Shown: positions 1 through 64,000 of the stretch, piece by piece
Position numbering within the stretch: the stretch's first letter is position 1
Layout: each line of letters opens with the position of its first letter
Source of the DNA: a virus
IMG/VR virus record: IMGVR_UViG_3300029319_000004
Location: 116,712-180,711 of that record
Reading direction: 5' to 3' (one strand)
Length of the DNA: 64,000 bases
Made by a program: the position numbers and the translations under genes
Notes under the pieces: generated by a model
Told to the model about the DNA's origin: nothing
The model's database searches: none
The model's input: the letters and a program-made list of their open reading frames with translations, nothing else

Positions 1-1
1 G

Positions 2-289
2 GATAACCGCGGCGATGTTGGTGCAGTTAAAGCTGGCAATCTTAGCCGTAAGTTCGATGTTTACGTCGATCCTTACTTCCCTCGTTCAACGATCCTTGTT
101 GGTCGTCGCGGAGGCAGCTTCCTTGAGAGCGGCTATGTTTACGCACCTTACGTGCCTCTACAGGTTACTCCGACAATCTTCGGTACTGAGGACTTCGTGC
201 CCCGTAAGGGCGTGATGACTCGTTACGCTAAGAAGATGGTCCGACCTGATATGTACGGTCTGGTTATCTGCCAAGATCTCTTAGGCTAA
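2..289 (+). CDS. Major capsid protein, C-terminal fragment (T4 gp23-like, 5' truncated by window)
   Basis: Not in the ORF track. Frame 2 reads DNRGDVGAVKAGNLSRKFDVYVDPYFP...GYVYAPYVPLQVTPTIFGTEDFVPRKGVMTRYAKKMVRPDMYGLVICQDLLG*. YAPYVPL and P-RKGVMTRY are typical gp23-family C-terminal motifs. Confidence 0.92.
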   Translation, partial: DNRGDVGAVKAGNLSRKFDVYVDPYFPRSTILVGRRGGSFLESGYVYAPYVPLQVTPTIFGTEDFVPRKGVMTRYAKKMVRPDMYGLVICQDLLG

Positions 290-318
290 GCTTAAAGATT
301 TGGTTGTAACGCCAAACG

Positions 319-352
319 ACCCCGCCTGTTCATTCAGGCGGGGTTTTCTTTT
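319..352 (+). terminator. Rho-independent terminator after capsid gene
   Basis: CCCCGCCTG-ttcatt-CAGGCGGGG stem followed by TTTTCTTTT. Confidence 0.9.
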
Positions 353-360
353 GTCATCAA

Positions 361-368
361 ACTATTTA
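361..368 (+). promoter_or_regulatory. Putative late-promoter motif ACTA(T/C/G/A)TTA; further copies at 3041, 7061, 8792, 21722, 29740, 39705, 49999, 50825, and CTANTTA at 19819, 38171
   Basis: The same octamer recurs in intergenic gaps directly upstream of neck, sheath, tube and tape-measure genes and several orphan genes. Confidence 0.65.
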
Positions 369-393
369 CCTTGTACAATAGGAGATAAAATGT

Positions 394-1671
394 ATGTCGC
401 TCCCAAATCTTACACCCGCATCTTCAGCTAGCGCAGTTGTCCTGCCTGAGACTGGATCTTTATCAAACGCAGCGATATCAACTAATTATCCCTATGGAAT
501 ATACGCTTCAGGATCGCTTTCAAATAGTAGTTTTGTTACAGGCGCTGCAGAGCAAGTAAATTATACTTACCGCAAGCTTGGCGGTGATGTGCTTGACATT
601 GAGTTAACAGAGAAGAATATATTTGCAGCATATGAGGAAGCTGTACTAGAATATTCTTATATTTTAAACGTTCATCAGGCAAAAAATATACTTCATAGTG
701 CTTTGGGATCCACAACCGGCACTTTTGATAGTGATGGCGAGAGAACAGACGCTAAAGCGGATGATAAAATACAATTAAAATATCCAAAGTTTAGATTTGG
801 GTATGCCAAAAGAGCCATGGACCACAGCATTTCAGAAACTGGCTTAGGCGGGACAACTCCAGTATATACAGCTTCCTTTGATGCAGTTATCAACAAACAA
901 GAATATGATTTACAGGAAATAGTACAGAATCTTTCTTTAACTGCAAGCTCAAATTATCCAGGCGTTGTTGACAACAGTAGGGTTATTATTCGCAGGGTGT
1001 ACTATAGGACTCCTCATACAATGTGGAGATTTTATGGATACTATGGAGGAATGAATCAAGTTGGTAATATGTCAACTTATGGTATGTATGCGGATGACTC
1101 AACATTTGAAGTAATTCCTCCTTGGCACAATAAGCTTCAAGCTATGGCATATGAGGACGCGATCTATACCAGAAACTCACATTATTCATACGAGATCCAG
1201 AATAATGTTTTGAAATTATTTCCTCACCCCACAACTGTCGGTCCTGAAAAATATTTCTTTGAATTTACTGTTCACAGCCCTGATGAAATATTTGAAGAAC
1301 AAGATGTTAAAAAAGATGGAATTGACGGCGTCAACAACATGAACACGCTTCCTATGTCTAATATACCTTATGAGAATATCAATGCCATAGGAAAGCAGTG
1401 GATTCGTAGATTTGCTCTTGCTTTGACAAAAGAAACACTTGGGCAAGTGCGTTCAAAGTTTGGAAACGTTCCAATTCCAAACAACACTGTACAGCTTAAT
1501 GGAGCTGCACTTATTACAGAGGGCAAAGACCTACAAAACAAGCTTCGCGAGGAACTTCAGAAAGTTCTAGATGAAATGACTTATGAAAAGATGGTGGAAA
1601 CTCAGAGCAATATCACTGAGAAGACTCAAGGCATTGCAAAACACTATCCTTTCTTTATTTACCAGGGATAA
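394..1671 (+). CDS. Neck/head-tail adaptor protein (T4 gp13-like)
   Basis: Lies between capsid and tail genes. C-terminal WIRRFALALTKETLGQVRSKF..IPIP..TVQLNG..L..EG..L..LREEL matches the gp13-type ending. Confidence 0.75.
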   Translation: MSLPNLTPASSASAVVLPETGSLSNAAISTNYPYGIYASGSLSNSSFVTGAAEQVNYTYRKLGGDVLDIELTEKNIFAAYEEAVLEYSYILNVHQAKNILHSALGSTTGTFDSDGERTDAKADDKIQLKYPKFRFGYAKRAMDHSISETGLGGTTPVYTASFDAVINKQEYDLQEIVQNLSLTASSNYPGVVDNSRVIIRRVYYRTPHTMWRFYGYYGGMNQVGNMSTYGMYADDSTFEVIPPWHNKLQAMAYEDAIYTRNSHYSYEIQNNVLKLFPHPTTVGPEKYFFEFTVHSPDEIFEEQDVKKDGIDGVNNMNTLPMSNIPYENINAIGKQWIRRFALALTKETLGQVRSKFGNVPIPNNTVQLNGAALITEGKDLQNKLREELQKVLDEMTYEKMVETQSNITEKTQGIAKHYPFFIYQG

Positions 1672-1676
1672 TATAG

Positions 1677-2171
1677 ATGGCTGATGAAACAGACAAGTGG
1701 ACAAGGCCAGCTGTACCTCCGCCGCCCTTATTTTTAGGCGAAAAAGAACGCGATCTTGTCAAGCAAGTTAACGATGAGATCATTGAGCGTGTTATTGGGC
1801 AAGCAATTGCTTACTATCCTATTGATTTAGAGCGCACAAGATACCATCAGCTTTACGGTGAGGCAATTGTAAAAACATTTTTGCCACCGGTTCGCGTGCA
1901 TGCTTTGATCGACTTTCAGGGTCAAGAAACAAAGGCTGAAAATCATGGAATTGACAAAATGACAAAGATAACTGTGCATTTTCACAAGCGTAGGTTGACC
2001 GAAGACCAAGATTTGTTTGTTAGAGAGGGGGACTTTGTGCTCTATGGCGAAGCGTTCTACGAGATTGTGTCTTTAAAAGAAGCAAAAGAGCTTTTTGGCC
2101 AAGTTGATCGAAGAATAGAGATATCAGCACAATGTATACGTTCAAGGGAGGGCTTGTTCGATGGCACGTGA
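1677..2171 (+). CDS. Head completion/neck protein (gp14-like)
   Basis: YYPID..T..H.LYGEA..K.F and P-GD-V motifs; synteny. Confidence 0.6.
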   Translation: MADETDKWTRPAVPPPPLFLGEKERDLVKQVNDEIIERVIGQAIAYYPIDLERTRYHQLYGEAIVKTFLPPVRVHALIDFQGQETKAENHGIDKMTKITVHFHKRRLTEDQDLFVREGDFVLYGEAFYEIVSLKEAKELFGQVDRRIEISAQCIRSREGLFDGT

Positions 2172-3012
2172 TAAACAAAAAGGCGATGTTCAAGAAAAAG
2201 AAAGAGATATACCCTATTACAAGTCTGATTTAGAAGATGTTGATATGTCTGTATTTAATTTTTTTAATAAAAAGCTTAATATCAGCACCAGAACCAATAA
2301 AGGCTTTGCATCTGTGCCTATTGTGTGGGCTGGATACGAAAGAGCTAACAATGTAAAGCGAGACGACATTAAACGAGACTCAAAAGGTAACGTTACTTAT
2401 CCTATAATTGTTATTGAAAGAGGGAATATTGTAAAAGATCTGCAAAATGCAAAATCCTTCCCTTATGCAGCTGTCGACCCCCGCGGAGATTTGAAAGGCG
2501 GGCTAATAGAGATCAACCGCATTATAAAACAAGATAAAACTTCAAACTTTTTAAAAGCTGATACAATGTCTCGCTTATCGCAAGAAGGCCTTCCTGTAAA
2601 AAGAGGTCAAGAAAGCAATAAAGTTGTTTACGAAACCCTAACCATACCTATACCCATATATGTTAATATTGATTATAAAATAGTTGTCAGAACAGAGTAT
2701 CAAGAGCAAATGAACGATATAATGACGCCAATTATTAGAGCGTCAAATGCGCATCGTAGAATTATGATTGGTCATGGTGGAAATGCTTATGAAGCCTTTA
2801 TGGATGACAGTTATTCAGTAGCAAACAATATTTCAAATTATGAAACTAATGAGAGAAAATACGAAACATCTATGAATATGAAAGTTTTGGCTTATCTTAT
2901 TGGGGACACTAGAAATCAGAAACAACCTCGTGTTGTTCGCAGAGAAAATCCAGTCAAGGTGCGCCTTTTAAGAGAGAGAGTTGTGGTCGGTGACATCGAC
3001 GACGTATTTTAG
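2161..3012 (+). CDS. Tail terminator/sheath stabiliser (gp15-like)
   Basis: VPIVW..ERA, YPIIVI, IPIPIYVNIDY.I.V.TEYQEQMNDI pattern; immediately before sheath. Confidence 0.55.
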   Translation: MARDKQKGDVQEKERDIPYYKSDLEDVDMSVFNFFNKKLNISTRTNKGFASVPIVWAGYERANNVKRDDIKRDSKGNVTYPIIVIERGNIVKDLQNAKSFPYAAVDPRGDLKGGLIEINRIIKQDKTSNFLKADTMSRLSQEGLPVKRGQESNKVVYETLTIPIPIYVNIDYKIVVRTEYQEQMNDIMTPIIRASNAHRRIMIGHGGNAYEAFMDDSYSVANNISNYETNERKYETSMNMKVLAYLIGDTRNQKQPRVVRRENPVKVRLLRERVVVGDIDDVF

Positions 3013-3103
3013 AATTAAAAGGATTTTGCATTTAGGATATACTATTTATTAGAGAAAAATGTTCTACAAAAAGAACAACCTTTAGTGGTTAAGGAGTAAA
3101 AAA

Positions 3104-6100
3104 ATGTCAGACGATAGATTTAAGTTTATTTCACCGGGCGTCTTCATCGAGGAGATTGATCAGTCACAGTTGCCGGAGTTAACTGAGCGCATGGGTCCAG
3201 TTGTTGTTGGGCGTTTTCGCAAAGGACCATCAAATAGACCTATAAAAATTAAAGATTTTAACGAGCTAGTTGACGTTTTTGGAGCGCCTGCTCCTGGAAA
3301 CGCATCTGGCGATATCTGGCGCTCTGCTGCGATGACAGCACCCACTTATGCTGCATACGCTGCTCAAGCTTGGTTAAGAAATAATACTCCTTGCACCATT
3401 ATCCGCTTGCTTGGTGTTTCGCACGAAGATGCAGACTCATACAGCACCAACCCAACTGCTCCTGCAGGCTGGAGAACGGCTAATACTATAGCAAAAACTG
3501 GAACCGTAGGTGGAGCTTACGGCTTGCTTGTGATGCCTGACCCTGATGCAACAAATCAAGGCGCAACAACTTCAAGCGTGGATATCCAACTTTTAACAAC
3601 TGCAGAAGCAAATGTTTCTACCACTACAGTTCGTATTGGTATACCTAGTCATCTCGCTGGTGGTGTTTCTACAGGCGCCGCAGCTCCATCTTATTCTCAG
3701 GCGCTTACTTTTAATTTCACCGACAATATTGCTGCACCCGCTGCTAACACTATTGACGTTCTTGCAGAAGCAGCTACAACTGACGCCGCGATTAGTGGAG
3801 CCATGGGTCGATTAGTTGACCTAATTAACGGAGGTTCTGTTGCTTCGCCTAATTCCGCAGCCGGCACTATTTCATCTGTTGCAACTCTTGCTGGGGTTCA
3901 AGCTGCTCTTAGTGCTTCATACGATGACAGCACCAATAGACTGACTCTTGCCTCAAAAGTTGGAGGTAACTTAGCTAATAATATTAGCATCTGGGTCGAC
4001 GAGAACCTTTTCCAGGGCGACGGCACTGAGGGCACCGCCGACGTCGCGGCAACCGCCTCAATTACTACCAACGGCGGAGTACTCAATGATGAAACTTTTA
4101 CCCTTACAGATGCCGCTGGCCTATCAGTGCCTTTTATTTTTAAGACTGGCGTCACAACCGTAGATGGTACCAAATCCGGATCCAATGTAATTATTGGTGT
4201 TCAAAACGCTCTCGGTAGTGCAGCAGCTGTGGGAGAAAGGATCCGTGACGCTATCAACAACTCTGATCTTGCAATGACCGCCGCTGAAACCGCCGCCGGA
4301 GTTGTGGGCCTGACACAGACCGGTCTCGGCTCAGCAGGCAATAATAGTACTCCTGACATGTCTGGCGTCAGTAACACAACTTCAACTACCTTCACCGGAG
4401 GCGACGATGGTAGCCATAACTTAATTAAGCTTGGCACAACTGTTTCGCCAACTGACAACTCTTCTGATCATATTGCAGCTATCACAGCTTCAAGCGCTGT
4501 GCCTGTTACAGGAGCTTTGGGTGCCATCTGGTATGTTGAAGATGGTTACGTCCAGCTAATGGGAACTCCCCGTGATGCTCTTGATTCTGATAATGTACCA
4601 GTTACAAGTTCTGGTGTTTGGATTCGTTCGACAGGAGGCCAGTCTTTCCACGCAAGGGTTGCTTCAGGTTCTGCCGGAACTGTCCTGCAGAGCGCAAAAT
4701 TTAATTTTGATCCAACCTCGGATCAGTTCATCCGTAAATCCTTTAACACTGACCCGACTGCAGCTAATTCTGATTTAATTGACACATCAGCCGGTGGTGT
4801 TGTGCAGAAATACTTCTTGGGTGAGAGCTTTGAGGAAGAGATTCGCACAAGGCTAAGTGCTAACTCTGTTAGCGCTTCGGCTGCAGGTGATTATCTTGCA
4901 TGCGTCGTTGGTCTTAGCAGACCTACGCCCTCAACTGATTGGTCTAATCACCTTGTCTCTGCAACAGCCGGCGGAACTGGTTGGTTCTTCTCACAAGACA
5001 AGCGTGGAGCTGTTGAATCTGGTAACGGATTTGATCCAACTGATACTAGCATGGTTGAGAAACTTTTCCGGTTTGTTGCTCTTGACAATGGCGAGATGAC
5101 AAATAGAGAAATTAAAATTTCATTAGCAGACATTAAGCAGCCTGCTAATAACTTTGTAAAGTTTGGATCTTTCACTGTGTTGATTCGCGATGCAAAAGAT
5201 ACAGACAATAATCCAGTTGTCTTAGAAAGATACACAGGAGTTAACTTAGATCCTACATCTTCAAAATACATTGGTAGGGTTATTGGTGACAAAGAGTACG
5301 CCTATGATACTGTTTCAAGAACAGTTAGACAGTATGGTACCTATGATAATGCATCTAAATTTGTACGCGTGCTTGTCTCTGCTTTTGTTGACGCAGGAAA
5401 TGCTGAAGGATTGCTTCCTTTTGGTGTATACGGACCTGTTGTGCCTGATACCTTGGAAGTTCTAGGAAATCAAGGTCATACTGATGCTGATCCTAAAATT
5501 CGCAATTTAACTCTCACCTCTCCTGCTGACATTAAAGGCGCTGGATCTTGGGTTGTTGGAGCAGATAGCTTACCAACTGCTTCTTTGCAGAACATCGATA
5601 CTCTTGTTAATCCGGGCGCATCGCCTATTGATGCGGATGGTAGTGACGTCGTTGTTTGGGATGCTGGTCTCGCCCCTCTTACTGGTGCTATTGAGTGGCC
5701 ATCAAATAGAATTAGAGTTAGCGCTTCCGAGGGAGACTTAACTCGCTTATCTCAGGCCTACTTTGGATATCAATCCAATCGTGCGGGCACTAGAATATTT
5801 GCTGAGGAAAACTTGGACCACTTTAGAGGACCAGCGCTTGGAGTCGATATGTTTAGTCAAGCGGCTAGCGCTAGCCATTACTCTTGGATCTTTACTTTGG
5901 ATGATCTGGTTGTTGTTAATTCTGCTGATGGGTTATCAGTTAAGTCCGCAGTTCATACTAGTGGATCCCGAGCTAGCGCCACATCAAAGACCGGCCTAAG
6001 CGGATCAGACTCAATTCTTGATGCGGGATTCAACCGGTTTACCTCTCCAGTTTTTGGAGGCCAAGATGGTCTAGATATCACAGAGAAGGATCCGTTCCGG

Positions 6101-7060
6101 AATCGTTACTTGTCTACCGGATCGTCGGCGACTACAAACTATGCTTGGAATACTATTGAGCGATCAATTAATGTTCTGTCAGACCCAGAGTTTATCGAGT
6201 TTGATATCGCAACAATTCCAGGCTTAACCAACGAAACTCTTACTGATCAACTCGTTGTTGCAGTTGAAGAGCGCGCAGACGCTTTAGCAATTATTGACCT
6301 TAAAGGAAGTTACGAGCCTCCTCATGAGGGCATTGTTGGCGGCGAGGCAGTCTCTAGAAGAACTGGTTCAGTTGATAGTGTTGTTGCAAACCTTAAGGGA
6401 CGAGGTCTTAACTCAAGTTACGCATGTGCCTTCTTCCCGTTTGTTCAGATTCGAGATACGGTGAGCGATGCGATTCTATTCGTCCCGCCCTCCGTTGTCG
6501 CTCTGGGTACCATGTCTAGTTCGCAGCGCAGATCAGCAGTCTGGTTTGCCCCAGCTGGATTTACCCGTGGCGGCTTAAGCGAAGGTTCTGCCGGCTTGCC
6601 TGTTGTAGGAGTGCGCACCCGCGTTACTTCCGACCAGCGTGACAAGCTTTACGATGCAAACATTAATCCAATTGCAAGTTTCCCTGCAGAGGGTATTGTG
6701 GTGTTCGGTCAGAAAACACTTCAGGTTACGCCTTCGGCCCTTGACAGGATTAACGTTCGACGGCTTCTTATCTTCCTTAAGAAGGAGATTTCCAGAATTG
6801 CATCGAGAACACTCTTCGAGCAAAACGTTCAGTCGACTTGGGATCGTTTCAAAGGCGAGGTTAACCCATTTTTGGCTGGAGTGAAGGCTGGGCTAGGCTT
6901 AACCGACTACAAGTTGGTTCTTGACAGCACCACAACCACAGATGAGCTTGTAGATAGAAACATTCTATACGCAAAGATTTTCATTAAACCAGCAAGAGCC
7001 ATTGAGTTTATCGCACTTGATTTTATTATCACACGCAGTGGCGCATCTTTTGACGATTAA
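3104..7060 (+). CDS. Contractile tail sheath protein with large insertion (1318 aa)
   Basis: N-terminal SPGVFIEEIDQS; C-terminal WFAPAGFTRG, LYDANINPI, GQKTLQ..PSALDRINVRRLLI, IKPARAIEFI. Confidence 0.95.
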   Translation: MSDDRFKFISPGVFIEEIDQSQLPELTERMGPVVVGRFRKGPSNRPIKIKDFNELVDVFGAPAPGNASGDIWRSAAMTAPTYAAYAAQAWLRNNTPCTIIRLLGVSHEDADSYSTNPTAPAGWRTANTIAKTGTVGGAYGLLVMPDPDATNQGATTSSVDIQLLTTAEANVSTTTVRIGIPSHLAGGVSTGAAAPSYSQALTFNFTDNIAAPAANTIDVLAEAATTDAAISGAMGRLVDLINGGSVASPNSAAGTISSVATLAGVQAALSASYDDSTNRLTLASKVGGNLANNISIWVDENLFQGDGTEGTADVAATASITTNGGVLNDETFTLTDAAGLSVPFIFKTGVTTVDGTKSGSNVIIGVQNALGSAAAVGERIRDAINNSDLAMTAAETAAGVVGLTQTGLGSAGNNSTPDMSGVSNTTSTTFTGGDDGSHNLIKLGTTVSPTDNSSDHIAAITASSAVPVTGALGAIWYVEDGYVQLMGTPRDALDSDNVPVTSSGVWIRSTGGQSFHARVASGSAGTVLQSAKFNFDPTSDQFIRKSFNTDPTAANSDLIDTSAGGVVQKYFLGESFEEEIRTRLSANSVSASAAGDYLACVVGLSRPTPSTDWSNHLVSATAGGTGWFFSQDKRGAVESGNGFDPTDTSMVEKLFRFVALDNGEMTNREIKISLADIKQPANNFVKFGSFTVLIRDAKDTDNNPVVLERYTGVNLDPTSSKYIGRVIGDKEYAYDTVSRTVRQYGTYDNASKFVRVLVSAFVDAGNAEGLLPFGVYGPVVPDTLEVLGNQGHTDADPKIRNLTLTSPADIKGAGSWVVGADSLPTASLQNIDTLVNPGASPIDADGSDVVVWDAGLAPLTGAIEWPSNRIRVSASEGDLTRLSQAYFGYQSNRAGTRIFAEENLDHFRGPALGVDMFSQAASASHYSWIFTLDDLVVVNSADGLSVKSAVHTSGSRASATSKTGLSGSDSILDAGFNRFTSPVFGGQDGLDITEKDPFRNRYLSTGSSATTNYAWNTIERSINVLSDPEFIEFDIATIPGLTNETLTDQLVVAVEERADALAIIDLKGSYEPPHEGIVGGEAVSRRTGSVDSVVANLKGRGLNSSYACAFFPFVQIRDTVSDAILFVPPSVVALGTMSSSQRRSAVWFAPAGFTRGGLSEGSAGLPVVGVRTRVTSDQRDKLYDANINPIASFPAEGIVVFGQKTLQVTPSALDRINVRRLLIFLKKEISRIASRTLFEQNVQSTWDRFKGEVNPFLAGVKAGLGLTDYKLVLDSTTTTDELVDRNILYAKIFIKPARAIEFIALDFIITRSGASFDD

Positions 7061-7089
7061 ACTAGTTAATGATATAGGAGACCAGATAC

Positions 7090-7689
7090 ATGGCATTTTT
7101 TACAGAGACAGATAAAAAGTTAGGCAATCCTTTCGAGCCTAAAAGAAAATTCAGATGGCTTGTGAGCTTCAGTAATATTGGACAGCAAGCTAGCTTTATG
7201 TGTGTTAGCGTCTCCAAGCCATCAGCCAACATAGATGTTCACAAGCATGAATTTTTAAATCACGAATTTAAATTTCCAACCAAGCTTAAGTGGCAACCTA
7301 TAAGCGTTAAGTTTATTGATTCGTTTCAAGCAGACATGGGAAATAAATTCTATAATTTAATGAGAAATTCTGGTTACCAAGCACCTGAAAGCTTTGAGGC
7401 TGCAAAAATGGGCTTTACTAAGTCACAAATGCAGTTTGCTATCGGTCAAGTTACAATTAGCCAGTATGATGGTGGTGACGTCGATGTAGATCCGTCCACT
7501 GTTGCAATTACTGACAACCCAGGCTTTAACTTAGGAGTGCCAAGAGAAACTTGGACTTTGCATAATTCTCTTATGACTTCTGTTAAATTTGGTGACGGTT
7601 TGAGTTATACTGATAATGGCATAGTTGAAGTTGAAGTTGGTTTAGAGTATGATTATGCTACAATTTTAACTGGCCCACTAGCAGTATAA
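7090..7689 (+). CDS. Tail tube protein (gp19-like)
   Basis: EPKRKFRWLV..., KFP.KLKWQPISVKFID, W.L......VKFGD.LSY, LEYDYA; follows sheath. Confidence 0.85.
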   Translation: MAFFTETDKKLGNPFEPKRKFRWLVSFSNIGQQASFMCVSVSKPSANIDVHKHEFLNHEFKFPTKLKWQPISVKFIDSFQADMGNKFYNLMRNSGYQAPESFEAAKMGFTKSQMQFAIGQVTISQYDGGDVDVDPSTVAITDNPGFNLGVPRETWTLHNSLMTSVKFGDGLSYTDNGIVEVEVGLEYDYATILTGPLAV

Positions 7690-7713
7690 AATAAATAAAT
7701 TTACGAGGTAAAA

Positions 7714-8574
7714 ATGAGAAACAACGAGAAGCGCGTTGGGCAACCAGGGGGCCAAAACCCTGAGAGCCCAGCTGCAGCAGTTGCTGCGCAGCAGTCTCAA
7801 CCACTTTCTTTTGTAACACCAACGCAGTTTGTTGAGTTGCCTTCTAAGGGAGAGCTTTATCCTGAAGGACACCCTCTTCATAAGCAAGGGGTTATCGAAA
7901 TTAAGTATATGACTGCCAAAGAAGAAGATATCCTAACTTCAGAGGCTTTGCTTAGACAAGGCTTGGCGTTGGAGCGTCTTTTGTTTAGCATTATTTTGGA
8001 TAAAAGAATTGATCCCGAAACACTACTTTCGGGAGATCGCAATGCAATACTTATTGCGGCCAGAGAGAGTGGGTATGGTGCGCTATATGAGACAAAAATA
8101 ACTTGCCCCTCATGTGGTAGTGTGTCGGACTATACTTTTAGCTTAGAGGAAAAAACACTTAGCTTAGGCTGTTTAGATGACAACATACTCAAAGACAATT
8201 CTGTTAGATTGAAAGACGGAGTGCTTTATACAATGCTTCCCAAAACTGGTGTTGAGGTAGGCTTTAAGCTTCTTACAGGCAAAGATGAAAATGATTTGTC
8301 AAACCAGTCAAAACAAAAGAAAGCCAAAGGTCAGCATAATACGGTTACAGATCAGTTGTATAAAATAATTACCTCTGTAAACGGAAGCGAGGATAGATAT
8401 ACAGTGCATGAATTTATTATGTCTATGCCTATTAGTGATTCTAAACTTTTAAGAAAACTGCATAGGAAAATGACACCTAATGTAGATTTAACTCAGCTAT
8501 ACGGCTGTTCTAAGTGCGGTCACACCACAGACATGGAGGTGCCGTTTAATACGGAATTTTTTTGGCCTGAATGA
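7714..8574 (+). CDS. Baseplate hub assembly / tail assembly chaperone (gp26-like)
   Basis: VELPSKG..YP, KYMTAKEEDIL, LL.GDRNAIL.AAR..GYG, CPSC and CSKC zinc pairs, C-terminal FFWP. Confidence 0.85.
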   Translation: MRNNEKRVGQPGGQNPESPAAAVAAQQSQPLSFVTPTQFVELPSKGELYPEGHPLHKQGVIEIKYMTAKEEDILTSEALLRQGLALERLLFSIILDKRIDPETLLSGDRNAILIAARESGYGALYETKITCPSCGSVSDYTFSLEEKTLSLGCLDDNILKDNSVRLKDGVLYTMLPKTGVEVGFKLLTGKDENDLSNQSKQKKAKGQHNTVTDQLYKIITSVNGSEDRYTVHEFIMSMPISDSKLLRKLHRKMTPNVDLTQLYGCSKCGHTTDMEVPFNTEFFWPE

Positions 8575-8581
8575 TGAATAT

Positions 8582-8749
8582 ATGGAATATGTCTATAATG
8601 ACTTTTTCCTATTAAAATACCACGGTGGCTGGAGTTTCATCGAAGCCTATAACTTGCCTGTGGGATTGAGAAAGTGGTTCTTGAAAAGGTTGCAACGTCA
8701 ATTTGAAGACGAAAAAGATGCGATCGAAAAGGCCAATGAAGATAGTTAA
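8582..8749 (+). CDS. Small baseplate hub assembly protein (gp51-like), 55 aa; possibly a frameshift extension of the upstream ORF
   Basis: Not in track. Reads MEYVYNDFFLLKYHGGWSFIEAYNLPVGLRKWFLKRLQRQFEDEKDAIEKANEDS*; the frame is open upstream through the T7 run. Confidence 0.8.
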   Translation: MEYVYNDFFLLKYHGGWSFIEAYNLPVGLRKWFLKRLQRQFEDEKDAIEKANEDS

Positions 8750-8753
8750 TACG

Positions 8754-8783
8754 AGGAGGGCTAGCGCCCTCCTTTTCTTTTTT
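8754..8783 (+). terminator. Rho-independent terminator
   Basis: AGGAGGG-ctagcg-CCCTCCT then TTTCTTTTTT. Confidence 0.8.
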
Positions 8784-8818
8784 GTATTAGCACTATTTAG
8801 TTTAAGGGGTACAGTAAG

Positions 8819-11410
8819 ATGTCTGACGCAGAAAATCTAGAAAAAATCCTGCAGTTAATGAAAGACATAGCTGCAGAGAAGATAAAAGCTAGTCAATTAA
8901 GTAGTGGCGAACGAGAGGACGTCGCTGCGTTGTCTAATTTATTGTTACAGCAAGAAAGTACCACAAACAAGCTTATACAGCAATATAATAGAAAAATACA
9001 GGCTGCTAGATCTAATCAAAAAGAAGAACTCGCGCTGCAGCTTGAACAAGAAAAAAAATTATATGACTTTATTCAAAGAAAAAGACAAGCTGAGGGTAAT
9101 GCTCTTAAACAAAGCGCTGAAGAAGCCCGCAAAAATAACGACATTCAGATTAGAGATCGAAAAACTGCTCAAGATAAATTAGAAAATAATGTTAAAGCAT
9201 CTTTTGATAGGCAAAGTAGCAGTTATAGGGCGTCGACCACATTATTGAAAAAAGTTCAAGAAGCTCAGCTTGCTGCTCTTGGTGGCATGGCCGCAAAGAT
9301 GAATGTTAACACAAAGAAAGCCGGCGCCGGCGTACAAAACGTATTTGGCGAGATTATTAAAGGAAGCGGCGGTCTTGGAGGCAAGGTAGTAAAGATTGGC
9401 GGAGAATTATTAGGTGAAGTTATCGGTATGGGTGCGGATGTTTTAGAAGCCCAGGCAGACACAATTAGCACAGCTACTAAAAACATTGTTAAAGATTTAG
9501 ATACTCAATACAGAAACTTTAGAAAAACAATTGGTTTTGGACTCAAAGAGTCCCAAGCAGCATTTCTTGCCGTAATGGACTCCGAAGCTGAGCTAGCTGA
9601 GAGATTTAATAGCAACGCGGCGAGAGCACGCGATGGCTTGCAGATGATATCCGATATTTATATCGATCCTAGTGATGCCGCTGCCGCGATGAAAGAGCTA
9701 GCACAAGGTGTTTCTACATTCTCAGAAGTAATGAAAGCCACTCCAGATCTTGGTGCAGCCATGGCCAACAACGTTGCAGCTCTGGGTCGCCTAGGCATCT
9801 CACAGCAAGCTACAGCCAAAACAATGGAAATTGGCTCAAAAGCTATGTCTATGAACGGCGTAGAAATGATTAAACTTACGCGTCAAGTTGTTGCGACAGG
9901 TTTAGCAATTGATAAAGACTTGAATCAGGTCATGGCAGACTTTAACACTATGGCGCCTCAGCTAACTCAGTTTGGTGAAAACATGACCACAGTTTTTGCC
10001 AAGCTTGAGGCTCAGTCTAAAGCAACAGGTATTGCTGCAGGTGATCTTTTAAATACTGCAATGAAGTTTGATACTTTTGAAGGCGCAGCACAAGCTGCTG
10101 GCAAGCTAAATGCTATCTTAGGAGATACTGTTGTCGATACAATGGCACTAATTCATGCCTCGCCAGATGAAAAAATTGAAATGTTACGACAAAGCCTTGA
10201 TGATGCTGGCAAGTCATTTGATGATATGCATCGTCGCGAGCAACAAGTTATTGCTACTAGTTTAGGATTAGGCAGTGTCATGGAGGCGCAAAAGCTATTC
10301 AACGAAGAAAATGCTGATGCATATGAAAGCTATGCTAGTAATTTTGAAAAAGGAATCGATACAAGTAAAACTCAAGACGATATTTCTAGGCTTGCTAAGC
10401 AAACTGCAACAATTAATGATGTTCTTGAGGGAGCTGCATCAAATATGGCTAGCACGATTAACGTTGCTACTTCTGCGTTAAGAGCTACAGCAGAGACTAT
10501 ATATAAAACATTTACTGGCGCTACAGATGCCGTTCGATTCAGTTCAGACACTGTGTCAAAAGCAGCGATTCAGCAAGCAAAAGCAGCTGACAAGGTCCAG
10601 GAGAGCAATAAAAAACTAAAATCCTCTTATGATGACTTAAAGGGGGCAGCTCCAACGCCAACTGCAGCAAAGGTACCTTCTCCAAAAGAAGCGCCAAAGG
10701 GAATCATCGAAACTCTCAAGCCTGCACCAAAAAAAGCTGTGGATCCTTCAGAGATATCAAAAGCTCAAGCACTTGCTTTCCAAGACAGAACTGCTATTTT
10801 AGCTCAGGCACAGGCCGGTGTTAGAAATGTTGAAAACGCTATGAAGATGTTTGGAGATATTAATGCTCCTGGTGGTCAATCACTTGAAAAGAAGGCTACT
10901 GTCGCCTTCACGATGCTTCATGACGAAATGAAAGAAGTTGTTAAAGACTTAAGCAAGAATCTAGGCGTAAGCATGGAGGAAGCATTTAAAATAGGTATGG
11001 ACATAAAGGCTCTTGATCCATTAATGGATGCTACAGCTAATATTGGTGATTTTGTTGCAAAGCAAGAAAAAACAGGACCGGCCGAAGCTGGAATTCCTAT
11101 TGCGCGTATGGTGGAACTGCTCAAAGCAGAAAAAACTGTGCCTGAGGCCATACCCATGGTTAGAGAGTTTGAGACATTAAAAACAAAAACTTTAGATAGC
11201 ACAGTTCATATGGAAAAAATTACTTTACTTCAAGAGATACAAAAAGAATCAAATGATCAAGTAACAAAAAACATGCAAGAGCTAGTGCAGTTTGTGAAAG
11301 AGAATCAAAAGGTCGCCGATGCTGGTGCTGATGTAAAAACTTTAACACTTAGACTGGGACAGAGAGAGTTTGCAGCGGTGGTTGAAGATAGTTTAAAGAT
11401 GTTAAGATAA
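8819..11410 (+). CDS. Tape measure protein
   Basis: 863 aa, Ala/Lys/Gln-rich helical; FDTFEGAAQAAGKLNAILG motif; located after tube and chaperones. Confidence 0.85.
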   Translation: MSDAENLEKILQLMKDIAAEKIKASQLSSGEREDVAALSNLLLQQESTTNKLIQQYNRKIQAARSNQKEELALQLEQEKKLYDFIQRKRQAEGNALKQSAEEARKNNDIQIRDRKTAQDKLENNVKASFDRQSSSYRASTTLLKKVQEAQLAALGGMAAKMNVNTKKAGAGVQNVFGEIIKGSGGLGGKVVKIGGELLGEVIGMGADVLEAQADTISTATKNIVKDLDTQYRNFRKTIGFGLKESQAAFLAVMDSEAELAERFNSNAARARDGLQMISDIYIDPSDAAAAMKELAQGVSTFSEVMKATPDLGAAMANNVAALGRLGISQQATAKTMEIGSKAMSMNGVEMIKLTRQVVATGLAIDKDLNQVMADFNTMAPQLTQFGENMTTVFAKLEAQSKATGIAAGDLLNTAMKFDTFEGAAQAAGKLNAILGDTVVDTMALIHASPDEKIEMLRQSLDDAGKSFDDMHRREQQVIATSLGLGSVMEAQKLFNEENADAYESYASNFEKGIDTSKTQDDISRLAKQTATINDVLEGAASNMASTINVATSALRATAETIYKTFTGATDAVRFSSDTVSKAAIQQAKAADKVQESNKKLKSSYDDLKGAAPTPTAAKVPSPKEAPKGIIETLKPAPKKAVDPSEISKAQALAFQDRTAILAQAQAGVRNVENAMKMFGDINAPGGQSLEKKATVAFTMLHDEMKEVVKDLSKNLGVSMEEAFKIGMDIKALDPLMDATANIGDFVAKQEKTGPAEAGIPIARMVELLKAEKTVPEAIPMVREFETLKTKTLDSTVHMEKITLLQEIQKESNDQVTKNMQELVQFVKENQKVADAGADVKTLTLRLGQREFAAVVEDSLKMLR

Positions 11411-11422
11411 GGAATTTTAAAA

Positions 11423-12292
11423 ATGTCATTTAAAATAGCAGCAGAAATAGGTATACTAGGTGAGTCACGTTTTGCAAATGTGCCTTTTAAAGGACCAGGC
11501 GAAGGGTTTGCACCTAGTCGAGAGGCTGAAGCTGGCACAAAAATAGAATTTATACCCATACACTATAATAACGCACCCGTCATCTCATTCATAGCTTTTA
11601 TGCCCAGTATTAAAGACAATATTAAACAAGGCATTCAGACAACACAGCCTTTTGGACGTCTAGATCCGATTAGAATGTGGAGAAGTTCCGAAAGAACAAT
11701 AGATGTTAGCTTTAAGATAGCTTCCTCATCAAAAGAAATGGCTTTAAGAAATTTAAATAACTTAAGTTGGCTTTTAGCTTCGACTTATCCAACATATGAT
11801 TCTTCAAAGTGTGGCTGCGCAACCTCGGTTGCCGCATCACCAATGTTTCGTGTTAAATACGCTAATTTAATAACTAGCACATCGAACTATGATGGTTTGT
11901 TATCTGTCATACAGGGGGTAGGGGTTGAGCACAACTTTGAAAAAGGTGTTATACACATCGATGCCGATGGTAAAGATAGCAGCCTTTTAAAAAATGCTAA
12001 GTTTCCAAAACAAGCTGGCAATTATTTAGTTGCATCCGAAATTTCAGTTAGTTGCACTTTGGACGTTGTGCATGAGGACTCGCTAGGATGGGATTATCAT
12101 ACCGGAGAGTGGCGAGGGCGTACTGGTGCTGGATATCCATATGGATTAGGCACCATAAAAGTAGCTGCCGACCCTCCTGCCTCTGGTGGCGGCGGCGCAA
12201 CATCTCAAGGTTTAAGTCAAGACTTTTTTCAAAACGCAGAAAATACTTACGGCCGAGAAGCAGAGGCTGCAGCTGCAAAAATACTTGGATAA
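11423..12292 (+). CDS. Baseplate tail-tube initiator/cap protein (gp48/gp54-like)
   Basis: FGRLDPI..W.S.ERTI.VSF.I, LASTYPTY, SPMFRVKYANLI; synteny after TMP. Confidence 0.6.
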   Translation: MSFKIAAEIGILGESRFANVPFKGPGEGFAPSREAEAGTKIEFIPIHYNNAPVISFIAFMPSIKDNIKQGIQTTQPFGRLDPIRMWRSSERTIDVSFKIASSSKEMALRNLNNLSWLLASTYPTYDSSKCGCATSVAASPMFRVKYANLITSTSNYDGLLSVIQGVGVEHNFEKGVIHIDADGKDSSLLKNAKFPKQAGNYLVASEISVSCTLDVVHEDSLGWDYHTGEWRGRTGAGYPYGLGTIKVAADPPASGGGGATSQGLSQDFFQNAENTYGREAEAAAAKILG

Positions 12293-12298
12293 AAGATT

Positions 12299-12631
12299 AT
12301 GAGATACTCAAAGAACAAAATAAAAACCAGTAAAAATCGTGCCTACAGACAATACTTAAAAAATCGCGGTTTAAAACACATATCACATTACAATACAAGC
12401 AAGCTTAGGCACCCTACTGTTGAAAATTTGCAAGATTTCGAAAGAATTAGTCATGTTTGGAAAACTGGAGATAAGTGGTATAAATTAGCTGACTTATACT
12501 ATAAGGATCCAACTAAGTGGTGGGTAATTGCTTTTTACAATCAAAGACCTACAGAAGCACATGTGACTCCTGGTGAGGTTGTATATATACCACTGCCCTT
12601 AGATTCTATTTTATATCAGATAGGGTATTAG
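12299..12631 (+). CDS. LysM-like baseplate wedge protein (gp53-like)
   Basis: HVWKTGDKWYKLA..YY.DP..WWVIAFYN..P.E.....G....IP. Confidence 0.75.
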   Translation: MRYSKNKIKTSKNRAYRQYLKNRGLKHISHYNTSKLRHPTVENLQDFERISHVWKTGDKWYKLADLYYKDPTKWWVIAFYNQRPTEAHVTPGEVVYIPLPLDSILYQIGY

Positions 12632-12632
12632 T

Positions 12633-15452
12633 ATGAGCAAAGACACATCTCAGTCAGCAGCGACTGACAAAAGCATAACCTCAGAAGAGCAGGCTCAAAT
12701 AGATGCGCAAGGAGCTGTATCATCTCCACAGTCTGAGCAAGCTGATTTGCAAAAGCGCAAAGATCAGCTTAAACAAACACAAGCTGCAAAGCAAAAAAAA
12801 GCAGCTAGAAGAAACGCAGAAAGAAATCTTAGAAACATTCAGCAGTGCTTATTGTGTGAAAACATAGATACAATTTCAAACTATCATAGACAAAATTCTG
12901 ATAAGTTTGCATATCAAGTTATTAGGCAAATGTATGGCTCTAGTGAGAGGATTGTTAATGAGCTAAAAAGCTTGCCTCCCCTTGATGGCTTCTTTTGTGT
13001 TAGAACATCTATTTTATCTCTGCTGCAGCCGGATATAAGAATTTTTAAAGTTACTCATGAAGTGGCTGCTCCAACACCAGATGGTGTCGCTAGAGAGCCC
13101 AAGACAAACCCCACAAGACCAACATACAGAGAAATAATTTTTTCTAGTGTTTTTGGGACTGAAAACGCAACTAGCACTCAGCAATATTTAAACTCTGAAG
13201 CCTCAGAGCCAAACTGGAGAAATGTTGGACTTCAAAGCTTTACCTTTAATCAGTTTGGTAAATCACATGGAGCAATGGAGCAGAACATTCAGTGTCAATT
13301 AAGGCTTTATGTTAAAAGCCTAAAAGATTTAGTTGCGATATCTCCCGGCTCTCAGGCCAGGTATGTTGACTTGATGCTTTGGCCAGAGGCAAAAATTAAC
13401 AGAGATACACAACAATATAATCCCAAACATTACGAAATAAAAGTTGTCATGGGCTACAAAAGACCACCTAAGCAAGCTCTAGAAGGACTTAAACCAACAA
13501 GAGAAGAAAGAGAGTTTTTAAAGAATATACATCTTTTTAATTACGTTGTTTCTTTGACTCTTTACAAGTATGATTTTAGCATTAAAGAAACTGGCGAGGT
13601 TGACGTTACAATAGATTATTTTGGAAGAGTCGATTCTGTCTTTAATAGCTCCGCGGCATCTCCATTAAAGGGCGGGATAGTTGTTGCAAAAAATGGAGGA
13701 AAGCTGGAGCTAAAGCCTGAAATGAAAGGAAGCCAGGATTTTATGACATTTTCAAAAATAAAAAGTCAATTAGGAAACTTGGTAGTTTCTAAACAAAATC
13801 CTGATTTAGCCACTGGTGATTTAATTGATCAAGTAGCAGAATTATTAAAAAATCCACTCTTTAGGCACATGTATAAAGATGCTTATGATATTATAATTAC
13901 AAAAGAGTTTGAACCTGCGGATGTTCAAACTGCTTTAGATAACTTAACTTCTAAAGAAGGTGCTAGTTTGATGGCGGCTGTGCTTCGAAGACAGTCCATG
14001 AGCATAAAAGGAGAGGCATTTCAACTTTTTATGAAACAACTTCTTGATGGCAATACTATTAGTAAAGATGTCGGCGATAGAATGTTTGCGATTAGTGTCA
14101 ACAAGGAAAATATGGATACGGCACTTGGTATTATAAATGCACCCACCAAAGGAGCAGACAAGGCAAAGAAAGAAGAAATAAAAACTAATACTTCAAATGC
14201 AATCGGATTAGCTGCAAAAAGCGTCAGGGTTGGAAAAGTCAAAGATTTGTCATCTGTTTTGAACTCGCTTCAGAAAACCGAGGAACAAGCCGGCGATCTA
14301 GCTTCAAATGTAGAATCAGAATCTTCATCTAAGGACGCTGCGTCTATAGACACAATTAAAGGCGCCGCGGCACAATCAATTGTCACCAGCAAGTCAACAG
14401 GAGACTCATATGAATTTTATTTCATATATCTTGGAGACATTATAGAATTAGCAGCAAAAAATGCTGGCATGTTCGCTTTTCTAAAAGAAGAAAAGCCTCC
14501 GTTTAACCCTGATTCCTACATGACTCAGGAAGTTGATAAAGACTACACGCTGACTAATATGAGGCTTTTGCTTGGGCCTTTAGAATACCAAGATGCATCT
14601 GGAAAAATTCGCAGCATTAATTTGGCTGAATTTCCAATATCATATGATTTATTTCGTAACTGGTTTTTAACCAAAATAGTCAGGGAGGATAACTCTAAGA
14701 TATCTCTTGGCAGCTTTTTAAATAAATTAATAAATCAGTTGGTACTTCCATCTTTGGGGGCGGACTGCTTACGTCCTATAAAATTAAGAAACACAAGGTT
14801 TCAAAACATATATGTGACAATTCCTGGAACTCCTGTCGGGTCTGCTGAGCAGCTTCAGGGCGCTTTTGATACTGCGGAACTTTTACCAATGGAAAGGAAA
14901 ATAGACGTATCCTCAGGCAGATTTGCAGCTGCGTTTAGCAAGCCTGCAAGACAGAAAAGAGAGGCAGGAGTTGAGGCCATAGTAAAAAATAGTTATGACT
15001 ATAAACTAATCCAAGTAAATTCTATTAAAAGCATTGTCTCTAGAAAAGCAGATTGTAAGGAAGACTTAAAAGATGGAATATATCATTTTAATATTGGTTC
15101 CGACAGGGGCATTTTGAAAGAAATGATATTTTCGAAAACTGACCTGCCTGGCTTAGCAGAGCTAAGATCAGCTCAAGCGATAGAAGCTGGAGGCGACCAG
15201 CTAAAACAATTAGCATTTCCGTTCAACTGTAATTTAAAACTAGTTGGAAACACACTATTTATACCAGGTATGATATTCTATGCTAATCCTAGCTTTTTGG
15301 GGCTAGGCAACCCTCAAGACAAAAATTCTATTGCTTATCAATTAAATTTAGGGGGCTACTTTTTGGTCTTAACAACAAAAACAACAATTTCCCCAGGCCT
15401 CTTTGAAACTGAGGTGGAAGGCGTTACTATCGGACACGGGAAGGTAACATGA
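12633..15452 (+). CDS. Large baseplate hub protein (gp27/VgrG-like, probable)
   Basis: 939 aa after the LysM gene; C-terminal LKLVGNTLFIPGMIFY.NP...LGGYFLV........PG.FET is typical of hub proteins. Confidence 0.55.
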   Translation: MSKDTSQSAATDKSITSEEQAQIDAQGAVSSPQSEQADLQKRKDQLKQTQAAKQKKAARRNAERNLRNIQQCLLCENIDTISNYHRQNSDKFAYQVIRQMYGSSERIVNELKSLPPLDGFFCVRTSILSLLQPDIRIFKVTHEVAAPTPDGVAREPKTNPTRPTYREIIFSSVFGTENATSTQQYLNSEASEPNWRNVGLQSFTFNQFGKSHGAMEQNIQCQLRLYVKSLKDLVAISPGSQARYVDLMLWPEAKINRDTQQYNPKHYEIKVVMGYKRPPKQALEGLKPTREEREFLKNIHLFNYVVSLTLYKYDFSIKETGEVDVTIDYFGRVDSVFNSSAASPLKGGIVVAKNGGKLELKPEMKGSQDFMTFSKIKSQLGNLVVSKQNPDLATGDLIDQVAELLKNPLFRHMYKDAYDIIITKEFEPADVQTALDNLTSKEGASLMAAVLRRQSMSIKGEAFQLFMKQLLDGNTISKDVGDRMFAISVNKENMDTALGIINAPTKGADKAKKEEIKTNTSNAIGLAAKSVRVGKVKDLSSVLNSLQKTEEQAGDLASNVESESSSKDAASIDTIKGAAAQSIVTSKSTGDSYEFYFIYLGDIIELAAKNAGMFAFLKEEKPPFNPDSYMTQEVDKDYTLTNMRLLLGPLEYQDASGKIRSINLAEFPISYDLFRNWFLTKIVREDNSKISLGSFLNKLINQLVLPSLGADCLRPIKLRNTRFQNIYVTIPGTPVGSAEQLQGAFDTAELLPMERKIDVSSGRFAAAFSKPARQKREAGVEAIVKNSYDYKLIQVNSIKSIVSRKADCKEDLKDGIYHFNIGSDRGILKEMIFSKTDLPGLAELRSAQAIEAGGDQLKQLAFPFNCNLKLVGNTLFIPGMIFYANPSFLGLGNPQDKNSIAYQLNLGGYFLVLTTKTTISPGLFETEVEGVTIGHGKVT

Positions 15453-15453
15453 T

Positions 15454-16923
15454 ATGTCAACCTCTGCATTAGAAATATTCTCTGCTAGAAATAATATAAA
15501 TGATAATTATAAAGAATTTGCAGATATCAAATATTTTGATCTTCATAGGAAGCACTTTTTATATGGTCGGATCGATCGCGATGGAGATGCAGTTGAATTA
15601 TTAGATACAAACCTAGCTCAAATCGAGGGTGGTGCAAGAACCGAATTTGCAGTTGATTTTGTTAAAGATGCGTATGATTTTTTGAGAAATGAAATTTCAA
15701 GGCTAACAAAAGGAAGTTACATAGAGCCGAACAGTGTTTATAATCCAAACTCATTTCAGGTCTATAAAGCCTGGCGCTCAGGAGATTTAGAATACAGCTA
15801 TTATCGCTACTTAAACAATCTATACACAGACTTTGTACAAAACTTTTTAGAGCGGGAGCGTCGTTTTGAATATATCTTAAACTTTGATACTTTTATGCAG
15901 CAATTCTTTAAGTATATTAGTACGATTGCATATCGATTTCCTATTACGAAAACTGGATACATACTGTCAAACCATTGTTCTCCTTTTGTTAGCGGGTTAA
16001 TGATTGAAATAGCCAAAGAACAGCATGGAATCGTAAATGACAAGCGTATTTTGGACTTTACAGAAGACCCAAATTATACATTGATAAAGAGAGCTACTAA
16101 GCGTGTTGGGTTTATGGTGGATAGAAATGCGCCTTGGAGGTTTGTTTTTAATTTAGCTTCTGGTGGTACAACTAAAGGTGGTAAGTTTAATACCGACATG
16201 ATTAAAACTTACGATGGTAAAAAAATAAGTCAAAAATTAGTGGGCACTGGTGGCGCGTTCTTTATGAGTAAGTATGGAGTTACTTTCTTAAAGCAAAGAA
16301 AGGACGCTCCAGTGGGAGAGTCACATCCGCTGGCCGGCACTTCGTTTAGCACCCACGTCTTTGATCAGTATTATAGAAAAACACATTTACATGAGATAGA
16401 AAACATTAGAAATTATATGTTTTTATTTTATTCTTCATTCTTTAATCAGTTTACTACGTTTAGCAAGCTTGAAGAATATCAATGTCAGACTTCACTAGAG
16501 TTTAACACAAAATTAGCAATAAAATATATTAATAGAAGGGAGTTGCCTGGACAAGATCCTAGATTTGCAGGAACAAACGTTTTGATCCCAGATGTTTTTA
16601 ATAAAACATATAAAGATGATTTTTGGCTGAGTTTTATTTTGAGGTTTAGGCTTTTGGAGACAAAACAAAATTTATCGGAAGCAAGACTGCAGAGAATAGA
16701 GCGAGATATGATGGGAATATATAGGGCTATAGGAAGAACAGCTGCTTTAAATTACATTAATAACTTGACAAAAGGCTTTCACGATCTTAAGTTTGTACAT
16801 GAAGGAGATTACCATCAAGGGCAACCACGATCTGAATACGAATCAAGAAAAAGAAAGTCTCTCATGGAAATATATGAGAGCACAGACACTGAACTAGTTG
16901 CGACTTTGAATGAAATAAAATAA
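15454..16923 (+). CDS. Hypothetical protein (489 aa, probably structural)
   Basis: Long ORF contiguous with the baseplate operon; no recognised motif. Confidence 0.6.
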   Translation: MSTSALEIFSARNNINDNYKEFADIKYFDLHRKHFLYGRIDRDGDAVELLDTNLAQIEGGARTEFAVDFVKDAYDFLRNEISRLTKGSYIEPNSVYNPNSFQVYKAWRSGDLEYSYYRYLNNLYTDFVQNFLERERRFEYILNFDTFMQQFFKYISTIAYRFPITKTGYILSNHCSPFVSGLMIEIAKEQHGIVNDKRILDFTEDPNYTLIKRATKRVGFMVDRNAPWRFVFNLASGGTTKGGKFNTDMIKTYDGKKISQKLVGTGGAFFMSKYGVTFLKQRKDAPVGESHPLAGTSFSTHVFDQYYRKTHLHEIENIRNYMFLFYSSFFNQFTTFSKLEEYQCQTSLEFNTKLAIKYINRRELPGQDPRFAGTNVLIPDVFNKTYKDDFWLSFILRFRLLETKQNLSEARLQRIERDMMGIYRAIGRTAALNYINNLTKGFHDLKFVHEGDYHQGQPRSEYESRKRKSLMEIYESTDTELVATLNEIK

Positions 16924-16926
16924 TCT

Positions 16927-18099
16927 ATGCTTTTTCAAACGCTTGATAACAAAAGGGAGTGTTATGCAGTCTACTCCGATGGAGAGCTTTATCACTACCC
17001 TAATAATTTACACATGACGGAAACTTGGGATTGGACATGTCACGCTCCGCCTAATGTTGACTTTGCACAAGTGTGGTGTAACGGAAAAAGTCTAAGTGAG
17101 GTATGCCCGGAAGAACTTAAAATTAGTTTACAGCATATCCAAAATAAAGCTCGGGCTTTTTTTAAATCATTTCAATCTTCAAAAATATCAATGGATGATG
17201 TGTGCTTTTATGATTTAGTTCCAAAAAATTTTTTGTTAGATTATTGCAATATTAAAAATGAAATATCTAAGCATGTTTTTTCTAGCTACCAAAAACCAAA
17301 AAACTATGACTTTTTAGTTGAGCTTGTAGAGATGCTTGATGATATATCTTGTCACACGTTGAACTTTGACCACACAAGACTATCATCATTATCAGCAGCC
17401 GAGCACAAAAAAGCATTGGCGTGCAATAATTTAAAAAAAATATTTTATAATCCATGGGGTAGTGTTACGGGACGGCTAACCACGAGACCTAATAGCTTTC
17501 CAATACTAACACTGCCTCGTACTTTACGCTCAGGCCTGACTCCAAACAATGATCTTTTTGTTGAGCTAGATTACAATTCTGCAGAGATGAGAACAGCGTT
17601 TGCTCTTCTGGGGATGCAGCAGCCGGAAAATGATATTCATGATCATCTTAAAAGCGAGGTCTTCAATGATAAGCTTAGTAGGGATGAGGTTAAACAGAAA
17701 GTTTTTGCTTGGCTTTATAATCCAAAAGCTAGCAATAAAAAATTGCAAAAGTTTTTAGAGAAAGAAAAGATTCTAGAAAAGTATTACACGTCTGGAATTG
17801 TTAAAACTCCATTTGATCGCGACATACAAGTTGAGCCAGAAAAAGCATTGAATTATCTAGTTCAAAGCACCACTAGTGATTTGTTCCTAGCACAAGCTAT
17901 CAAGATATATAATATGCTTAAAGATAGCAACTCTCATATTGCTTTTTGCATCCATGACAGTTTAGTGCTAGATGTTGAAAGATCTGATAGGCAGTTGGTG
18001 TCAAAAATAATCTCTGTCTTCTCACAGACACCGTATGGTCATTTTAAAACAAACGTCTCTTTTGGTAAAGATTTTGGCACTATGAGGAAAATTAAATGA
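16927..18099 (+). CDS. Short family-A DNA polymerase (polymerase domain only)
   Basis: TGRL; motif A ELDYNSAEMR; motif B RDEVKQKVFAWLY; ALNYLVQST; motif C IHDSLV. Confidence 0.85.
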   Translation: MLFQTLDNKRECYAVYSDGELYHYPNNLHMTETWDWTCHAPPNVDFAQVWCNGKSLSEVCPEELKISLQHIQNKARAFFKSFQSSKISMDDVCFYDLVPKNFLLDYCNIKNEISKHVFSSYQKPKNYDFLVELVEMLDDISCHTLNFDHTRLSSLSAAEHKKALACNNLKKIFYNPWGSVTGRLTTRPNSFPILTLPRTLRSGLTPNNDLFVELDYNSAEMRTAFALLGMQQPENDIHDHLKSEVFNDKLSRDEVKQKVFAWLYNPKASNKKLQKFLEKEKILEKYYTSGIVKTPFDRDIQVEPEKALNYLVQSTTSDLFLAQAIKIYNMLKDSNSHIAFCIHDSLVLDVERSDRQLVSKIISVFSQTPYGHFKTNVSFGKDFGTMRKIK

Positions 18100-18944
18100 A
18101 TGTGATAGGTTTAGGAGAGGCAGGCTGTAAAATATCTCATTATCTTAGCAAATATGATGATTATCAAACATTTCAGATCGATGTAGAAAATAAGCAATAT
18201 GATAATTTTATAAAAATTAAAAAATTAGATAGCCATGAAGATTATGAAGCAAAGTACAAGCCTTTAAAAATAAATGTTGCCAATGGGCTTGATACGTTTT
18301 TAATACTGTCGGGTGCTGGTGCAATATCTGGTGCTGTTCTGAGAATATTAGAGCAGCTAGACAATAACAATGTTAAAATTATTTATATAAAGCCTAGACT
18401 CTCAGAGCTTTCCAGCTTGCAAAAGACTCGCCATAGAATTGTAAGTCAAGTGCTGCAAGAATATTGTAGATCTGCAAAACTAAAAGAGTTTACAATTATC
18501 GATAATTCTCTGATTGAAGATTTATTGCCAGAGATACCGCTTGATGATTATTGGAGCCCAATCAATCAACTTATAGGTGATACATTCCACATGATTAACT
18601 TTTTTAATAAAAGCGAGCCTCTTTTGAAGAGTAGTAATGCTGTGCCTAAAACTGCAGTCATGTCGACTTACTCTTTAGTTGACTTTTCAAACATGCAGGA
18701 AAAAAAATTGTACGATTTATCTTTCCCCAGAGCAAAAAGTTATTATTTTGCTCTAGGAAAGCAGTTTATTAAGGATAATAAAGACATTTTGACACAGGTA
18801 CGACAATTTATATCTTTGAATGACAGTGAAAACTGTGATTGCTCTTATGAGATTCATCAGACTGATTACGATCAAAACTATGTGTATGGATATCACTATG
18901 CAAGTTTTATTCAGGAGCAAGATAAAAACTTGTTTACAAGTTAA
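18096..18944 (+). CDS. Divergent tubulin/FtsZ-family protein
   Basis: N-terminal VIGLGEAGCKI (GxGxxGxxI); degenerate signature LSGAGAISG; IIDN; DDYW..IN. Confidence 0.7.
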   Translation: MNVIGLGEAGCKISHYLSKYDDYQTFQIDVENKQYDNFIKIKKLDSHEDYEAKYKPLKINVANGLDTFLILSGAGAISGAVLRILEQLDNNNVKIIYIKPRLSELSSLQKTRHRIVSQVLQEYCRSAKLKEFTIIDNSLIEDLLPEIPLDDYWSPINQLIGDTFHMINFFNKSEPLLKSSNAVPKTAVMSTYSLVDFSNMQEKKLYDLSFPRAKSYYFALGKQFIKDNKDILTQVRQFISLNDSENCDCSYEIHQTDYDQNYVYGYHYASFIQEQDKNLFTS

Positions 18945-19023
18945 TAAAGAGTGTTTATTATATTAACTGCAGATAGTTGGAATATTTGCCAGCTATACTA
19001 TACCTTAAATAAAGGAGATAACA

Positions 19024-19764
19024 ATGGGTATTGATTTAACAAAAATGAAGGCAAAGCGCGATGCCTTAGAGAATCGCGACACCGGTAAGACCGTTTTTTG
19101 GCGACCGGAAGATGGTGAACAAACTATCAGGATTCTACCGCCCTCAGATGGAGACCCCTTTAAGGAGTATTGGTTCCATTACAACTTGGGCAAGAATGCT
19201 GGTTTTCTAAGTCCTAAGAAGAACTTTGGCGAAGATGATCCGTTGAACGATTTCATTCGTCAGCTCTTCAAGGATGGCTCTGAAGAGTCGGTCAAGATGG
19301 CTAAGAACCTCTCAGCGCGCCAGCGCTTCTTCTCTCCTGTGATTGTACGTGGAGAGGAAGAAAAAGGGCCGCGGCTGTGGGGTTTTGGCAAGATGGCCTA
19401 CAAGGAGCTTCTGAATCTCGTCCTCAACCCAGAGTATGGTGATATTACTGATGTGACTGAAGGCACTGACCTTGTTATTAATTATGGCAAGCCAGCAGGT
19501 GCACAGTTCCCTCAGACTACTATCACCCCTCGTCGTCGTCCTTCTGTTCTCTCTGAGTCTGAGGACGAGATTCGTACTTGGCTAGACGGTATTCCAGATG
19601 CGGATGAGGTGTTCGAGCGTAAGACGCCTGAGCAGGTTCAATCGATGCTAGATGAATTCTTGCTCGGCGCCGGCGATGCGGAAGAGACCTCAACAGAGGC
19701 TACCCATTACGGTAATTCCACTACGCAAGTTGACAAAGCTTTTGAGGAGCTTCTCGGAACCTAG
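19024..19764 (+). CDS. Single-stranded DNA-binding protein (T4 gp32-like)
   Basis: FWRP..GEQTIRILP, DPF.EYWFHY, R.FSPVIVRGEE..G..LWGFGK, YGDITD..EG.D; acidic tail. Confidence 0.9.
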   Translation: MGIDLTKMKAKRDALENRDTGKTVFWRPEDGEQTIRILPPSDGDPFKEYWFHYNLGKNAGFLSPKKNFGEDDPLNDFIRQLFKDGSEESVKMAKNLSARQRFFSPVIVRGEEEKGPRLWGFGKMAYKELLNLVLNPEYGDITDVTEGTDLVINYGKPAGAQFPQTTITPRRRPSVLSESEDEIRTWLDGIPDADEVFERKTPEQVQSMLDEFLLGAGDAEETSTEATHYGNSTTQVDKAFEELLGT

Positions 19765-19770
19765 CGCATC

Positions 19771-19802
19771 ACCGCAGGGAGGCACGGGTTACAGGTGCCT
19801 CA
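19771..19802 (+). ncRNA. Conserved structured RNA element (H-type pseudoknot candidate), copy 1
   Basis: ACC-GCAGG-GAGGCAC-G-GGT-TACAG-GTGCCTC; near-identical copy at 60580 with compensatory changes. Confidence 0.65.
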
Positions 19803-19830
19803 TTTTTATTTAATACTTCTAGTTATTTGT

Positions 19831-20148
19831 ATGGAAGTGTTGCTTCATGCGCTCGTAACCGCGTCGGTGTTTTTACTAGGTGTAGTAGCCGGTGCTCTAA
19901 TAGAGAATGCAAGAATGAAGTATCTAGATAGATTAAAATATCTTGAAAAAACAACACAAGAAATTCTTTTGCCTCTTGCAAACAAGATAAGTCATATAGA
20001 TGCTAGACAAAATTTTAGGCCTCCAGTGAGAGAAACATGGGTTGATTATGAAAAACTAGACCCAGACGAAACACTGGAGTTGCCTAAAGAATATCTAGAA
20101 CAGTTAAACTCAAGAGGTAAAAATGGCGAAGGCAAAGAAGTTAGGTAA
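19831..20148 (+). CDS. Membrane-anchored hypothetical protein (N-terminal TM helix); same frame as SSB
   Basis: MEVLLHALVTASVFLLGVVAGALIE; no SD; frame open back to the SSB stop codon. Confidence 0.7.
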   Translation: MEVLLHALVTASVFLLGVVAGALIENARMKYLDRLKYLEKTTQEILLPLANKISHIDARQNFRPPVRETWVDYEKLDPDETLELPKEYLEQLNSRGKNGEGKEVR

Positions 20149-21238
20149 GCTAAATTTATCAGAGATGCGCAATCTGATTAATAAAAAAGCTGGTATGGAT
20201 GTTGCGCACAATTTAACACAAGATAATCCAACGGAAGTAAAAGACTGGATCCCAACAGGTTCTAGGTGGCTTGATAGTATTATCTGTCGAGGCAAGCCGG
20301 CAGGAATCCCTGTAGGAAAAGTTGTAGAAATCGCTGGACTTGAAGGATCGGGCAAGTCTTATATGGCTGCTCAAATTGCTGCCAATGCTCAGAACAAAGA
20401 CATTGATGTTATTTATTTTGACTCTGAGTCGGCTATTGATCCTACTTTCTTGAAAAATGCTGGTTGCGATCTTGAGCGGCTGCTCTATGTACAAGCTCAG
20501 AGTGTTGAGTTTGTTTTAGAAACAATCGAGGAACTTTTAGGCTCTAATGACAATAGAATGTTGTTTGTCTGGGATAGTCTAGCTCTGACTCCGGCGATCA
20601 GTGATGTTGATGGAGACTTTAACCCTCAGTCATCAATGGCTATGAAGGCTAGAATTTTAGCTAAAGGTATGTCTAAATTGACTGTTCCGATTGCGAACTC
20701 ACAATCAACTTTCTTAGTTCTTAACCAGCTTAAGACCAACATTCCTCAAGGCCCAGCTGCTCGAATTGAGGCTATGACCACTCCTTATATAACTCCCGGT
20801 GGTAAAGCTATGCATTATGCATATTCTCTAAGAATTTGGCTTACTGGTAGGAAAGCAAAAGCTAGCTATATTCAGGATGATCATGGATTTAGAATTGGCT
20901 CTGAAGTAAAGGTTAAACTTAAAAAGAGTCGCTTTGGTACTGAAGGGCGAGAGTGCACTTTTAAAATTGTTTGGGCTGGCAGTGTTGGCATCCAAGACCA
21001 AGAATCTTGGCTTGAGGCTGTAAAGGGATCTAGTAATATCGTTCAGCGAGGCGCCTGGTATGAGCTAGTGTACGAAGATGGTACAACTGAAAAATTTCAA
21101 GCAGCCAAGTGGCTAGAGAAACTTCAAAGTGAGAAGTTTAAAGATAGGGTTCTTCAAATTATGGATGAAGAAATTATCATGCGCTTTGAGAAAAAAGAAG
21201 GCAATGCTGATGATTTCTACAATGTTGATCCCGAATAA
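20123..21238 (+). CDS. recA: RecA/UvsX recombinase
   Basis: IPTGS..LD, GKVVEIAGLEGSGKS (Walker A), YFDSESA, FVWDS, NQLK, TPGGKAM.Y..S.RI. Confidence 0.97.
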   Translation: MAKAKKLGKLNLSEMRNLINKKAGMDVAHNLTQDNPTEVKDWIPTGSRWLDSIICRGKPAGIPVGKVVEIAGLEGSGKSYMAAQIAANAQNKDIDVIYFDSESAIDPTFLKNAGCDLERLLYVQAQSVEFVLETIEELLGSNDNRMLFVWDSLALTPAISDVDGDFNPQSSMAMKARILAKGMSKLTVPIANSQSTFLVLNQLKTNIPQGPAARIEAMTTPYITPGGKAMHYAYSLRIWLTGRKAKASYIQDDHGFRIGSEVKVKLKKSRFGTEGRECTFKIVWAGSVGIQDQESWLEAVKGSSNIVQRGAWYELVYEDGTTEKFQAAKWLEKLQSEKFKDRVLQIMDEEIIMRFEKKEGNADDFYNVDPE

Positions 21239-21277
21239 ACTCGCTTACTAGCCATCTTTTGTGTCTATAATATAGGC

Positions 21278-21721
21278 ATGCCAACAACGTTACAAAAAAA
21301 TCATACCAATATTGATGGCGTAGATGTAGACTTGTCCAAAAGACAAAAGCGTTTTTTTGAGCTTGCAAGAAATATTGCCCATGGCAGCAGCTACGATAAG
21401 TTGCGCCATGGTGCAGTCCTTGTGCGAGGAGGGTCTGTTATTAATGCAGCTTGCAATAAAGACAAATTCTCTTCTTTTGGGTCTAGGTTTCGCTCTCCTG
21501 ACACGGGTCTAGGAACACACCATGCTGAGCTAGGTTGTGTTTTAGGAATATCTCGTGAGGTGACATCAGGCGCTGATATTTATGTTTGCAGGGTAAATAA
21601 AAAAAATGAGTTTAGACTTAGCAAGCCCTGTCAAATGTGTCATGATATCTTAAAACACGTTGGCGTTAAAAGAGTATATTACACAACTGATAGTGGAAGT
21701 GTAAAAATGTACAAACTTTGA
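21278..21721 (+). CDS. Cytidine/dCMP deaminase-like zinc protein
   Basis: HHAELGCV (HAE) and SKPCQMC (PCxxC); HGAVLV; GVKRVYY. Confidence 0.85.
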   Translation: MPTTLQKNHTNIDGVDVDLSKRQKRFFELARNIAHGSSYDKLRHGAVLVRGGSVINAACNKDKFSSFGSRFRSPDTGLGTHHAELGCVLGISREVTSGADIYVCRVNKKNEFRLSKPCQMCHDILKHVGVKRVYYTTDSGSVKMYKL

Positions 21722-21752
21722 ACTATTTATTAAACTCAAAGGGGAGAGCATT

Positions 21753-22085
21753 ATGGACAGTCTAAAATCAGTTGTTAAAGAATACCTAAGAGACACTCTT
21801 TACGAGGCAGATGTTGTAATGAGAAGTGATCGATCAAAGCGATTGACACTAATTACTGACAACCTTAGAGGGATTTGTGGGATTACAGTATGCACTGTGA
21901 AAGAAGCAGCAAAGAAAGTTTCTAAGACTGTTGAAGTAACGCCTCTTAAAATCAAGTTTCACATGGTTGAGCCAAACATGCAAAGGCAATTAGCTAGGAT
22001 GCAGATAGAGGCTCGAAAAATTGATGGAATATACTCTTTTATCGCGACAAAAGTTGGAAAGGTTAAAAACAGAATTTATCGCTAA
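21753..22085 (+). CDS. Hypothetical protein preceded by late motif
   Basis: ORF with SD GGGGAG; ACTATTTA at 21722. Confidence 0.65.
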   Translation: MDSLKSVVKEYLRDTLYEADVVMRSDRSKRLTLITDNLRGICGITVCTVKEAAKKVSKTVEVTPLKIKFHMVEPNMQRQLARMQIEARKIDGIYSFIATKVGKVKNRIYR

Positions 22086-22097
22086 TAAGAGGTTAGA

Positions 22098-23084
22098 ATG
22101 AAAAACGAAGGACGTATGCTGATTATTGATCAGCTTAACTTATTTTTTCGAAACTATATTGTAAATCCAAGTCTTTCACTTCAGGGCCAGCCTATTGGAG
22201 GCCTCCGTGGTTGCATTCAGAGTTTGCAAAAGCTAGTTCGTGAAACAAATCCTGATATGATTGTTGTTTGCTGGGATGGCGCAGGCGGCTCAAAGAAGAG
22301 AAAGCTTCTACAGAAAGATTACAAAGCAGGCCGAAAGCCTATCCGTCTGAATAGAGCAGTAAAAAACTTGTCGGAACAACAAGAAGTTGAAAATAAAATC
22401 TGGCAACAGATGAGGTTGGTTGATTATTATAATCAATTGCCAGTCCTGCAGTTTATGTTTGATTCAACCGAGGCAGACGACATTATTGCACACATAAGTC
22501 AGGACGCTCGTTTTAAAAACTGGCAGAAAATTATTGTGTCAAGCGATAAAGATTTCTTTCAACTCTTAAACGAGAGCACGGTTTTAATGCGTCCTATTCA
22601 AAAAGAAGTATTAAATAAAAATTCAATCATTGATAAATTTGATATTCATCCGACGAATTTTGCTATGGCCCGTGCGCTAGTAGGCGACAAATCTGATAAT
22701 ATTGAAGGCATCCCAGGCCTAGGTCTAAAAACTGTTGCAAAAAGATTTCCAATATTTAAAGATGAGAAGTCTGTGACTTTTTCTGATCTCATATCTTTTT
22801 GTAAAGAGCGCTTAGAAGATAGCAACATTAAGGCATACAAGAGTGTCCTAGACAATGAAGATGTCATTAGAAACAACTACCATATGATGCAGCTTTACAC
22901 TCCATTAATGTCTATTAACAGCAAAAACCTTGTATATGAAACTTTAGCCAACCCAGATATGTCCTTTAATAAGACAGGGTTAACAAAAATGATGCTCAAA
23001 GATGGATTTGGGGAAATCAACTTTATCGACTTATTTGCACATTGTAAAAAGATTTCTGTGTACAATAAGCAAGATTGTGCTTAA
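22098..23084 (+). CDS. 5'-3' exonuclease / flap endonuclease (Pol I N-terminal or T4 RNase H-like)
   Basis: LIIDQLNLFFR, VVCWDG, YKAGR, EADDIIA, SSDKDFFQL, GDKSDNIEGIPGLG.KT. Confidence 0.95.
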   Translation: MKNEGRMLIIDQLNLFFRNYIVNPSLSLQGQPIGGLRGCIQSLQKLVRETNPDMIVVCWDGAGGSKKRKLLQKDYKAGRKPIRLNRAVKNLSEQQEVENKIWQQMRLVDYYNQLPVLQFMFDSTEADDIIAHISQDARFKNWQKIIVSSDKDFFQLLNESTVLMRPIQKEVLNKNSIIDKFDIHPTNFAMARALVGDKSDNIEGIPGLGLKTVAKRFPIFKDEKSVTFSDLISFCKERLEDSNIKAYKSVLDNEDVIRNNYHMMQLYTPLMSINSKNLVYETLANPDMSFNKTGLTKMMLKDGFGEINFIDLFAHCKKISVYNKQDCA

Positions 23085-23102
23085 AATTGTAGAGAGGTAA
23101 TT

Positions 23103-24467
23103 ATGACAGAATCAATAAGTTTTTCCCGCTATGGAAAACAATTCCAAGAATCACTATCGCAGCTTATTTTACAAGACAGGCCCTTTGCAGATCAGATCGA
23201 GGAAGTGCTAAATGTTAGCTTCTTTGAGCTTAAATATCTTAGAGTGTTTGTATCTTTGATTTATGACTATAGAAATAAATATGGCGTGCATCCAACTGAC
23301 AAGATTATTGCGTCCATACTTCGCACTGAGCTTGACAACCACTCTGATACAACTCAGAAGCAGACCAGAGATTTCTTTGCCAGAGTCTTAATTAAGAATG
23401 TTCAAGATGAGCAATATATTAAAGAAACTAGTTTAGATTTCTGTAAGAAGCAAAAATTAAAAGAAGCACTTATGAAGTCTGTAACTTTGATACAAAGCTC
23501 ATCATACGATGAAGTAAAGCATCTAATTGACGAGGCGCTTAAGCTTGGCACTGATAATAATTTTGGCCATGACCTTATAAAAGACTTTGAGCTTCGTTAT
23601 GAACTGAAGGCACGTGGTCCTATCTCCACTGGATGGGATAAGATAGACAAGATCACTAAAGATGGCCTAGGCATGGGCGAGCTTGGAGTTGTAATTGCAC
23701 CCACAGGCGCAGGAAAATCAATGGCCTTGGCTCATCTTGGTTCTCATGCGGTTAAGAGTGGTAAAAATGTAGTGCATTATACGTTAGAATTAAGCGAGTC
23801 AGTTACAGGGCAAAGATATGACAGCTGTATATCCTCAGTTCCGCTATCTATGCTATTTGGGCACAAAGAAGATGTTCTAGAGGCTATATCTGATATTAAG
23901 GGTTCATTGATTGTTAAAGAGTATCCAACAAAGACAGCAACCACCAATGTAATCAGGGCTCACTTAGAAAAATTAAAAAAACGTAATCAAAAAATTGATA
24001 TGATTATAGTAGATTACGCCGATTTGCTAAGACCCACTACACATTTCAAAGAGAAAAGGAACGAGTTAGAGTCTATTTATGAAAACTTGAGAGCTATAGC
24101 TCAAGAATTTAACTGTCCAGTTTGGACAGCATCTCAAACTAACAGATCAGGACTAAATGCTGAAGTTGTTACAATGGAATCTATTTCGGAGGCTTTTAAC
24201 AAGTGCTTCGTTGCAGACTTTATCTGCTCTATATCTAGAACTAGAAAAGACAAGAATGCGAATACTGGAAGAATGTTCGTTGCAAAAAACAGAAACGGAC
24301 CAGATGGTATGGTATTTCCCTTGTTCATGGATACAAGCAATGTTAGCATTAAGGTATTAGAGCAGACTGATGAGCCAACACAGGCTAGCATGTCTCCTAA
24401 AGAGCTTGGTGATAATTTGAGAGAAAAATACAAAGCTTTTAGAAAAACACGGAAGGAGAATACTTAA
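23103..24467 (+). CDS. dnaB: Replicative DNA helicase (DnaB/gp41-like)
   Basis: ISTGW..ID, APTGAGKS Walker A, HYTLEL, IIVDYADL, WTASQTNR, KNRNGPDG. Confidence 0.95.
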   Translation: MTESISFSRYGKQFQESLSQLILQDRPFADQIEEVLNVSFFELKYLRVFVSLIYDYRNKYGVHPTDKIIASILRTELDNHSDTTQKQTRDFFARVLIKNVQDEQYIKETSLDFCKKQKLKEALMKSVTLIQSSSYDEVKHLIDEALKLGTDNNFGHDLIKDFELRYELKARGPISTGWDKIDKITKDGLGMGELGVVIAPTGAGKSMALAHLGSHAVKSGKNVVHYTLELSESVTGQRYDSCISSVPLSMLFGHKEDVLEAISDIKGSLIVKEYPTKTATTNVIRAHLEKLKKRNQKIDMIIVDYADLLRPTTHFKEKRNELESIYENLRAIAQEFNCPVWTASQTNRSGLNAEVVTMESISEAFNKCFVADFICSISRTRKDKNANTGRMFVAKNRNGPDGMVFPLFMDTSNVSIKVLEQTDEPTQASMSPKELGDNLREKYKAFRKTRKENT

Positions 24468-26323
24468 TGGATGTATCAAATAGAATTTTATCAGATATCA
24501 CAGTTTACATGAAATATGCACGCTACTTGCCCGAGAAACAAAGGAGAGAAACGTGGGACGAGTTAGTAACGCGCAATAAAAAAATGCATATTAAAAAATA
24601 TCCCTCTTTAAAGAAGGAAATTGAAAGCGCGTATAAATATGTTTATGAAAAAAAAGTATTACCGAGCATGCGATCCATGCAATTCGGCGGCAAGCCGATT
24701 GAAGTGGCACCTAACAGGATATACAACTGTGCTTACCTTCCTCTCGATCATGCTCTTGCTTTCAGCGAGTGCATGTTTCTTCTTCTTGGCGGAACTGGTG
24801 TCGGATTTTCTGTACAAAAACACCACGTTGAGAAACTACCTGAGATCCAAGCCCCAAGCACGAAAAGGACTAGACGCTATTTGATAGCTGATTCGATTGA
24901 AGGCTGGGCCGACGCGGTAAAGGTTCTTATGAATTCTTACTTCAAGGGCGGTTCCCGCATTAGATTTGATTTTAGTGATATCCGTCCGAAGGGTGCGAGA
25001 CTACTTACTTCTGGAGGCAAGGCTCCCGGCCCGCAGCCTCTGAAAGAATGTCTTTTAAAGATCAGGGGGATCTTGGATGGCAAAGAGGTTGGCGATCAGC
25101 TCGAAACTATCGAAGTTCATGACATTGTTTGTCATATTGCTGATGCTGTTCTTGCCGGGGGGATCCGTCGCGCTGCTCTTATTTCACTATTCTCGGCCGA
25201 TGATGAAGAAATGCTTGCCGCAAAAACTGGTAACTGGTGGGAAGCAAACCCTCAAAGAGGGAGAGCAAACAACTCTGTTGTCTTGATGCGTCATAGAATC
25301 ACTGAAGAGTATTTCAAGAATATCTGGGAGCGCGTTAGGGCCTCAGGCGCCGGCGAGCCGGGATTCTACTTCTCTAACGATAAAGACTGGGGCACTAATC
25401 CATGTTGTGAGATTGGCCTTAGGCCATATCAGTTTTGTAATCTTGTCGAGATTAACGCGTCAGACCTTTCAAGCCAAGAGGAGTATGAGGATAGAACTCG
25501 TGCAGCAACTTTTATTGCAACACTGCAGGCAGGCTATACAGATTTTCACTATCTAAGAGATGTCTGGCGACGCACTACTGAGAAAGATGCCTTAATTGGT
25601 GTTTCGATGACAGGAATAGCATCAGGCAGAGTTTTAGAACTTGATATGAAGGCTGCTGCGCTTGTTGTCAAAAAAGAAAACAAAAGAGTTGCTAATGAGA
25701 TAGGTATTAAGCCAGCAGCGCGCACCACCTGTGTTAAGCCTGCTGGCACAACCTCACTAACACTGGGTACCTCTTCTGGTATTCATGCTTGGCATAATGA
25801 TCACTATGTTAGAAGAGTGAGGGTGGGGAAAAATGAGTCCATCTATACACATTTACAAATTCATCACCCTGAGCTTATTGAAGATGAGTTTTTCAGGCCA
25901 CATGACACTGCAGTTATATCCGTCCCTCAGCGTGCACCAGATGGCTCTATCACAAGAAACGAATCAGCGCTTGACTTATTAGAAAGGGTGCGTATGGTTT
26001 ATAAAGACTGGGTTAAGTCTGGACACCAAAGGGGACAAAACACACATAACGTTTCGGCCACAATATCAATAAAGGATGAAGAGTGGGATCAAGTTGCAGA
26101 ATGGATGTGGAAACACAGAGACATTTATAATGGTCTTTCCGTGCTGCCATACAGCGATCACACATATAAGCAAGCACCATTTGAGGATTGTGATCGCGAA
26201 ACATATGATAAACTGTATCAACTACTAAATGAAGTTGATATTACAAAAATTGTCGAGTTTGATGATGACACAAACCTTTCTGGAGAGCTGGCATGTGCTG
26301 GCGGCGCTTGTGAGATAAAATAA
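24467..26323 (+). CDS. nrdJ: Class II (B12-dependent) ribonucleotide reductase
   Basis: PSMRSMQFGG, GGTGVGFSV, GGIRRAALI, TNPCCEI, CNL.E, TCVKPAGT, C-terminal ACAGGACEI; no intein seen. Confidence 0.95.
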   Translation: MDVSNRILSDITVYMKYARYLPEKQRRETWDELVTRNKKMHIKKYPSLKKEIESAYKYVYEKKVLPSMRSMQFGGKPIEVAPNRIYNCAYLPLDHALAFSECMFLLLGGTGVGFSVQKHHVEKLPEIQAPSTKRTRRYLIADSIEGWADAVKVLMNSYFKGGSRIRFDFSDIRPKGARLLTSGGKAPGPQPLKECLLKIRGILDGKEVGDQLETIEVHDIVCHIADAVLAGGIRRAALISLFSADDEEMLAAKTGNWWEANPQRGRANNSVVLMRHRITEEYFKNIWERVRASGAGEPGFYFSNDKDWGTNPCCEIGLRPYQFCNLVEINASDLSSQEEYEDRTRAATFIATLQAGYTDFHYLRDVWRRTTEKDALIGVSMTGIASGRVLELDMKAAALVVKKENKRVANEIGIKPAARTTCVKPAGTTSLTLGTSSGIHAWHNDHYVRRVRVGKNESIYTHLQIHHPELIEDEFFRPHDTAVISVPQRAPDGSITRNESALDLLERVRMVYKDWVKSGHQRGQNTHNVSATISIKDEEWDQVAEWMWKHRDIYNGLSVLPYSDHTYKQAPFEDCDRETYDKLYQLLNEVDITKIVEFDDDTNLSGELACAGGACEIK

Positions 26324-26333
26324 GGAGTGAAAA

Positions 26334-26585
26334 ATGAGCGACGAACTTACAAAAGAAGAGTATATTGTTGAGTATATTAAAGCCTTGAAGGCTGTTGAGG
26401 ATGAAATGGAGCCATACAAAGAGCATAAAAGAGACCTTAGAACAAACTATGCTAAGAATGGATGGCTAACTAAGGACGAAATGCGTCAAGCTGTGCGCGC
26501 TTATCGTATGCTCAAAAAAGGAGACGACATCAATGAGTTCGTTGATTACTTTAAAAAGATCAGCGGCAGGGTTTCAGGAGTGTAG
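26334..26585 (+). CDS. Small helical protein, GapR/T4 DsbA-like dsDNA-binding (tentative)
   Basis: YIKAL..VEDEM..YKE.KRDL...Y...G.L.K.E.R.A.R.Y pattern and size (83 aa). Confidence 0.45.
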   Translation: MSDELTKEEYIVEYIKALKAVEDEMEPYKEHKRDLRTNYAKNGWLTKDEMRQAVRAYRMLKKGDDINEFVDYFKKISGRVSGV

Positions 26586-26586
26586 C

Positions 26587-26868
26587 ATGCTTTATCCATT
26601 GAATAAATATTTAGTTGTTAAGCCGATTCAAGATAACGAAAAAGATAACCACTCTACAGTTTTAATCCCTGATGGTGTTGATATTAAGAAGTCGACTTTT
26701 TGCCTAGTTGAGCTAGTTGAGCCGAATGTTAATTCCACTCTGCGTGCTGGGATGAAGCTTGTAACACAAAGCCACCTTCTTGAATCAGCAGAAATTGCTG
26801 GAAATACTTACTATTTATTATTAGAAAATTATGTTGTAGGCTTTCTAGGCGCTTCCGAGGAAAGCTAG
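26587..26868 (+). CDS. groES: GroES-like co-chaperonin
   Basis: MLYPLNKYLVVKP ... TVLIPD mobile-loop position ... YYLLLENYVVG; 93 aa. Confidence 0.7.
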   Translation: MLYPLNKYLVVKPIQDNEKDNHSTVLIPDGVDIKKSTFCLVELVEPNVNSTLRAGMKLVTQSHLLESAEIAGNTYYLLLENYVVGFLGASEES

Positions 26869-26884
26869 AAAGACTGGGTTAAAG

Positions 26885-27586
26885 ATGAAAATAAAATTGT
26901 ATGACGATGATGTTGGGTTTGTAGAGCTTGTTGATCACATGGGGAGTGACTTAACAATAGTTAACTCTGCTAGGGTATCTTTTGGAAAGCATAAAGATGA
27001 GCTTGATCAGAAAGACAAAAAGCTTATTTCTTACTTAGTAAAGCACAGGCATACATCAACATTTGAACACAATGTTGTTACTTTTAGATTGCGTGTGCCT
27101 TTATTTGTCAGATCACAGCATCATCGTCATAGAACTTGGTCGTATAATGAAATCAGCAGAAGATATACTGATGTTGATATTAATTTTTACGAGCCTCAAT
27201 CTTTTCGAAGCCAACATGATACCAACAGGCAAGCTAGTAATTTAGATAGTTTTGATCCATTTATAGATTCAGAAAAAATAACTGGCGGAACTACAGCTAG
27301 CTATCTAGTTAGAAATCATCACAAAAAAAGTTTAGCACTTTACAACAAGCTTCTAGAAAACGGAGTGTGTCGAGAACAAGCTCGTGGAGTTTTACCACAA
27401 AATATGTATACTGAGTATTACGCAACTGTCAATTTAAACAACCTTTTGAAGTTTATAGATTTGCGAACCCATGCAGGAGCACAGGTTGAGATTCAGGACT
27501 TAGCCAATGGCATGCTTCAGATAGCAAGGTCTTTGTGGCCTGTAGCTGTTGATTCATACGCTAAACTAAGGAGAGAGGATAAATGA
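26885..27586 (+). CDS. thyX: FAD-dependent thymidylate synthase
   Basis: RHRTWSYNEISRRY ThyX motif; IVNSARVS; H.S.FEH; REQARGVLP; LR...AQ.EI. Confidence 0.97.
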   Translation: MKIKLYDDDVGFVELVDHMGSDLTIVNSARVSFGKHKDELDQKDKKLISYLVKHRHTSTFEHNVVTFRLRVPLFVRSQHHRHRTWSYNEISRRYTDVDINFYEPQSFRSQHDTNRQASNLDSFDPFIDSEKITGGTTASYLVRNHHKKSLALYNKLLENGVCREQARGVLPQNMYTEYYATVNLNNLLKFIDLRTHAGAQVEIQDLANGMLQIARSLWPVAVDSYAKLRREDK

Positions 27587-28308
27587 ACTTAGTTTCTGCT
27601 TTTACGCTTATTGCTGCGTGTTGTGTTACGCCATCTGATTTTGCATTTAAAAACACTATTCATATTGTAGACAATAGCTACGCCACGTGGCTTAAGCCTC
27701 TGGCTAACCCAGGTGAAAAACATGCCTATATACCCGTTACGTCGTTAGACTCGCCGTTTACCGATGAAGAAATAATCTATGAGGCTATGACTAATTGTAA
27801 AAACGCTAGAAAAAAAATAATTGATCGCAATCTTTTGGAGTCTCTTCTTCAGATTGAAAAGAATTATGGTGTGCCAAATAGTATGAGGGGCATGGTACTG
27901 GCAGCAGCTTGCAGCGAGTCTGGATACAATCCTTTTGCGAGGGGCGATAGAAAGTTTAGCAAGAGTAAAAAGAAGCCTATGGCTATAGGCATGTTTCAGC
28001 TTTGGCCTATTTACGAAAAAATGTATCCCGGTTTAGACAGGACCAATCCGATCAAGTCTGCTGAAGCTTGGCTTGGTCATATTGTGAAAAAGATTCCAAA
28101 AGTCAAAAGGCAGTGCAAGTTTAGAACTGAAAAAAAGATCTGGGTTGCTGCCTGGGTTACAGGCATAAGATATAAAAAAGCTGGAGGTCGCTGTTATGAG
28201 AGACCTCTACACCTTAGAGTTTTGAAAAAGTGGCACAAAAATATCAACAATTATCGAAAAGATGTTTTGAAGTGCAGTGTGAAGGGAAGCGATGGATGCG
28301 GATGCTGA
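27583..28308 (+). CDS. Lytic transglycosylase (SLT-like) with N-terminal signal/anchor
   Basis: LAAACSESGYNPFA catalytic Glu motif; AIGMFQL. Confidence 0.75.
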   Translation: MNLVSAFTLIAACCVTPSDFAFKNTIHIVDNSYATWLKPLANPGEKHAYIPVTSLDSPFTDEEIIYEAMTNCKNARKKIIDRNLLESLLQIEKNYGVPNSMRGMVLAAACSESGYNPFARGDRKFSKSKKKPMAIGMFQLWPIYEKMYPGLDRTNPIKSAEAWLGHIVKKIPKVKRQCKFRTEKKIWVAAWVTGIRYKKAGGRCYERPLHLRVLKKWHKNINNYRKDVLKCSVKGSDGCGC

Positions 28309-28990
28309 TTTTTATTGGCCCGAAATCACCATAGGGAATAGCCTAGATGCAGTACGATTTGCCATTTCAAACAAGAATTACTTACTTTTTAATTGTTTTC
28401 CTTGCATTAATTCTTATGACTTATGCGGGGATATAAATCCTGTCCAAGTTCTATGGTCTGAGGCCAGCTATAGCGCCTACAACATGGGCTTGGTTCCAAT
28501 TCCTAGTCCAGCTCAGTCCATTAGTATTTCTGAGCTTCTGTCTGTACGGACCTCCTCCGGAGGTTACTTTAAGATAAAATATGATAAAATTAATATTTTC
28601 TCTACTGAGGGAATAAAATCTAATTTAATCGATTACCATTCTCAGCTTCTTTACAATAGAGTAGTTGACTGGTTTGATGTAAAAAGTGGCGGGGATATTA
28701 AGTACGAAGGCAATCTTGTAGAGCCTGTTAAACATGTTGTTTCATACCCCAGCAACAGGATTGATGGTAAGCAATATTTTGACTTGTTTAGTGTTTCTCA
28801 CTTAACAGAGCAACAGCTTCTAGATTATAATTTTTCTGATACTTTCATAAAATTTAGAATTGAAAAGCAATCAATAAATAACTTAAAATTACTTTTCTGG
28901 AAAAGAGATGTTATTAGGGTGTCTAAGATAGATCTAGTATCCTCGCAGGAAAACATTTGCTGGCACGTGCCACAGATAGAGAATCAATAA
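28292..28990 (+). CDS. Hypothetical protein
   Basis: 232-aa ORF overlapping the previous gene; weak nucleotide-binding-like start ITIGNSLDAV. Confidence 0.6.
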   Translation: MDADADFYWPEITIGNSLDAVRFAISNKNYLLFNCFPCINSYDLCGDINPVQVLWSEASYSAYNMGLVPIPSPAQSISISELLSVRTSSGGYFKIKYDKINIFSTEGIKSNLIDYHSQLLYNRVVDWFDVKSGGDIKYEGNLVEPVKHVVSYPSNRIDGKQYFDLFSVSHLTEQQLLDYNFSDTFIKFRIEKQSINNLKLLFWKRDVIRVSKIDLVSSQENICWHVPQIENQ

Positions 28991-29725
28991 ATGAATAATT
29001 TAGCTGGCATTGTGCCCATAGCTGGCCACTCTTCAGATATGAAGTTTCCCTGGCACCATGCAATGATGCCTTATGACAAAGACAAGACTCTGGTTCAAAA
29101 CGCTGTGTACACATGTGCCATAGCGGGGTGTAAATCAATATGGCTAGTTTGCAATCATGATATACAGCCTATTATAAAAAGTCTAGTTGGAGATTCTATA
29201 GAGGACCCAGTATATAAATTTAGATCTCATTCAAAATATGCTGGGGAGCACAAGAGGCGTATACCAATCTTCTACGTCCCGCTTTCTCCGAGAGACTTAA
29301 GAAATAAAAACAATATTTCATGGAGTGCAATATTTGGATGCATGACAGCAAAAAAAATATTTGGCCAAATAAGCACTTATACCGCTCCGGATAGATATTT
29401 TGTTTCTTGGCCATACGCAATATTAAATAATTCGTCTTTGCGTCAGCATAGAAAAACAATTTCTAAGAAAAGTTTAATTTTTTCAAGTGCAGGCAGCAGT
29501 GTTGCAACGAATGATTTTTTGCCATTCTGTTTTTCCAACTTAGAGCTTGACGAGTTGTATGCACATTGTTATAAATTAAACAATCCTTATGTTGACGCCG
29601 TTCCATTTTCAGAGCTTTCCATATCTGATGTTTTTTATCCGCTTCTCGATAATGAAACGCTAGAGGCTGATTTGCGATATCGAAGGGTATCTTCATGGGA
29701 CGATTATTGTCGTATTTTTAAATGA
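28991..29725 (+). CDS. Sugar-phosphate nucleotidyltransferase-like protein (GT-A fold)
   Basis: LAGIVPIAG...FPWH.AMMP...KTLVQNAVY.CA.AGCKSIWLV; YFVSWPY. Confidence 0.65.
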   Translation: MNNLAGIVPIAGHSSDMKFPWHHAMMPYDKDKTLVQNAVYTCAIAGCKSIWLVCNHDIQPIIKSLVGDSIEDPVYKFRSHSKYAGEHKRRIPIFYVPLSPRDLRNKNNISWSAIFGCMTAKKIFGQISTYTAPDRYFVSWPYAILNNSSLRQHRKTISKKSLIFSSAGSSVATNDFLPFCFSNLELDELYAHCYKLNNPYVDAVPFSELSISDVFYPLLDNETLEADLRYRRVSSWDDYCRIFK

Positions 29726-29762
29726 ACTGACGATTAGTAACTAATTATACTGGAGAATAAAC

Positions 29763-31793
29763 ATGGCGAGAAAAACAAAAAGCAAATATAGAATATCTAA
29801 AAATTATGTTTTTAACGCAGATGCTATATCAAAGATTGAAGAGATTGCAAAAGGCACTGGTGTGCCGGCAGACATCATAGCTGGAATATACGTTAATGAA
29901 AGCGGCGGCAAATTAAGATCGCTGGCGATGAATCCTAGATTTATATACGGAAAAACCTCCTTCGGTAAAGATAGTAAAAAGACGCGCCCACAGAAGTGGC
30001 TCATGAAAAAACTAGTAGGTACAGTAGCTGAGCAATATGGTTCAGCAGGAAAATCAGCCCACGGTAAAACTGCGCAAAAAGTATTTAAAGAAATATATCG
30101 TCATTCGCCATATTGGGCTGTCCATTGTGGCGCATTTGGCTTTCTTCAGGTGCTTGGCTCCCGTGCGATGAAGCGGTATGGGAAAGGTTCGGACGGCGCT
30201 CGTAAATTTTATGAAGCATTTCAGTCAGATCCTTACAGGGTTGGTGTTAACGCAGCGATTGATTGGTGGAAATCTAATCCAGCAGCTAAACAACTTGCAC
30301 TTAATAGAGACTACAGAGGAGTAACAATAAAATATCTTGGAGGTCTAGGCACCGGTAAGTACGAAGCAACGATGAGACGCGCCGCGGATATTTATAGAAG
30401 ACAGACAGGCATGCAAGGGGGAGAGGTAGCCACATCGCCTGCTCGACGAATCGCACTGATTGGCGATTCAAACGCAGCGACTATGACGCCTCTGTACGCT
30501 TCGCATTTTTCAGGAGATAAAGTCTATAAAGCAAAACCAGCGTCGGGAGCAGGAACAGAATGGTTTTTGTTTCTTTTGCGAGCTGTGCAGGCAAAAGATG
30601 CCAGCAAAGCGCCTCCTAAGCGTGGAGGTAAAAAAATAGCCAAAGACCTTATTAATTTTAAACCAGATATAATACATATAACAGCCATGGGGGGCAACGA
30701 TACAGAGAAGACCACAAGCAAATCAGGATTAAAAGAGATAGAAAAAAATGCCAAAGCATTGTTTACTATCATAAAAACATATAAGGGCACTGTTCATGGG
30801 CCACCCAAAAATCGCCCGGGATCTACCTCTACTAATCCTAAATCTGTGTTTCATAAGTCAAAAGGAAACAATGCCTCTGAAAGATATACTGCAGCCAGGC
30901 AAAAAGTAGCAGAAGTCTTGCAAAAAGCAGCTGCTGATGTAGGTATATCCTTCTTTAATCCTTTTGGCGGTCAAATACCAGATATGACCAGAAAAGGCTC
31001 ATATAAAGGAGACGGTATCCATATGGCAGCGGGCGCAGCACGTGCGCACTTTAATGCTGCGAAAGCAATGCTAGGCGGAGCCACTTCAGGCGCCGGCGGT
31101 GTTTCATATTCTTCGGGAGTCGATGCTGCCTCAGGAGGCGCCTCCACAGGCACAGGCTCAGGCACATCTGCAGAAGACGAGCATGCTATAGCAATGAGCG
31201 CTGAAGAAAGAGAGGCGAGGGCTAAAGAAAGAAGAGAGCGAGAAGAAATAAGAAAAAAATATAGACAGGCGTTCGACAGCGCTGTCACCGCCGGGCTAGA
31301 ATCGGGGAAGGAAAGCTACGAGGATTTAAAAAATGTATTTCAAACACAAACCAATCTTGGAAAAGTAGCTATAGCGTCTTATAAGTACAAGGACGATCCT
31401 GGTGAAATATTTGATACTGCTTTTAAAAATCAAAATGCGCCACCCGCAGAGAAGCTAGGGCAAAATGTTGAGGATCCAGATAAAGAAATTGAATCACAAT
31501 CAGCCGACGGTCGCATACTTAAAAAATATATTGCAGTCTTAAATAAGCATCAGCCAGATTTTAATTTTGAAGATTTTTATTCTGAGGTCAATACATACAT
31601 AACTAAAGGTTTCGGCATGGATGCTATCGAGGATCTTTTTCCAAAATCTGGTAGGGATTATGTTTTTGGAGACGAGCACTGGAGAGTGTTTGTCTTAATA
31701 AGAGATCTTAAAGATAAAATATCCGCTCAAAATGTTTCTGAATCATATAGATTTTTAGGAAATCTTGTTAGGGAGATAAAACAAAAATGGTAA
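29763..31793 (+). CDS. Muramidase (lysozyme-like) plus SGNH/GDSL esterase fusion protein
   Basis: N-domain IAGIYVNESGG and GAFGFLQVLG; middle IALIGDSN, MGGND, GDGIH (SGNH blocks I, III, V). Confidence 0.75.
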   Translation: MARKTKSKYRISKNYVFNADAISKIEEIAKGTGVPADIIAGIYVNESGGKLRSLAMNPRFIYGKTSFGKDSKKTRPQKWLMKKLVGTVAEQYGSAGKSAHGKTAQKVFKEIYRHSPYWAVHCGAFGFLQVLGSRAMKRYGKGSDGARKFYEAFQSDPYRVGVNAAIDWWKSNPAAKQLALNRDYRGVTIKYLGGLGTGKYEATMRRAADIYRRQTGMQGGEVATSPARRIALIGDSNAATMTPLYASHFSGDKVYKAKPASGAGTEWFLFLLRAVQAKDASKAPPKRGGKKIAKDLINFKPDIIHITAMGGNDTEKTTSKSGLKEIEKNAKALFTIIKTYKGTVHGPPKNRPGSTSTNPKSVFHKSKGNNASERYTAARQKVAEVLQKAAADVGISFFNPFGGQIPDMTRKGSYKGDGIHMAAGAARAHFNAAKAMLGGATSGAGGVSYSSGVDAASGGASTGTGSGTSAEDEHAIAMSAEEREARAKERREREEIRKKYRQAFDSAVTAGLESGKESYEDLKNVFQTQTNLGKVAIASYKYKDDPGEIFDTAFKNQNAPPAEKLGQNVEDPDKEIESQSADGRILKKYIAVLNKHQPDFNFEDFYSEVNTYITKGFGMDAIEDLFPKSGRDYVFGDEHWRVFVLIRDLKDKISAQNVSESYRFLGNLVREIKQKW

Positions 31794-32005
31794 TAAAAAG
31801 ATTATTCTGTAAACACCCAAGAGAAAGTGGCAAGACATGGCTGCAACATACTTTGTTTGCTTTCGGAGTCTCTGTGAAGCTTTCTGTTTCATCTTTGCTT
31901 TTCTTTTTGCATGCTCTTGCACCGTTTGTGCCAATACCTGACGCATACAATCTGGAAGCGATGTCCAGCTATCTTTTAAAAAAGAATGAAGAAGCGAATA
32001 AATAA
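31787..32005 (+). CDS. Small membrane protein (DUF6356-like)
   Basis: F.KHP.E.G.TW.QH followed by hydrophobic helix and HA..PF. Confidence 0.55.
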   Translation: MVIKRLFCKHPRESGKTWLQHTLFAFGVSVKLSVSSLLFFLHALAPFVPIPDAYNLEAMSSYLLKKNEEANK

Positions 32006-32055
32006 ATGTTTTAGTTTTTAATAGTGTTCCTACATTGTGTCCGTAGGAGTTATTT

Positions 32056-35000
32056 ATGGAACGAACTAAATCATCTATCCCGTTTGTTGGTCTTCATGCG
32101 CACAGTGTCGCAGGATCAGTATTCGATGGATTCGGCTATCCGCAAGATCATATGGATTTTGCTTATCAAAACGGCATGGGCGCGCTCGCCCTTACAGACC
32201 ACGGCAACATGAATGGAATGTCATATCAGGTTCTTCACGCTAAGAAAATGAAGTCTGAGGGCAAATCGTTTAAGCCTATTTTTGGCGTAGAGGCCTATTT
32301 TGTGCCCTCAATCTCTGAATGGAAAGAAGAGTATGAAAAGGTTAAAGCCGACAAGAAACAAGCCAGAAAGATTATTAATGATACTGACAAGGTTGAGGCC
32401 GAGGACGAGAACGCTTCAAAAAGCAAGACAAAAAGCAAGATTAACTCATATGGTCACATTGTTCTTTTGGCTATGAATCAAACTGGGCTTAATAATATTT
32501 TTAAGATTGTCTCCGACTCCCATCAGGGTGACAGCTTTTATAGAAAGCCTAGGCTAGACTATGACATGCTCAAGAAGCATGGCGAAGGCATCATTGCTTC
32601 TTCTGCCTGTCTTGGTGGTGTATATGCTAGAAATTATTGGGACAATCGAGATAATGGGGATGATGCTGTTCTTGAAGCTATGAGGAACACAACATCAAAT
32701 ATGATCGACTGTTTGGGCGATAGATGGTATGGCGAGCTTCAGTGGAACAATGTACCAGAACAGCATGAGCTTAACAAGTTTGTCATTAAAATGCATGAAG
32801 AATTTGGTATTGAGCTTGTTTCCACAGCGGACAGTCACTATCCAAATCCTGAGGCGTGGAAAGACAGAGAACTGTACAAGCGTCTAGGATGGCTAGGATC
32901 AAAGCTGCCAGAGTGGGCTAGCACTGAGCTTCCTGTTTCTGTCGAAGAGGTTGGCCATGAGCTTTACCCAAAGAACGGCGATCAAATGTGGGAGTCGTAC
33001 AAACGCTACTCAAAGCAGTGCAACTTCAAATACGATGATGATCTTGTGCATGATTCGATTACTAAAACACACTGGATCGCCCACGAGAGAATCGAAGACT
33101 TTATGCCGGATGATACTGTTCGTCTGCCTGGCTTCGTGGTACCAGATAATGTAGAGGCCTCAGAAGCTCTTATCAAAGAAGCAATCTCTGGTCTAAGAAA
33201 GATGTCTCTGCAAGAAAACAAGGCATACGTTGACCGACTCAAGGAAGAGTTGCTTGTTATCAATGAGCGTGGCTTTGCAAAATACTTCTTAACCATGAAG
33301 GCTGTATCAGACAAGGCTAATGAGCATATGCTGTCTGGCCCAGGCCGAGGATCCGCCGCCGGCTCGCTCGTTGCCTATGTGCTTGGGATTACTCAGGTCG
33401 ACCCTATTAAGTATGGATTATTGTTTAGTCGGTTCTTGCGTGCAGACGCTACTGACTATCCCGACATTGACTACGACGTCAGTGACGCTTTTGGTCTCAA
33501 GGAGATCTTAGCTAAAGAGTGGGGAGAGACAACCGTTGTACCTATTTCCAACTTTAACACCTTGCAGCTTAGATCGCTAATCAAAGATATTAGCAAGCTT
33601 TATGATGTGCCCTTTACGGAAGTAAATGCCGTCACCGGAAAGATGGTGCGCGAAGCTACGCCAAAAGCAAAAGCAGATCATGGCATTAAGGCTGGAGTGT
33701 ATGCTCCAACATTTGAAGAGGTTATGAAATATTCAGAATCGCTAATCCGATTCCTTACAAAATATCCGCAGATCAAAACTCATGTTGAGGCGCTTGTTGG
33801 GCAAGTTAGGTCAACTAGTCGTCATGCTGGCGGTGTTGTTATTGGCGAGAACCTAGATAGACATATGCCTCTTATTTGTTCAGGCGGCGTACTTCAGACT
33901 CCATGGTCCGAAGGCATGAACGTGAGACATCTTGAGCCCTTAGGTTTTATTAAGTTTGACATCTTGGGCCTGTCAACACTAGAGATGATTCAGTCGGCTG
34001 TTGGTCATGTGCTTAAAAGGCATCACGGTATTGAAAACCCAAGCTTCGCAGACATTAAGAAATACTATGATGACAATCTGCATCCTGACTCGATCGATCT
34101 CAACGATCCGAAAGTTTATAAAAATATCTTTCACAAGGGTAAGTTTATGGGTGTATTTCAGTTTACAAACGCTGGCGCTCAGAGATTCTGTATGAGATCG
34201 AAGCCTAATAACATTATTGATATTTCTGCGATTACATCGATCTACAGACCAGGGCCTCTTGGTGCCAACGTTGACAGGAAGTATGTCAAGGCAAAGAATG
34301 ACCCAGAGTCAATCCAGTATGTAAATGATGTTATTGAGGAAGTGACTAAAGAAACAGCAGGCTTTTTGATCTTTCAAGAGCAGATTGCTTTGCTAGCTCA
34401 CAAGTTGGGCCATGACATTAGTTTGGATGAGGGCAATAAACTTAGAAAGCTTTTAACCAAGAAGGGGACTGGAAAAGGTGCTGAAGAGAAAGAAGTTATC
34501 AAGCAAAAATTTATTAGAGGCTGTGTTGCTAAGTCAATCGATCGATCAACCGCCTCGTCACTCTGGGACAATTTTGAGTATTTTTCTGGCTATGGCTTTA
34601 ACAAGTCTCATGCTGTTGCTTATAGTATCCTTTCTTTCCAGTGTGCTTGGCTCTTGAACTATTTTCCGGAGTGCTGGGCAGCTGCTTTCCTTGATAAGGA
34701 GCCTGAATCTAGAAAAGAGGCAGCGATTAGTTTAGCTCAGAAGAATGGTTTCTATATTCAAAATGTGGATATCAATACTTCTACAAGTCAGTGGGAGATC
34801 TCTGATGACGGTGAGACCCTGGTGCAGCCTTTGAGTTCTATCAAAGGACTAGGCGACAAAGCTATTGATCAGATTATCATGCATAGGCCATTCAGTACCG
34901 TAGAGGATCTTTTATTCAGTAAAGAAATTGTTTATTCAAAGCTAAATAAAAAAGCTCTTGACGTTCTGTGTCGTTCAGGCGCACTAGATTCTTTATCCGA

Positions 35001-35484
35001 TGAGCGCTTTACCGGATGCAAACATCTTTGGATGTCTTGTGTGCAGGATAGACCTAAAAACCCTAAGAAGCTGGCAGAGAATATTAAGCTATATGCCCCA
35101 GAGGCTGACTTTTCTGTGGAGGAAAAGATTGATTATGTTTCTTCTCTTACTGGAATCTTCCCTTTTAATCTAGTCATGACGCGGGAGATTCGTGAATCTA
35201 TCAACAGGCACTGTGTGCCAGCACTTGGTAATTGGGATGATGACTTAGGAGTGGCTTGGTTTGTTCCAAGAGAGATTATTCCTAAGAAAACTAAGAACGA
35301 CAAGCTGTACTGGCTTTTGAAGGTGACAGATGAAACTTCGGCTAACATTACAATCAAGTGTTGGGGTATCAGGCCTGATGATCAAGTTCATCTCAACAGG
35401 CCGTATGCAGCCAAGCTAGATCATAGCAGTGAGTGGGGGTTCAGCACAAGATCAATTCGCCATAACTTTAAACTACTGGGATAA
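32056..35484 (+). CDS. dnaE: DNA polymerase III alpha subunit (family C)
   Basis: PHP domain (LHAHS, ALTDHGNM, TADSHY); GRGSAAGS; PDIDYD; SRHAGGVVI; KFDILGL; FSGYGFNKSHA. Confidence 0.98.
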   Translation: MERTKSSIPFVGLHAHSVAGSVFDGFGYPQDHMDFAYQNGMGALALTDHGNMNGMSYQVLHAKKMKSEGKSFKPIFGVEAYFVPSISEWKEEYEKVKADKKQARKIINDTDKVEAEDENASKSKTKSKINSYGHIVLLAMNQTGLNNIFKIVSDSHQGDSFYRKPRLDYDMLKKHGEGIIASSACLGGVYARNYWDNRDNGDDAVLEAMRNTTSNMIDCLGDRWYGELQWNNVPEQHELNKFVIKMHEEFGIELVSTADSHYPNPEAWKDRELYKRLGWLGSKLPEWASTELPVSVEEVGHELYPKNGDQMWESYKRYSKQCNFKYDDDLVHDSITKTHWIAHERIEDFMPDDTVRLPGFVVPDNVEASEALIKEAISGLRKMSLQENKAYVDRLKEELLVINERGFAKYFLTMKAVSDKANEHMLSGPGRGSAAGSLVAYVLGITQVDPIKYGLLFSRFLRADATDYPDIDYDVSDAFGLKEILAKEWGETTVVPISNFNTLQLRSLIKDISKLYDVPFTEVNAVTGKMVREATPKAKADHGIKAGVYAPTFEEVMKYSESLIRFLTKYPQIKTHVEALVGQVRSTSRHAGGVVIGENLDRHMPLICSGGVLQTPWSEGMNVRHLEPLGFIKFDILGLSTLEMIQSAVGHVLKRHHGIENPSFADIKKYYDDNLHPDSIDLNDPKVYKNIFHKGKFMGVFQFTNAGAQRFCMRSKPNNIIDISAITSIYRPGPLGANVDRKYVKAKNDPESIQYVNDVIEEVTKETAGFLIFQEQIALLAHKLGHDISLDEGNKLRKLLTKKGTGKGAEEKEVIKQKFIRGCVAKSIDRSTASSLWDNFEYFSGYGFNKSHAVAYSILSFQCAWLLNYFPECWAAAFLDKEPESRKEAAISLAQKNGFYIQNVDINTSTSQWEISDDGETLVQPLSSIKGLGDKAIDQIIMHRPFSTVEDLLFSKEIVYSKLNKKALDVLCRSGALDSLSDERFTGCKHLWMSCVQDRPKNPKKLAENIKLYAPEADFSVEEKIDYVSSLTGIFPFNLVMTREIRESINRHCVPALGNWDDDLGVAWFVPREIIPKKTKNDKLYWLLKVTDETSANITIKCWGIRPDDQVHLNRPYAAKLDHSSEWGFSTRSIRHNFKLLG

Positions 35485-35485
35485 T

Positions 35486-35800
35486 ATGGGAAGCTTAAAA
35501 AGAAAAATGGCCAGGAACAAGGCTAAGAAAAATAAAAAGATAGAAAAGAAAATAGCTAAGAAACTTGGGATGTTTAACATCATGGGCGACGAGTGCTCAG
35601 CGTGTCAAAAACCTTTTGATAAGAAATCAAAAGAGGATGTTCAGACTTGGAAAGTTATTGTAAGAGAGCAAGAAAAGATCGTTAGACTTTATTGTCCCAA
35701 TTGCTGGGGCATGGCTAACAAACTTATAAAGGAGATAGAAGATGATCTTAGAGTACAGCATGAGAGAGGGAGCGAAAGCTCCGACGAGAGCAAACCCTAG
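35486..35800 (+). CDS. Hypothetical protein with CxxC...CxxC zinc finger
   Basis: CSACQKPFD ... LYCPNCW; ATG at 35486. Confidence 0.7.
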   Translation: MGSLKRKMARNKAKKNKKIEKKIAKKLGMFNIMGDECSACQKPFDKKSKEDVQTWKVIVREQEKIVRLYCPNCWGMANKLIKEIEDDLRVQHERGSESSDESKP

Positions 35801-36287
35801 CGACGCAGGGTTAGATGTTTATTATTGTCCAAAGGACCCATCAATAAGCGCAGCGTCAATCAAGCCGGGAGACAATATGGTACTGCCCACTGGCCTTAGT
35901 TTTGGGGTGCCTCACGGATACATGCTTCAGGTTTGCAATCGCTCAAGCATGGGAGCTAAGCATTCTTTAGTTGTGGGTGCGCATATTATTGACAGCGGAT
36001 ATGATGGAGAAATATTTATTGATCTACACAATATTGGCTCAGAAACACAACACTTGGCTTCCGGCGATAAGATTGCTCAACTAGTTCTAGTTCCGGTGGT
36101 TCACTTTAGAGCTGTGAAGGTTGAGGACAAAGACCTGTACAGGGATTCGATTACAATTTCTAATCGTGGTGCAGGGTCTTTAGGGAGCACGAATAAAGCT
36201 AAGCTTGTTCCGCCTGGGGGTGGTCCTCCATACAATTCAAGTGAAGTAGTCAAAAACCCTCTCAATGGTATGGTGTCAGGATTTTGA
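35742..36287 (+). CDS. dut: Trimeric dUTPase
   Basis: DAGLD, NRSSMG, IIDSGYDGEI, GDKIAQLV, RGAGSLGST. Confidence 0.95.
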   Translation: MILEYSMREGAKAPTRANPSDAGLDVYYCPKDPSISAASIKPGDNMVLPTGLSFGVPHGYMLQVCNRSSMGAKHSLVVGAHIIDSGYDGEIFIDLHNIGSETQHLASGDKIAQLVLVPVVHFRAVKVEDKDLYRDSITISNRGAGSLGSTNKAKLVPPGGGPPYNSSEVVKNPLNGMVSGF

Positions 36288-36288
36288 A

Positions 36289-36600
36289 ATGAGTAACAAA
36301 TATGCAGAACTTAAAGATGTGTTAATGGGAAAGTTTGATGCGGAAGAGGTGGAGCCTCTTAAGTTACCGACTAAAGAACAAGACAATGCGCCTGAAAAGT
36401 TTGTCGAGCACCCGCCTCACTACAACCAAGGCACATATGAGACAATTGATATCATAGAGGACTGGGACTTGGGCTTTCATTGTGGCAATGCTATAAAGTA
36501 CATCTCCAGGCATAAACACAAGGGACAGCCAGTCAGAGATATCAAGAAAGCAATATGGTATTTGAATAGATATCTAGACTCAATGGAGGGTCAAAAATGA
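36289..36600 (+). CDS. DUF3310 (SaV-like) protein
   Basis: VEHPPHYNQG.YETIDIIE....GFHCGNAIKYISRHKHKG...DIKKAIWYL. Confidence 0.9.
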   Translation: MSNKYAELKDVLMGKFDAEEVEPLKLPTKEQDNAPEKFVEHPPHYNQGTYETIDIIEDWDLGFHCGNAIKYISRHKHKGQPVRDIKKAIWYLNRYLDSMEGQK

Positions 36601-37613
36601 GAAAGACTTATACTTTTGATGATGTTTTGTTGGTGCCAAAATATAGTGCGCTAGAATCTAGATCTCAAGTTAGTTTGCAATCTTCTTTAGACGATGAAAA
36701 GTCTTTAAGGTTGCCAGTAATATCTAGTCCGATGGATACAGTCACCGAAACCAGCATGGCAGTTGCTATGCATTCTGCTGGTGGTCTCGGTGTTATCCAC
36801 AGATACAACACAATTGAAGAACAGTCTGCTCTTGTTGGTGAGTCTTACTACGCAGGTGTCGATAATGTCGCGGCGGCAGTAGGCATGACTGGAGATTATA
36901 TGCAAAGGTCTGAACATTTAGTTAAGGCTGGCGCAAGCATACTTTGTGTTGATGTGGCTCATGGCGATCACATCATGATGAGGGATTGTTTATTTAATTT
37001 AAAGAGCAACTTTGACGTGCACATTATGGCTGGAAACGTCGCAACCCTTGATGCTTTTGAAAGATTGTCTGATTGGGGCGCAGATTCTATTAGGGTGGGC
37101 ATTGGAGGAGGATCCATATGCTCAACAAGAATTGTTACTGGCCACGGAATTCCAACCTTGCAAAGTGTTTTTGACATATCTAATACTAGTTATGACACAA
37201 AAATTATTGCGGACGGCGGCATCAAAACTACGGGGGACATGGTAAAGGCTCTCGCGGCAGGTGCAGACTTTGTCATGGTGGGCTCTATGTTAGCTGGCAC
37301 AAGACAAACGCCGGGTCAGGTGTTTACAAATGTCAAAGGCGAGAGTTACAAGGCGTACAGAGGAATGGCTAGTGCACAAGCGCAGACAGACTGGCGTGGC
37401 AAATCTTCAACCCCAGAGGGTGTTTCAACTACAATTCCCTTCCGAGGCGATGTTTTTGATATTATTAAAGATATTGATGGTGGTATTCGTAGTGGCTTGT
37501 CTTACACGGGTGCTAGCAATCTGGGACAACTTCGAGCGAAATGTGAATTCATTGTACAAACCCAAGCAGGGCAACATGAAAGCAACACACATATTCTATG
37601 GAGGTCCAGATGA
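36597..37613 (+). CDS. IMP dehydrogenase / GMP reductase family (no CBS domains)
   Basis: [45 protein letters not shown]...GD..KALAAGA, YRGMAS, PEGV. Confidence 0.93.
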
Positions 37614-37942
37614 AAACTCTTCCCATACCAGACCCAGCGACTAGAAAAAAGATTATGTTTTACGATACGCCTCAAAGGCAGGCACAACTAAAGATACAGT
37701 GTCAGCATGATGGGCTAAAACAATCTGAGTTCTTTAGATTGATGGTTGAGGGATACATAAATAATCACCCTGACTTGATTAAGTTCCTTCATGAATGTAA
37801 AGAAAAATACTCTATTCAGGGCAGAGACAAAAGAAATAAAACTCAGAGGATGCGAAAAGCTGGTCGAGAGAATGTAGAGCAGTTCTCTCTTGACGACTCT
37901 GATATTAAAAATATATTTGATTTACTGGAGAATGATTTATAA
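37610..37942 (+). CDS. Putative ribbon-helix-helix-like regulator
   Basis: KKIMFYDT....AQLKIQCQHDGLKQSEFFRLMVEGYI strand-helix-helix pattern. Confidence 0.45.
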   Translation: MKTLPIPDPATRKKIMFYDTPQRQAQLKIQCQHDGLKQSEFFRLMVEGYINNHPDLIKFLHECKEKYSIQGRDKRNKTQRMRKAGRENVEQFSLDDSDIKNIFDLLENDL

Positions 37943-38178
37943 TGGAGTGTTTAAATACTTGTCGACAACTTAATTTCCCGTGTCCTGTCAAGGAATGTCG
38001 GCAGCACATAGACTATAGCGAGGATTTAAATTGCACACTTGAGTCTATATCAAAGCATGGTAATATGACCTTGAGAGAATCTGCTGACCGCCTAGGTATA
38101 AGCTTTGTTAGGGTAAAGCAGATAGAGGACCAGGCCCTAAAAAAAATAGGTCGTTTCTTTGAAAAAGATTCTATTTAG
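37942..38178 (+). CDS. Stand-alone sigma-70 region 4 HTH protein with N-terminal Cys cluster
   Basis: MTLRESADRLGISFVRVKQIEDQALKKI resembles sigma region 4.2 (TLEEVG..F.VTRERIRQIE.KALRKL). Confidence 0.75.
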   Translation: MECLNTCRQLNFPCPVKECRQHIDYSEDLNCTLESISKHGNMTLRESADRLGISFVRVKQIEDQALKKIGRFFEKDSI

Positions 38179-38215
38179 AATAGCACCTTTAAAGGTATCT
38201 TCATGGAGAAAACAA

Positions 38216-38992
38216 ATGAGCAAGACTCTACTAACTGAATCAGAAATTAGAAAAATGATGGGCTTAGCCAATATCGGAGCCCTTGGCGATCACTTTGTGA
38301 ATCGTCTCCACGAGCAAGAAATGGCTGAACCCGAAGAGGACGAAGCTGCAGGCGAGGGCGAGATGGCTATGGACGACGCTGGTGACGCTGGTGCTGAAGA
38401 CGCAGCAGTGGCTCCGGGAGAGGACGAAGGCATGGAGGGAGCCATTGAGCAGGTTCTGAGTGTTGTCGTTGATGCTCTTGGTGAGCTTCCTGGCGCGCCT
38501 AAAGTAACCCTTCAGACTGATGATGCCGCTGGCGGAGACATGGATATGGACGCCGGCGAAGAGATGGGTGAGCCAGCTGGCGGAGAGATGGATATGGAGG
38601 CTGCTCCAGAGGAGGAGGCTGCTGATGCTGCTCTTGAAGAGGCACTTCGTCGACTAGGTGTTAGACTTTCAGAGTCACTAGATGAAGAGCTGTCTATGGA
38701 AGATGACCTTGAGGAAGGCATGTACGAAGATGACATGGAAGAAGGTATGTACGAAGACGACCTTGAAGAAGGCATGTACGAAGATGACATGGAAGAAGGC
38801 ATGCACGGTGAAGACATGCATGGTGAAGATATGCATGGCGAGGGTATGCATGGTGAAGACATGGATGAGGACTACATGGAAGAAGGTATGTACGAGGATG
38901 ATATGGACGAGATGGGACGCATGGAAGAAGATCTTGTCAACGAGGTAACTCGTAGAGTTTCAGCCAGACTTCTAAAAAGACTTAAGAGATAA
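38216..38992 (+). CDS. Highly acidic low-complexity protein with tandem repeats (possible prohead core/internal protein)
   Basis: MSKTLLTESEIRKMMGLA; E/D/M/G-rich; ends LVNEVTRRVSARLLKRLKR; CTATTTA upstream. Confidence 0.75.
   Translation: MSKTLLTESEIRKMMGLANIGALGDHFVNRLHEQEMAEPEEDEAAGEGEMAMDDAGDAGAEDAAVAPGEDEGMEGAIEQVLSVVVDALGELPGAPKVTLQTDDAAGGDMDMDAGEEMGEPAGGEMDMEAAPEEEAADAALEEALRRLGVRLSESLDEELSMEDDLEEGMYEDDMEEGMYEDDLEEGMYEDDMEEGMHGEDMHGEDMHGEGMHGEDMDEDYMEEGMYEDDMDEMGRMEEDLVNEVTRRVSARLLKRLKR
38699..38920 (+). repeat. Coding tandem repeats: 4 x 27 bp (EDD[L/M]EEGM[Y/H]), 4 x 15 bp (GE[D/G]M[H/D]), then 2 degenerate 27-bp units
   Basis: Read directly from the sequence. Confidence 0.95.
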
Positions 38993-39012
38993 AATTATTA
39001 TTTTGACTTTAC

Positions 39013-39046
39013 AAAAAGGCAGGGAATTTTCCCTGCCTTTTTTTTT
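39013..39046 (+). terminator. Rho-independent terminator (probably bidirectional)
   Basis: AAAAA-GGCAGGGA-attt-TCCCTGCC-TTTTTTTTT. Confidence 0.92.
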
Positions 39047-39060
39047 AAACGGAGAAGCAC

Positions 39061-39702
39061 GTGAACTTTAACAGTGAAGATAAAAAAGAAACACCCGAGG
39101 AGAAAGAAGAGAGTATAATTCAAGTGCTCAATTCTGCTCTTGAAAAGCCAGAGCTAAGGGTAACAGGAGTTTATGGTGATATTAATGAGGAAAAATGCTC
39201 AGAGACGGTATGGGGCCTGCTAGCACTTCATGAAACTGGTAAAAGATATTACAAAGAAGAAGATTCTGATCAATTGGTTGAGGAGTATACACCCATAGAT
39301 TTTTATATATCGTCTTACGGCGGACAGGCTGCAGAAATGTTCGCTGTTTATGATGTCGTAAGAAGTCTTCGAGATACAACGCCTATCATAACACATGGTA
39401 TTGGCAAGGTAATGTCAGCAGGAGTTCTGTTGTTGGCGTCTGGCACTAAAGGTGAGCGTCGCATCGGGAAACATTGCAGGGTAATGATCCATGGTGTTAT
39501 ATCTGGCCAGCACGGCCATATAGCTGATGTAAAAAATGAATTTGAGGAAGCAAAGCTAACCCAAAAACTCTATATTGATGCACTAGCGGAAGAGACCAAC
39601 ATGACGCACAGCTACATTAAAAGACTCATGAATAGAAAAACTAATGTATATTTAGACGCCCAAGAGGCAGTTGAGCTTGGCATAGCCGATATCGTTTTTT
39701 AG
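39061..39702 (+). CDS. clpP: ClpP-like protease subunit
   Basis: FYISSYGG, GKVMSAGVLLLASG (Ser), RVMIHG (His), YLDAQEAVELGIAD; GTG start. Confidence 0.92.
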   Translation: MNFNSEDKKETPEEKEESIIQVLNSALEKPELRVTGVYGDINEEKCSETVWGLLALHETGKRYYKEEDSDQLVEEYTPIDFYISSYGGQAAEMFAVYDVVRSLRDTTPIITHGIGKVMSAGVLLLASGTKGERRIGKHCRVMIHGVISGQHGHIADVKNEFEEAKLTQKLYIDALAEETNMTHSYIKRLMNRKTNVYLDAQEAVELGIADIVF

Positions 39703-39728
39703 TTACTACTTAGTTTAGAGGGTTAGTT

Positions 39729-41471
39729 ATGAATGAACAAGATCTTAAAATGCTGGAGGAATCTTTTTTTCCAGGCACTAAGATTTCTTTAAAAGAAATA
39801 TTTGAAATAATTGATTTAGAGGAGCAGAGTCTAAATAAAAACAAGCTCCTCTTCGAGCAGCAGAAAGAGCACTCTCTATCCATTAGTATGATTCCAGACA
39901 TGGATATTACGGAGCTTGGATGGGGAAATCTTGAAACTAATGCCAGGAGAAAGAAGACTTTTAGTGCTTCTGCTCGTGGCCAGCTTGAAGGATTTTTAAA
40001 AAACATTCAAGGCACAGATCTTGCTTCAAAGATAAAGAGTTTAAATGACTTCTACTCTATGGACGAAAATCTTATGAACAAGCTTCAGCTTGAGCAGAAA
40101 GGCCCAGGTGGAAAAATATCTGCTGTTCTATCTTATCTGGTTTTCTATAAAACACTTACCAAGGTTTTAACTAACTTTAATGCCGCTTCAGCAGGATTTA
40201 ATTTTGAAGCCTTCCTGGCTGTGATGTTAGGCGGCAAGCAGGTGCCAACGAATAGTAATACAATCGCTGACCTCATGGATAGCTCTGGCGTTCCCATTTC
40301 TCTTAAACTTTACGCCGAGGAGTCTGTTGAAGTAGGCGGTAGTTATCGTGATCTAATTGGCGATCTCTCAAAAGAAGGTGGTAGCATGCAATACATTGTG
40401 TGCATGAAGAAGCTGGCGACTGAAGTTGGAGAACAGGGTGAGATCACTAAAATAAAAGGGCAAGTTGGGTCAATCAAGTTTTATCGTTTTGACTTCACGA
40501 TTGAAAATTTATTTAATATTCTGTCTAAATCAAGCAAGAACTCAAGGAGGAATATTATATTGCCAGCTAGCTACATTTCAGGAGCCGAGCCGGATGTGGC
40601 TACAGGTCTGCCAGTTGGGGGAACGTTTCCCAGCCCACAAGCAGCTGCAGCAGAGTTTCAAGAACTGGCGATTGCTAGACTTAAAGAAGTTGAAATAGAG
40701 AAGATTATTGGTGGCTTTAATTATGAAAAACTCTTTACTGCTTTAGATTATGGCAAGGCCACAGATATCTGGGAGGGTACAACTCCTAATATCGAGCGCG
40801 GAGCAACAAAGATGGGACAGAAAAAAGTCATAGACAAGTTAATGCTTGATCAAGATTTGTTTCCAGATGACACTCCGAGAGAAAAAATTAAATCCTTAGC
40901 TCTTGTGTTGATAGCTGCAAACAATGATCTTCGTATGAAATACTCTCAAACAATGCAACAACAAAGAAGAGACGCAGAAATTAAACGTCAATATCTTGTA
41001 GGGTCTGATAAGGAATTGGTACAGGCTTCCGTTGATTTTTATAACGGCCTTCAGACAAATGAGCAGCGAATCGAGGCGCTTCAACAAACGCTAGGTTTTG
41101 TTGGTAGCAGTAGGCAGCATGCTGGTCATTTTAATTTGACAGGAAACATGGTAAAAAATATTCACACTTACGATCCAACATCAATCCCGTCAGCAAACGC
41201 ACGCGGTGGTGCTGGTGGAGACACTCCAGCGTTTATTGGAGAAATTCGAATTGGGACGGACGAAATTCAGAAAATGCTTGATCAGGTCGTGTCTATCTTA
41301 AACAAAAACATATTTGATATCTTTAGCAATTTACAGCTTTTAACAACCAATATTAAAACTTACTTTGCTGGCGGCATGTCTCCTAAAGATGAGCAAAAGG
41401 CAAAAACTGCCATGACAGCAGCAGACAATATTGAGAGAAAAACTCAAGAAGTCAGTGGCGTTGAAAGATAA
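39729..41471 (+). CDS. Hypothetical 580-aa protein with PD-(D/E)xK-like nuclease motif
   Basis: GFNFEAFLA...IADL....PISLKLY; late motif at 39705. Confidence 0.5.
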   Translation: MNEQDLKMLEESFFPGTKISLKEIFEIIDLEEQSLNKNKLLFEQQKEHSLSISMIPDMDITELGWGNLETNARRKKTFSASARGQLEGFLKNIQGTDLASKIKSLNDFYSMDENLMNKLQLEQKGPGGKISAVLSYLVFYKTLTKVLTNFNAASAGFNFEAFLAVMLGGKQVPTNSNTIADLMDSSGVPISLKLYAEESVEVGGSYRDLIGDLSKEGGSMQYIVCMKKLATEVGEQGEITKIKGQVGSIKFYRFDFTIENLFNILSKSSKNSRRNIILPASYISGAEPDVATGLPVGGTFPSPQAAAAEFQELAIARLKEVEIEKIIGGFNYEKLFTALDYGKATDIWEGTTPNIERGATKMGQKKVIDKLMLDQDLFPDDTPREKIKSLALVLIAANNDLRMKYSQTMQQQRRDAEIKRQYLVGSDKELVQASVDFYNGLQTNEQRIEALQQTLGFVGSSRQHAGHFNLTGNMVKNIHTYDPTSIPSANARGGAGGDTPAFIGEIRIGTDEIQKMLDQVVSILNKNIFDIFSNLQLLTTNIKTYFAGGMSPKDEQKAKTAMTAADNIERKTQEVSGVER

Positions 41472-41532
41472 TAATAACTGTAATAAATCTTAACACAGCT
41501 ATTGACTTAATGTTATATTTGCTTATATTTTC

Positions 41533-43137
41533 ATGACGAGGTGTATTATGAAAAAGCATTGTCTTTCTGAAGAGCAACTTCAGGAGAAACTATCAAGCGG
41601 CGTTAATAAGTTAGCAGATTGCGTCGCTGTTACATTAGGGCCTAGAGGTCGAAATGTTATGCTAAGAGCAGGCGGAAAGCCTGTAATTACGAAAGATGGC
41701 GTAACTGTTGCCAAGTTTTTTTCAACTGATGATTTATTTGAAGATGCCGCGGCAGAGGTCTTGAAAGAGGTTGCTGACAACACAAATAGTTCTGCTGGCG
41801 ATGGTACAACAACATCGACGGTGTTAGCTCGCGAGATTTTCAACGAAGCTCAAAAGTATATAAGAGCTGGTCATGACCCGCTTCAGATAAAGAAGGGCAT
41901 GGAGAAATCACTTGAGTCAATTATATCTAGACTAAATAAAATATCACAGCCTGTTGAGAGTTTTGAAGAAATAAAAAACGTTGCAACCGTGTCTGCCAAC
42001 AACGATGAAGCAATTGGAAATCTTATTGCCACTGCTGCCGATCAAGCTGGACATGAGGGTGTGGTGTCTGTTGTAGCTGGCCGCACTGAAGATACTAAAT
42101 TAAATTTAGTCGAGGGATTTAAATTTGATGGTGGCTATGCTGCGCAGGCGTTTGTAACTAACAAAAGAAAGAACACGGTAGAATATTCAGAGGCTTTTAT
42201 TTTAGTTACTGAAGAAAAGATTACTCAAGTAGCTCAAATATTACCAGTGCTGGAGCAAGTGGCAAGAGAGGACCGTCCTTTAATTATTGTTGCAGAGTCA
42301 GTAGAGGAACAAGCGCTAGCTGCTTTGATTATGAATACAGTTAGAGGCTCAATGAGGGTTGCCGCAGTAAAGGCGCCTGGATTTGGCCGGGAAAGAAAGG
42401 AGATTCTTTCTGACTTGGCCATGGCTGTCGGTGCTACTTTTGTTACACGAGGGTCGTCACCAAAGCTTGAAGATTTAAAACTAAAGCACCTTGGCAAGGC
42501 TAAGACAATTGAGGTTCAAAAGAACAGTACCACAATTGTTGATGGGAATGGAGACTGGGAGCTAATTGAAGAAAGAATTGAGTCGATTAAATCTGAGATA
42601 AAGCAAACGGAAGACATGAGAGAGTGCAAAAGACTCCAGCACAGAATATCAAGACTTCAAAGTGGCGTTGCTATAATAGAAGTAGGAGCCGCTAGTGAGG
42701 TCGAGATGGTGGAGAAAAAGCACCGCATAGAAGACGCCCTGGAGGCCGTGCGCGCCGCGCAAAGCTCTGGGATTGTGCCAGGGGGTGGCGCTGCTCTTGT
42801 GAGTTGCATTAGTTTCTTGCCAAAGAATTTAAACAACTCGGAGTCATTCGGGCGTGAAGTTTTAAAAAAAGCTATGCTGGCTCCAATCACTCAAATATCA
42901 AAAAACTGTGGTGTTAGTCCAGACCTTGTGATTGATTCTGTGATGAGGCAGAACAAAAGGAAGAAATCCAGCAACTATGGATATAATTTTGTTACTAATA
43001 AAGTGGTTGATATGTTTGAAGAGGGCATCATAGACCCAGCAAAGGTAACAATCACTGCTCTAAAAAATGCAGTGTCCGTTGTGTCGACTCTTCTCACAAC
43101 CGCCACGTGCATTATTCAGGAGCAAAATGAAAGCTAA
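41533..43137 (+). CDS. groEL: Chaperonin GroEL
   Basis: TLGPRGRNV, ITKDGVTVAK, AGDGTTT, VSANND, KAPGFG, EKKHRIEDAL, GIVPGGG, GIIDPAKV. Confidence 0.98.
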   Translation: MTRCIMKKHCLSEEQLQEKLSSGVNKLADCVAVTLGPRGRNVMLRAGGKPVITKDGVTVAKFFSTDDLFEDAAAEVLKEVADNTNSSAGDGTTTSTVLAREIFNEAQKYIRAGHDPLQIKKGMEKSLESIISRLNKISQPVESFEEIKNVATVSANNDEAIGNLIATAADQAGHEGVVSVVAGRTEDTKLNLVEGFKFDGGYAAQAFVTNKRKNTVEYSEAFILVTEEKITQVAQILPVLEQVAREDRPLIIVAESVEEQALAALIMNTVRGSMRVAAVKAPGFGRERKEILSDLAMAVGATFVTRGSSPKLEDLKLKHLGKAKTIEVQKNSTTIVDGNGDWELIEERIESIKSEIKQTEDMRECKRLQHRISRLQSGVAIIEVGAASEVEMVEKKHRIEDALEAVRAAQSSGIVPGGGAALVSCISFLPKNLNNSESFGREVLKKAMLAPITQISKNCGVSPDLVIDSVMRQNKRKKSSNYGYNFVTNKVVDMFEEGIIDPAKVTITALKNAVSVVSTLLTTATCIIQEQNES

Positions 43138-43408
43138 AATAACAATTACTAAAGATCTTAACGATATACCTGACCTTATCGTAGATTTGCTAAGGGAAGC
43201 AAAATATAAACTTGAGTCTATAAGTAAGTTCAAATTTAATTACCTTGATCCATCTGAGCTAGCTCAGCAAATATCCAGTCAGAGACTAGTGATGTCTGAT
43301 GTTGATGACATTTTTGAAAATGCACAAAATCTTGCTGCAGGCTATGTTTCAGCGCTTGAGGACTCGGCATCAGAGGTTCCTAAGGAGGGTTTGGATGAAA
43401 GAGTTTGA
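43127..43408 (+). CDS. Hypothetical protein
   Basis: ATG at 43127 with SD GGAG; overlaps groEL stop. Confidence 0.65.
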   Translation: MKAKITITKDLNDIPDLIVDLLREAKYKLESISKFKFNYLDPSELAQQISSQRLVMSDVDDIFENAQNLAAGYVSALEDSASEVPKEGLDERV

Positions 43409-43598
43409 TTTAATATATGTCCCAGCAGAGACGTATATGCTCAAGACAGGCATTGATGACACGGTTCAAAGCTTTATAAAGCTTAATAAGCCTGCTAGTG
43501 TTATTCTTTTGGAGGACATGGGCCAAAAGGTTAAAGTTCTTCATGAAAATAAAAATTGGTTAATTGAAAAAAAACATTTAAGAGGGTTACATGATTAA
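43395..43598 (+). CDS. Small beta-barrel-like hypothetical protein
   Basis: MKEFDLIYVP...VILLE.....VKVL...W; 14-bp overlap with upstream gene. Confidence 0.6.
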   Translation: MKEFDLIYVPAETYMLKTGIDDTVQSFIKLNKPASVILLEDMGQKVKVLHENKNWLIEKKHLRGLHD

Positions 43599-43884
43599 AC
43601 TAACACAAATTAACACAACTACGGTTTCCATTACTCGTAACGAGACGGACGGCCCAGTTGTCGACAAGCAATATATTTTTAAAGATGTTTGGATCAATCC
43701 GACATATGTTACTAAGGTTGAGGAGGACGCTGCCTTAAACAACGAAAATATTAAAAAACCATTAATTAAAGGCTTAGACAACAGAGCAACATTTTCCAGA
43801 GTCTATGTTAGCTCAAATAATCATTCATCGTATTTTTCTGTTGTTGGTCACCCAAACATTGTTGTTTCCAAGCTTGGGGAATAA
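43591..43884 (+). CDS. FlbD-like small protein (tentative)
   Basis: MIKLTQI...VWINP.YV.KVEE...SRV...V. Confidence 0.4.
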   Translation: MIKLTQINTTTVSITRNETDGPVVDKQYIFKDVWINPTYVTKVEEDAALNNENIKKPLIKGLDNRATFSRVYVSSNNHSSYFSVVGHPNIVVSKLGE

Positions 43885-43887
43885 GTC

Positions 43888-44127
43888 ATGGAAAAATTTA
43901 TTCTGTACGTTAAAATTGATTGTCCCTTTTGCCATAAGGCAGAAGACTTACTAACAAAAGCTGGCAAAGAATACAATGTGGTTCCCTTCGATGGTGCACA
44001 AGATGTTTTAGAGCACGTGAAGCTTGCGTATGAACACAGTACAGTTCCTATGGTTTTTTCTAGCAAAGCTAAAAACATTCAGTTTGTTGGTGGGTACACT
44101 GATCTTGTTGAGTATTTAGATGAGTGA
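43888..44127 (+). CDS. Glutaredoxin
   Basis: CPFC active site, TVP.VF, VGGYTDL. Confidence 0.92.
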   Translation: MEKFILYVKIDCPFCHKAEDLLTKAGKEYNVVPFDGAQDVLEHVKLAYEHSTVPMVFSSKAKNIQFVGGYTDLVEYLDE

Positions 44128-44464
44128 AGAGTCACAAAAAATTTACACCTTTAGTGTCGAAGCAGTGTATGAAATGCTTGACAGTGCGCAAGATGATAGA
44201 GATGTGGCTAGAGAGCTTCTTGCCATGTATCTTGATTTAGAAAGTCAAAATGAATACATATCTTTTCTTTTAAGTGAGGTGTTCTGGACAAACTACAGCA
44301 TTACTAAATTGATTGAAAAAGAGATAGACACAGCGGTACTGACTGAGGACAAGCAATTTATTGTTACGGAGACCACACTAAACATACTTCAGTCCCTTGT
44401 AATATCTAAGCACGCTGCCTCTAGTGAGCTTAGGAAAATGTCTGTTTCATTACAAGAAAATTAA
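44120..44464 (+). CDS. Hypothetical protein
   Basis: 114-aa ORF overlapping grx. Confidence 0.65.
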   Translation: MSEESQKIYTFSVEAVYEMLDSAQDDRDVARELLAMYLDLESQNEYISFLLSEVFWTNYSITKLIEKEIDTAVLTEDKQFIVTETTLNILQSLVISKHAASSELRKMSVSLQEN

Positions 44465-44504
44465 TTTTTTGGGTTGACCGTGTTTTTTAGGTGCTTACTG
44501 TTAG

Positions 44505-44567
44505 ATTGTTCCGGGTGCTAAATAAGGCCCAGAACAATAGTCTTGCTTAAAAAGGAGAAATATTATG
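44505..44567 (+). promoter_or_regulatory. ROSE-like RNA thermometer in hsp20 5' UTR
   Basis: Upstream hairpin ATTGTTC..GAACAAT; SD hairpin TCTTGCTT-aaa-AAGGAGA with bulged G (U(U/C)GCU motif); promoter TTGACC-N16-TACTGT upstream. Confidence 0.7.
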
Positions 44568-44987
44568 ACTACCACACTTACTACTTATAGACCTAGCCTT
44601 ATTGGAAGAGGCGTATTTGATGATCTGTTTGAGGCTATGGATTTTCCTACCCTTCTAAACAGAACAACGCAGGGATATCCAGTTGCAGATATTTATCAAA
44701 ATGATATTGGAGATACTGTCATGGAGTTTGCGTTGGCTGGCTTTACCAAAGACGATTTGCAGGTTGAAATTAAACCAGAGAAAAACAGTATTACTGTGAG
44801 TGCTGATAGGGGCGCTCGGGCCGATACTAATCGTAGAATCGCCAGACGTAGCTTTACTAAGACTTATGTAAATTACGACAATAATTTAAATCTGAGTCAA
44901 ACCACAGCAGATTTTAGCAATGGTCTTTTGACCTTGACTCTGCCTAGGAAAGAAGAAGCAAAGCCACTTAATATTGAAATTAAGTAA
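44565..44987 (+). CDS. Small heat-shock protein (Hsp20/IbpA family)
   Basis: YPVADIY, EFALAGF.K.DL.V, RRIARRSF, A.F.NGLL.L.LP. Confidence 0.95.
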   Translation: MTTTLTTYRPSLIGRGVFDDLFEAMDFPTLLNRTTQGYPVADIYQNDIGDTVMEFALAGFTKDDLQVEIKPEKNSITVSADRGARADTNRRIARRSFTKTYVNYDNNLNLSQTTADFSNGLLTLTLPRKEEAKPLNIEIK

Positions 44988-45083
44988 TTAATATTTACTT
45001 TTCCAATATGTTGTTATAATTATTGATGTAGGTGTGTAAACATTTACGCACTTGCATCAATATTTGCACTATTGGAAGCATTA

Positions 45084-45701
45084 ATGAGCCTGAAGAAGAA
45101 GTCTTTTTATACCGCACTTGTATTCGTATTTTTTCTATCAGGGTATTTTCTAATTCAGCGCATGGTCGACGCGGCCAGTCTAACTTTGTTGTTGGAAGCT
45201 GATAGATGGATACCTTTGATGACAGAATTTATCTGGATATATCACTCGCTGCCTCTTTACATACTACTTGTAATGGTATTTATGATAAAACAAGCTAGTG
45301 TTTTCTGGAGAACTGTTGTGAGCTGTTTAGCCTCAAGCGCAGTGATGTTTGTTTGTTTTGTGCTATTACCCATAGAGTATCCCAGGCCCGAAGTGTTAGC
45401 TAGTGATTTTTCAAGCTCGTTTTTGGTGCTGACTCAAGAGATAGATTTTGCTCACAATACATGTCCGTCTGGTCATGTGGCATTTGCATGGCTGATGTTT
45501 CTATCTGCCATCAGCACTCAATGGATAAAGCAAGAGCCTTGGATGGGCAGGGTGTGCTTTCTTTGGTCGCTAGGGATCATAATGTCAACTTTATTACTCA
45601 AGCAACATTTTATTGCAGACGTATTTGCAGGAGTTATATTGGCTAGTTTTTCATTTTATTGTTCAAAGTTTGTCGTTCCTACTAAGAGGTTAGCTAGTTA
45701 G
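45084..45701 (+). CDS. PAP2-superfamily membrane phosphatase/phosphotransferase
   Basis: Multiple TM helices; YPRP, NTCPSGHV, STLLLKQHFIADV. Confidence 0.85.
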   Translation: MSLKKKSFYTALVFVFFLSGYFLIQRMVDAASLTLLLEADRWIPLMTEFIWIYHSLPLYILLVMVFMIKQASVFWRTVVSCLASSAVMFVCFVLLPIEYPRPEVLASDFSSSFLVLTQEIDFAHNTCPSGHVAFAWLMFLSAISTQWIKQEPWMGRVCFLWSLGIIMSTLLLKQHFIADVFAGVILASFSFYCSKFVVPTKRLAS

Positions 45702-45719
45702 TATAGGGGGACGACAGCC

Positions 45720-46166
45720 TTGTTTGTAACAAACGAAAAAGAACTTAGAAAAGAATGTAAACCTTGTGGAGCACGAGAGGGCAACATAATAGGAGAGAGA
45801 TTATTAGAAATGCTAGCCAAAACAAATGATGGTGTTGGCCTGGCGGCAAACCAAGTAGGCATTAACAAAAGAGTTTGTGTTGTAAATGTCGATCGACCAA
45901 TAGTTTTAATTAATCCTAAAATTGTGGGCAAGTTTGGAAAAAGTTATTTTCAAGAAGGATGTCTTTCGTTCCCTGGCAAAGTTGTAATCACCGAGAGATG
46001 GACAAACATAGTCGTTTCATGCGCCGGTTCAAAACAATATATGTTTTCTTTTGAAAAAAACGCTTTGGAGTGTGTTTGTGTGCAGCATGAGATTGACCAT
46101 TTAAATGGTGTGACTATGTTCGATAGAGCCGTAGATGACTTGGAGATTAATAATGGCAAAATCTAA
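45720..46166 (+). CDS. def: Peptide deformylase
   Basis: GVGLAANQVG, EGCLSFP, QHEIDHLNG; start codon (TTG) uncertain. Confidence 0.95.
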   Translation: MFVTNEKELRKECKPCGAREGNIIGERLLEMLAKTNDGVGLAANQVGINKRVCVVNVDRPIVLINPKIVGKFGKSYFQEGCLSFPGKVVITERWTNIVVSCAGSKQYMFSFEKNALECVCVQHEIDHLNGVTMFDRAVDDLEINNGKI

Positions 46167-46311
46167 AACTAAAAAAGCAACTAGCAAAAAGAAAACCAGC
46201 ATTGGTGATGGAAAATTTTCCAAAACTTGGAACAAAGGCGGAGGAACAACTGGCTCTACTCCATCAAAATTTCGCACCAAGAAAAAACCATACAGGGGAC
46301 AGGGCAAGTGA
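46153..46311 (+). CDS. Small highly basic protein (52 aa)
   Basis: Not in track. MAKSKTKKATSKKKTSIGDGKFSKTWNKGGGTTGSTPSKFRTKKKPYRGQGK*; SD GGAG. Confidence 0.75.
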   Translation: MAKSKTKKATSKKKTSIGDGKFSKTWNKGGGTTGSTPSKFRTKKKPYRGQGK

Positions 46312-46451
46312 ACGAAGAGCGACCTTTTCTACAGATCCCTCTCCCCTCATCTGATCCATGGGTCCAGCGTCAACAATATGAAAAGTGGCTTGAGGAACAG
46401 AAAGAAAAAGAAAATCAAGATGACGAAACAGTCATAATTATCGAGGTGTAG
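46308..46451 (+). CDS. Small hypothetical protein
   Basis: GTG start in GTGA overlap; ERPFLQIPLP...DETVIII. Confidence 0.65.
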   Translation: MNEERPFLQIPLPSSDPWVQRQQYEKWLEEQKEKENQDDETVIIIEV

Positions 46452-46467
46452 ACAAGGATCAAGTTGC

Positions 46468-46638
46468 ATGAGAGTGTATGTTCCAGACAAGAGCGACGCA
46501 GTTATTAATGAAGCACTGAAAGAGCTTTATCTTTTACGTCAGTCGATTGAGCATGAGGCGGGTAGTGTTAAGTCTCGGTTGAAATCTATAGACAAAATCA
46601 GAAATGCTCTTCAGAACTTAATAGCTTCAAAAGGTTAA
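46468..46638 (+). CDS. Small coiled-coil hypothetical protein (56 aa)
   Basis: Not in track. MRVYVPDKSDAVINEALKELYLLRQSIEHEAG... Confidence 0.55.
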   Translation: MRVYVPDKSDAVINEALKELYLLRQSIEHEAGSVKSRLKSIDKIRNALQNLIASKG

Positions 46639-46643
46639 GTTTT

Positions 46644-46805
46644 ATGTTTAAATTAGGTGAGCTTGTCTCCGCTAGGAGATATAACTCCGTTGGTGTTGTT
46701 GTTGATACAAAGGTGAGATTTGGTGCGCAATACTGTAAGGTTTTGTGGACTGGAGAAAAACAGGCACACTGGGTATCATCAGAACAGCTACGAGATAGGA
46801 ATTAA
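46644..46805 (+). CDS. Small SH3/KOW-like family protein (53 aa)
   Basis: Not in track. MFKLGELVSARRYNSVGVVVDTKVRFGAQYCKVLWTGEKQAHWVSSEQL. Confidence 0.7.
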   Translation: MFKLGELVSARRYNSVGVVVDTKVRFGAQYCKVLWTGEKQAHWVSSEQLRDRN

Positions 46806-46832
46806 ATTAATTTCATAGAAAAAGGAGGTCTT

Positions 46833-47162
46833 ATGAAGTTATTGCTAGCAGCACTAGTGCTGATGATGCTGCATGGTTGCAGCGAGGAAGACACTTATGT
46901 CGTCTCTACCGACGATGTGACTGTTGAGGAAGGTCAAGCAGATGTGCCAGACGATGTTTCTGCCACAGATGTTGTTGACCCCGTGGAAGATGTTACTACA
47001 TTTGATGTAGAGCAAGACACGGAGGTGGATGTCGAGGTAGATGTTGAGGAAGGTGTTGACGTCGAGGACGACGAAAATGTTGAGCAGTTGGACGAGGATC
47101 CAACCAGCTTCAGGAGCAATCCTGATCCAGGCTCTCAGTTTTTCAATCCTGAAGTCCCTTAA
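46833..47162 (+). CDS. Acidic lipoprotein
   Basis: Signal peptide II with lipobox LHGC; D/E/V/T-rich body; SD AGGAGG. Confidence 0.75.
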   Translation: MKLLLAALVLMMLHGCSEEDTYVVSTDDVTVEEGQADVPDDVSATDVVDPVEDVTTFDVEQDTEVDVEVDVEEGVDVEDDENVEQLDEDPTSFRSNPDPGSQFFNPEVP

Positions 47163-47188
47163 TCCACCGGGCGCTTTGCGCCCACTTT

Positions 47189-47276
47189 GGCCGAGTGGTG
47201 GAATTGGCATACACAACAGACTTAAAATCTGTCGCCCGTATTGGGCTTGCGGGTTCGAGTCCCGCCTCGGCTACCA
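47189..47276 (+). tRNA. trnL-TAA: tRNA-Leu (TAA)
   Basis: GGCCGAG/CTCGGCT acceptor stem, ACAGA-CTTAAAA-TCTGT anticodon arm, long variable arm, GGTTCGAGTCC, encoded CCA. Confidence 0.96.
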
Positions 47277-47282
47277 TTACAA

Positions 47283-47355
<73 letters not shown>

Positions 47356-47365
47356 TATTATACAC

Positions 47366-47442
47366 GGGCTCTTAGCTCAGTTGGTTAGAGCCCCCCGCTC
47401 ATAACGGGGTAGTCCTCGGTTCGAGTCCGAGAGAGCCCACCA
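47366..47442 (+). tRNA. tRNA with CAT anticodon (likely Ile2/lysidine; elongator Met not excluded)
   Basis: GGGCTCT/AGAGCCC; CCCCG-CTCATAA-CGGGG; paired 1:72 so not initiator; encoded CCA. Confidence 0.92.
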
Positions 47443-47455
47443 AACAAGGAGAACT

Positions 47456-48379
47456 ATGTACAACTTAGGATATGCATGTATTAATATGGGTTTGAGTAAT
47501 CAACCCAAGTCTAAGAGAGTTACTACAAATCGCTCAATGATTCGTAAGACTTTTGACGCCAAGGGTCTACCTTATGCTTCAGAGCTAACACTACAAAACT
47601 GCCTGGATCTTGAAAGAATCATTCAGTGGAATCAAGATAACAACATTAAGTTTTATCGCATGTCTTCTGATATTGCGCCATGGCACAGTGAGTATAACCT
47701 TGAGGATCTTCCTGACTTCACAGCCATCGCTGCATCCCTTCAGCGAGCAGGTGCGTTGGCGAAGTTATATGGTCAGCGTATTACAACTCACCCTGGCCCC
47801 TTTAACAAGTTGACTAGTCCAACCCCTCACGTTGTAACTAATACAATCGTTGACCTTGAGAACCACGGCAAAATATTTGATCTAATGGGGCTTCCACGGA
47901 CTCCTTATGCGAAGATCAATATTCACGTCGGCGCACACTACAACAACAAGCCAATGGCTATCGATAATTTTTGTCGTAATTTTGAGCGGTTGTCTGATGC
48001 GGTGCGTAGTCGACTAACAGTTGAGAATGACGATAAGCCTAGTTTGTATTCTACCAAAGAACTCTATGATGACGTGTACAGTCGTATTGGTATCCCGATT
48101 GTTTTTGACTATCATCACCACAAGTTTTGTGATGGGGGACAAGATGAAGAAGAGGCACTGCTGACTGCATGTACAACATGGGGAGATATTCGCCCTGTTG
48201 TGCATTATTCTCAATCTAGGTCCGTTGAGCATAATGATCCAAAGATCAGAGCTAATGCACACTCTGATTCATACTGGACACCGATTAATCTTTACGATCT
48301 TGATTTGGATGTTATGTTGGAGTGCAAGCACAAAGAAATTGGCTTGTACAAAATGCGTGAACTTTTGGAGGCAGCATGA
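47456..48379 (+). CDS. uvsE: UV damage endonuclease
   Basis: LGYACIN, FYRMSSD, HPGPF, INIHVG, TVENDD, VFDYHHH, HYS, AHSD, MLECKHKE. Confidence 0.95.
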   Translation: MYNLGYACINMGLSNQPKSKRVTTNRSMIRKTFDAKGLPYASELTLQNCLDLERIIQWNQDNNIKFYRMSSDIAPWHSEYNLEDLPDFTAIAASLQRAGALAKLYGQRITTHPGPFNKLTSPTPHVVTNTIVDLENHGKIFDLMGLPRTPYAKINIHVGAHYNNKPMAIDNFCRNFERLSDAVRSRLTVENDDKPSLYSTKELYDDVYSRIGIPIVFDYHHHKFCDGGQDEEEALLTACTTWGDIRPVVHYSQSRSVEHNDPKIRANAHSDSYWTPINLYDLDLDVMLECKHKEIGLYKMRELLEAA

Positions 48380-48507
48380 AGATTAAAAGATTTTTAAAGA
48401 GAAGATTCAATCACAAAACCACTGAAAACTCAGCAGATGTTTTGTTAACGACACTTATTTTATCCGGGTGGTTTGCGTGTCTCGTGTCCTACCTCGCTAT
48501 AAACTAA
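48376..48507 (+). CDS. Small membrane protein (43 aa)
   Basis: Not in track. ATGA overlap; basic N-terminus then [21 protein letters not shown]. Confidence 0.55.
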
Positions 48508-48510
48508 TAT

Positions 48511-48587
48511 GCGCCCGTAGCTCAGCTGGATAGAGCAACGGCCTTCTAAGCCGTAGGTCACAGGTTCGAACCCTGTCGGGCGTGCCA
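48511..48587 (+). tRNA. trnR-TCT: tRNA-Arg (TCT)
   Basis: GCGCCCG/CGGGCGT; ACGGC-CTTCTAA-GCCGT; GGTTCGAACCC; encoded CCA. Confidence 0.96.
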
Positions 48588-48611
48588 CATTTTTACTAAT
48601 AGGAGAAAAAA

Positions 48612-48800
48612 ATGCTAGAACAAAAGAAAAATAACAATGTAGCAACAACCTTTTTTATTGCTTCGCTAGCGTCCGTTGTGGCGAGTATCGGAGTGTGGAT
48701 GACCGTTGATGGTGATCCCGCACATGCAGAGCGCTTCGGCATCTTTGTAGGACTTTGGGCTCCAACTCTCATGGGTCTTGCAAACTATTTCCGGGAGTAA
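48612..48800 (+). CDS. Small two-helix membrane protein
   Basis: [16 protein letters not shown]...[18 protein letters not shown]. Confidence 0.75.
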
Positions 48801-48836
48801 ATAATGACGCCACCAGGCATCGCTAATACAAAAACT

Positions 48837-49178
48837 ATGAGTCATAAGGTATATTATGATGAGAGTTGTTATGTCTGCTCACTAGAAATAAATGCGGTAC
48901 GAAAACGAGGCGAAGCATGTGGTATCAAGTTTGTTGACATCAGTGATCCTAACTTCAACAAGAAAGGCGACTTTGAAACAGAAATGGTAGGAGAGTTTGA
49001 TGGCAAGCTCACAGTTGGTGCTGACACATTTCGTCTCATGTATGAAAAAATGGGATTCAAAAAAACTGTTGCGATTACTAAGCTACCAATATTAAAACAG
49101 TTTTTTAATTCTGCATACTGGATTTTTGCACACTGTATTAGGCCGTATTTGCCAAGAAAAAAACGAGGTAAAACATGA
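48837..49178 (+). CDS. DCC1-like thiol-disulfide oxidoreductase (DUF393)
   Basis: VYYDESCYVC (DxxCxxC), GADTF..MY, Y..FA..R..LP; alternative start 48804. Confidence 0.85.
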   Translation: MSHKVYYDESCYVCSLEINAVRKRGEACGIKFVDISDPNFNKKGDFETEMVGEFDGKLTVGADTFRLMYEKMGFKKTVAITKLPILKQFFNSAYWIFAHCIRPYLPRKKRGKT

Positions 49179-49285
49179 GTGAATTTAAGCAACATATAGA
49201 AAAAGCCGAGCGCACGATTTTTTTTCTTAGTGTGTGCGGCTGTCTTTCGGCAGTGGCGTACATTGTGTCTAAGTTTTGTTTATAG
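49175..49285 (+). CDS. Small membrane protein (36 aa)
   Basis: Not in track. ATGA overlap; IFFLSVCGCLSAVAYIVSKFCL. Confidence 0.5.
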   Translation: MSEFKQHIEKAERTIFFLSVCGCLSAVAYIVSKFCL

Positions 49286-49300
49286 TTGGAGCACCACACA

Positions 49301-49771
49301 ATGAATGAAGAGTATTTTAAAAAGTGGAACCCCAGCGTTAACTACCGTGAGAGCCCCCATCTTTATAATATTGGCAGGGGCCAGCAGGGTGTTTTAATAT
49401 GCGAGCCCTACAAGTCAGAGATATGTGCGCACTGGAGATTTAAAACTGTACCAGAGGCAAGGGCTAGCAGTCAGACGATTCTAAAAATGTTTTATAGTTT
49501 TTTAGACGATGATGATTTTGTTGGTGCAGACATGGCCAAAAAATTTTTACACATGGGCTTTACTAGGGCTAGAAGATATGCAAACCATCGTGATGGTAAA
49601 AAATATGCTAAAGACCGTTCGATAATCCCTCAAGAGCCTGATGCCATGACTTGTGAGAAAGCAGATAGCGCGAGGATATTTTATGCCTGCTGGAAAGAGG
49701 CAAGGGAAAACGAACGGTATCTAAAAATGAAAACACAACATAAACAGAGGGCTTCAAATGAAGGGCAATAA
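49301..49771 (+). CDS. DUF4385 family protein
   Basis: YR..P.LY.IGRGQQGVL.CEPYKSEI..HWRFKT, DFVGADMA.KFL.MGFTRARRYANH. Confidence 0.9.
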   Translation: MNEEYFKKWNPSVNYRESPHLYNIGRGQQGVLICEPYKSEICAHWRFKTVPEARASSQTILKMFYSFLDDDDFVGADMAKKFLHMGFTRARRYANHRDGKKYAKDRSIIPQEPDAMTCEKADSARIFYACWKEARENERYLKMKTQHKQRASNEGQ

Positions 49772-49997
49772 ACTTTTATTTTCAAAGTATAAGCAAGACA
49801 GAATCAAGGGTTACAGAAAACTTATCAAATCACAGAAAGATTATTATACCCCACCAAAAGATGCTGTTAAGGATATTGTTGAGGCCATGGAGGCTCAAGG
49901 TTTTGACGTCACGAAAAAAGAAGTTGAGGCGTACATGACATCCTCATATGCAGTTTTTGATAGAAAGTATTATTTGGACCACAACAAGAGAAAATGA
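49758..49997 (+). CDS. Hypothetical protein
   Basis: 79-aa ORF with 14-bp overlap. Confidence 0.6.
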   Translation: MKGNKLLFSKYKQDRIKGYRKLIKSQKDYYTPPKDAVKDIVEAMEAQGFDVTKKEVEAYMTSSYAVFDRKYYLDHNKRK

Positions 49998-50011
49998 AAC
50001 TACTTAATAAC

Positions 50012-50542
50012 ATGAGGAGTATACTTTCTAAGTGGCGCAATTTTTTGCTCGCGGAGGCGCTTGACGCATACGAGGATAATGGACAGATAACTCTGTATCA
50101 TTACTCTAAAGCCGACAAGCCTTCTCTTGCATTGGATCCTGATCGTTTTTTAGAGCACAATGCCTACACTAGAAATGATTTCAATGCCTCATCTCTGCCG
50201 CGCATATTTTTTTACGTTAACCTTGATCATGCGGAGCCTATAGTTAAGGAGGGTGCAACTCTCTACACAACAAAGGTGCGCACAAGCGACATTTATGACA
50301 TGAGATCTGACGAACTAGGCTTGAAGCAGAAGGCCATGAGATATCCAGGCATACCAGCCAGTATAGATTTTGATTGGATGCTACGGAGTATCGCAGGGGC
50401 GATTCCAGAGAACTGGTCTAGTAAAAGTATTTTGCCCGAAGGTGCGTCGCCGTACAAGGGCGCGTATTACACACTCTCTAACATGGACGTTGTTGTATGG
50501 TTTGACCAGATTGAAGTTACTAAAGCATCGCGAGAGGATTAA
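50012..50542 (+). CDS. Hypothetical protein, possible ADP-ribosyltransferase-like fold
   Basis: ITLYHYS ... RIFFY ... LYTTKV; late motif 5 nt upstream of ATG. Confidence 0.45.
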   Translation: MRSILSKWRNFLLAEALDAYEDNGQITLYHYSKADKPSLALDPDRFLEHNAYTRNDFNASSLPRIFFYVNLDHAEPIVKEGATLYTTKVRTSDIYDMRSDELGLKQKAMRYPGIPASIDFDWMLRSIAGAIPENWSSKSILPEGASPYKGAYYTLSNMDVVVWFDQIEVTKASRED

Positions 50543-50809
50543 ATGAATGTTAAAGATGTAGTCTTTCAGGACTATCAAGGCATCAGGAGATATGGTGTCA
50601 TAAGCGAGCGTGTCGAAAAAAACGGATGGGCTCATTTTAAGGTTGACTGGGTTAACGATGGTTGCTACAATAGGGCTATGGATTTCTTATCGCAGCTTCG
50701 TGGCAAAGATTTTTATCGCTATACTTATCGTGTTGATGAACTCACAAAAGTCGACCCAGAGCGAGAGCTAAAAGCGCTCTTTAGCTGTCTAGAACTCTCC
50801 AACTCATAG
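50543..50809 (+). CDS. SH3/KOW-like family protein
   Basis: MNVKDVV...YGVI......W..FKVDW. Confidence 0.65.
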   Translation: MNVKDVVFQDYQGIRRYGVISERVEKNGWAHFKVDWVNDGCYNRAMDFLSQLRGKDFYRYTYRVDELTKVDPERELKALFSCLELSNS

Positions 50810-50839
50810 ATTTTTTTTACCTAAACTATTTATTATATC

Positions 50840-51268
50840 ATGTATCTTCCACTATCAGGATATGCAGAAAAGAAAAAAGTAGGTAAAGAAAGAATGTCTG
50901 TTAAATCAATCGGATCCGGCGTAAGCTCAAGGGCAGTTAGACCAACGCCCGAAGTTGTTGATGCCCAACAAGAAACTCACAAACTTCCTCCTGCTGGTTC
51001 CGAACGCAAAGAGGGCGACCACGCCTACCCAGACATGGGATACAGCGGGATGAGCACACAGGATTTTTTGCACTTAAAATCGCACTGCGAAGACGAACCA
51101 TATGCAATCTTGGATAAGGTTATAGCATCCATGAAAAAAAACATGGAGGAGGTGGGCGAAGCACTAGAATCTTTGACAAAGATGGTGGAGCAAACCTCTC
51201 AATCAAATCTTGCCCTCAAGTTGCTACAAGAGACTTTTGAGGCTGTTGAAAAGATGCAAGATCGTTAA
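50840..51268 (+). CDS. Hypothetical protein preceded by late motif
   Basis: ACTATTTA 7 nt upstream of ATG; C-terminal coiled coil. Confidence 0.6.
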   Translation: MYLPLSGYAEKKKVGKERMSVKSIGSGVSSRAVRPTPEVVDAQQETHKLPPAGSERKEGDHAYPDMGYSGMSTQDFLHLKSHCEDEPYAILDKVIASMKKNMEEVGEALESLTKMVEQTSQSNLALKLLQETFEAVEKMQDR

Positions 51269-51297
51269 AGTTTTTTGCTCGCCCGCACGTTTTAGTG

Positions 51298-51325
51298 TTT
51301 ACTCGTATGTGTGTGTACCTATTGT
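51298..51325 (+). promoter_or_regulatory. Early sigma70-like promoter TTTAC(T/C/A)-N16(17)-TA(T/C/A)NNT; copies at 51797, 52373, 53214, 55919, 56482, 57761, 58702, 59416, 60809, 62287, 62993 (variant 63583)
   Basis: Twelve aligned copies plus one variant, all just upstream of ORF blocks; spacer 16 in ten of the twelve and in the variant; GT(G/C/T)CC often precedes the -10. Confidence 0.8.
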
Positions 51326-51348
51326 TATTGTGACAACAGGAGGTCAAA

Positions 51349-51567
51349 ATGCAAACATCATTTTTAACAGGCGACTTGGTTTATTTGAGATTGGCTGGAG
51401 AGGTCATTCCTAGCACGCTTGGGGTCATTACAAGCTCCATGAAGCAAGAGAAATCTCACAAGATTCTGTGGCTTGATTCTCAATCATCTGGATCCCAAGC
51501 ATGGTATCATGAATCTCAGCTTCAACGAGTGCCTGATGAGTCTTACGAAACTGATTGTGATTTTTAA
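51349..51567 (+). CDS. SH3/KOW-like family protein
   Basis: FLTGDLVYL...LGVI......HKILW.......WYHESQL. Confidence 0.75.
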   Translation: MQTSFLTGDLVYLRLAGEVIPSTLGVITSSMKQEKSHKILWLDSQSSGSQAWYHESQLQRVPDESYETDCDF

Positions 51568-51588
51568 TATAACTTTAGGAACAGCGAT

Positions 51589-51789
51589 ATGAAACCAGAG
51601 TGTATTGAGTGCGGCGAAGAGTACAACCCAAAGCGAGCAGCGCTTGGATATAAAACCTGCCTGGACTGTGGTCAAGGAAACGCAGAGCGTGAAATCCTAC
51701 GCAAATCCAGATGCATAGCCCCAGCTTACAATAAGGGAGCGTACATGTACGTCAGCAGCAGTGCCATGGCGCGGGATTTGGGCCGATAG
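51589..51789 (+). CDS. C4 zinc-finger protein (DksA/TraR-like finger)
   Basis: CIECGEEYNPKR..LGY.TCLDCG. Confidence 0.7.
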   Translation: MKPECIECGEEYNPKRAALGYKTCLDCGQGNAEREILRKSRCIAPAYNKGAYMYVSSSAMARDLGR

Positions 51790-51841
51790 TTTTTTGTTTA
51801 CCAGCCGATTTTTGTCCCTATGGTGTTGACAGGAGGACGAC

Positions 51842-52393
51842 ATGCCAAACTTATCAGCTTACTGCTTTAAGCCCAAACACGGAATAGAAATGGCGAGGAA
51901 AATCATCGAACATTTTTGTAATGACTTTCTCGACTATGCTCATGAGGGATTCTATCTATACTGGCGCGAGCACGACCCCAGGCTAAAACATAGAACTCTC
52001 CCAGAGGGCTGGGTGGAGTTCTATGTTGACACAGATTGTGGCAACTTGGAGGCGTGGTCTGAAGTGTGCTACCAAGAGCGCGAGGTTGAGGCATATGATA
52101 TGACTGAAAAGTTCTTTGTTCTTCTTGGTGAAGACTTTTGGCACGAAGATGATGATGGGCAATTGCAGTACACGATGTATGAGCGCGAGTTGTTTGAGCT
52201 AGTTATAGCTTTAAGTGAGGAAGGATCAAGATCTATAGCTTGGGGTGGTGATCGTACTACGTATGTTTCCTACACCAATGATAAGGGTGAGCGGGGCACG
52301 GAACATGTTGACATGCTGGAATACGTGCTCACGACTCCCATTAAAAATGAAAATAAAAAAGGGTCATTACAGTTTACTCTCGATTTGAGGTAA
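51842..52393 (+). CDS. Acidic hypothetical protein
   Basis: Own promoter and SD AGGAGG. Confidence 0.75.
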   Translation: MPNLSAYCFKPKHGIEMARKIIEHFCNDFLDYAHEGFYLYWREHDPRLKHRTLPEGWVEFYVDTDCGNLEAWSEVCYQEREVEAYDMTEKFFVLLGEDFWHEDDDGQLQYTMYERELFELVIALSEEGSRSIAWGGDRTTYVSYTNDKGERGTEHVDMLEYVLTTPIKNENKKGSLQFTLDLR

Positions 52394-52427
52394 CTATAGT
52401 AAAGTTGTAAGACACAGGAGGACGACA

Positions 52428-53207
52428 ATGGCTTACATAACTGACGAGGATGGAAACTGGAAGCGCACAGTGCGCTGCGGATATTGCTACGAGAAGGGCC
52501 ACAATCAAAGTGCTTGCCCGAAACGTAAAAAAGATCTCAAAAACAACATCGAACGCTACACAAAAGAGTTAGCTGAAACAGACCGACCTGCTGATGATTA
52601 TCAGGTCAGGAATACTGAGCGCTATCTTCGACACAGCATAGATCAGCTTCAGAAAATGGAGAGTCGTGGCAAGAACCGTAAATGCGGATACTGCAACGAG
52701 CCTGGTCATACCCGACGCACGTGCCCCCATCGCATAGAAAAGGTTGATGAAGCACTGGCTGCTACAATCGATGCACGAAAGCGCATTGTTGAGCGCATGG
52801 TCATCGATGGATTCGGCCCAGGAGCACTCATCAATGTTGGAAACGAAGAGCAGAAGATCTTGGCTGTTGTCGATGAGATCCGAATCGGGGATATCGCCCC
52901 AGGCCACGTAATATCCAAGGATAGTTACTTTTACGGATGCCAAGCTGTTTCCTATCAGTATGTTGTCCCTCACGAAGATCAGTGGGGGGGACGTCCTGCG
53001 ACTGGAGGGATGTGTTACATCCCTGCGGAATATATTAACATCAACGACATTCCAGAGAACGAATGGTACACCAATGCTTCTAGTCGCTCGTGTATGCTTC
53101 TCTCTGGCGTAGACGTCAGGGAGAGCCATCTGCTAACTGACGACAACTTCAATGACAAAAAGAAGCTAAGAAAGTGGGTCACAAACAATATTGTTGATCC
53201 CAAATAA
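52428..53207 (+). CDS. Protein with two CCHC zinc knuckles
   Basis: CGYCYEKGHNQSAC and CGYCNEPGHTRRTC (C-x2-C-x4-H-x4-C). Confidence 0.85.
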   Translation: MAYITDEDGNWKRTVRCGYCYEKGHNQSACPKRKKDLKNNIERYTKELAETDRPADDYQVRNTERYLRHSIDQLQKMESRGKNRKCGYCNEPGHTRRTCPHRIEKVDEALAATIDARKRIVERMVIDGFGPGALINVGNEEQKILAVVDEIRIGDIAPGHVISKDSYFYGCQAVSYQYVVPHEDQWGGRPATGGMCYIPAEYININDIPENEWYTNASSRSCMLLSGVDVRESHLLTDDNFNDKKKLRKWVTNNIVDPK

Positions 53208-53319
53208 AAAACCTTTACATCATAGATTGTCGTCCCTATGATGTGGGTACTGGAATGAGCCGTGAATGAACGCGGCGGGATAGGGTGGGTTTTATGGATG
53301 TCTTTAAGACGGAGAAAGG

Positions 53320-53679
53320 ATGATGGGAACACGTTCAAATGTCTATGTTGAAACAGAGCCGGGGACATATGTTGGCACTTACTGCCACTACGATGGCTAT
53401 CCTAGTCATATGTTTCCAACGCTGACAGCGATTGACAAGGACATCTTACTTACACATGTTCTTATCGCCGCTCCGCAAGGTGGTTTCCGCATCCTTCAGG
53501 AGCGAGGCACTGAGTATCTTAGCGATTACGCGAATCCTTGTGTGCTTGAGAATCCTGCTGACGAAGACTGGGGTCCAGATTACGTCTACATTAAGTGCTA
53601 CGATGGCGGCGTTAAGTGGCGAAATACTTTTGATGGCTGCTGGCGAAAAAGTTATGTCGAGTCTGTGGACATTGACTAA
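53320..53679 (+). CDS. Conserved phage early protein (YCHYDGYP motif)
   Basis: MGTRS.V........GTYCHYDGYP ... DYVY. Confidence 0.75.
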   Translation: MMGTRSNVYVETEPGTYVGTYCHYDGYPSHMFPTLTAIDKDILLTHVLIAAPQGGFRILQERGTEYLSDYANPCVLENPADEDWGPDYVYIKCYDGGVKWRNTFDGCWRKSYVESVDID

Positions 53680-53873
53680 TGGAACAACAGTTTGACATTG
53701 GAGACTTGGTTTTGTACTTGCTTGATGGAGACATAGGCATGGTAATGGACAAGAACATTGGTTCAAATGAGCCGTACTATGTCGAATGGTACATCCATCC
53801 AGACCAATCTGGCTGGCACAGTACACTTCATTCAGAGTATGACCATCAAGTGATGGTGCCCCTCGGTGGCTAG
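53679..53873 (+). CDS. SH3/KOW-like family protein
   Basis: FDIGDLV...DIGMV.......YYVEWY. Confidence 0.75.
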   Translation: MEQQFDIGDLVLYLLDGDIGMVMDKNIGSNEPYYVEWYIHPDQSGWHSTLHSEYDHQVMVPLGG

Positions 53874-54051
53874 AATAAACGCTGGAGACTTGGTTGAGGG
53901 TAAAAGACATCTTAACAGTCGCAAGGGTATTGTTCTTGACTTATATGAGTCCGATGCTGGCACGCCTTATATCGAGGTCTACTGGTTCGACTTAAGCGAG
54001 CGCACCTGGCATGATGAGCTTGAGGTGGAGTTGATCAGTGAAAGTCGGTGA
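53866..54051 (+). CDS. SH3/KOW-like family protein
   Basis: INAGDLV...GIVL...IEVYWFD....WH.ELEVELISESR. Confidence 0.8.
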   Translation: MARINAGDLVEGKRHLNSRKGIVLDLYESDAGTPYIEVYWFDLSERTWHDELEVELISESR

Positions 54052-54229
54052 TGTTGTTAGATTAAAAGAGGACTACCAAATAAAGGGTGTTGACTATGGG
54101 ATAGGCATCGTTGTGTCCACCCAAGATTATCCTGAAGAGGGCTTTACCTCGCATAAGATTGTGTGGAGCAACACTGACTTTTCATTTCACAGCACAAAAG
54201 AGCTGGAGTTGATTAGTGAAAACAAGTAG
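54038..54229 (+). CDS. SH3/KOW-like family protein
   Basis: MKVGDVV...GIGIVV...HKIVW....F....LELISENK. Confidence 0.85.
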   Translation: MKVGDVVRLKEDYQIKGVDYGIGIVVSTQDYPEEGFTSHKIVWSNTDFSFHSTKELELISENK

Positions 54230-54476
54230 TTGGCACTTTTATGTTTTACTCTGTGCTGATGGTTCTTATTATGCTGGTGTAACGACGGACACAGAAAGAA
54301 GGCTACACGAGCACAATCATACAAAGCGTGGCGCGAAGTATACTAGAAGAAGAAGGCCCACGAAGATTGTTTTGTTAGAGCCCCATCCTGATCGTTCATC
54401 AGCCATGAAGGCTGAGAACAGCTTCAAGCGTCTGACTCGAAAGCAGAAAGAAGAGAAGATAAATGAAAGTCGGTGA
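54216..54476 (+). CDS. GIY-YIG nuclease (UPF0213/Slx1-like)
   Basis: WHFYVLLCADGSYYAGVTTD.ERRL.EHN...GAKYTR.RRP...V..E....S.A.K.E..FKRL.R.QK. Confidence 0.92.
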   Translation: MKTSSWHFYVLLCADGSYYAGVTTDTERRLHEHNHTKRGAKYTRRRRPTKIVLLEPHPDRSSAMKAENSFKRLTRKQKEEKINESR

Positions 54477-54651
54477 TTTGGTTTTGCGTACTGATGTTTT
54501 GGTTAGGCTCTCGCTGGGCGCGGGCATTATAGTGGCTAAAAATACGAATAGAGACGGCACTCTCTTCTATCAAGTTAAATGGTCTCGCGAGAACTGCGAC
54601 ATGTACTGGTACGATGGGCCAGAGCTGGAGGTTATCAATGAAAGTAGGTGA
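54463..54651 (+). CDS. SH3/KOW-like family protein
   Basis: MKVGDLV...GAGIIV...YQVKW.....WY....LEVINESR. Confidence 0.85.
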   Translation: MKVGDLVLRTDVLVRLSLGAGIIVAKNTNRDGTLFYQVKWSRENCDMYWYDGPELEVINESR

Positions 54652-54802
54652 TATTGTTACAGTAAAAGGCAGAGAGGAATATGGTGCCGGTAAGATTGTG
54701 AGGTTCTATGCCAACCAGGGCACCATGCTGATTGAGTTTCCCAAAGAGGAGAGCATGATTTACTGCGATTACTCAGCGGTGGAGAGTCATGAAAGTCGGT
54801 GA
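54638..54802 (+). CDS. SH3/KOW-like family protein
   Basis: MKVGDIV...GAGKIV...MLIEF....HESR; true ATG at 54638. Confidence 0.85.
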   Translation: MKVGDIVTVKGREEYGAGKIVRFYANQGTMLIEFPKEESMIYCDYSAVESHESR

Positions 54803-54947
54803 TTTGATTGAGTTTAATAAATACATTGGTCTGGTTATTGAAGCCAGTGAGTGGGCGACGTTAGTTCAGTGGCTCGATGATGGAGAGATTGAAGACGTCA
54901 GTAACTATTCACCCATAAGCATAAGGGTTGTCAGTGAAAGTCGGTGA
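54789..54947 (+). CDS. SH3/KOW-like family protein (52 aa)
   Basis: Not in track. MKVGDLIEFNKYIGLVIEASEWATLVQWLDDGEIEDVSNYSPISIRVVSESR*. Confidence 0.85.
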   Translation: MKVGDLIEFNKYIGLVIEASEWATLVQWLDDGEIEDVSNYSPISIRVVSESR

Positions 54948-55134
54948 TTTAGTAAATAACACACACGCCCTTGACCGAAGCGGTTTGGGTCTTATAGTAG
55001 AAGTGAAAGTTCGTGACCCGGAGGCCCCTCCCGGTTGCGATTACAGAGTACATTGGATTAACCCGCCGACTGGATGCCCTGATTATTCATGGAACAGCGC
55101 GGCATGGCTGGAGATTATAAATGAGCAAGAATAA
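54934..55134 (+). CDS. SH3/KOW-like family protein
   Basis: GTG start; KVGDLV...GLGLIV...YRVHW....W....LEIINEQE. Confidence 0.85.
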   Translation: MKVGDLVNNTHALDRSGLGLIVEVKVRDPEAPPGCDYRVHWINPPTGCPDYSWNSAAWLEIINEQE

Positions 55135-55417
55135 AAGAATCGAGTGCGCTGACGGATTTAGCATGAGTGTGCAAGCCAGCAGCTTCAACTATTGTCAGCC
55201 GAGAGTTGACAATGCTTCAGCTTACGAAGAGGTTGAGGTTGGGTTTCCAAGCAGCCCTGAATCTCTTTTGAGTAGTTACGCCGAAGACCCGTCAAAACCA
55301 ACTGAGACTGTCTACGGCTGGGTGCCATCGGAAGTCGTACTCAATGTTGTTGCGAAGCACGGCGGCATAGTTTCTGGTGACTTGCCACCGGGCCTTGTCT
55401 ACCTGGAGGCACCATGA
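55121..55417 (+). CDS. Conserved phage early protein
   Basis: IECADGFSMSVQAS...YC.PR....Y.EVEVGFPS...VYGWVP. Confidence 0.75.
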   Translation: MSKNKRIECADGFSMSVQASSFNYCQPRVDNASAYEEVEVGFPSSPESLLSSYAEDPSKPTETVYGWVPSEVVLNVVAKHGGIVSGDLPPGLVYLEAP

Positions 55418-55596
55418 AAGCTGGAGATCTGGTGATGAGCAAGGCTTATCAAAACCATGTGAATATTTTACCAGCCAAGCTGGTCGTTCAAACGACTGCG
55501 AAGCTGGGCTATGCTAAAGGTCCGTTCATTGTTACAGCCGATGAGCCTGATGAGTGGAAGCCAGCCAAGAGTTTTTTTGTAGTGTCGCCTGCATAA
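55414..55596 (+). CDS. SH3/KOW-like family protein (divergent)
   Basis: MKAGDLV...LVV...W.....F.VVS. Confidence 0.65.
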   Translation: MKAGDLVMSKAYQNHVNILPAKLVVQTTAKLGYAKGPFIVTADEPDEWKPAKSFFVVSPA

Positions 55597-55624
55597 ACCT
55601 GCGCGTCCTATAGTTACTTATAGG

Positions 55625-55912
55625 ATGCTTGGTTGGTTAAAAAGAAGGTCTTGGCTGATATTGTGCCATGTTTTGAACCTTCTTGATGCAACGCTGACTT
55701 TGTACGCTGTATCCAGAGGTGTTGAAGAGGCAAACCCCATAATGGCCTGGACTCTACAGGTGAGCCCGCTGTTCTTTGTCTTCGTGAAGTTCACTGTGTT
55801 TAGTGTAGCCATAGATTTTCTAGCACGCACACGTCCTACGTACCTGTTGCCAGTGGCTAGCTTGTTTGGTTTGGTGGTGGCATGGCATGTTGGTTTTTGG
55901 ATTTTGTTATAA
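55625..55912 (+). CDS. Membrane protein (DUF5658-like)
   Basis: LNLLDATLT.YAV..G..EANPIM...F.FVK. Confidence 0.75.
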   Translation: MLGWLKRRSWLILCHVLNLLDATLTLYAVSRGVEEANPIMAWTLQVSPLFFVFVKFTVFSVAIDFLARTRPTYLLPVASLFGLVVAWHVGFWILL

Positions 55913-55962
55913 AAGTTTTTTACTCACGCTGCAAGGTGCCTACGTTACACACAGGAGACAAC

Positions 55963-56124
55963 ATGATTGATGACCAACAGAGGTTGCGAAACCTCCAAAA
56001 GCTACACGATTCTCTTTCTTTCGCCTTGGAAGATGTTAAAAAAGAGATTAAATACATTATGCTTCAGCATAGCGCTGCCCCTGATTCCTTTTCCGAGGAC
56101 AAGGAGAAGTTCATAGCACCATGA
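55963..56124 (+). CDS. Small hypothetical protein
   Basis: Promoter at 55919 and SD AGGAG; MIDDQQRL... Confidence 0.65.
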   Translation: MIDDQQRLRNLQKLHDSLSFALEDVKKEIKYIMLQHSAAPDSFSEDKEKFIAP

Positions 56125-56381
56125 ACATGAAAGAGTGTAAGCGACTTAAGCCCGGTGCGATGGTGACTGAGGCTTTCGCCCCCGAGCCATGTCGAACACT
56201 TGGCATGGTTCTTCACAAAGAGTACGTTTTGGGAGAGCATTATGCTAGGGTGCTTGGAGGTAAGAAGCAGGCTCGATATGATCTATATGTTCATTGGTTT
56301 GAGCCGCCTCAATGGCGAAGGAATAAAGACAACCCTGACAAACTTCAATGCTGGGAAGTTAAGTTGCTGAAGAATGGGTAG
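56121..56381 (+). CDS. SH3/KOW-like family protein (divergent)
   Basis: LKPGAMV...LGMVL...YDLYVHWF....W.VKLL. Confidence 0.65.
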   Translation: MNMKECKRLKPGAMVTEAFAPEPCRTLGMVLHKEYVLGEHYARVLGGKKQARYDLYVHWFEPPQWRRNKDNPDKLQCWEVKLLKNG

Positions 56382-56539
56382 AGAGTGGTATTACATTTCC
56401 AGCACAGGAAAAAAAGATGAGCAGAAACGAGATGTTGGTGGAGATCGCGAAGTCGATTTGGTTTTTTCTGATGATGACAGGTTTACTCTACATGATGTCG
56501 TTCCTATAGTTTCAGAGGACGACAAAGAGGACGACTTCG

Positions 56540-56800
56540 ATGACACGATTTAACCCCGATATTAACCACCCAAGGTTTGGCTCACTTGTCACTGACACAT
56601 TCGATGCAGGTCAAGTGGTTATGGAGAATATCGCCGTTCAGATCTTTAAGCGACAAGACAACGACTACTCTCTTCAGTATGCGTCCGCTGTTTGGGATGA
56701 AGACGCTAGCCCGTCTCTCTATTGGGACGATGCCACCAAGCAGGAACGCGGCCGGCACTGGCGTCTTGTCTACCGATTTTACCCGGAGAAAAAAGCGTGA
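56540..56800 (+). CDS. Hypothetical protein
   Basis: Promoter at 56482; SD GAGG. Confidence 0.65.
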   Translation: MTRFNPDINHPRFGSLVTDTFDAGQVVMENIAVQIFKRQDNDYSLQYASAVWDEDASPSLYWDDATKQERGRHWRLVYRFYPEKKA

Positions 56801-57060
56801 GACGTAGAGACAAAACAAGGAACCGGCGGCTATCCGCTGAAGACAGGGCGCAGTTTGCCCGCGAGCGTCAGGCCCTCGTTGGCTCGCTCATTACCCAGAA
56901 AGGCTTTGAGGGAGCGCTCGTAGTAGAGCACGTCCGAGGCTCTCAGTACCTCATCCGTATGCCTGATGGCACCGAGGTCTTCGCCTCGCACAAGAAGCAG
57001 AGAGGCAGCGAAGACGCCATCACAAAAGCAGGCTGGAGATTGTGGGAGGATCGAAGATGA
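56797..57060 (+). CDS. Hypothetical protein
   Basis: GTG start in GTGA overlap; basic N-terminus, beta-rich core. Confidence 0.6.
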   Translation: MRRRDKTRNRRLSAEDRAQFARERQALVGSLITQKGFEGALVVEHVRGSQYLIRMPDGTEVFASHKKQRGSEDAITKAGWRLWEDRR

Positions 57061-57368
57061 AATACTTTACTCTCGGAATCCTGTGCCTACTGTTGTCTTG
57101 TTGCACGCTTGATTGGCATGTAGACAAGAACTGTGGGCCGGGAACAAACAGGACGTGCGGCCCAGCGACATACAGCAACTCAGGATATTCTACAACTGTT
57201 GAAGTTTATTACGAAAGTTGCTATGACGAGCCATATATCGATGTGCCTGAGTGGTGCGATTGGTACAGTGACAACACAACATGTTGTGTTTGGTACGTTG
57301 ATGGATGGTATGAAGAATGGTGCCAGTGGGGTAATGACTTCTGCTGGGAATACAATGGAGCATGGTAA
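57057..57368 (+). CDS. Cys/Trp/Tyr-rich secreted lipoprotein
   Basis: MKYFTLGILCLLLSCC lipobox-like; WCDW, CCVW, WCQW, FCWE. Confidence 0.65.
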   Translation: MKYFTLGILCLLLSCCTLDWHVDKNCGPGTNRTCGPATYSNSGYSTTVEVYYESCYDEPYIDVPEWCDWYSDNTTCCVWYVDGWYEEWCQWGNDFCWEYNGAW

Positions 57369-57758
57369 ATGGGATATAGATCTGAAGTGATACTGGCAAT
57401 CGATGCAGAGATTGTACCGGCTTTGATGGCTGCTTTCGCAAAATGCGAAGAGACACAGAAACTATGCACTCAGCATGTTGACAACCTCGATACTGACTAT
57501 GACGGCAAAGGCAACTGGCTGATGCGCTGGGACCATATCAAGTGGTACGACAGCTTCCCAGAGATCGAGATGCTTAACAAGCTAATCGAGGCCATGGAGA
57601 GTGATGAACTCGACGAGTTTGGTATACCGTCTAATGACGACGCTCCTATCCCCTCCGAGATGTTCCGCTTTGTTCGCATAGGTGAAGATATGGACGACAA
57701 CGAAGTCCGTGGCTATGGCTTTGATAACATTTACATTTCCAGAGGTATTTCTTTTTAA
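57369..57758 (+). CDS. Conserved phage early protein
   Basis: MGYRSEV ... IKWYDSFPEI ... FVRIGEDMDDNE. Confidence 0.75.
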   Translation: MGYRSEVILAIDAEIVPALMAAFAKCEETQKLCTQHVDNLDTDYDGKGNWLMRWDHIKWYDSFPEIEMLNKLIEAMESDELDEFGIPSNDDAPIPSEMFRFVRIGEDMDDNEVRGYGFDNIYISRGISF

Positions 57759-57794
57759 TGTTTACTCTGCATTATTTGTTCCTATGGTATCAAC

Positions 57795-57998
57795 ATGGAA
57801 GGACGACCCCCGAAACCACGCCTTGGCGACCTAGTAAGGATTAGAAAAGACTATCCTAACGAAGAGGCGGCAGGTATGATTGGCCTAGTGACAAAGACAG
57901 TAGGCATCGAGTGCATCGTTCAACCGGCTGGAATACATTCACAAAATCCACTTGCCAAGCCATGGTGGCTAGCTCGCAGTGACCTAGAGGTGCTCTAA
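57795..57998 (+). CDS. SH3/KOW-like family protein (leaderless candidate)
   Basis: RLGDLVRI...IGLV....CIV....WW....DLEVL; ATG 6 nt after -10. Confidence 0.75.
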   Translation: MEGRPPKPRLGDLVRIRKDYPNEEAAGMIGLVTKTVGIECIVQPAGIHSQNPLAKPWWLARSDLEVL

Positions 57999-58192
57999 TG
58001 TTTGATTGGTCAATGAAACCCCCCAAGCCAACCTATAACTACTACTGCGGCTCGTGCGGCTGCAAGTACATCAACAAACCTGGCGCTACGCGGTCGGCTT
58101 GTTCAGCCAACTGTTACGCATGTGGTAGTAGCCGGATTATCCGCTACGAGTGGGCCACGGACGGAGAGGGCCAACAAAATGAAAGTCGGTGA
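57998..58192 (+). CDS. Small zinc-ribbon protein carrying the NESR junction
   Basis: CGSCGC...CSANCYACGS; ends QQNESR. Confidence 0.7.
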   Translation: MFDWSMKPPKPTYNYYCGSCGCKYINKPGATRSACSANCYACGSSRIIRYEWATDGEGQQNESR

Positions 58193-58361
58193 TTTAGTTA
58201 GCGTAAAAACAAAGCACCATGGCACAAAGCTGGGTGTGCTAGTTCAGAGTTACCACCGTTACGATTGGAAGGGTGACGAGTGGCGTGTAAAAATGCTGGA
58301 CCATCCGCGTGACGTACATGCTGCTGAGTGCGATCTGGAGGTCATTAGTGAAAGTCGGTGA
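58179..58361 (+). CDS. SH3/KOW-like family protein
   Basis: MKVGDLVSV...LGVLV...WRVKM....DLEVISESR. Confidence 0.85.
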   Translation: MKVGDLVSVKTKHHGTKLGVLVQSYHRYDWKGDEWRVKMLDHPRDVHAAECDLEVISESR

Positions 58362-58503
58362 TATTGTTAAGTATTTTGGTGATGTTGCTGTTGTGCTGTC
58401 GCGACCAAACCAAGGTGGCACCGTGCAGGTTCTTAGCTCCCAGAAGGACAAAGTAGTTTGGTTTGTCACGTCAGAGTGTGAGGTTATCAGTGCAAGTCGG
58501 TGA
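58348..58503 (+). CDS. SH3/KOW-like family protein
   Basis: GTG start; KVGDIV...AVVL...VQVL...W....CEVISASR. Confidence 0.85.
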   Translation: MKVGDIVKYFGDVAVVLSRPNQGGTVQVLSSQKDKVVWFVTSECEVISASR

Positions 58504-58693
58504 TCTAGTTAAACTTTTGAACGACCCAGAGGTCTACAGAAACAATGCAGAGATTCCTCCCGATGCCGTCGGCCTTGTCGTTGAACACGACGAGCCTTGT
58601 TTTCTGGCTGGCCCTCTAAAATCTATGTGGGTCCAGTGGAATGGCCGATGGGACTGGGATTCGATGTATGTCGAGGACTTAGAAAAACTTTGA
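58490..58693 (+). CDS. SH3/KOW-like family protein
   Basis: GTG start; QVGDLV...VGLVV...WVQW....Y..DLEKL. Confidence 0.85.
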   Translation: MQVGDLVKLLNDPEVYRNNAEIPPDAVGLVVEHDEPCFLAGPLKSMWVQWNGRWDWDSMYVEDLEKL

Positions 58694-58758
58694 TCAAAGT
58701 GTTTACTATTTTTTTCTCGTGAATACATTAAAGACGTACCCGGACAATGGAGACGACC

Positions 58759-59406
58759 ATGGGACACTACGGACGACGCTACAATCGACAGCCTCGACAG
58801 AACAATCCTGAGCTTGTTGCTCGCATTGAGAAAACAGTCGCACAAGGTGTCTCAACATTGACCGACTGGGAGCGCAGCTTCCTAAGTTCTTTGCTGGAGT
58901 CTGCTAACAAGTGGGGTCGCCTGACTGCAAAGCAACATGAGGTTTATCAACGCATCGAGAAGAAGTCCGATCCGGCTTTTCAATCCGCACGCAAAGCATG
59001 GAATGATTCTTGGGATGATGAAAAGCGGACCATGCTTGTCTTTGCTGCGAACTATTACAAAGCTAACCCACCTTACTACGGTGATGTTGCTAGCAGAATC
59101 CTTAATGATCCCAACTACATACCATCTGAAAAGCTATACCGCAAGATGGTTGAGAACAAGTACGTCCAGCGAGCGATGGCAAACGCCGCTGCGATGCCTC
59201 TTTACGCGGTAGGCACGATGGTTACGATTCGTGACTCGTTGAATGTTCCCTTGCGGAGCCTCCGAGGCCAGGATGTACTTGTAGTAGACGTCGAGACGGA
59301 TGTCTTACACGCTACCAGGGGCTCACGTTCCTACACTGTCCTGCCCATTGGCGCAGGAGAAACTGTAGCGATTCAGGAGCGTTGGCTTAAAAAGTCAAGA
59401 AAGTAA
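58759..59406 (+). CDS. Hypothetical protein (C-terminal SH3-like segment)
   Basis: SD GGAG before ATG 58759; LTDWERSFL.SL...LTAKQ; YAVGTMV...V.V.ERWL. Confidence 0.75.
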   Translation: MGHYGRRYNRQPRQNNPELVARIEKTVAQGVSTLTDWERSFLSSLLESANKWGRLTAKQHEVYQRIEKKSDPAFQSARKAWNDSWDDEKRTMLVFAANYYKANPPYYGDVASRILNDPNYIPSEKLYRKMVENKYVQRAMANAAAMPLYAVGTMVTIRDSLNVPLRSLRGQDVLVVDVETDVLHATRGSRSYTVLPIGAGETVAIQERWLKKSRK

Positions 59407-59502
59407 AAAAAAGTGTTTACCAGCCTAGACTGGTTCCTAAGTTGTTTATGTCGGAAGGCCCGACATCAAATATGTTTCCCCTTAGCCTGACACGGAGTTA
59501 TC

Positions 59503-60573
59503 ATGGCTATCGATTTCAAGACTTTTACTTCTGTCGCCCCCCATGTCCTCGCGGTCAAGAAGCCGCTTATGCTCCGTGGTCGTCACGGTGTAGGCAAGTC
59601 TGAGCTTGTCTATCAGGTTGCATCCACTATGGATCTTCCTGTCGTTGAGCGTCGCGCATCGCAGATGACTGAGGGCGACCTCGTTGGCCTTCCTCGCACG
59701 GATGGCGACGTGACTTCGTTTTGTGCGCCTGACTGGCTGGACGAGTGCTGCAACAACGCACGCTTGCTCTTCCTCGATGAGGTTGACCGTGCCATTCCAG
59801 AGGTGCGCCAGGGCATCTTCGAGCTTACCGACTCTCGCAAGATTTTCGGTAACTACCTCCACCCCGATACCGTCGTGATTGCTGCCGTCAACGGTGGCGA
59901 GCATGGCTCACAGTATCAGGTGGGCGAGATGGACCCTGCGGAGCTTGACCGCTGGACCGTCTTCGACGTGGAGCCTACGACCGAGGACTGGCTCGACTGG
60001 GCCAAGGGCAACGTGGCCACTGAGGTCTGGGACTTCATCAACCAGAACCGCTCTCACTTGGAGCATGGCGAGGACTATGAGCCAAACAAGGTTTACCCTT
60101 CGCGACGTTCTTGGAAGCGTCTGAACGATTGTCTCGTGTCCGCTGGGATGCTCGGTGTCGAGGACCACAACCCTGTCATCTTCCACCTTGCCACTGGCTT
60201 TGTCGGTTTCGAGGCTGCTGTATCCTTCAACGACTTCGTGAAGAACTACGAGCGACAGGTCACGGTCGAAATGATCCTCGATGATGGCAAGGTCAATAAG
60301 ACTTCTGACTTTAACATCAATGAGCACTGCGCTCTCATCGAGAAGATGGAGTCCGTCGAGGCTTTCAACGAGCCACTCACTGATGATCAGTGCAAGAACC
60401 TTGCCAACTACTTCGTAGCGCTCCCCTCCGAGGCTGTCATGAAGTTGTGGCAGGTGCTTGGCAAGGGCAACATCGACAACGTGACCAAGTTTCACAAGGC
60501 TCAGGCCGACAATGGCGAGACGGTCGCAGGCAAGCTAGTCACTATCCTGACTGGCAAGTCGAATGAGTCATAG
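59503..60573 (+). CDS. MoxR-type AAA+ ATPase
   Basis: GRHGVGKS Walker A, GDLVGLP, LLFLDEVDRA Walker B, IAAVN, MDPAELDRW, PSRRSW. Confidence 0.95.
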   Translation: MAIDFKTFTSVAPHVLAVKKPLMLRGRHGVGKSELVYQVASTMDLPVVERRASQMTEGDLVGLPRTDGDVTSFCAPDWLDECCNNARLLFLDEVDRAIPEVRQGIFELTDSRKIFGNYLHPDTVVIAAVNGGEHGSQYQVGEMDPAELDRWTVFDVEPTTEDWLDWAKGNVATEVWDFINQNRSHLEHGEDYEPNKVYPSRRSWKRLNDCLVSAGMLGVEDHNPVIFHLATGFVGFEAAVSFNDFVKNYERQVTVEMILDDGKVNKTSDFNINEHCALIEKMESVEAFNEPLTDDQCKNLANYFVALPSEAVMKLWQVLGKGNIDNVTKFHKAQADNGETVAGKLVTILTGKSNES

Positions 60574-60579
60574 GGCTCA

Positions 60580-60611
60580 GGCGCAGGGAGGCATGGCTCA
60601 CAGATGCCTCA
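60580..60611 (+). ncRNA. Conserved structured RNA element (H-type pseudoknot candidate), copy 2
   Basis: GGC-GCAGG-GAGGCAT-G-GCT-CACAG-ATGCCTC. Confidence 0.65.
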
Positions 60612-60870
60612 ACTCTTTGAAATCATGGAGGTTTCAAATGCTATAACTACTAACTTATTGATTTTATTATAAAAGCTCCCAGCAGCGACGATGGAGCCAA
60701 GGTATTGGACCCGCACTTTTTGCCTGTAAGTGTGCGGAATGTAAGAAAAAACCAAAACAGGATAGCACGGTCGCTCTGCTAGAAAACGACCCTTCGCTGC
60801 TTTTTTTATTTACTCTGCACGTTACGTGCCTATGTTGCTTGTGTACCCAACGACGACGACGGAGGACACA

Positions 60871-62151
60871 ATGTCCGACTTCAATCTTAACGACCATGTT
60901 TACCGACTTCTTCAGTCGGAGCCCTTCTTCGCTGCACTCTCGCGGCGCATCGAGAAAAAGATGAACAAGTCCATCCCGACCGCTGGTGTGCGCGTCAACG
61001 AGGATGGCTACTTTGAGATGGTCTACAATCCAGACTTCTTCGAGCCACTCACCGACAAGCAGCGCGCTGGTGTGCTGGTCCACGAGTTCTATCACCTCGT
61101 CTTCGAGCATGTCACTGGTCGTCTTCCCGATGAGCTAGCCGGTGTCATGCAGGGCAAGCCTTCGCCTGAGCAGGCGCAGAAGTTCAAGCTGTGGAACATC
61201 GCAGCAGATCTCTCTATCAACTATCATATCGGCGCAGACAATCTGCCTGAGAAGTGCTGCATCCCTGGCGGTCCTATGTTCGAGGACATGCCCGGTGACA
61301 AGACCGCTGAGTGGTATTACGACAAACTGATTCAGAAGGTCGAGGAGCAGCAACAGCAGAGTCAAGGCCAAGGCGAACCAGGCGAGGGTGACGGTCAGGG
61401 CGGAGGCTCAGGCACACCCGGTGACCAGCCATTCGATCCTGATGCAGCAGGCCAGTTCGACTCGCATGACGAGTGGGGCGAGGGTCAGGCCAATGAGATC
61501 GCCCAAGAGGCCCTGGACATCGCCAAGGAGCGACTCAAGGAGGCCGTGAAGGATGCTGCCTCGGAGTCATCCAGCAAGGGCTGGGGCTCCGTCTCTGCGT
61601 CCTGCCGCAAGGAGATCATGGAGCGTCTCACGTCCAAGGTTGACTGGCGCAAGGTGCTTCGCTACTTCGTCAAGACCTCGCAGCGTGCCAACAAGCGCAG
61701 CACGCCCAAGCGCCTGAACCGTCGCTACGCCTACGTCCACCCAGGTCGCAAGGTCAATCGCACTGCCAACATCGCAGTCAGCATCGACCAGTCTGGCTCT
61801 GTGTCTGACTCCATGCTCGCTGCCTTCTATGCTGAACTGAACAAACTGGCAGACCTTGCCACATTCACCGTCATTCCCTTCGACACCCGCGTCGCAGAGG
61901 ACAAGGTGTTCGTTTGGAAGAAGGGCCAGAGTCATCCTCAGAAGCGCTACATGTACGGCGGAACCTGCTTCAACGCTCCCACTGAGTACGTCAACAGCAA
62001 GGGCAACTTCGACGGTCACATCGTCCTGACGGACATGGAGGCCCCTAAGCCCAAGCCCAGCAAGTGCCAGAGGATGTGGATGACCACGAGCTATCACGCG
62101 CAGCGTCCCTACTTCGCAACCAGCGAGCGCATCATCGGCATTGATGAATGA
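60871..62151 (+). CDS. Metallopeptidase-like (HExxH) plus vWA domain protein (DUF2201-type partner of MoxR)
   Basis: PTAGV, YNPDF, VLVHEFYHLV, WNIAAD..IN, IDQSGS (MIDAS), FDT, GGT.F, VLTD. Confidence 0.92.
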   Translation: MSDFNLNDHVYRLLQSEPFFAALSRRIEKKMNKSIPTAGVRVNEDGYFEMVYNPDFFEPLTDKQRAGVLVHEFYHLVFEHVTGRLPDELAGVMQGKPSPEQAQKFKLWNIAADLSINYHIGADNLPEKCCIPGGPMFEDMPGDKTAEWYYDKLIQKVEEQQQQSQGQGEPGEGDGQGGGSGTPGDQPFDPDAAGQFDSHDEWGEGQANEIAQEALDIAKERLKEAVKDAASESSSKGWGSVSASCRKEIMERLTSKVDWRKVLRYFVKTSQRANKRSTPKRLNRRYAYVHPGRKVNRTANIAVSIDQSGSVSDSMLAAFYAELNKLADLATFTVIPFDTRVAEDKVFVWKKGQSHPQKRYMYGGTCFNAPTEYVNSKGNFDGHIVLTDMEAPKPKPSKCQRMWMTTSYHAQRPYFATSERIIGIDE

Positions 62152-62249
62152 TAGAGTGGGGCATGATTATCGTTAAGGCCATGGGCCTCTATGCCCTGAT
62201 GGGCCTCGTGACACTGATCACAATCAAATACATTTCAGATAAAGATTAA
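62148..62249 (+). CDS. Small membrane protein (33 aa)
   Basis: Not in track. ATGA overlap; hydrophobic. Confidence 0.45.
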   Translation: MIEWGMIIVKAMGLYALMGLVTLITIKYISDKD

Positions 62250-62341
62250 TCATTCCGGGTGCTTGTAAGTTTTTTACTCGCGCCTGTTTACCCGCACGTA
62301 TCCGTGCCTATGTTATAACTGTTCCAAGCAGAGGAGAGAAC

Positions 62342-62530
62342 ATGACCCGCAAAGATTTTCAGATGATTGCAGATGTTGTTAAGACTATCGAAGACCACCA
62401 CACCCGCCACACAGTCGCGATGAACTTCGCGGTCAAGCTGAAGGATGTGAATCCTCGCTTTGATGTCAGCCGATTCGTCGGTGCGTGCAACAGCTACGCG
62501 AAGCCGGATTCAGTTGAGGTGAAGTTCTAA
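62342..62530 (+). CDS. Conserved small early phage protein
   Basis: MTRKDFQMIA ... NPRFD..RF..AC; own promoter and SD. Confidence 0.8.
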   Translation: MTRKDFQMIADVVKTIEDHHTRHTVAMNFAVKLKDVNPRFDVSRFVGACNSYAKPDSVEVKF

Positions 62531-62661
62531 TGGGAAAGTTGCTCATGCTGCTCGCCGTCTTCACGGCGGGCTACCTCTGGGGCGACGTCGCCCTGGCACA
62601 CGCTATCGATCTCTGGCAAGATTTGTCCGAGACATCCCGAATCAAGCTGGAGAACCCATAA
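62530..62661 (+). CDS. Small membrane protein (43 aa)
   Basis: Not in track. TAATG overlaps at both ends; KLLMLLAVFTAGYLWG. Confidence 0.6.
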   Translation: MGKLLMLLAVFTAGYLWGDVALAHAIDLWQDLSETSRIKLENP

Positions 62662-62888
62662 TGGCAAGAGACATTCCAAGAGTTATGAAACACGCTGACG
62701 CAGTGCGTCACTTTGAAGAAGAGATGATGCCCGGTATCCGAGCCATCGAGGCCACACAATCTGGCAACCCTGACTGGCCTCGCCGCTGCGAGGCTTGGAA
62801 CAACTGGACCGATGCCTTGTGCAAAAACGAGCAGATCTCTGACTGGCAGTATGAGAACTGGTCGCACCCTCCAAGTTGTGGAGATTAA
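62661..62888 (+). CDS. Conserved small early phage protein
   Basis: EAWNNWTD.LCK..QISDWQY.NW..P. Confidence 0.75.
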   Translation: MARDIPRVMKHADAVRHFEEEMMPGIRAIEATQSGNPDWPRRCEAWNNWTDALCKNEQISDWQYENWSHPPSCGD

Positions 62889-63048
62889 AGGTGGAATCGA
62901 TTCTGCTCTATATCTTTGTCTGGCTGGTGCTAGCTCAGATGGTTGAGCAATAGTTTTTTGCTCGTGCGTGCATAGTTTTTTGCTCGCGCCCCTTTACACA
63001 CGTGAAACGGTGCTTATTGTATAGGTGTCGAAAAGACAAGGAGACGAC

Positions 63049-63348
63049 ATGCGTAAGAATCAGAAGATTTCAGTCCGAGGCGACCACAAGCGAGCAGCGC
63101 GAAACGAGGGCAAGCCCCGTATCGGTCAGGTGCGAATCCCAGCACGCAACATGCCTCACACAATGTTTCGTCGTGCATGGCTCGGTGATGGGACACAAGT
63201 TGCTATCGCTCGGTCCAACGATCGTTTTATCTGTGGGCATTTTGACGCTCACGAGCAGCCCCTCTGTAGGGCAACCGTCTTCGAGGGCGGCTCTGCTGAG
63301 TCTCGCGCCCTTCTCTGGCTTAAGCGCCAGAGGATGATTAATGGCTGA
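63049..63348 (+). CDS. Basic hypothetical protein
   Basis: Promoter at 62993 and SD GGAG. Confidence 0.65.
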   Translation: MRKNQKISVRGDHKRAARNEGKPRIGQVRIPARNMPHTMFRRAWLGDGTQVAIARSNDRFICGHFDAHEQPLCRATVFEGGSAESRALLWLKRQRMING

Positions 63349-63577
63349 TTGGCCACCCGACGTGGGCGACTTGGTGCGAGTGATCGCGCCCGGTCATGAC
63401 CCACCGGGTCCAGCGCTTGTTGTCGAGAAGGACAAGGGCGGATGGCTCAGGCTCAAATGGGCAGTCGGAGAGCCTGAAGGCTACGATGGATACGACAGAT
63501 GGTATCCACCGGCAAAAGTCATAATGATTTCAAGAGCTTGTGAGAAAGATGAACAATCTTTCAAAAAAAACACCTGA
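63341..63577 (+). CDS. SH3/KOW-like family protein
   Basis: PDVGDLVRV...ALVV...LRLKW....WY....V.MIS. Confidence 0.75.
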   Translation: MADWPPDVGDLVRVIAPGHDPPGPALVVEKDKGGWLRLKWAVGEPEGYDGYDRWYPPAKVIMISRACEKDEQSFKKNT

Positions 63578-63641
63578 CCCCCTTGTCTGGGCCAAAACGG
63601 TTCTTACTTTATAGGTGTCCAAGAGAGACGGAGACGACGAC

Positions 63642-63863
63642 ATGACGAACCAAGCACCCATCCACCCCTCTGAGCGCGTCGAGATCGGCATATGCGATAG
63701 CGACGACTTCTGCGTGACCCCTGGCCAGCGCCGCAAGTTGAACGTCCACTGGGCACAATCTGCGGTGGGCTACTGGGCACCCGTCCTGGCCACCTGCAAG
63801 GGCTGTGCCCGCCGAGCCCGGAAGGCGCGCCGCGCAAGGTGCGAAGCAAAAGTGCGTAAATAA
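63642..63863 (+). CDS. Basic Cys-containing hypothetical protein
   Basis: Promoter at 63583 and SD GGAG; CDSDDFC...CKGC; Arg-rich tail. Confidence 0.6.
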   Translation: MTNQAPIHPSERVEIGICDSDDFCVTPGQRRKLNVHWAQSAVGYWAPVLATCKGCARRARKARRARCEAKVRK

Positions 63864-63986
63864 GTACCCAAGGTGCGAACCAAAGTACGCACTTGAGGCT
63901 GATTTGGCCATGTTGGCGAGGCTACTGAAATCGCCAAGATCTTGTAATCATTAGGAAAACAAAAAACTTTCCCAAAACGCCAAAGT

Positions 63987-64000
63987 TGGCACGCGACTTG
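63987..64000 (+). promoter_or_regulatory. Possible sigma54 (-24/-12) promoter, cut by window end
   Basis: TGGCACG-cgac-TTG matches TGGCACG-N4-TTGC as far as the sequence goes. Confidence 0.45.

Follow-up and report, generated by a model that had tools for sequence, protein, structure and literature searches.

Among described systems, the one closest to the element reported here is the autoregulatory pseudoknot of gene 32 in phages T4, T2 and RB69, a translational operator for which there is no Rfam model. In T4, a pseudoknot of ~28 nt is followed by an unstructured UUAAA-rich tract that reaches the ribosome-binding site (PMC535899), an arrangement that can also be read directly in the T4 sequence. 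The gene 32 mRNAs are the most stable mRNAs of T4, and RNase E cuts them, as it cuts the E. coli rpsO mRNA, close to the stop codon; in rpsO, ribosomes shield the RNase E site near the stop (PMC3014915). T4 gene 32 also ends with a GC hairpin and a U run. To our knowledge, the gene 32 operator is so far the only viral pseudoknot linked to a single-strand DNA-binding protein (SSB). Phage-only RNA signals of another kind are lambda nut and HK022 put, which occur about twice per genome; they lie in early operons, just behind a stop codon, close to terminators and before replication genes. A catalogue drawn from IMG/VR contains 8,495 candidate structured RNAs, which are unnamed (PMC10690425).

The element was found in a window of 64,000 nt, i.e., the last 64 kb of a complete 180,711-bp virus record of IMG/VR with direct terminal repeats. 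The presence of a tail sheath gene identifies the phage as a myovirus, and the large genes in the window all lie on the + strand. They include a fragment of a family A DNA polymerase and the genes of a gp32-like SSB, a RecA/UvsX-like recombinase and a 5′–3′ exonuclease; also encoded are a DnaB-like helicase, a class II ribonucleotide reductase and a DnaE-type Pol III alpha (32056–35484). The order PolA, hypothetical protein, SSB, RecA and 5′–3′ exonuclease (window 16927–23084) is common to Flavobacterium phage vB_FspM_immuto (Immutovirus), the closest cultured relative, whose gp32 is only 38% identical. Our own terminator scan of the whole 180.7 kb returned only five strong + strand sites with a perfect-stem hairpin and a U run, at window positions 320–343, 8755–8772, 19779–19801 and 39018–39037, with the fifth upstream of the window. 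Such sites are so few that the transcription units are probably very long.

A sequence-only reading of the window had described two 32-nt copies of a pseudoknot 41 kb apart, each six nucleotides past a UAG and located behind an SSB gene and a MoxR-type ATPase gene, respectively. The sequence confirms this description: both 32-mers are present exactly, on the + strand at 19771–19802 and 60580–60611, and each begins 6 nt after the TAG that closes a long open reading frame (ORF). In copy 1, the two strands of stem 1 are ACC (19771–19773) and GGU (19787–19789), and those of stem 2 are GAGGCAC (19779–19785) and GUGCCUC (19795–19801), a pairing scheme backed by the covariation in the family alignments A2 and A3 described below. 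The remaining parts, read from the sequence, are loop 1 (GCAGG, 19774–19778), the single base of loop 2 (G, 19786), loop 3 (UACAG, 19790–19794) and a conserved A at 19802. Copy 2 is built in the same way, with stem 1 formed by GGC (60580–60582) and GCU (60596–60598), stem 2 by GAGGCAU (60588–60594) and AUGCCUC (60604–60610), loop 1 (GCAGG) at 60583–60587, loop 2 at 60595, loop 3 (CACAG) at 60599–60603 and a terminal A at 60611; no U tract stands behind its stem. The copies differ at six positions with compensatory changes in both stems, as had been stated: the loop-closing pair of the 7-bp stem changes from C-G to U-A, the 3-bp crossing stem changes from C-G to G-C and also from A-U to G·U, and the remaining difference is one unpaired loop base.

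Minimum-free-energy folding returned the 7-bp hairpin from both isolated 32-mers and from copy 1 with its flanks; for the flanked copy 2 a different fold was favoured. The folding z-scores are modest (−2.9 for a 51-nt copy 1 segment, about −1 for copy 2), so that folding on its own proves little. A fuzzy search of the whole 180,711-bp genome found no third copy. A covariance model built from relatives, a check that the sequence-only reading had itself proposed, matched exactly these two sites in the whole genome, i.e., copy 1 at 19766–19803 with 56.5 bits (E = 5e-12) and copy 2 at 60575–60612 with 49 bits, the next match reaching only 9.3 bits. Given the two-only outcome of the fuzzy search, the covariance-model scores and the recurrence of the motif in other IMG/VR contigs, the similarity of the two copies is not due to chance.

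Copy 1 follows the gp32-like single-strand DNA-binding protein gene (19024..19764, + strand; PF08804, E = 2.4e-10). A U/AU-rich, G-poor tail that begins with UUUUUAUUUAAUA (19803..19830, +) reaches from the element to the AUG of the next ORF, and together with stem 2 it constitutes one of the five strong hairpin and U-run sites on the + strand, with a stem of −11.5 kcal/mol followed by A-UUUUU-A-UUU. The first cistron past copy 1 is a 105-aa ORF (19831..20148, +), the translation of which has one N-terminal hydrophobic helix, and the RecA/UvsX-like recombinase gene comes next (20123..21238, +; PF00154, E = 7e-35). A Shine–Dalgarno sequence is absent from the 105-aa ORF; CUAGUUAUU stands a few bases before its AUG (window 19820–19833) and is conserved in relatives. 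Inspection by eye for a promoter in or near copy 1 found a TTGACA in the 3′ end of gp32 without a −10 partner, and the gp32 leader in the window has no comparable pseudoknot fold.

Copy 2 follows the gene of an AAA_5 (MoxR/CobS-like) ATPase (59503..60573, +; PF07728), and the same gene junction bears the motif in L026, L086 and L098. Beyond it lies a conserved non-coding stretch of ~260 nt (60612..60870, +), with 90% mean identity in a three-contig alignment. The following DUF2201/VWA gene probably starts at the ATG at 60871, which has GGAGG 5 nt upstream, rather than at the GTG at 60826. The predicted fold of this stretch has a hairpin at 60616–60638 and a long-range helix closed by CGCUGC and followed by U7 (~60681–60809). 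The z-score is 0, and the structure is unproven. Within the stretch we also note a mini-ORF of the form GGAGG-N6-AUG-sense-UAA and a multi-branch region with a CAGCAGCG/CGCUGC closure before the U7. The stretch may be a small RNA or a leader.

Further members of the family were collected from IMG/VR with a pattern made up of the core GCAGGGAGGCA, 11 unspecified bases and TGCCTC, which occurs in at least 118 contigs; nearly all core matches bear the entire motif, including the bases left unspecified in the pattern. Loci gathered separately via gp32 homology contributed variants with altered stems. About 150 distinct copies from IMG/VR viral contigs were aligned (A1–A3), A2 holding 75 copies with a 9-nt loop and A3 holding 73 copies with a 10-nt loop. 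Stem 1 was left unconstrained by every search pattern.

These alignments bear directly on the earlier proposal that compensatory changes preserve an H-type pseudoknot, for which covariation of the 3-bp stem among homologs had been suggested as a check. Both stems covary in the ~150 copies, and the proposal is upheld. In A2 (n = 75), the stem 1 pair 6-24 is A-U in 33 copies, C-G in 28, G-C in 7, U-A in 4 and G·U in 2, with one copy unpaired, i.e., all four Watson–Crick types occur at one position; the pair 7-23 is C-G in 59 copies and G-C in 16, and the pair 8-22 is C-G in all. A fourth stem 1 pair is present in approximately half of the A2 copies. Of the stem 1 cells in A2, 94.9% are paired, a value that falls to 37–52% when the 3′ partner is slid by 1–2 columns (18–54% for slid registers of the pseudoknot stems), and a covariation score as high as that observed in A2 was reached in none of 500 shuffles. 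Stem 2 in A3 (n = 73) switches between G-C and A-U at positions 1 and 2, between G-C and G·U at position 4, between A-U and C-G at position 6 and between C-G and U-A at position 7. A structure-blind scan, which used only the unpaired conserved bases, found stem 2 to be fully complementary (7/7 pairs) in 57/61 cases. We caution that the stem 1 type tracks the gene junction, so that many cells share ancestry and the independent compensatory events are fewer than the counts suggest; for stem 1 they number at least four or five. A G·U wobble occurs in the middle of stem 2 in 22/73 sequences of A3, and stem 1 has G·U as well. These pairs are seen only when the + strand is read, indicating that it is the sense strand that folds, with the mRNA as the most plausible molecule.

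The set of invariant bases comprises the final C of stem 1, the whole of loop 1 (GCAGG), the two G past the 5′ arm, the A-G that ends loop 3, and the centre of stem 2, where G, G and C pair with G, Y and C; the A-Y ahead of the terminal A-G is conserved in ~90% of copies. In sum, ~15 of 32 bases are invariant, and we know of very few small RNA folds that are conserved as strongly. The suggestion that the loops are conserved beyond what a terminator needs is well supported, both being invariant or nearly so. The criterion for an H-type fold is met, in that loop bases pair outside the hairpin and both helices covary. Loop 1 crosses the 7-bp stem 2 with 5 nt, loop 3 crosses the 3–4-bp stem 1 with 4–6 nt, and the junction has 1 nt; such loop lengths are sufficient to span the stems. 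It is near certain that the element is a cis-acting sense-strand mRNA element, namely a compact H-type pseudoknot of 32–34 nt. It comprises a stem 1 of 3–4 bp, a stem 2 of 7 bp, a one-base junction G and a loop 3 of the form (U)(U)A-Y-A-G, and the GCAGG of loop 1 is predicted to run along the deep groove of stem 2; base triples are predicted for loop 1 in the major groove and for loop 3 in the minor groove. A divergent member, L323:8076–8112 in the 70.8-kb phage G007, lies ~165 nt past a bacterial-type SSB gene and has a 16-nt hairpin loop (GCCC-A-GCAGG ... GGGU ... AUAG), which indicates that loop 3 is expandable.

The view that the element is not a named RNA family agrees with the searches: in Rfam 15, no model matches over the element even at E ≤ 10, and only tRNAs pass at the gathering score. 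No match was found among 50,697 GenBank phage records by megablast and short-query blastn. Full-text searches of the literature yielded no description of the core sequence or of such a pseudoknot, and the element may be one of the candidates catalogued in PMC10690425. For bacteria, one genome from each of 185,579 prokaryote species was scanned with a 17-base core pattern; the 123 matches listed are close to the chance expectation (~140 by our own estimate), and among the matches listed 0/123 have the GG...ACAG loop. The motif is rare in bacterial genomes; its absence from them is not established. Among phages, the copy number is 1–3 per genome. Five related records of 158–203 kb, four of them at least 95% complete, have one or two copies each, and five viral records of 36–71 kb (50–98% complete) without a gp32 homologue have one copy, in a single case with one divergent copy in addition. 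In the smaller phages, 0/9 element-adjacent genes are held in common with the window genome, showing that the element crosses phage groups. It is an undescribed family, i.e., a cis-acting H-type pseudoknot at a cistron boundary; H-type pseudoknots as a class are already known.

The genomic surroundings were analysed in 163 distinct contexts, which share ancestry. The element lies on the strand of its flanking genes in at least 160 of the 163, and stem 1 begins 5–13 nt past the stop codon in 146/160 contexts (91%), with a mode of 6–9 nt. From stem 2 to the next start, the median distance is 26 nt (IQR 22–32). The upstream gene is gp32 in 76 contexts; the other upstream genes encode a small ORF, an Hc1 histone-like protein, an FKBP isomerase, the AAA_5 ATPase or an unknown protein of ~450 aa. 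RecA is the commonest downstream gene (46/163), besides a small membrane ORF, FKBP, Hc1, a ResIII/DEAD helicase, DUF2201/VWA and UDG. Among the distinct gp32 loci, the element stands directly 3′ of gp32 in 41/70 and upstream of it in 0/70; it is directly 5′ of recA in only 17/63. Where gp32 abuts a small ORF, the element is placed after that small ORF. Some relatives (L160, L169–L177) have an ordinary GC hairpin and U run at the gp32 3′ end instead, and in Flavobacterium phage immuto the SSB and RecA genes abut and the element is absent. Among the contexts found without gp32 (n = 89), 71 have an SSB-type gene in the locus, which lies within 3 kb in 69 (78%); in seven of these SSB-linked contexts, from smaller phages, it is a bacterial OB-fold SSB (PF00436). 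The core is identical near the bacterial-type SSB in 57–71-kb phages without gp32, and one smaller phage has the order 453-aa ORF, element, helicase, ORF, SSB and divergent element.

The tails behind stem 2 are all G-poor. At least five U in eight bases occur in 53% of contexts and three U or fewer in 25%, the U-poor tails being CA- or AU-rich. The stop codon before the element is TAA in 55% (82/149), TAG in 39% and TGA in 6%, compared with 42/20/38% for the other long ORFs of the same loci; since the contexts share ancestry, the test of this bias is not rigorous. The frame beyond the stop closes at a median of 21 codons, and ahead of the end of the fold in 31/149 contexts. Both window copies follow a TAG (19762–19764 and 60571–60573), the codon that closes only 14% of the genome's long ORFs.

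In some relatives, up to three pseudoknots ~250–430 nt apart bracket single small ORFs between gp32 and recA, which encode Hc1 histone-like proteins, FKBP or membrane peptides (L193:4009–4658, L060:7562–8129, L102:4832–5485, L129:869–1513). By analogy with the PeSL cassettes discussed below, these ORFs look like cassettes shuffled by recombination between the repeated elements. In 39/163 contexts, e.g., L126:3749–3756 and L181:4432–4439, the spacer that separates the stop from stem 1 is occupied by a C-rich tract (CCUCC, CCCCC, CCCUCA), for which the GGAGG in the 5′ arm of stem 2 would be a possible pairing partner. As an antiterminator, such pairing was not retained, since 38 cases of at least 5 bp were observed vs. 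~25 expected in shuffled flanks, which is not clearly above expectation.

We note both resemblances to and differences from the gene 32 pseudoknot of T4, to which no known element comes closer in its architecture and its genomic neighbourhood. As in T4, the fold is of the H type and compact (~30 nt), with a stem 2 of 7 bp, the 5′ arm of which leads almost directly into the 3′ strand of stem 1, and it occupies an intercistronic gap just past the upstream stop (PMC535899; PMC3014915). It is likewise tied to an SSB gene, and a tract that is A/U-rich in part of the family leads up to the next start. However, three features keep the element out of the T4 class: its position, the design of its loops and its sequence. 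In T4 the pseudoknot precedes gene 32, whereas the present family follows the SSB gene and never precedes it; loop 1 measures 1 nt in T4 and has five invariant nucleotides (GCAGG) here, and the sequences are not similar. In addition, the family core also occurs near SSB genes of an unrelated family and at sites remote from every SSB gene. With regard to the UUAAA/UAAA tract of T4, the G-poor tails of the family show UUUAAAAUUUAA in some subfamilies and CA-rich sequence or plain U runs in others. The T4 gene 32 analogy drawn by the sequence-only reading is thus acceptable as a loose one of architecture and neighbourhood, and fails for placement, for the loops and for a link to one kind of SSB.

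Other known systems share less with the element. Like intrinsic terminators and 3′ stabiliser hairpins, it has a GC-rich hairpin straight after the stop, with a U-rich tail in about half of the copies; unlike terminators, its loop bases pair with the 5′ flank in a covarying manner, its loops are invariant across distant phages, 25% of the family copies have no U tract, and the other terminators of the same genome are ordinary hairpins. A parallel to the PeSL cassettes described in T4-type phages (PMC2839356) is that, in some relatives, cassettes of small ORFs are flanked by copies of the element; PeSLs, however, combine a promoter with a stem-loop and occur in many copies in hyperplastic regions, whereas the element has only 1–3 copies per genome and no attached promoter, and no conserved promoter was seen in the flanks. 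The element behaves in part like an intrinsic terminator or a PeSL, both of which lack its conserved tertiary fold. The element resembles recoding pseudoknots, e.g., that of MuLV UAG readthrough and the luteovirus triplex frameshift signal, in its H-type fold, its start 5–9 nt past the decoding site and its short loops, which suit groove triples; it differs from them by a closed downstream frame, stops that are mostly UAA, a bacterial context and the lack of a suppressor tRNA. In comparison with lambda nut and HK022 put, the family is similarly phage-only, low in copy number and located past a stop codon, whereas the fold is another one, a terminator-like hairpin lies within the element, and an N-like factor and boxA were not found. 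Small pseudoknot riboswitches (preQ1-I/II, SAM-II/V, guanidine-III) have a similar size, an H-type fold and many invariant bases; however, none matches by covariance model, and the element lies 3′ of genes without a consistent downstream pathway.

The fold, its conservation, position, copy number and gene association are observed; termination, nuclease resistance and stabilisation are inferred. We tentatively favour the possibility, without calling it probable, that the element caps abundant messages of the replication module, the SSB message among them, at a 3′ end that protects itself, and that it terminates them in part. Where a U tract exists, stem 2 and the U-rich tail would bring about partial intrinsic termination. 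Stem 1 and loop 1 would fold the naked linker between stop and hairpin back onto the hairpin, and the footprint of the terminating ribosome should cover the remaining spacer of 5–13 nt, so that no single-stranded RNA would be left between the ribosome and the 3′ structure for an endonuclease such as RNase E. A triplex-braced stem would resist 3′-to-5′ exonucleases, and the outcome would be a long-lived upstream message that is insulated from the next cistron. This model is suggested by the tighter tie to the end of gp32 (41/70) than to the start of recA (17/63), by the plain hairpin and U-run terminators that replace the element at the equivalent position in some relatives, and by the terminator-like character of copy 1 (one of only five strong sites) and of the 53% of the family with at least five U in eight. 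Of the readings considered, it covers most of the observations; it would explain the narrow stop spacing, the independence from the U tract and the abundant DNA-binding proteins among the upstream genes, and it fits the RNase E weak point beside the stop codon (PMC3014915). The identical core beside unrelated SSB families argues for a self-contained fold or for a host machine as its partner. However, 25% of copies, copy 2 included, have three U or fewer after the stem, and termination thus cannot be the common function. The 15 invariant bases out of 32 also go beyond the obvious need of a passive roadblock and are typical of a specific binding site; the hosts apparently lack the motif, which is odd for a generally useful stabiliser; there are only 1–3 copies per genome although many genes must be highly expressed; and the avoidance of UGA (6% vs. 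38% background) remains unexplained. The molecular steps of the cap model are inferred without transcript ends, half-lives or nuclease assays from any member.

The main rival of the cap model is a regulatory site that a factor or a ligand recognises. The element could be a phage-specific sensor or recognition module that binds the SSB, an antiterminator, a host machine (RNA polymerase, ribosome) or a metabolite and thereby gates the passage of transcription (as read-through) or of translation beyond the SSB cistron, towards genes of recombination and replication, a possibility that we consider doubtful and yet keep in play. That a trans-acting protein recognises it and sets how much expression passes the junction appears rather unlikely to us, and there are no binding data. 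Such a site could be an SSB-responsive translational operator as in T4 gene 32, with the pseudoknot nucleating SSB binding on the unstructured tail up to the next ribosome-binding site, or a signal of the nut/put kind, through which RNA polymerase would be modified at the terminator next to it. The loops and the centre of the stem, being invariant, do resemble a binding surface, the copy number is 1–3 per genome, and an SSB gene lies within 3 kb in 69/89 pattern-found contexts. Between the fold and the next start there is a G-poor tail, rich in U, AU or CA, which puts the start at a median distance of 26 nt; recombination and repair genes (RecA, ResIII helicase, UDG) lie downstream, and the T4 operator likewise is a pseudoknot, of ~28 nt with a 7-bp stem 2, behind which in T4 an unstructured UUAAA-rich tract extends up to the ribosome-binding site (PMC535899). 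However, the element is upstream of the gp32 gene itself in 0/70 loci, a distance of 41 kb separates copy 2 from gp32 and one of 260 nt separates it from the next start, and no N-like protein was identified. An operator specific for one SSB is further weakened by the identical core in phages with gp32-type and with bacterial OB-fold SSBs, the gp32-lacking 57–71-kb phages carrying it beside the bacterial type. We regard it as improbable that the pseudoknot senses a small molecule, as a new class of riboswitch embedded in a terminator, or that it is a self-cleaving ribozyme of minimal size between cistrons. The size, the ~15 invariant bases and the covarying periphery resemble aptamers of the preQ1-I or SAM-II type, and in about half of the copies stem 2 could also serve as the hairpin of a terminator; however, Rfam has no riboswitch or ribozyme model that matches, even at E ≤ 10, the element is 3′ of genes with heterogeneous downstream genes, and alternative (antiterminator) pairing is not significantly enriched.

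The remaining readings carry much less weight than the cap model. The analogy with retroviral-type readthrough, also raised by the sequence-only reading, would make the element a stimulator of stop-codon readthrough or recoding, e.g., for a fusion of the SSB to a membrane anchor in the window phage. The stop spacing of 5–9 nt equals that of recoding pseudoknots, both window copies follow UAG, which is enriched before the element (39% vs. 20%), and in the window the frame past the gp32 UAG is open into the 105-aa ORF. However, TAA is the commonest preceding stop (82/149), the frame closes at a median of 21 codons and in 31/149 contexts before the fold ends, at orthologous gp32 loci the next ORF lies in another frame or behind stops, and the genome has no suppressor tRNA; readthrough is rejected on these grounds and is hardly credible. 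It is very unlikely that the conserved molecule is DNA rather than RNA, i.e., a priming site, an origin or a pause site that acts as single-stranded DNA on the template of the lagging strand. Low copy number and the constant location in the replication module, by SSB, helicase and primase genes, would suit such a signal, but the G·U wobbles in the middle of stem 2 (22/73) and in stem 1 are benign in RNA and destabilising in DNA, and the strict sense orientation, the placement between stop and start and the frequent U tract fit an mRNA element. We give equally little credence to an anti-defence RNA decoy, such as a pseudo-ToxI-like mimic of a type III antitoxin, or to two ordinary terminators related by duplication. 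The phage-only occurrence across unrelated phage types and a size like that of ToxI units would be compatible with a decoy; however, tandem repeats are absent, only single units occur, and no bacterial motif arrays are present among the 123 core-pattern matches listed. The hairpin and U run of copy 1 do look like an ordinary terminator, but ordinary or duplicated terminators, like chance similarity, are excluded by the stem 1 covariation, the invariant loops and the family-wide covariation.

The element has so far been found in uncultured phages only and is tied to the SSB genes of two unrelated families. As a 3′ end cap, it would be a compact and portable part that stabilises and insulates mRNA, and an example from the bacterial world of a nuclease-resistant pseudoknot. 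As a recognition site, it would point to an unknown regulator of phage replication and recombination genes. If the sensor or recognition reading is true, the single known case of T4 gene 32 would be generalised to a widespread, portable element.

Follow-up and report, generated by a model that had tools for sequence, protein, structure and literature searches.

In the modular theory of Susskind and Botstein, short homologies at the gene borders of lambdoid phages were reportedly proposed to guide exchange between unrelated segments. Another kind of border is found in translationally coupled genes of the ATGA type, where the upstream stop codon adjoins the downstream start region or lies within it and the Shine-Dalgarno sequence (SD) is located inside the upstream coding sequence. 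Integrons are same-strand arrays of small, mostly promoterless cassettes of variable content and order, defined by an IntI-type recombinase, attC hairpins and an attI/Pc platform. Finally, the PeSLs (promoter-early stem-loops) in hyperplastic regions of T4-type phages are intergenic elements that combine a sigma-70 early promoter with a terminator stem-loop, and mini-circles have been demonstrated for them (PMC2839356, PMC4122927).

The locus described here belongs to the final 64 kb of a complete 180,711-bp IMG/VR virus record, and this whole stretch of 64,000 nucleotides is referred to below as the window. According to the sequence and the ORF list, every gene between 53.3 and 58.7 kb of the window is on the + strand, and neighbours abut or overlap. 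An earlier note on this DNA had placed a recurrent 14-mer at 54038, 54463, 54638, 54789, 54934, 58179 and 58348, with a C-variant at 58490, and all eight were verified as 14-nt stop/start overlaps. Its two variants of equal length, at 54216 and 55121, proved to be genuine 14-nt overlaps as well, with upstream ORFs ending at 54229 and 55134, respectively. The features of the arrays, together with one distant gene discussed below, are as follows.

20123..21238, + strand: RecA-family recombinase gene (PF00154, E 2e-36), a candidate only
53679..53873, + strand: family member with an N-terminal extension; internal G-D coded GGA GAC (HMM E 4e-16)
53866..54051, + strand: SH3-like family gene; its tail ...ELISESR* ends in the 54038 junction
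54038..54051, + strand: junction copy 1, GTG type; opens the next gene and holds the TGA of the previous one
54038..54229, + strand: SH3-like family gene, tail ...ISENK*
54216..54229, + strand: variant 14-nt overlap, like the junction in its first 6 nt (GTGAAA) only; at the 5' edge of the GIY-YIG gene
54216..54476, + strand: GIY-YIG nuclease-domain gene, 86 aa (PF01541, E 1.5e-16); tail ...INESR* in the junction
54463..54476, + strand: junction copy 2, ATG type; the relative L023 has an additional 148-bp cassette at this site
54463..54651, + strand: SH3-like family gene used for the structure model
54638..54651, + strand: junction copy 3, GTA variant, upstream frame still Arg
54638..54802, + strand: SH3-like family gene
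54789..54802, + strand: junction copy 4
54789..54947, + strand: family cassette missing without a scar in L023 (97% identical) and L010
54934..54947, + strand: junction copy 5
54934..55134, + strand: SH3-like family gene, tail ...INEQE*; orthologues at other array positions in relatives
55121..55134, + strand: variant 14-nt overlap leading into a non-family gene
56121..56381, + strand: distant family member, 86 aa; L023 has a 6-codon mini-ORF instead
57998..58192, + strand: Cys-rich zinc-ribbon-like gene with an extended tail ...QNESR* in the junction; the orthologues in L010 and L014 lack this tail
58179..58192, + strand: junction copy 6; additional 181-bp cassette here in L023 and L024
58179..58361, + strand: SH3-like family gene
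58348..58361, + strand: junction copy 7
58348..58503, + strand: SH3-like family gene, tail ...ISASR*
58490..58503, + strand: junction copy 8, CAA variant; MQVGD start, ISASR* tail
58490..58693, + strand: final family gene of the second sub-array, with no junction at its end

Eight ORFs begin with (A/G)TG-(A/C)AA-GT(C/A)-GGT-GA. Each 14-mer opens one ORF, and the TGA of the preceding ORF follows 11-13 nt on in another frame, so that the overlap is exactly 14 nt. In one frame the junction encodes the N-terminal M-K/Q-V-G-D of a gene, and in the second frame it encodes (S/N)-(E/A)-S-R-stop, the tail of the preceding gene. With at most two mismatches, the motif was matched 10 times against 1.55 expected, and none of 100 shuffles reached 10. 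All eight genome-wide matches fall within 4.5 kb on one strand of the 180.7-kb genome (170749-175214), while the reverse strand and a reversed control pattern gave no genome-wide match. Distances between junctions of the window (145-247 bp) agree with the cassette size claimed before. The earlier claim that CTGGAG(G/T/A)T usually precedes the junction holds only in part: exact CTGGAG stands ahead of just 4 of the 10 window junctions, but an SD core (GGAG or GAGG) was found 4-18 nt upstream in 80% of 250 junctions of the relatives, compared with 11% in a control window.

The junction is by no means confined to one genome. A first set of relatives, fetched via proteins that flank the array (anchors), comprised 14 IMG/VR loci and 80 marine metagenome contigs from TARA, GOS and other sources, and all our comparisons between genomes use metagenome assemblies. 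Most relatives of this set carry the 14-mer, including contigs whose anchor protein is only 40-50% identical; carriers were found over a range of anchor identities of 40-63%. At least 120 IMG/VR stretches match a two-junction pattern, many of them in genomes of 185-200 kb. Across 175 related marine loci (1.32 Mb), the 14-mer occurs 819 times on the coding strand and never on the other, up to 17 times per locus, and the spacing of adjacent junctions (median 169 nt) is 1 mod 3 in 391 of 433 cases. Megablast and tblastn searches of 50,697 phage records with the region and the anchors revealed no cultured close relative, the sole match being a GroEL-like gene at ~42%. The arrays, which are polycistronic with all genes on one strand, come from a clade of uncultured marine phages whose genomes measure ~185 kb.

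In each junction the start is followed by the stop 11 nt further on, and the SD provided by the codons for L-E-V is at the right distance. Such an arrangement suggests that neighbouring genes are translated in a coupled manner: ribosomes ending at the TGA would restart 11 nt upstream, guided by the SD that the preceding L-E-V encodes. A telling case was found in L023, where a deletion outside the junctions removed the 86-aa gene at 56121-56381 and left a 6-codon ORF retaining both flanking overlaps. Similar junction-starting mini-ORF remnants are present elsewhere, and all this argues that an unbroken translation chain is selected. As in coupled genes of the ATGA type, the stop is within the start region (a 14-nt overlap) and the SD, seen in 80% of cases, is in the upstream coding sequence. 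Unlike ATGA-type overlaps, the junction has a fixed length of 14 nt, its start precedes the stop and its entire sequence is conserved.

We consider that the junction is best explained, with a probability of roughly 60%, as a dual-coding, translational-coupling stop/start overlap that doubles as portable microhomology for cassette exchange. Because the unit is 1 mod 3 and each junction contains both a stop and a start, exchange from junction to junction gives intact genes, and the identical 14-17 nt could for this reason act as portable microhomology.

The cassettes themselves encode paralogs from a large, fast-diverging family, about 50-70 aa long, typically ~55 aa, with bodies only ~22-26% identical and a set of common motifs: M-K-V-G-D-L-V, a G-x-G-I-V-V strand, a V-x-W strand and the terminal L-E-V-I-S-E-S-R-stop. 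The family has no named match in Pfam, PHROGs or the protein atlas. An AlphaFold (AF2) model of the 54463..54651 product, based on a 52-sequence alignment, is a five-stranded barrel with a pLDDT of 86.7, and a Foldseek search with this model returned the SH3-like barrels of KOW, Tudor and R67 DHFR (TM 0.67-0.74, E ~0.02). The family proteins are thus predicted to adopt a small SH3-like barrel at the level of fold only: the likeness to KOW, Tudor and R67 DHFR consists of the five strands and a TM of ~0.7, whereas the array proteins do not belong to those sequence families and have hypervariable loops. In the model, the M-K-V-G-D and S-E-S-R termini are outside the barrel, and the SD is encoded by the L-E-V strand.

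Of the 726 ORFs opening with the junction, 705 (97%) are family members. The junction thus consists mainly of coding sequence for the N- and C-termini of this one family, and at this proportion its portability to foreign genes is an exception. It is common to more than 200 dissimilar cassette bodies and to a few foreign genes, namely those for the GIY-YIG protein and the zinc ribbon, a DUF2061-like membrane ORF of L136 (1752-1952 in reverse-complemented locus coordinates, flanked by both half-junctions) and a few others. The GIY-YIG gene is single-copy in the genome and was found in just 4 of the ~95 loci of the first set; the idea that it encodes a nuclease of the array was dropped on this count, and we take it as a passenger.

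What keeps the 14 nt constant can be judged from their codon usage. Information is high solely from the start codon to the stop. Flanking third positions are free both upstream (L, V and I codons) and downstream (L and V codons), except that GAG keeps the G needed to complete the SD, and at codon 7, a Val that is conserved equally well, all four codons occur (GTA 121, GTT 105, GTG 72 and GTC 21). Such a sharp end of conservation at the edges of the overlap speaks for dual coding with translational coupling as the primary constraint. Within the overlap, each base is a first or second codon position in one of the frames, and only position 9 allows a change, C to A, that is synonymous in both. 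Where an upstream ORF is present, the 200 Val codons are GTC in 152 cases, GTA in 41, GTG in 7 and GTT in none; in other words, 193 of the 200 have C or A, both of which give Arg in the upstream frame, and T never occurs. GTT was seen only at starts without an overlapping upstream ORF. With loss of the upstream ORF, the share of GGT drops from 100% to ~70%, with usage drifting to that of the gene bodies. In N-terminally extended members, where G-D is internal, GGT is used in only 38%, and GTC accounts for 20% of Val codons. The free codons of internal G-D, together with the pattern at position 9, place the constraint on the junction rather than on the protein motif and indicate selection on the upstream frame. 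Double coding plus the start and stop signals would then be the main force that keeps the sequence.

The earlier note had expected an exchange point to show excess conservation at synonymous positions, and such an excess is indeed present. AAA-GT(C/A)-GGT is used in 78% of M-K-V-G-D starts, against 6.3% expected from the codon usage of the family bodies. Even at starts without an overlapping upstream ORF, where that frame is open for only 4-32 codons, the exact nucleotides are still found in 60% (p = 6e-32). These results also hold in 217 mutually dissimilar representatives. At position 9, C prevails over A by ~4:1, though codon usage predicts near parity. In addition, the K/Q variant clusters by contig (p<0.0002), while other junction positions barely do; such clustering is suggestive of concerted evolution of the junction copies, although not decisive. 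Dual coding leaves the 60% conservation outside overlaps and the 4:1 ratio of C to A unexplained, and this conservation needs fast neighbour turnover, gene conversion or some further nucleotide-level function. We read the non-overlap copies as probable decaying relics of recent array contexts, in which case neighbours would turn over faster than synonymous sites decay. It is also conceivable that the junction has a function at the nucleotide level or undergoes gene conversion.

A function of this kind might be that of an RNA-level operator: the 14-mer and its SD would chiefly serve as the site of a translational repressor or an RNase, or as a special initiation context, co-regulating the whole family. 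It would account for synonymous conservation at gene starts, including the exact nucleotides in 60% of the starts free of dual coding, and it agrees with a motif that is always at the initiation region, on a single strand, with an SD-like GGTGAT at +10. However, conservation decays when the upstream ORF is lost, with GGT declining and GTT appearing, and an operator leaves unexplained why the variants that are tolerated all preserve the upstream Arg. When 60 junction windows were folded, the mean z was 0.0 relative to shuffles, with no hairpin or structure, and no candidate regulator was found. Overall, we regard the operator as very unlikely to be the main role of the junction.

Comparison of close relatives brings us to the second half of our preferred reading, the use of the dual-coding overlap for exchange. 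The window and L023 are ~97% identical across 18.7 kb and differ by five gene-sized indels. Three of these are single cassettes with both breakpoints inside the 14-mer and without a scar: left-hand homology stops at the start codon, and right-hand homology resumes just past GGTGAT. The extra cassettes are dissimilar family members and not fresh duplicates, and single-base differences among the junction copies locate the crossover inside the 14-mer. Among pairs that are at least 85% identical (85-99%), we counted 47 indel events with 94 boundaries. Of the latter, 32 fall between -20 and +25 of a junction, a zone covering 3.0% of the aligned positions; in a second, independent locus set the figure was 11 of 20 boundaries, compared with 9.7%. 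Junction-type borders make up 18% of gene borders (binomial p = 2e-4, with events that are not fully independent), and per gene boundary the excess of indels at junctions is only ~2-fold and is confounded by the dispensability of tiny genes. The prediction that breakpoints fall in the junction is therefore borne out by position and much more modestly per gene border. Apparent replacements bounded by junctions were found as well. Nor are junctions the only breakpoints, since direct repeats of 10-23 nt that combine SD, stop and start border other gene-sized indels, and SD microhomology is in use at other gene boundaries too.

These data bear directly on the possibility that the junction is a pure by-product, in which the termini of paralogs are locked by overlapping frames, while random illegitimate joins are filtered at gene borders. 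A by-product would fit the limitation of conservation to the overlap, the selection for Arg in the upstream frame, the 97% share of the family among junction-start ORFs and the modest enrichment per boundary. Yet junction-bounded events are base-exact, with HSP overlaps of 19-37 nt that span the repeat. The direct repeats of 10-23 nt at non-junction indels point in the same direction, namely that homology matters, and scars in the form of mini-ORFs remain where no repeat was used. Moreover, nucleotide conservation at starts without an upstream ORF exceeds any need of the protein. We therefore consider a pure by-product unlikely.

Gene order is not conserved across relatives, and distant ones have it scrambled. 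The order A B C D E of L010 corresponds to E A D C B in L012, one neighbouring pair has opposite orders in L109 and L136, and the window run 54463-54638-54789-54934 is reversed in L136. As for the direction of events, the window cassette 54789..54947 has orthologues with 44-62% aa identity in distant relatives, so the differences between close pairs may all be deletions. If the ancestral array was larger, deletions suffice to account for every close-pair difference, the apparent replacements included. Among distant relatives, no short high-identity blocks stand out as signs of recent horizontal transfer of single cassettes, the best candidate showing 87.7% identity against a background of ~75%.

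With respect to described linkers, the junction resembles those of lambdoid phages in being a short sequence common to non-homologous neighbours that coincides with mosaic breakpoints. It differs from them in being a 14-nt dual-coding overlap that belongs mostly to one paralogous family and exists in hundreds of copies across a clade. PeSLs are likewise among the nearest known systems: in both cases a short repeated gene-border motif occurs in regions full of small ORFan genes, carries the SD and start for the next gene and flanks indels and replacements between close relatives, as was found here. Unlike PeSLs, the junction is not intergenic but lies inside two overlapping reading frames, has neither a promoter nor a hairpin and is mostly a property of one paralogous family. 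It would couple translation, whereas a PeSL restarts transcription and has been shown to give mini-circles. A literature search for the motif itself found no paper. In our best reading, the junction is a new form of the known phage linker/PeSL theme.

The earlier note had gone further and likened the array to an integrase-free, integron-style one, with the phage RecA as the obvious candidate for the recombinase. A RecA-family gene is indeed present (see the list above), and it is the only homologous-recombination protein found in the genome. It should be noted that 14-17 nt is short for RecA-type strand exchange. The complete 180.7-kb genome gave no match to the tyrosine (PF00589) or serine (PF00239) recombinases, and no RecT, ERF, Rad52, integrase or resolvase was found in it. 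The information profile of the junction contains a 14-nt conserved block without a partner arm. Promoter-like sites were not in excess (6 against 9.3 expected), nor was there an excess of promoters or terminators per cassette. A Chi-like role of the upstream GCTGGAGG was considered and dropped, as this word occurs seven times on the forward strand of the genome and once in the array. Overall, the arrays do share with integrons a same-strand arrangement of small, mostly promoterless cassettes with variable content and order. However, they have no IntI-type recombinase, attC hairpin or attI/Pc platform, the cassettes are paralogs, and exchange would proceed via microhomology. Integron membership fails on these defining features. 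Thus, of the idea that junctions are recombination points, the breakage of cassette indels in the junction and the scrambled order stand, while the integron analogy finds no support and the excess per boundary is modest.

It might still be supposed that the junction is the selected signal of a dedicated integron-like system with excised circles, perhaps recognised by a nuclease or recombinase and kept for the sake of exchangeability. The persistence of synonymous conservation without dual coding, the excess of C at the doubly synonymous site and the clustering of K/Q by contig, which suggests homogenisation, would all agree with such a system. So would the foreign bodies occasionally seen between two half-junctions, such as the DUF2061-like ORF of L136, and the presence of a GIY-YIG gene within the array. 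Against it stand the lack of any of the above recombinases in the genome and of any fold in the junction, the rarity of the GIY-YIG gene among relatives and the near-restriction of the junction to one family. The limits of the conserved block are precisely the start and stop codons, which a homology tract would not need to respect, and other boundaries recombine via plain SD repeats. All in all, we find a dedicated system quite unlikely.

Returning to the dual-coding overlap with portable microhomology, we propose that cassettes are deleted at the junction without scars and probably also duplicated, imported and reordered there. The mechanism may be replication slippage or template switching, or else short-homology recombination between co-infecting relatives.

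The origin of phage mosaics is an old debate, in which homologous exchange at linkers is opposed to random illegitimate joins followed by selection. Hundreds of natural replicates of one 14-nt linker, together with many pairs that differ by single cassettes, make this question countable in silico, and the same replicates and near-identical pairs make it testable with recoded junctions. The design is compact, bringing a stop, a start, both protein termini and an exchange point into one short sequence, and suggests a route to scar-free, translationally coupled gene arrays. Our results also draw attention to tiny SH3-like phage proteins that form a very large family without a name. Finally, it is tempting to suppose that the arrays form a self-maintaining system by which the whole clade exchanges a library of hypervariable SH3-like binders, a recombinase-free counterpart of the integron, although we think this improbable at present. 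If it were true, gene conversion, selection at the level of lineages or a factor that recognises the site would preserve the identity of the junction, and any cassette could be moved between co-infecting phages while still being translated.

Among the genes tested, only that for a GroEL-like chaperonin had a match in cultured phages, its product being about 42% identical to counterparts in Bacteroides, Flavobacterium, Cellulophaga and Vibrio phages. The tRNA-Arg(TCT) gene retains 90-95% identity among relatives whose proteins are only about 55-63% identical. These genes lie in the window as follows:

41533-43137, GroEL-like chaperonin gene
47189-47442, tRNA cluster (Leu-TAA, Asn-GTT, Met-CAT)
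48511-48587, tRNA-Arg(TCT) gene, apart from the cluster

Through most of the window GC content is about 37-44%, and in the last 6 kb (58000-64000) it climbs to 51-55%. The arrays of small SH3-like barrel genes sit on the rising slope between them, at 46-48%, and codon usage in the small genes exceeds the genome mean in GC, in line with this local composition.

In the 14-bp junction chaining these genes, taking the loci together, a G at position 9 (tail ...GG*) goes with a G at position 6, and in overlap-type junctions a second codon AAG or CAG accompanies GTG in 5 of 7 cases vs 17 of 193 for GTC and GTA combined. Within one contig, junctions also tend to be alike, as in these related marine loci:

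L025, all junctions CAA
L043/L044, all junctions ATG-AAA-GTC
L083 and L049, junctions mostly GTA

Such uniformity is a hint of local homogenisation or of tandem expansion in the recent past.

The junction is also found on genes outside the family. A DUF2061-like transmembrane ORF in L136 (1752-1952 on the reverse-complemented locus) starts with MKVGD and has the tail ...ESR*, a foreign body with a half-junction at either end. Further non-family bodies have a junction start:

L128, 36-533
L170, 7300-7452
L064, 1595-1780

The 86-aa gene at window 56121-56381 is absent from L023, where a 6-codon mini-ORF (13716-13740) is left and both the upstream ATGA and the downstream ATG...TAA overlaps are retained. 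This form of deletion appears to have been selected for keeping the translation chain intact.

Beyond the arrays, gene-sized indels are flanked by direct repeats of 10-23 nt comprising Shine-Dalgarno, stop and start (for example, GGAGGCATAA):

L046/L047, L049/L079, L094/L102, L052/L076 and L050/L100, indels between paired loci
L023 19889-20073 vs window 62332-62338, indel

Gene-border microhomology is therefore a general way in which this marine phage clade gains and loses genes.
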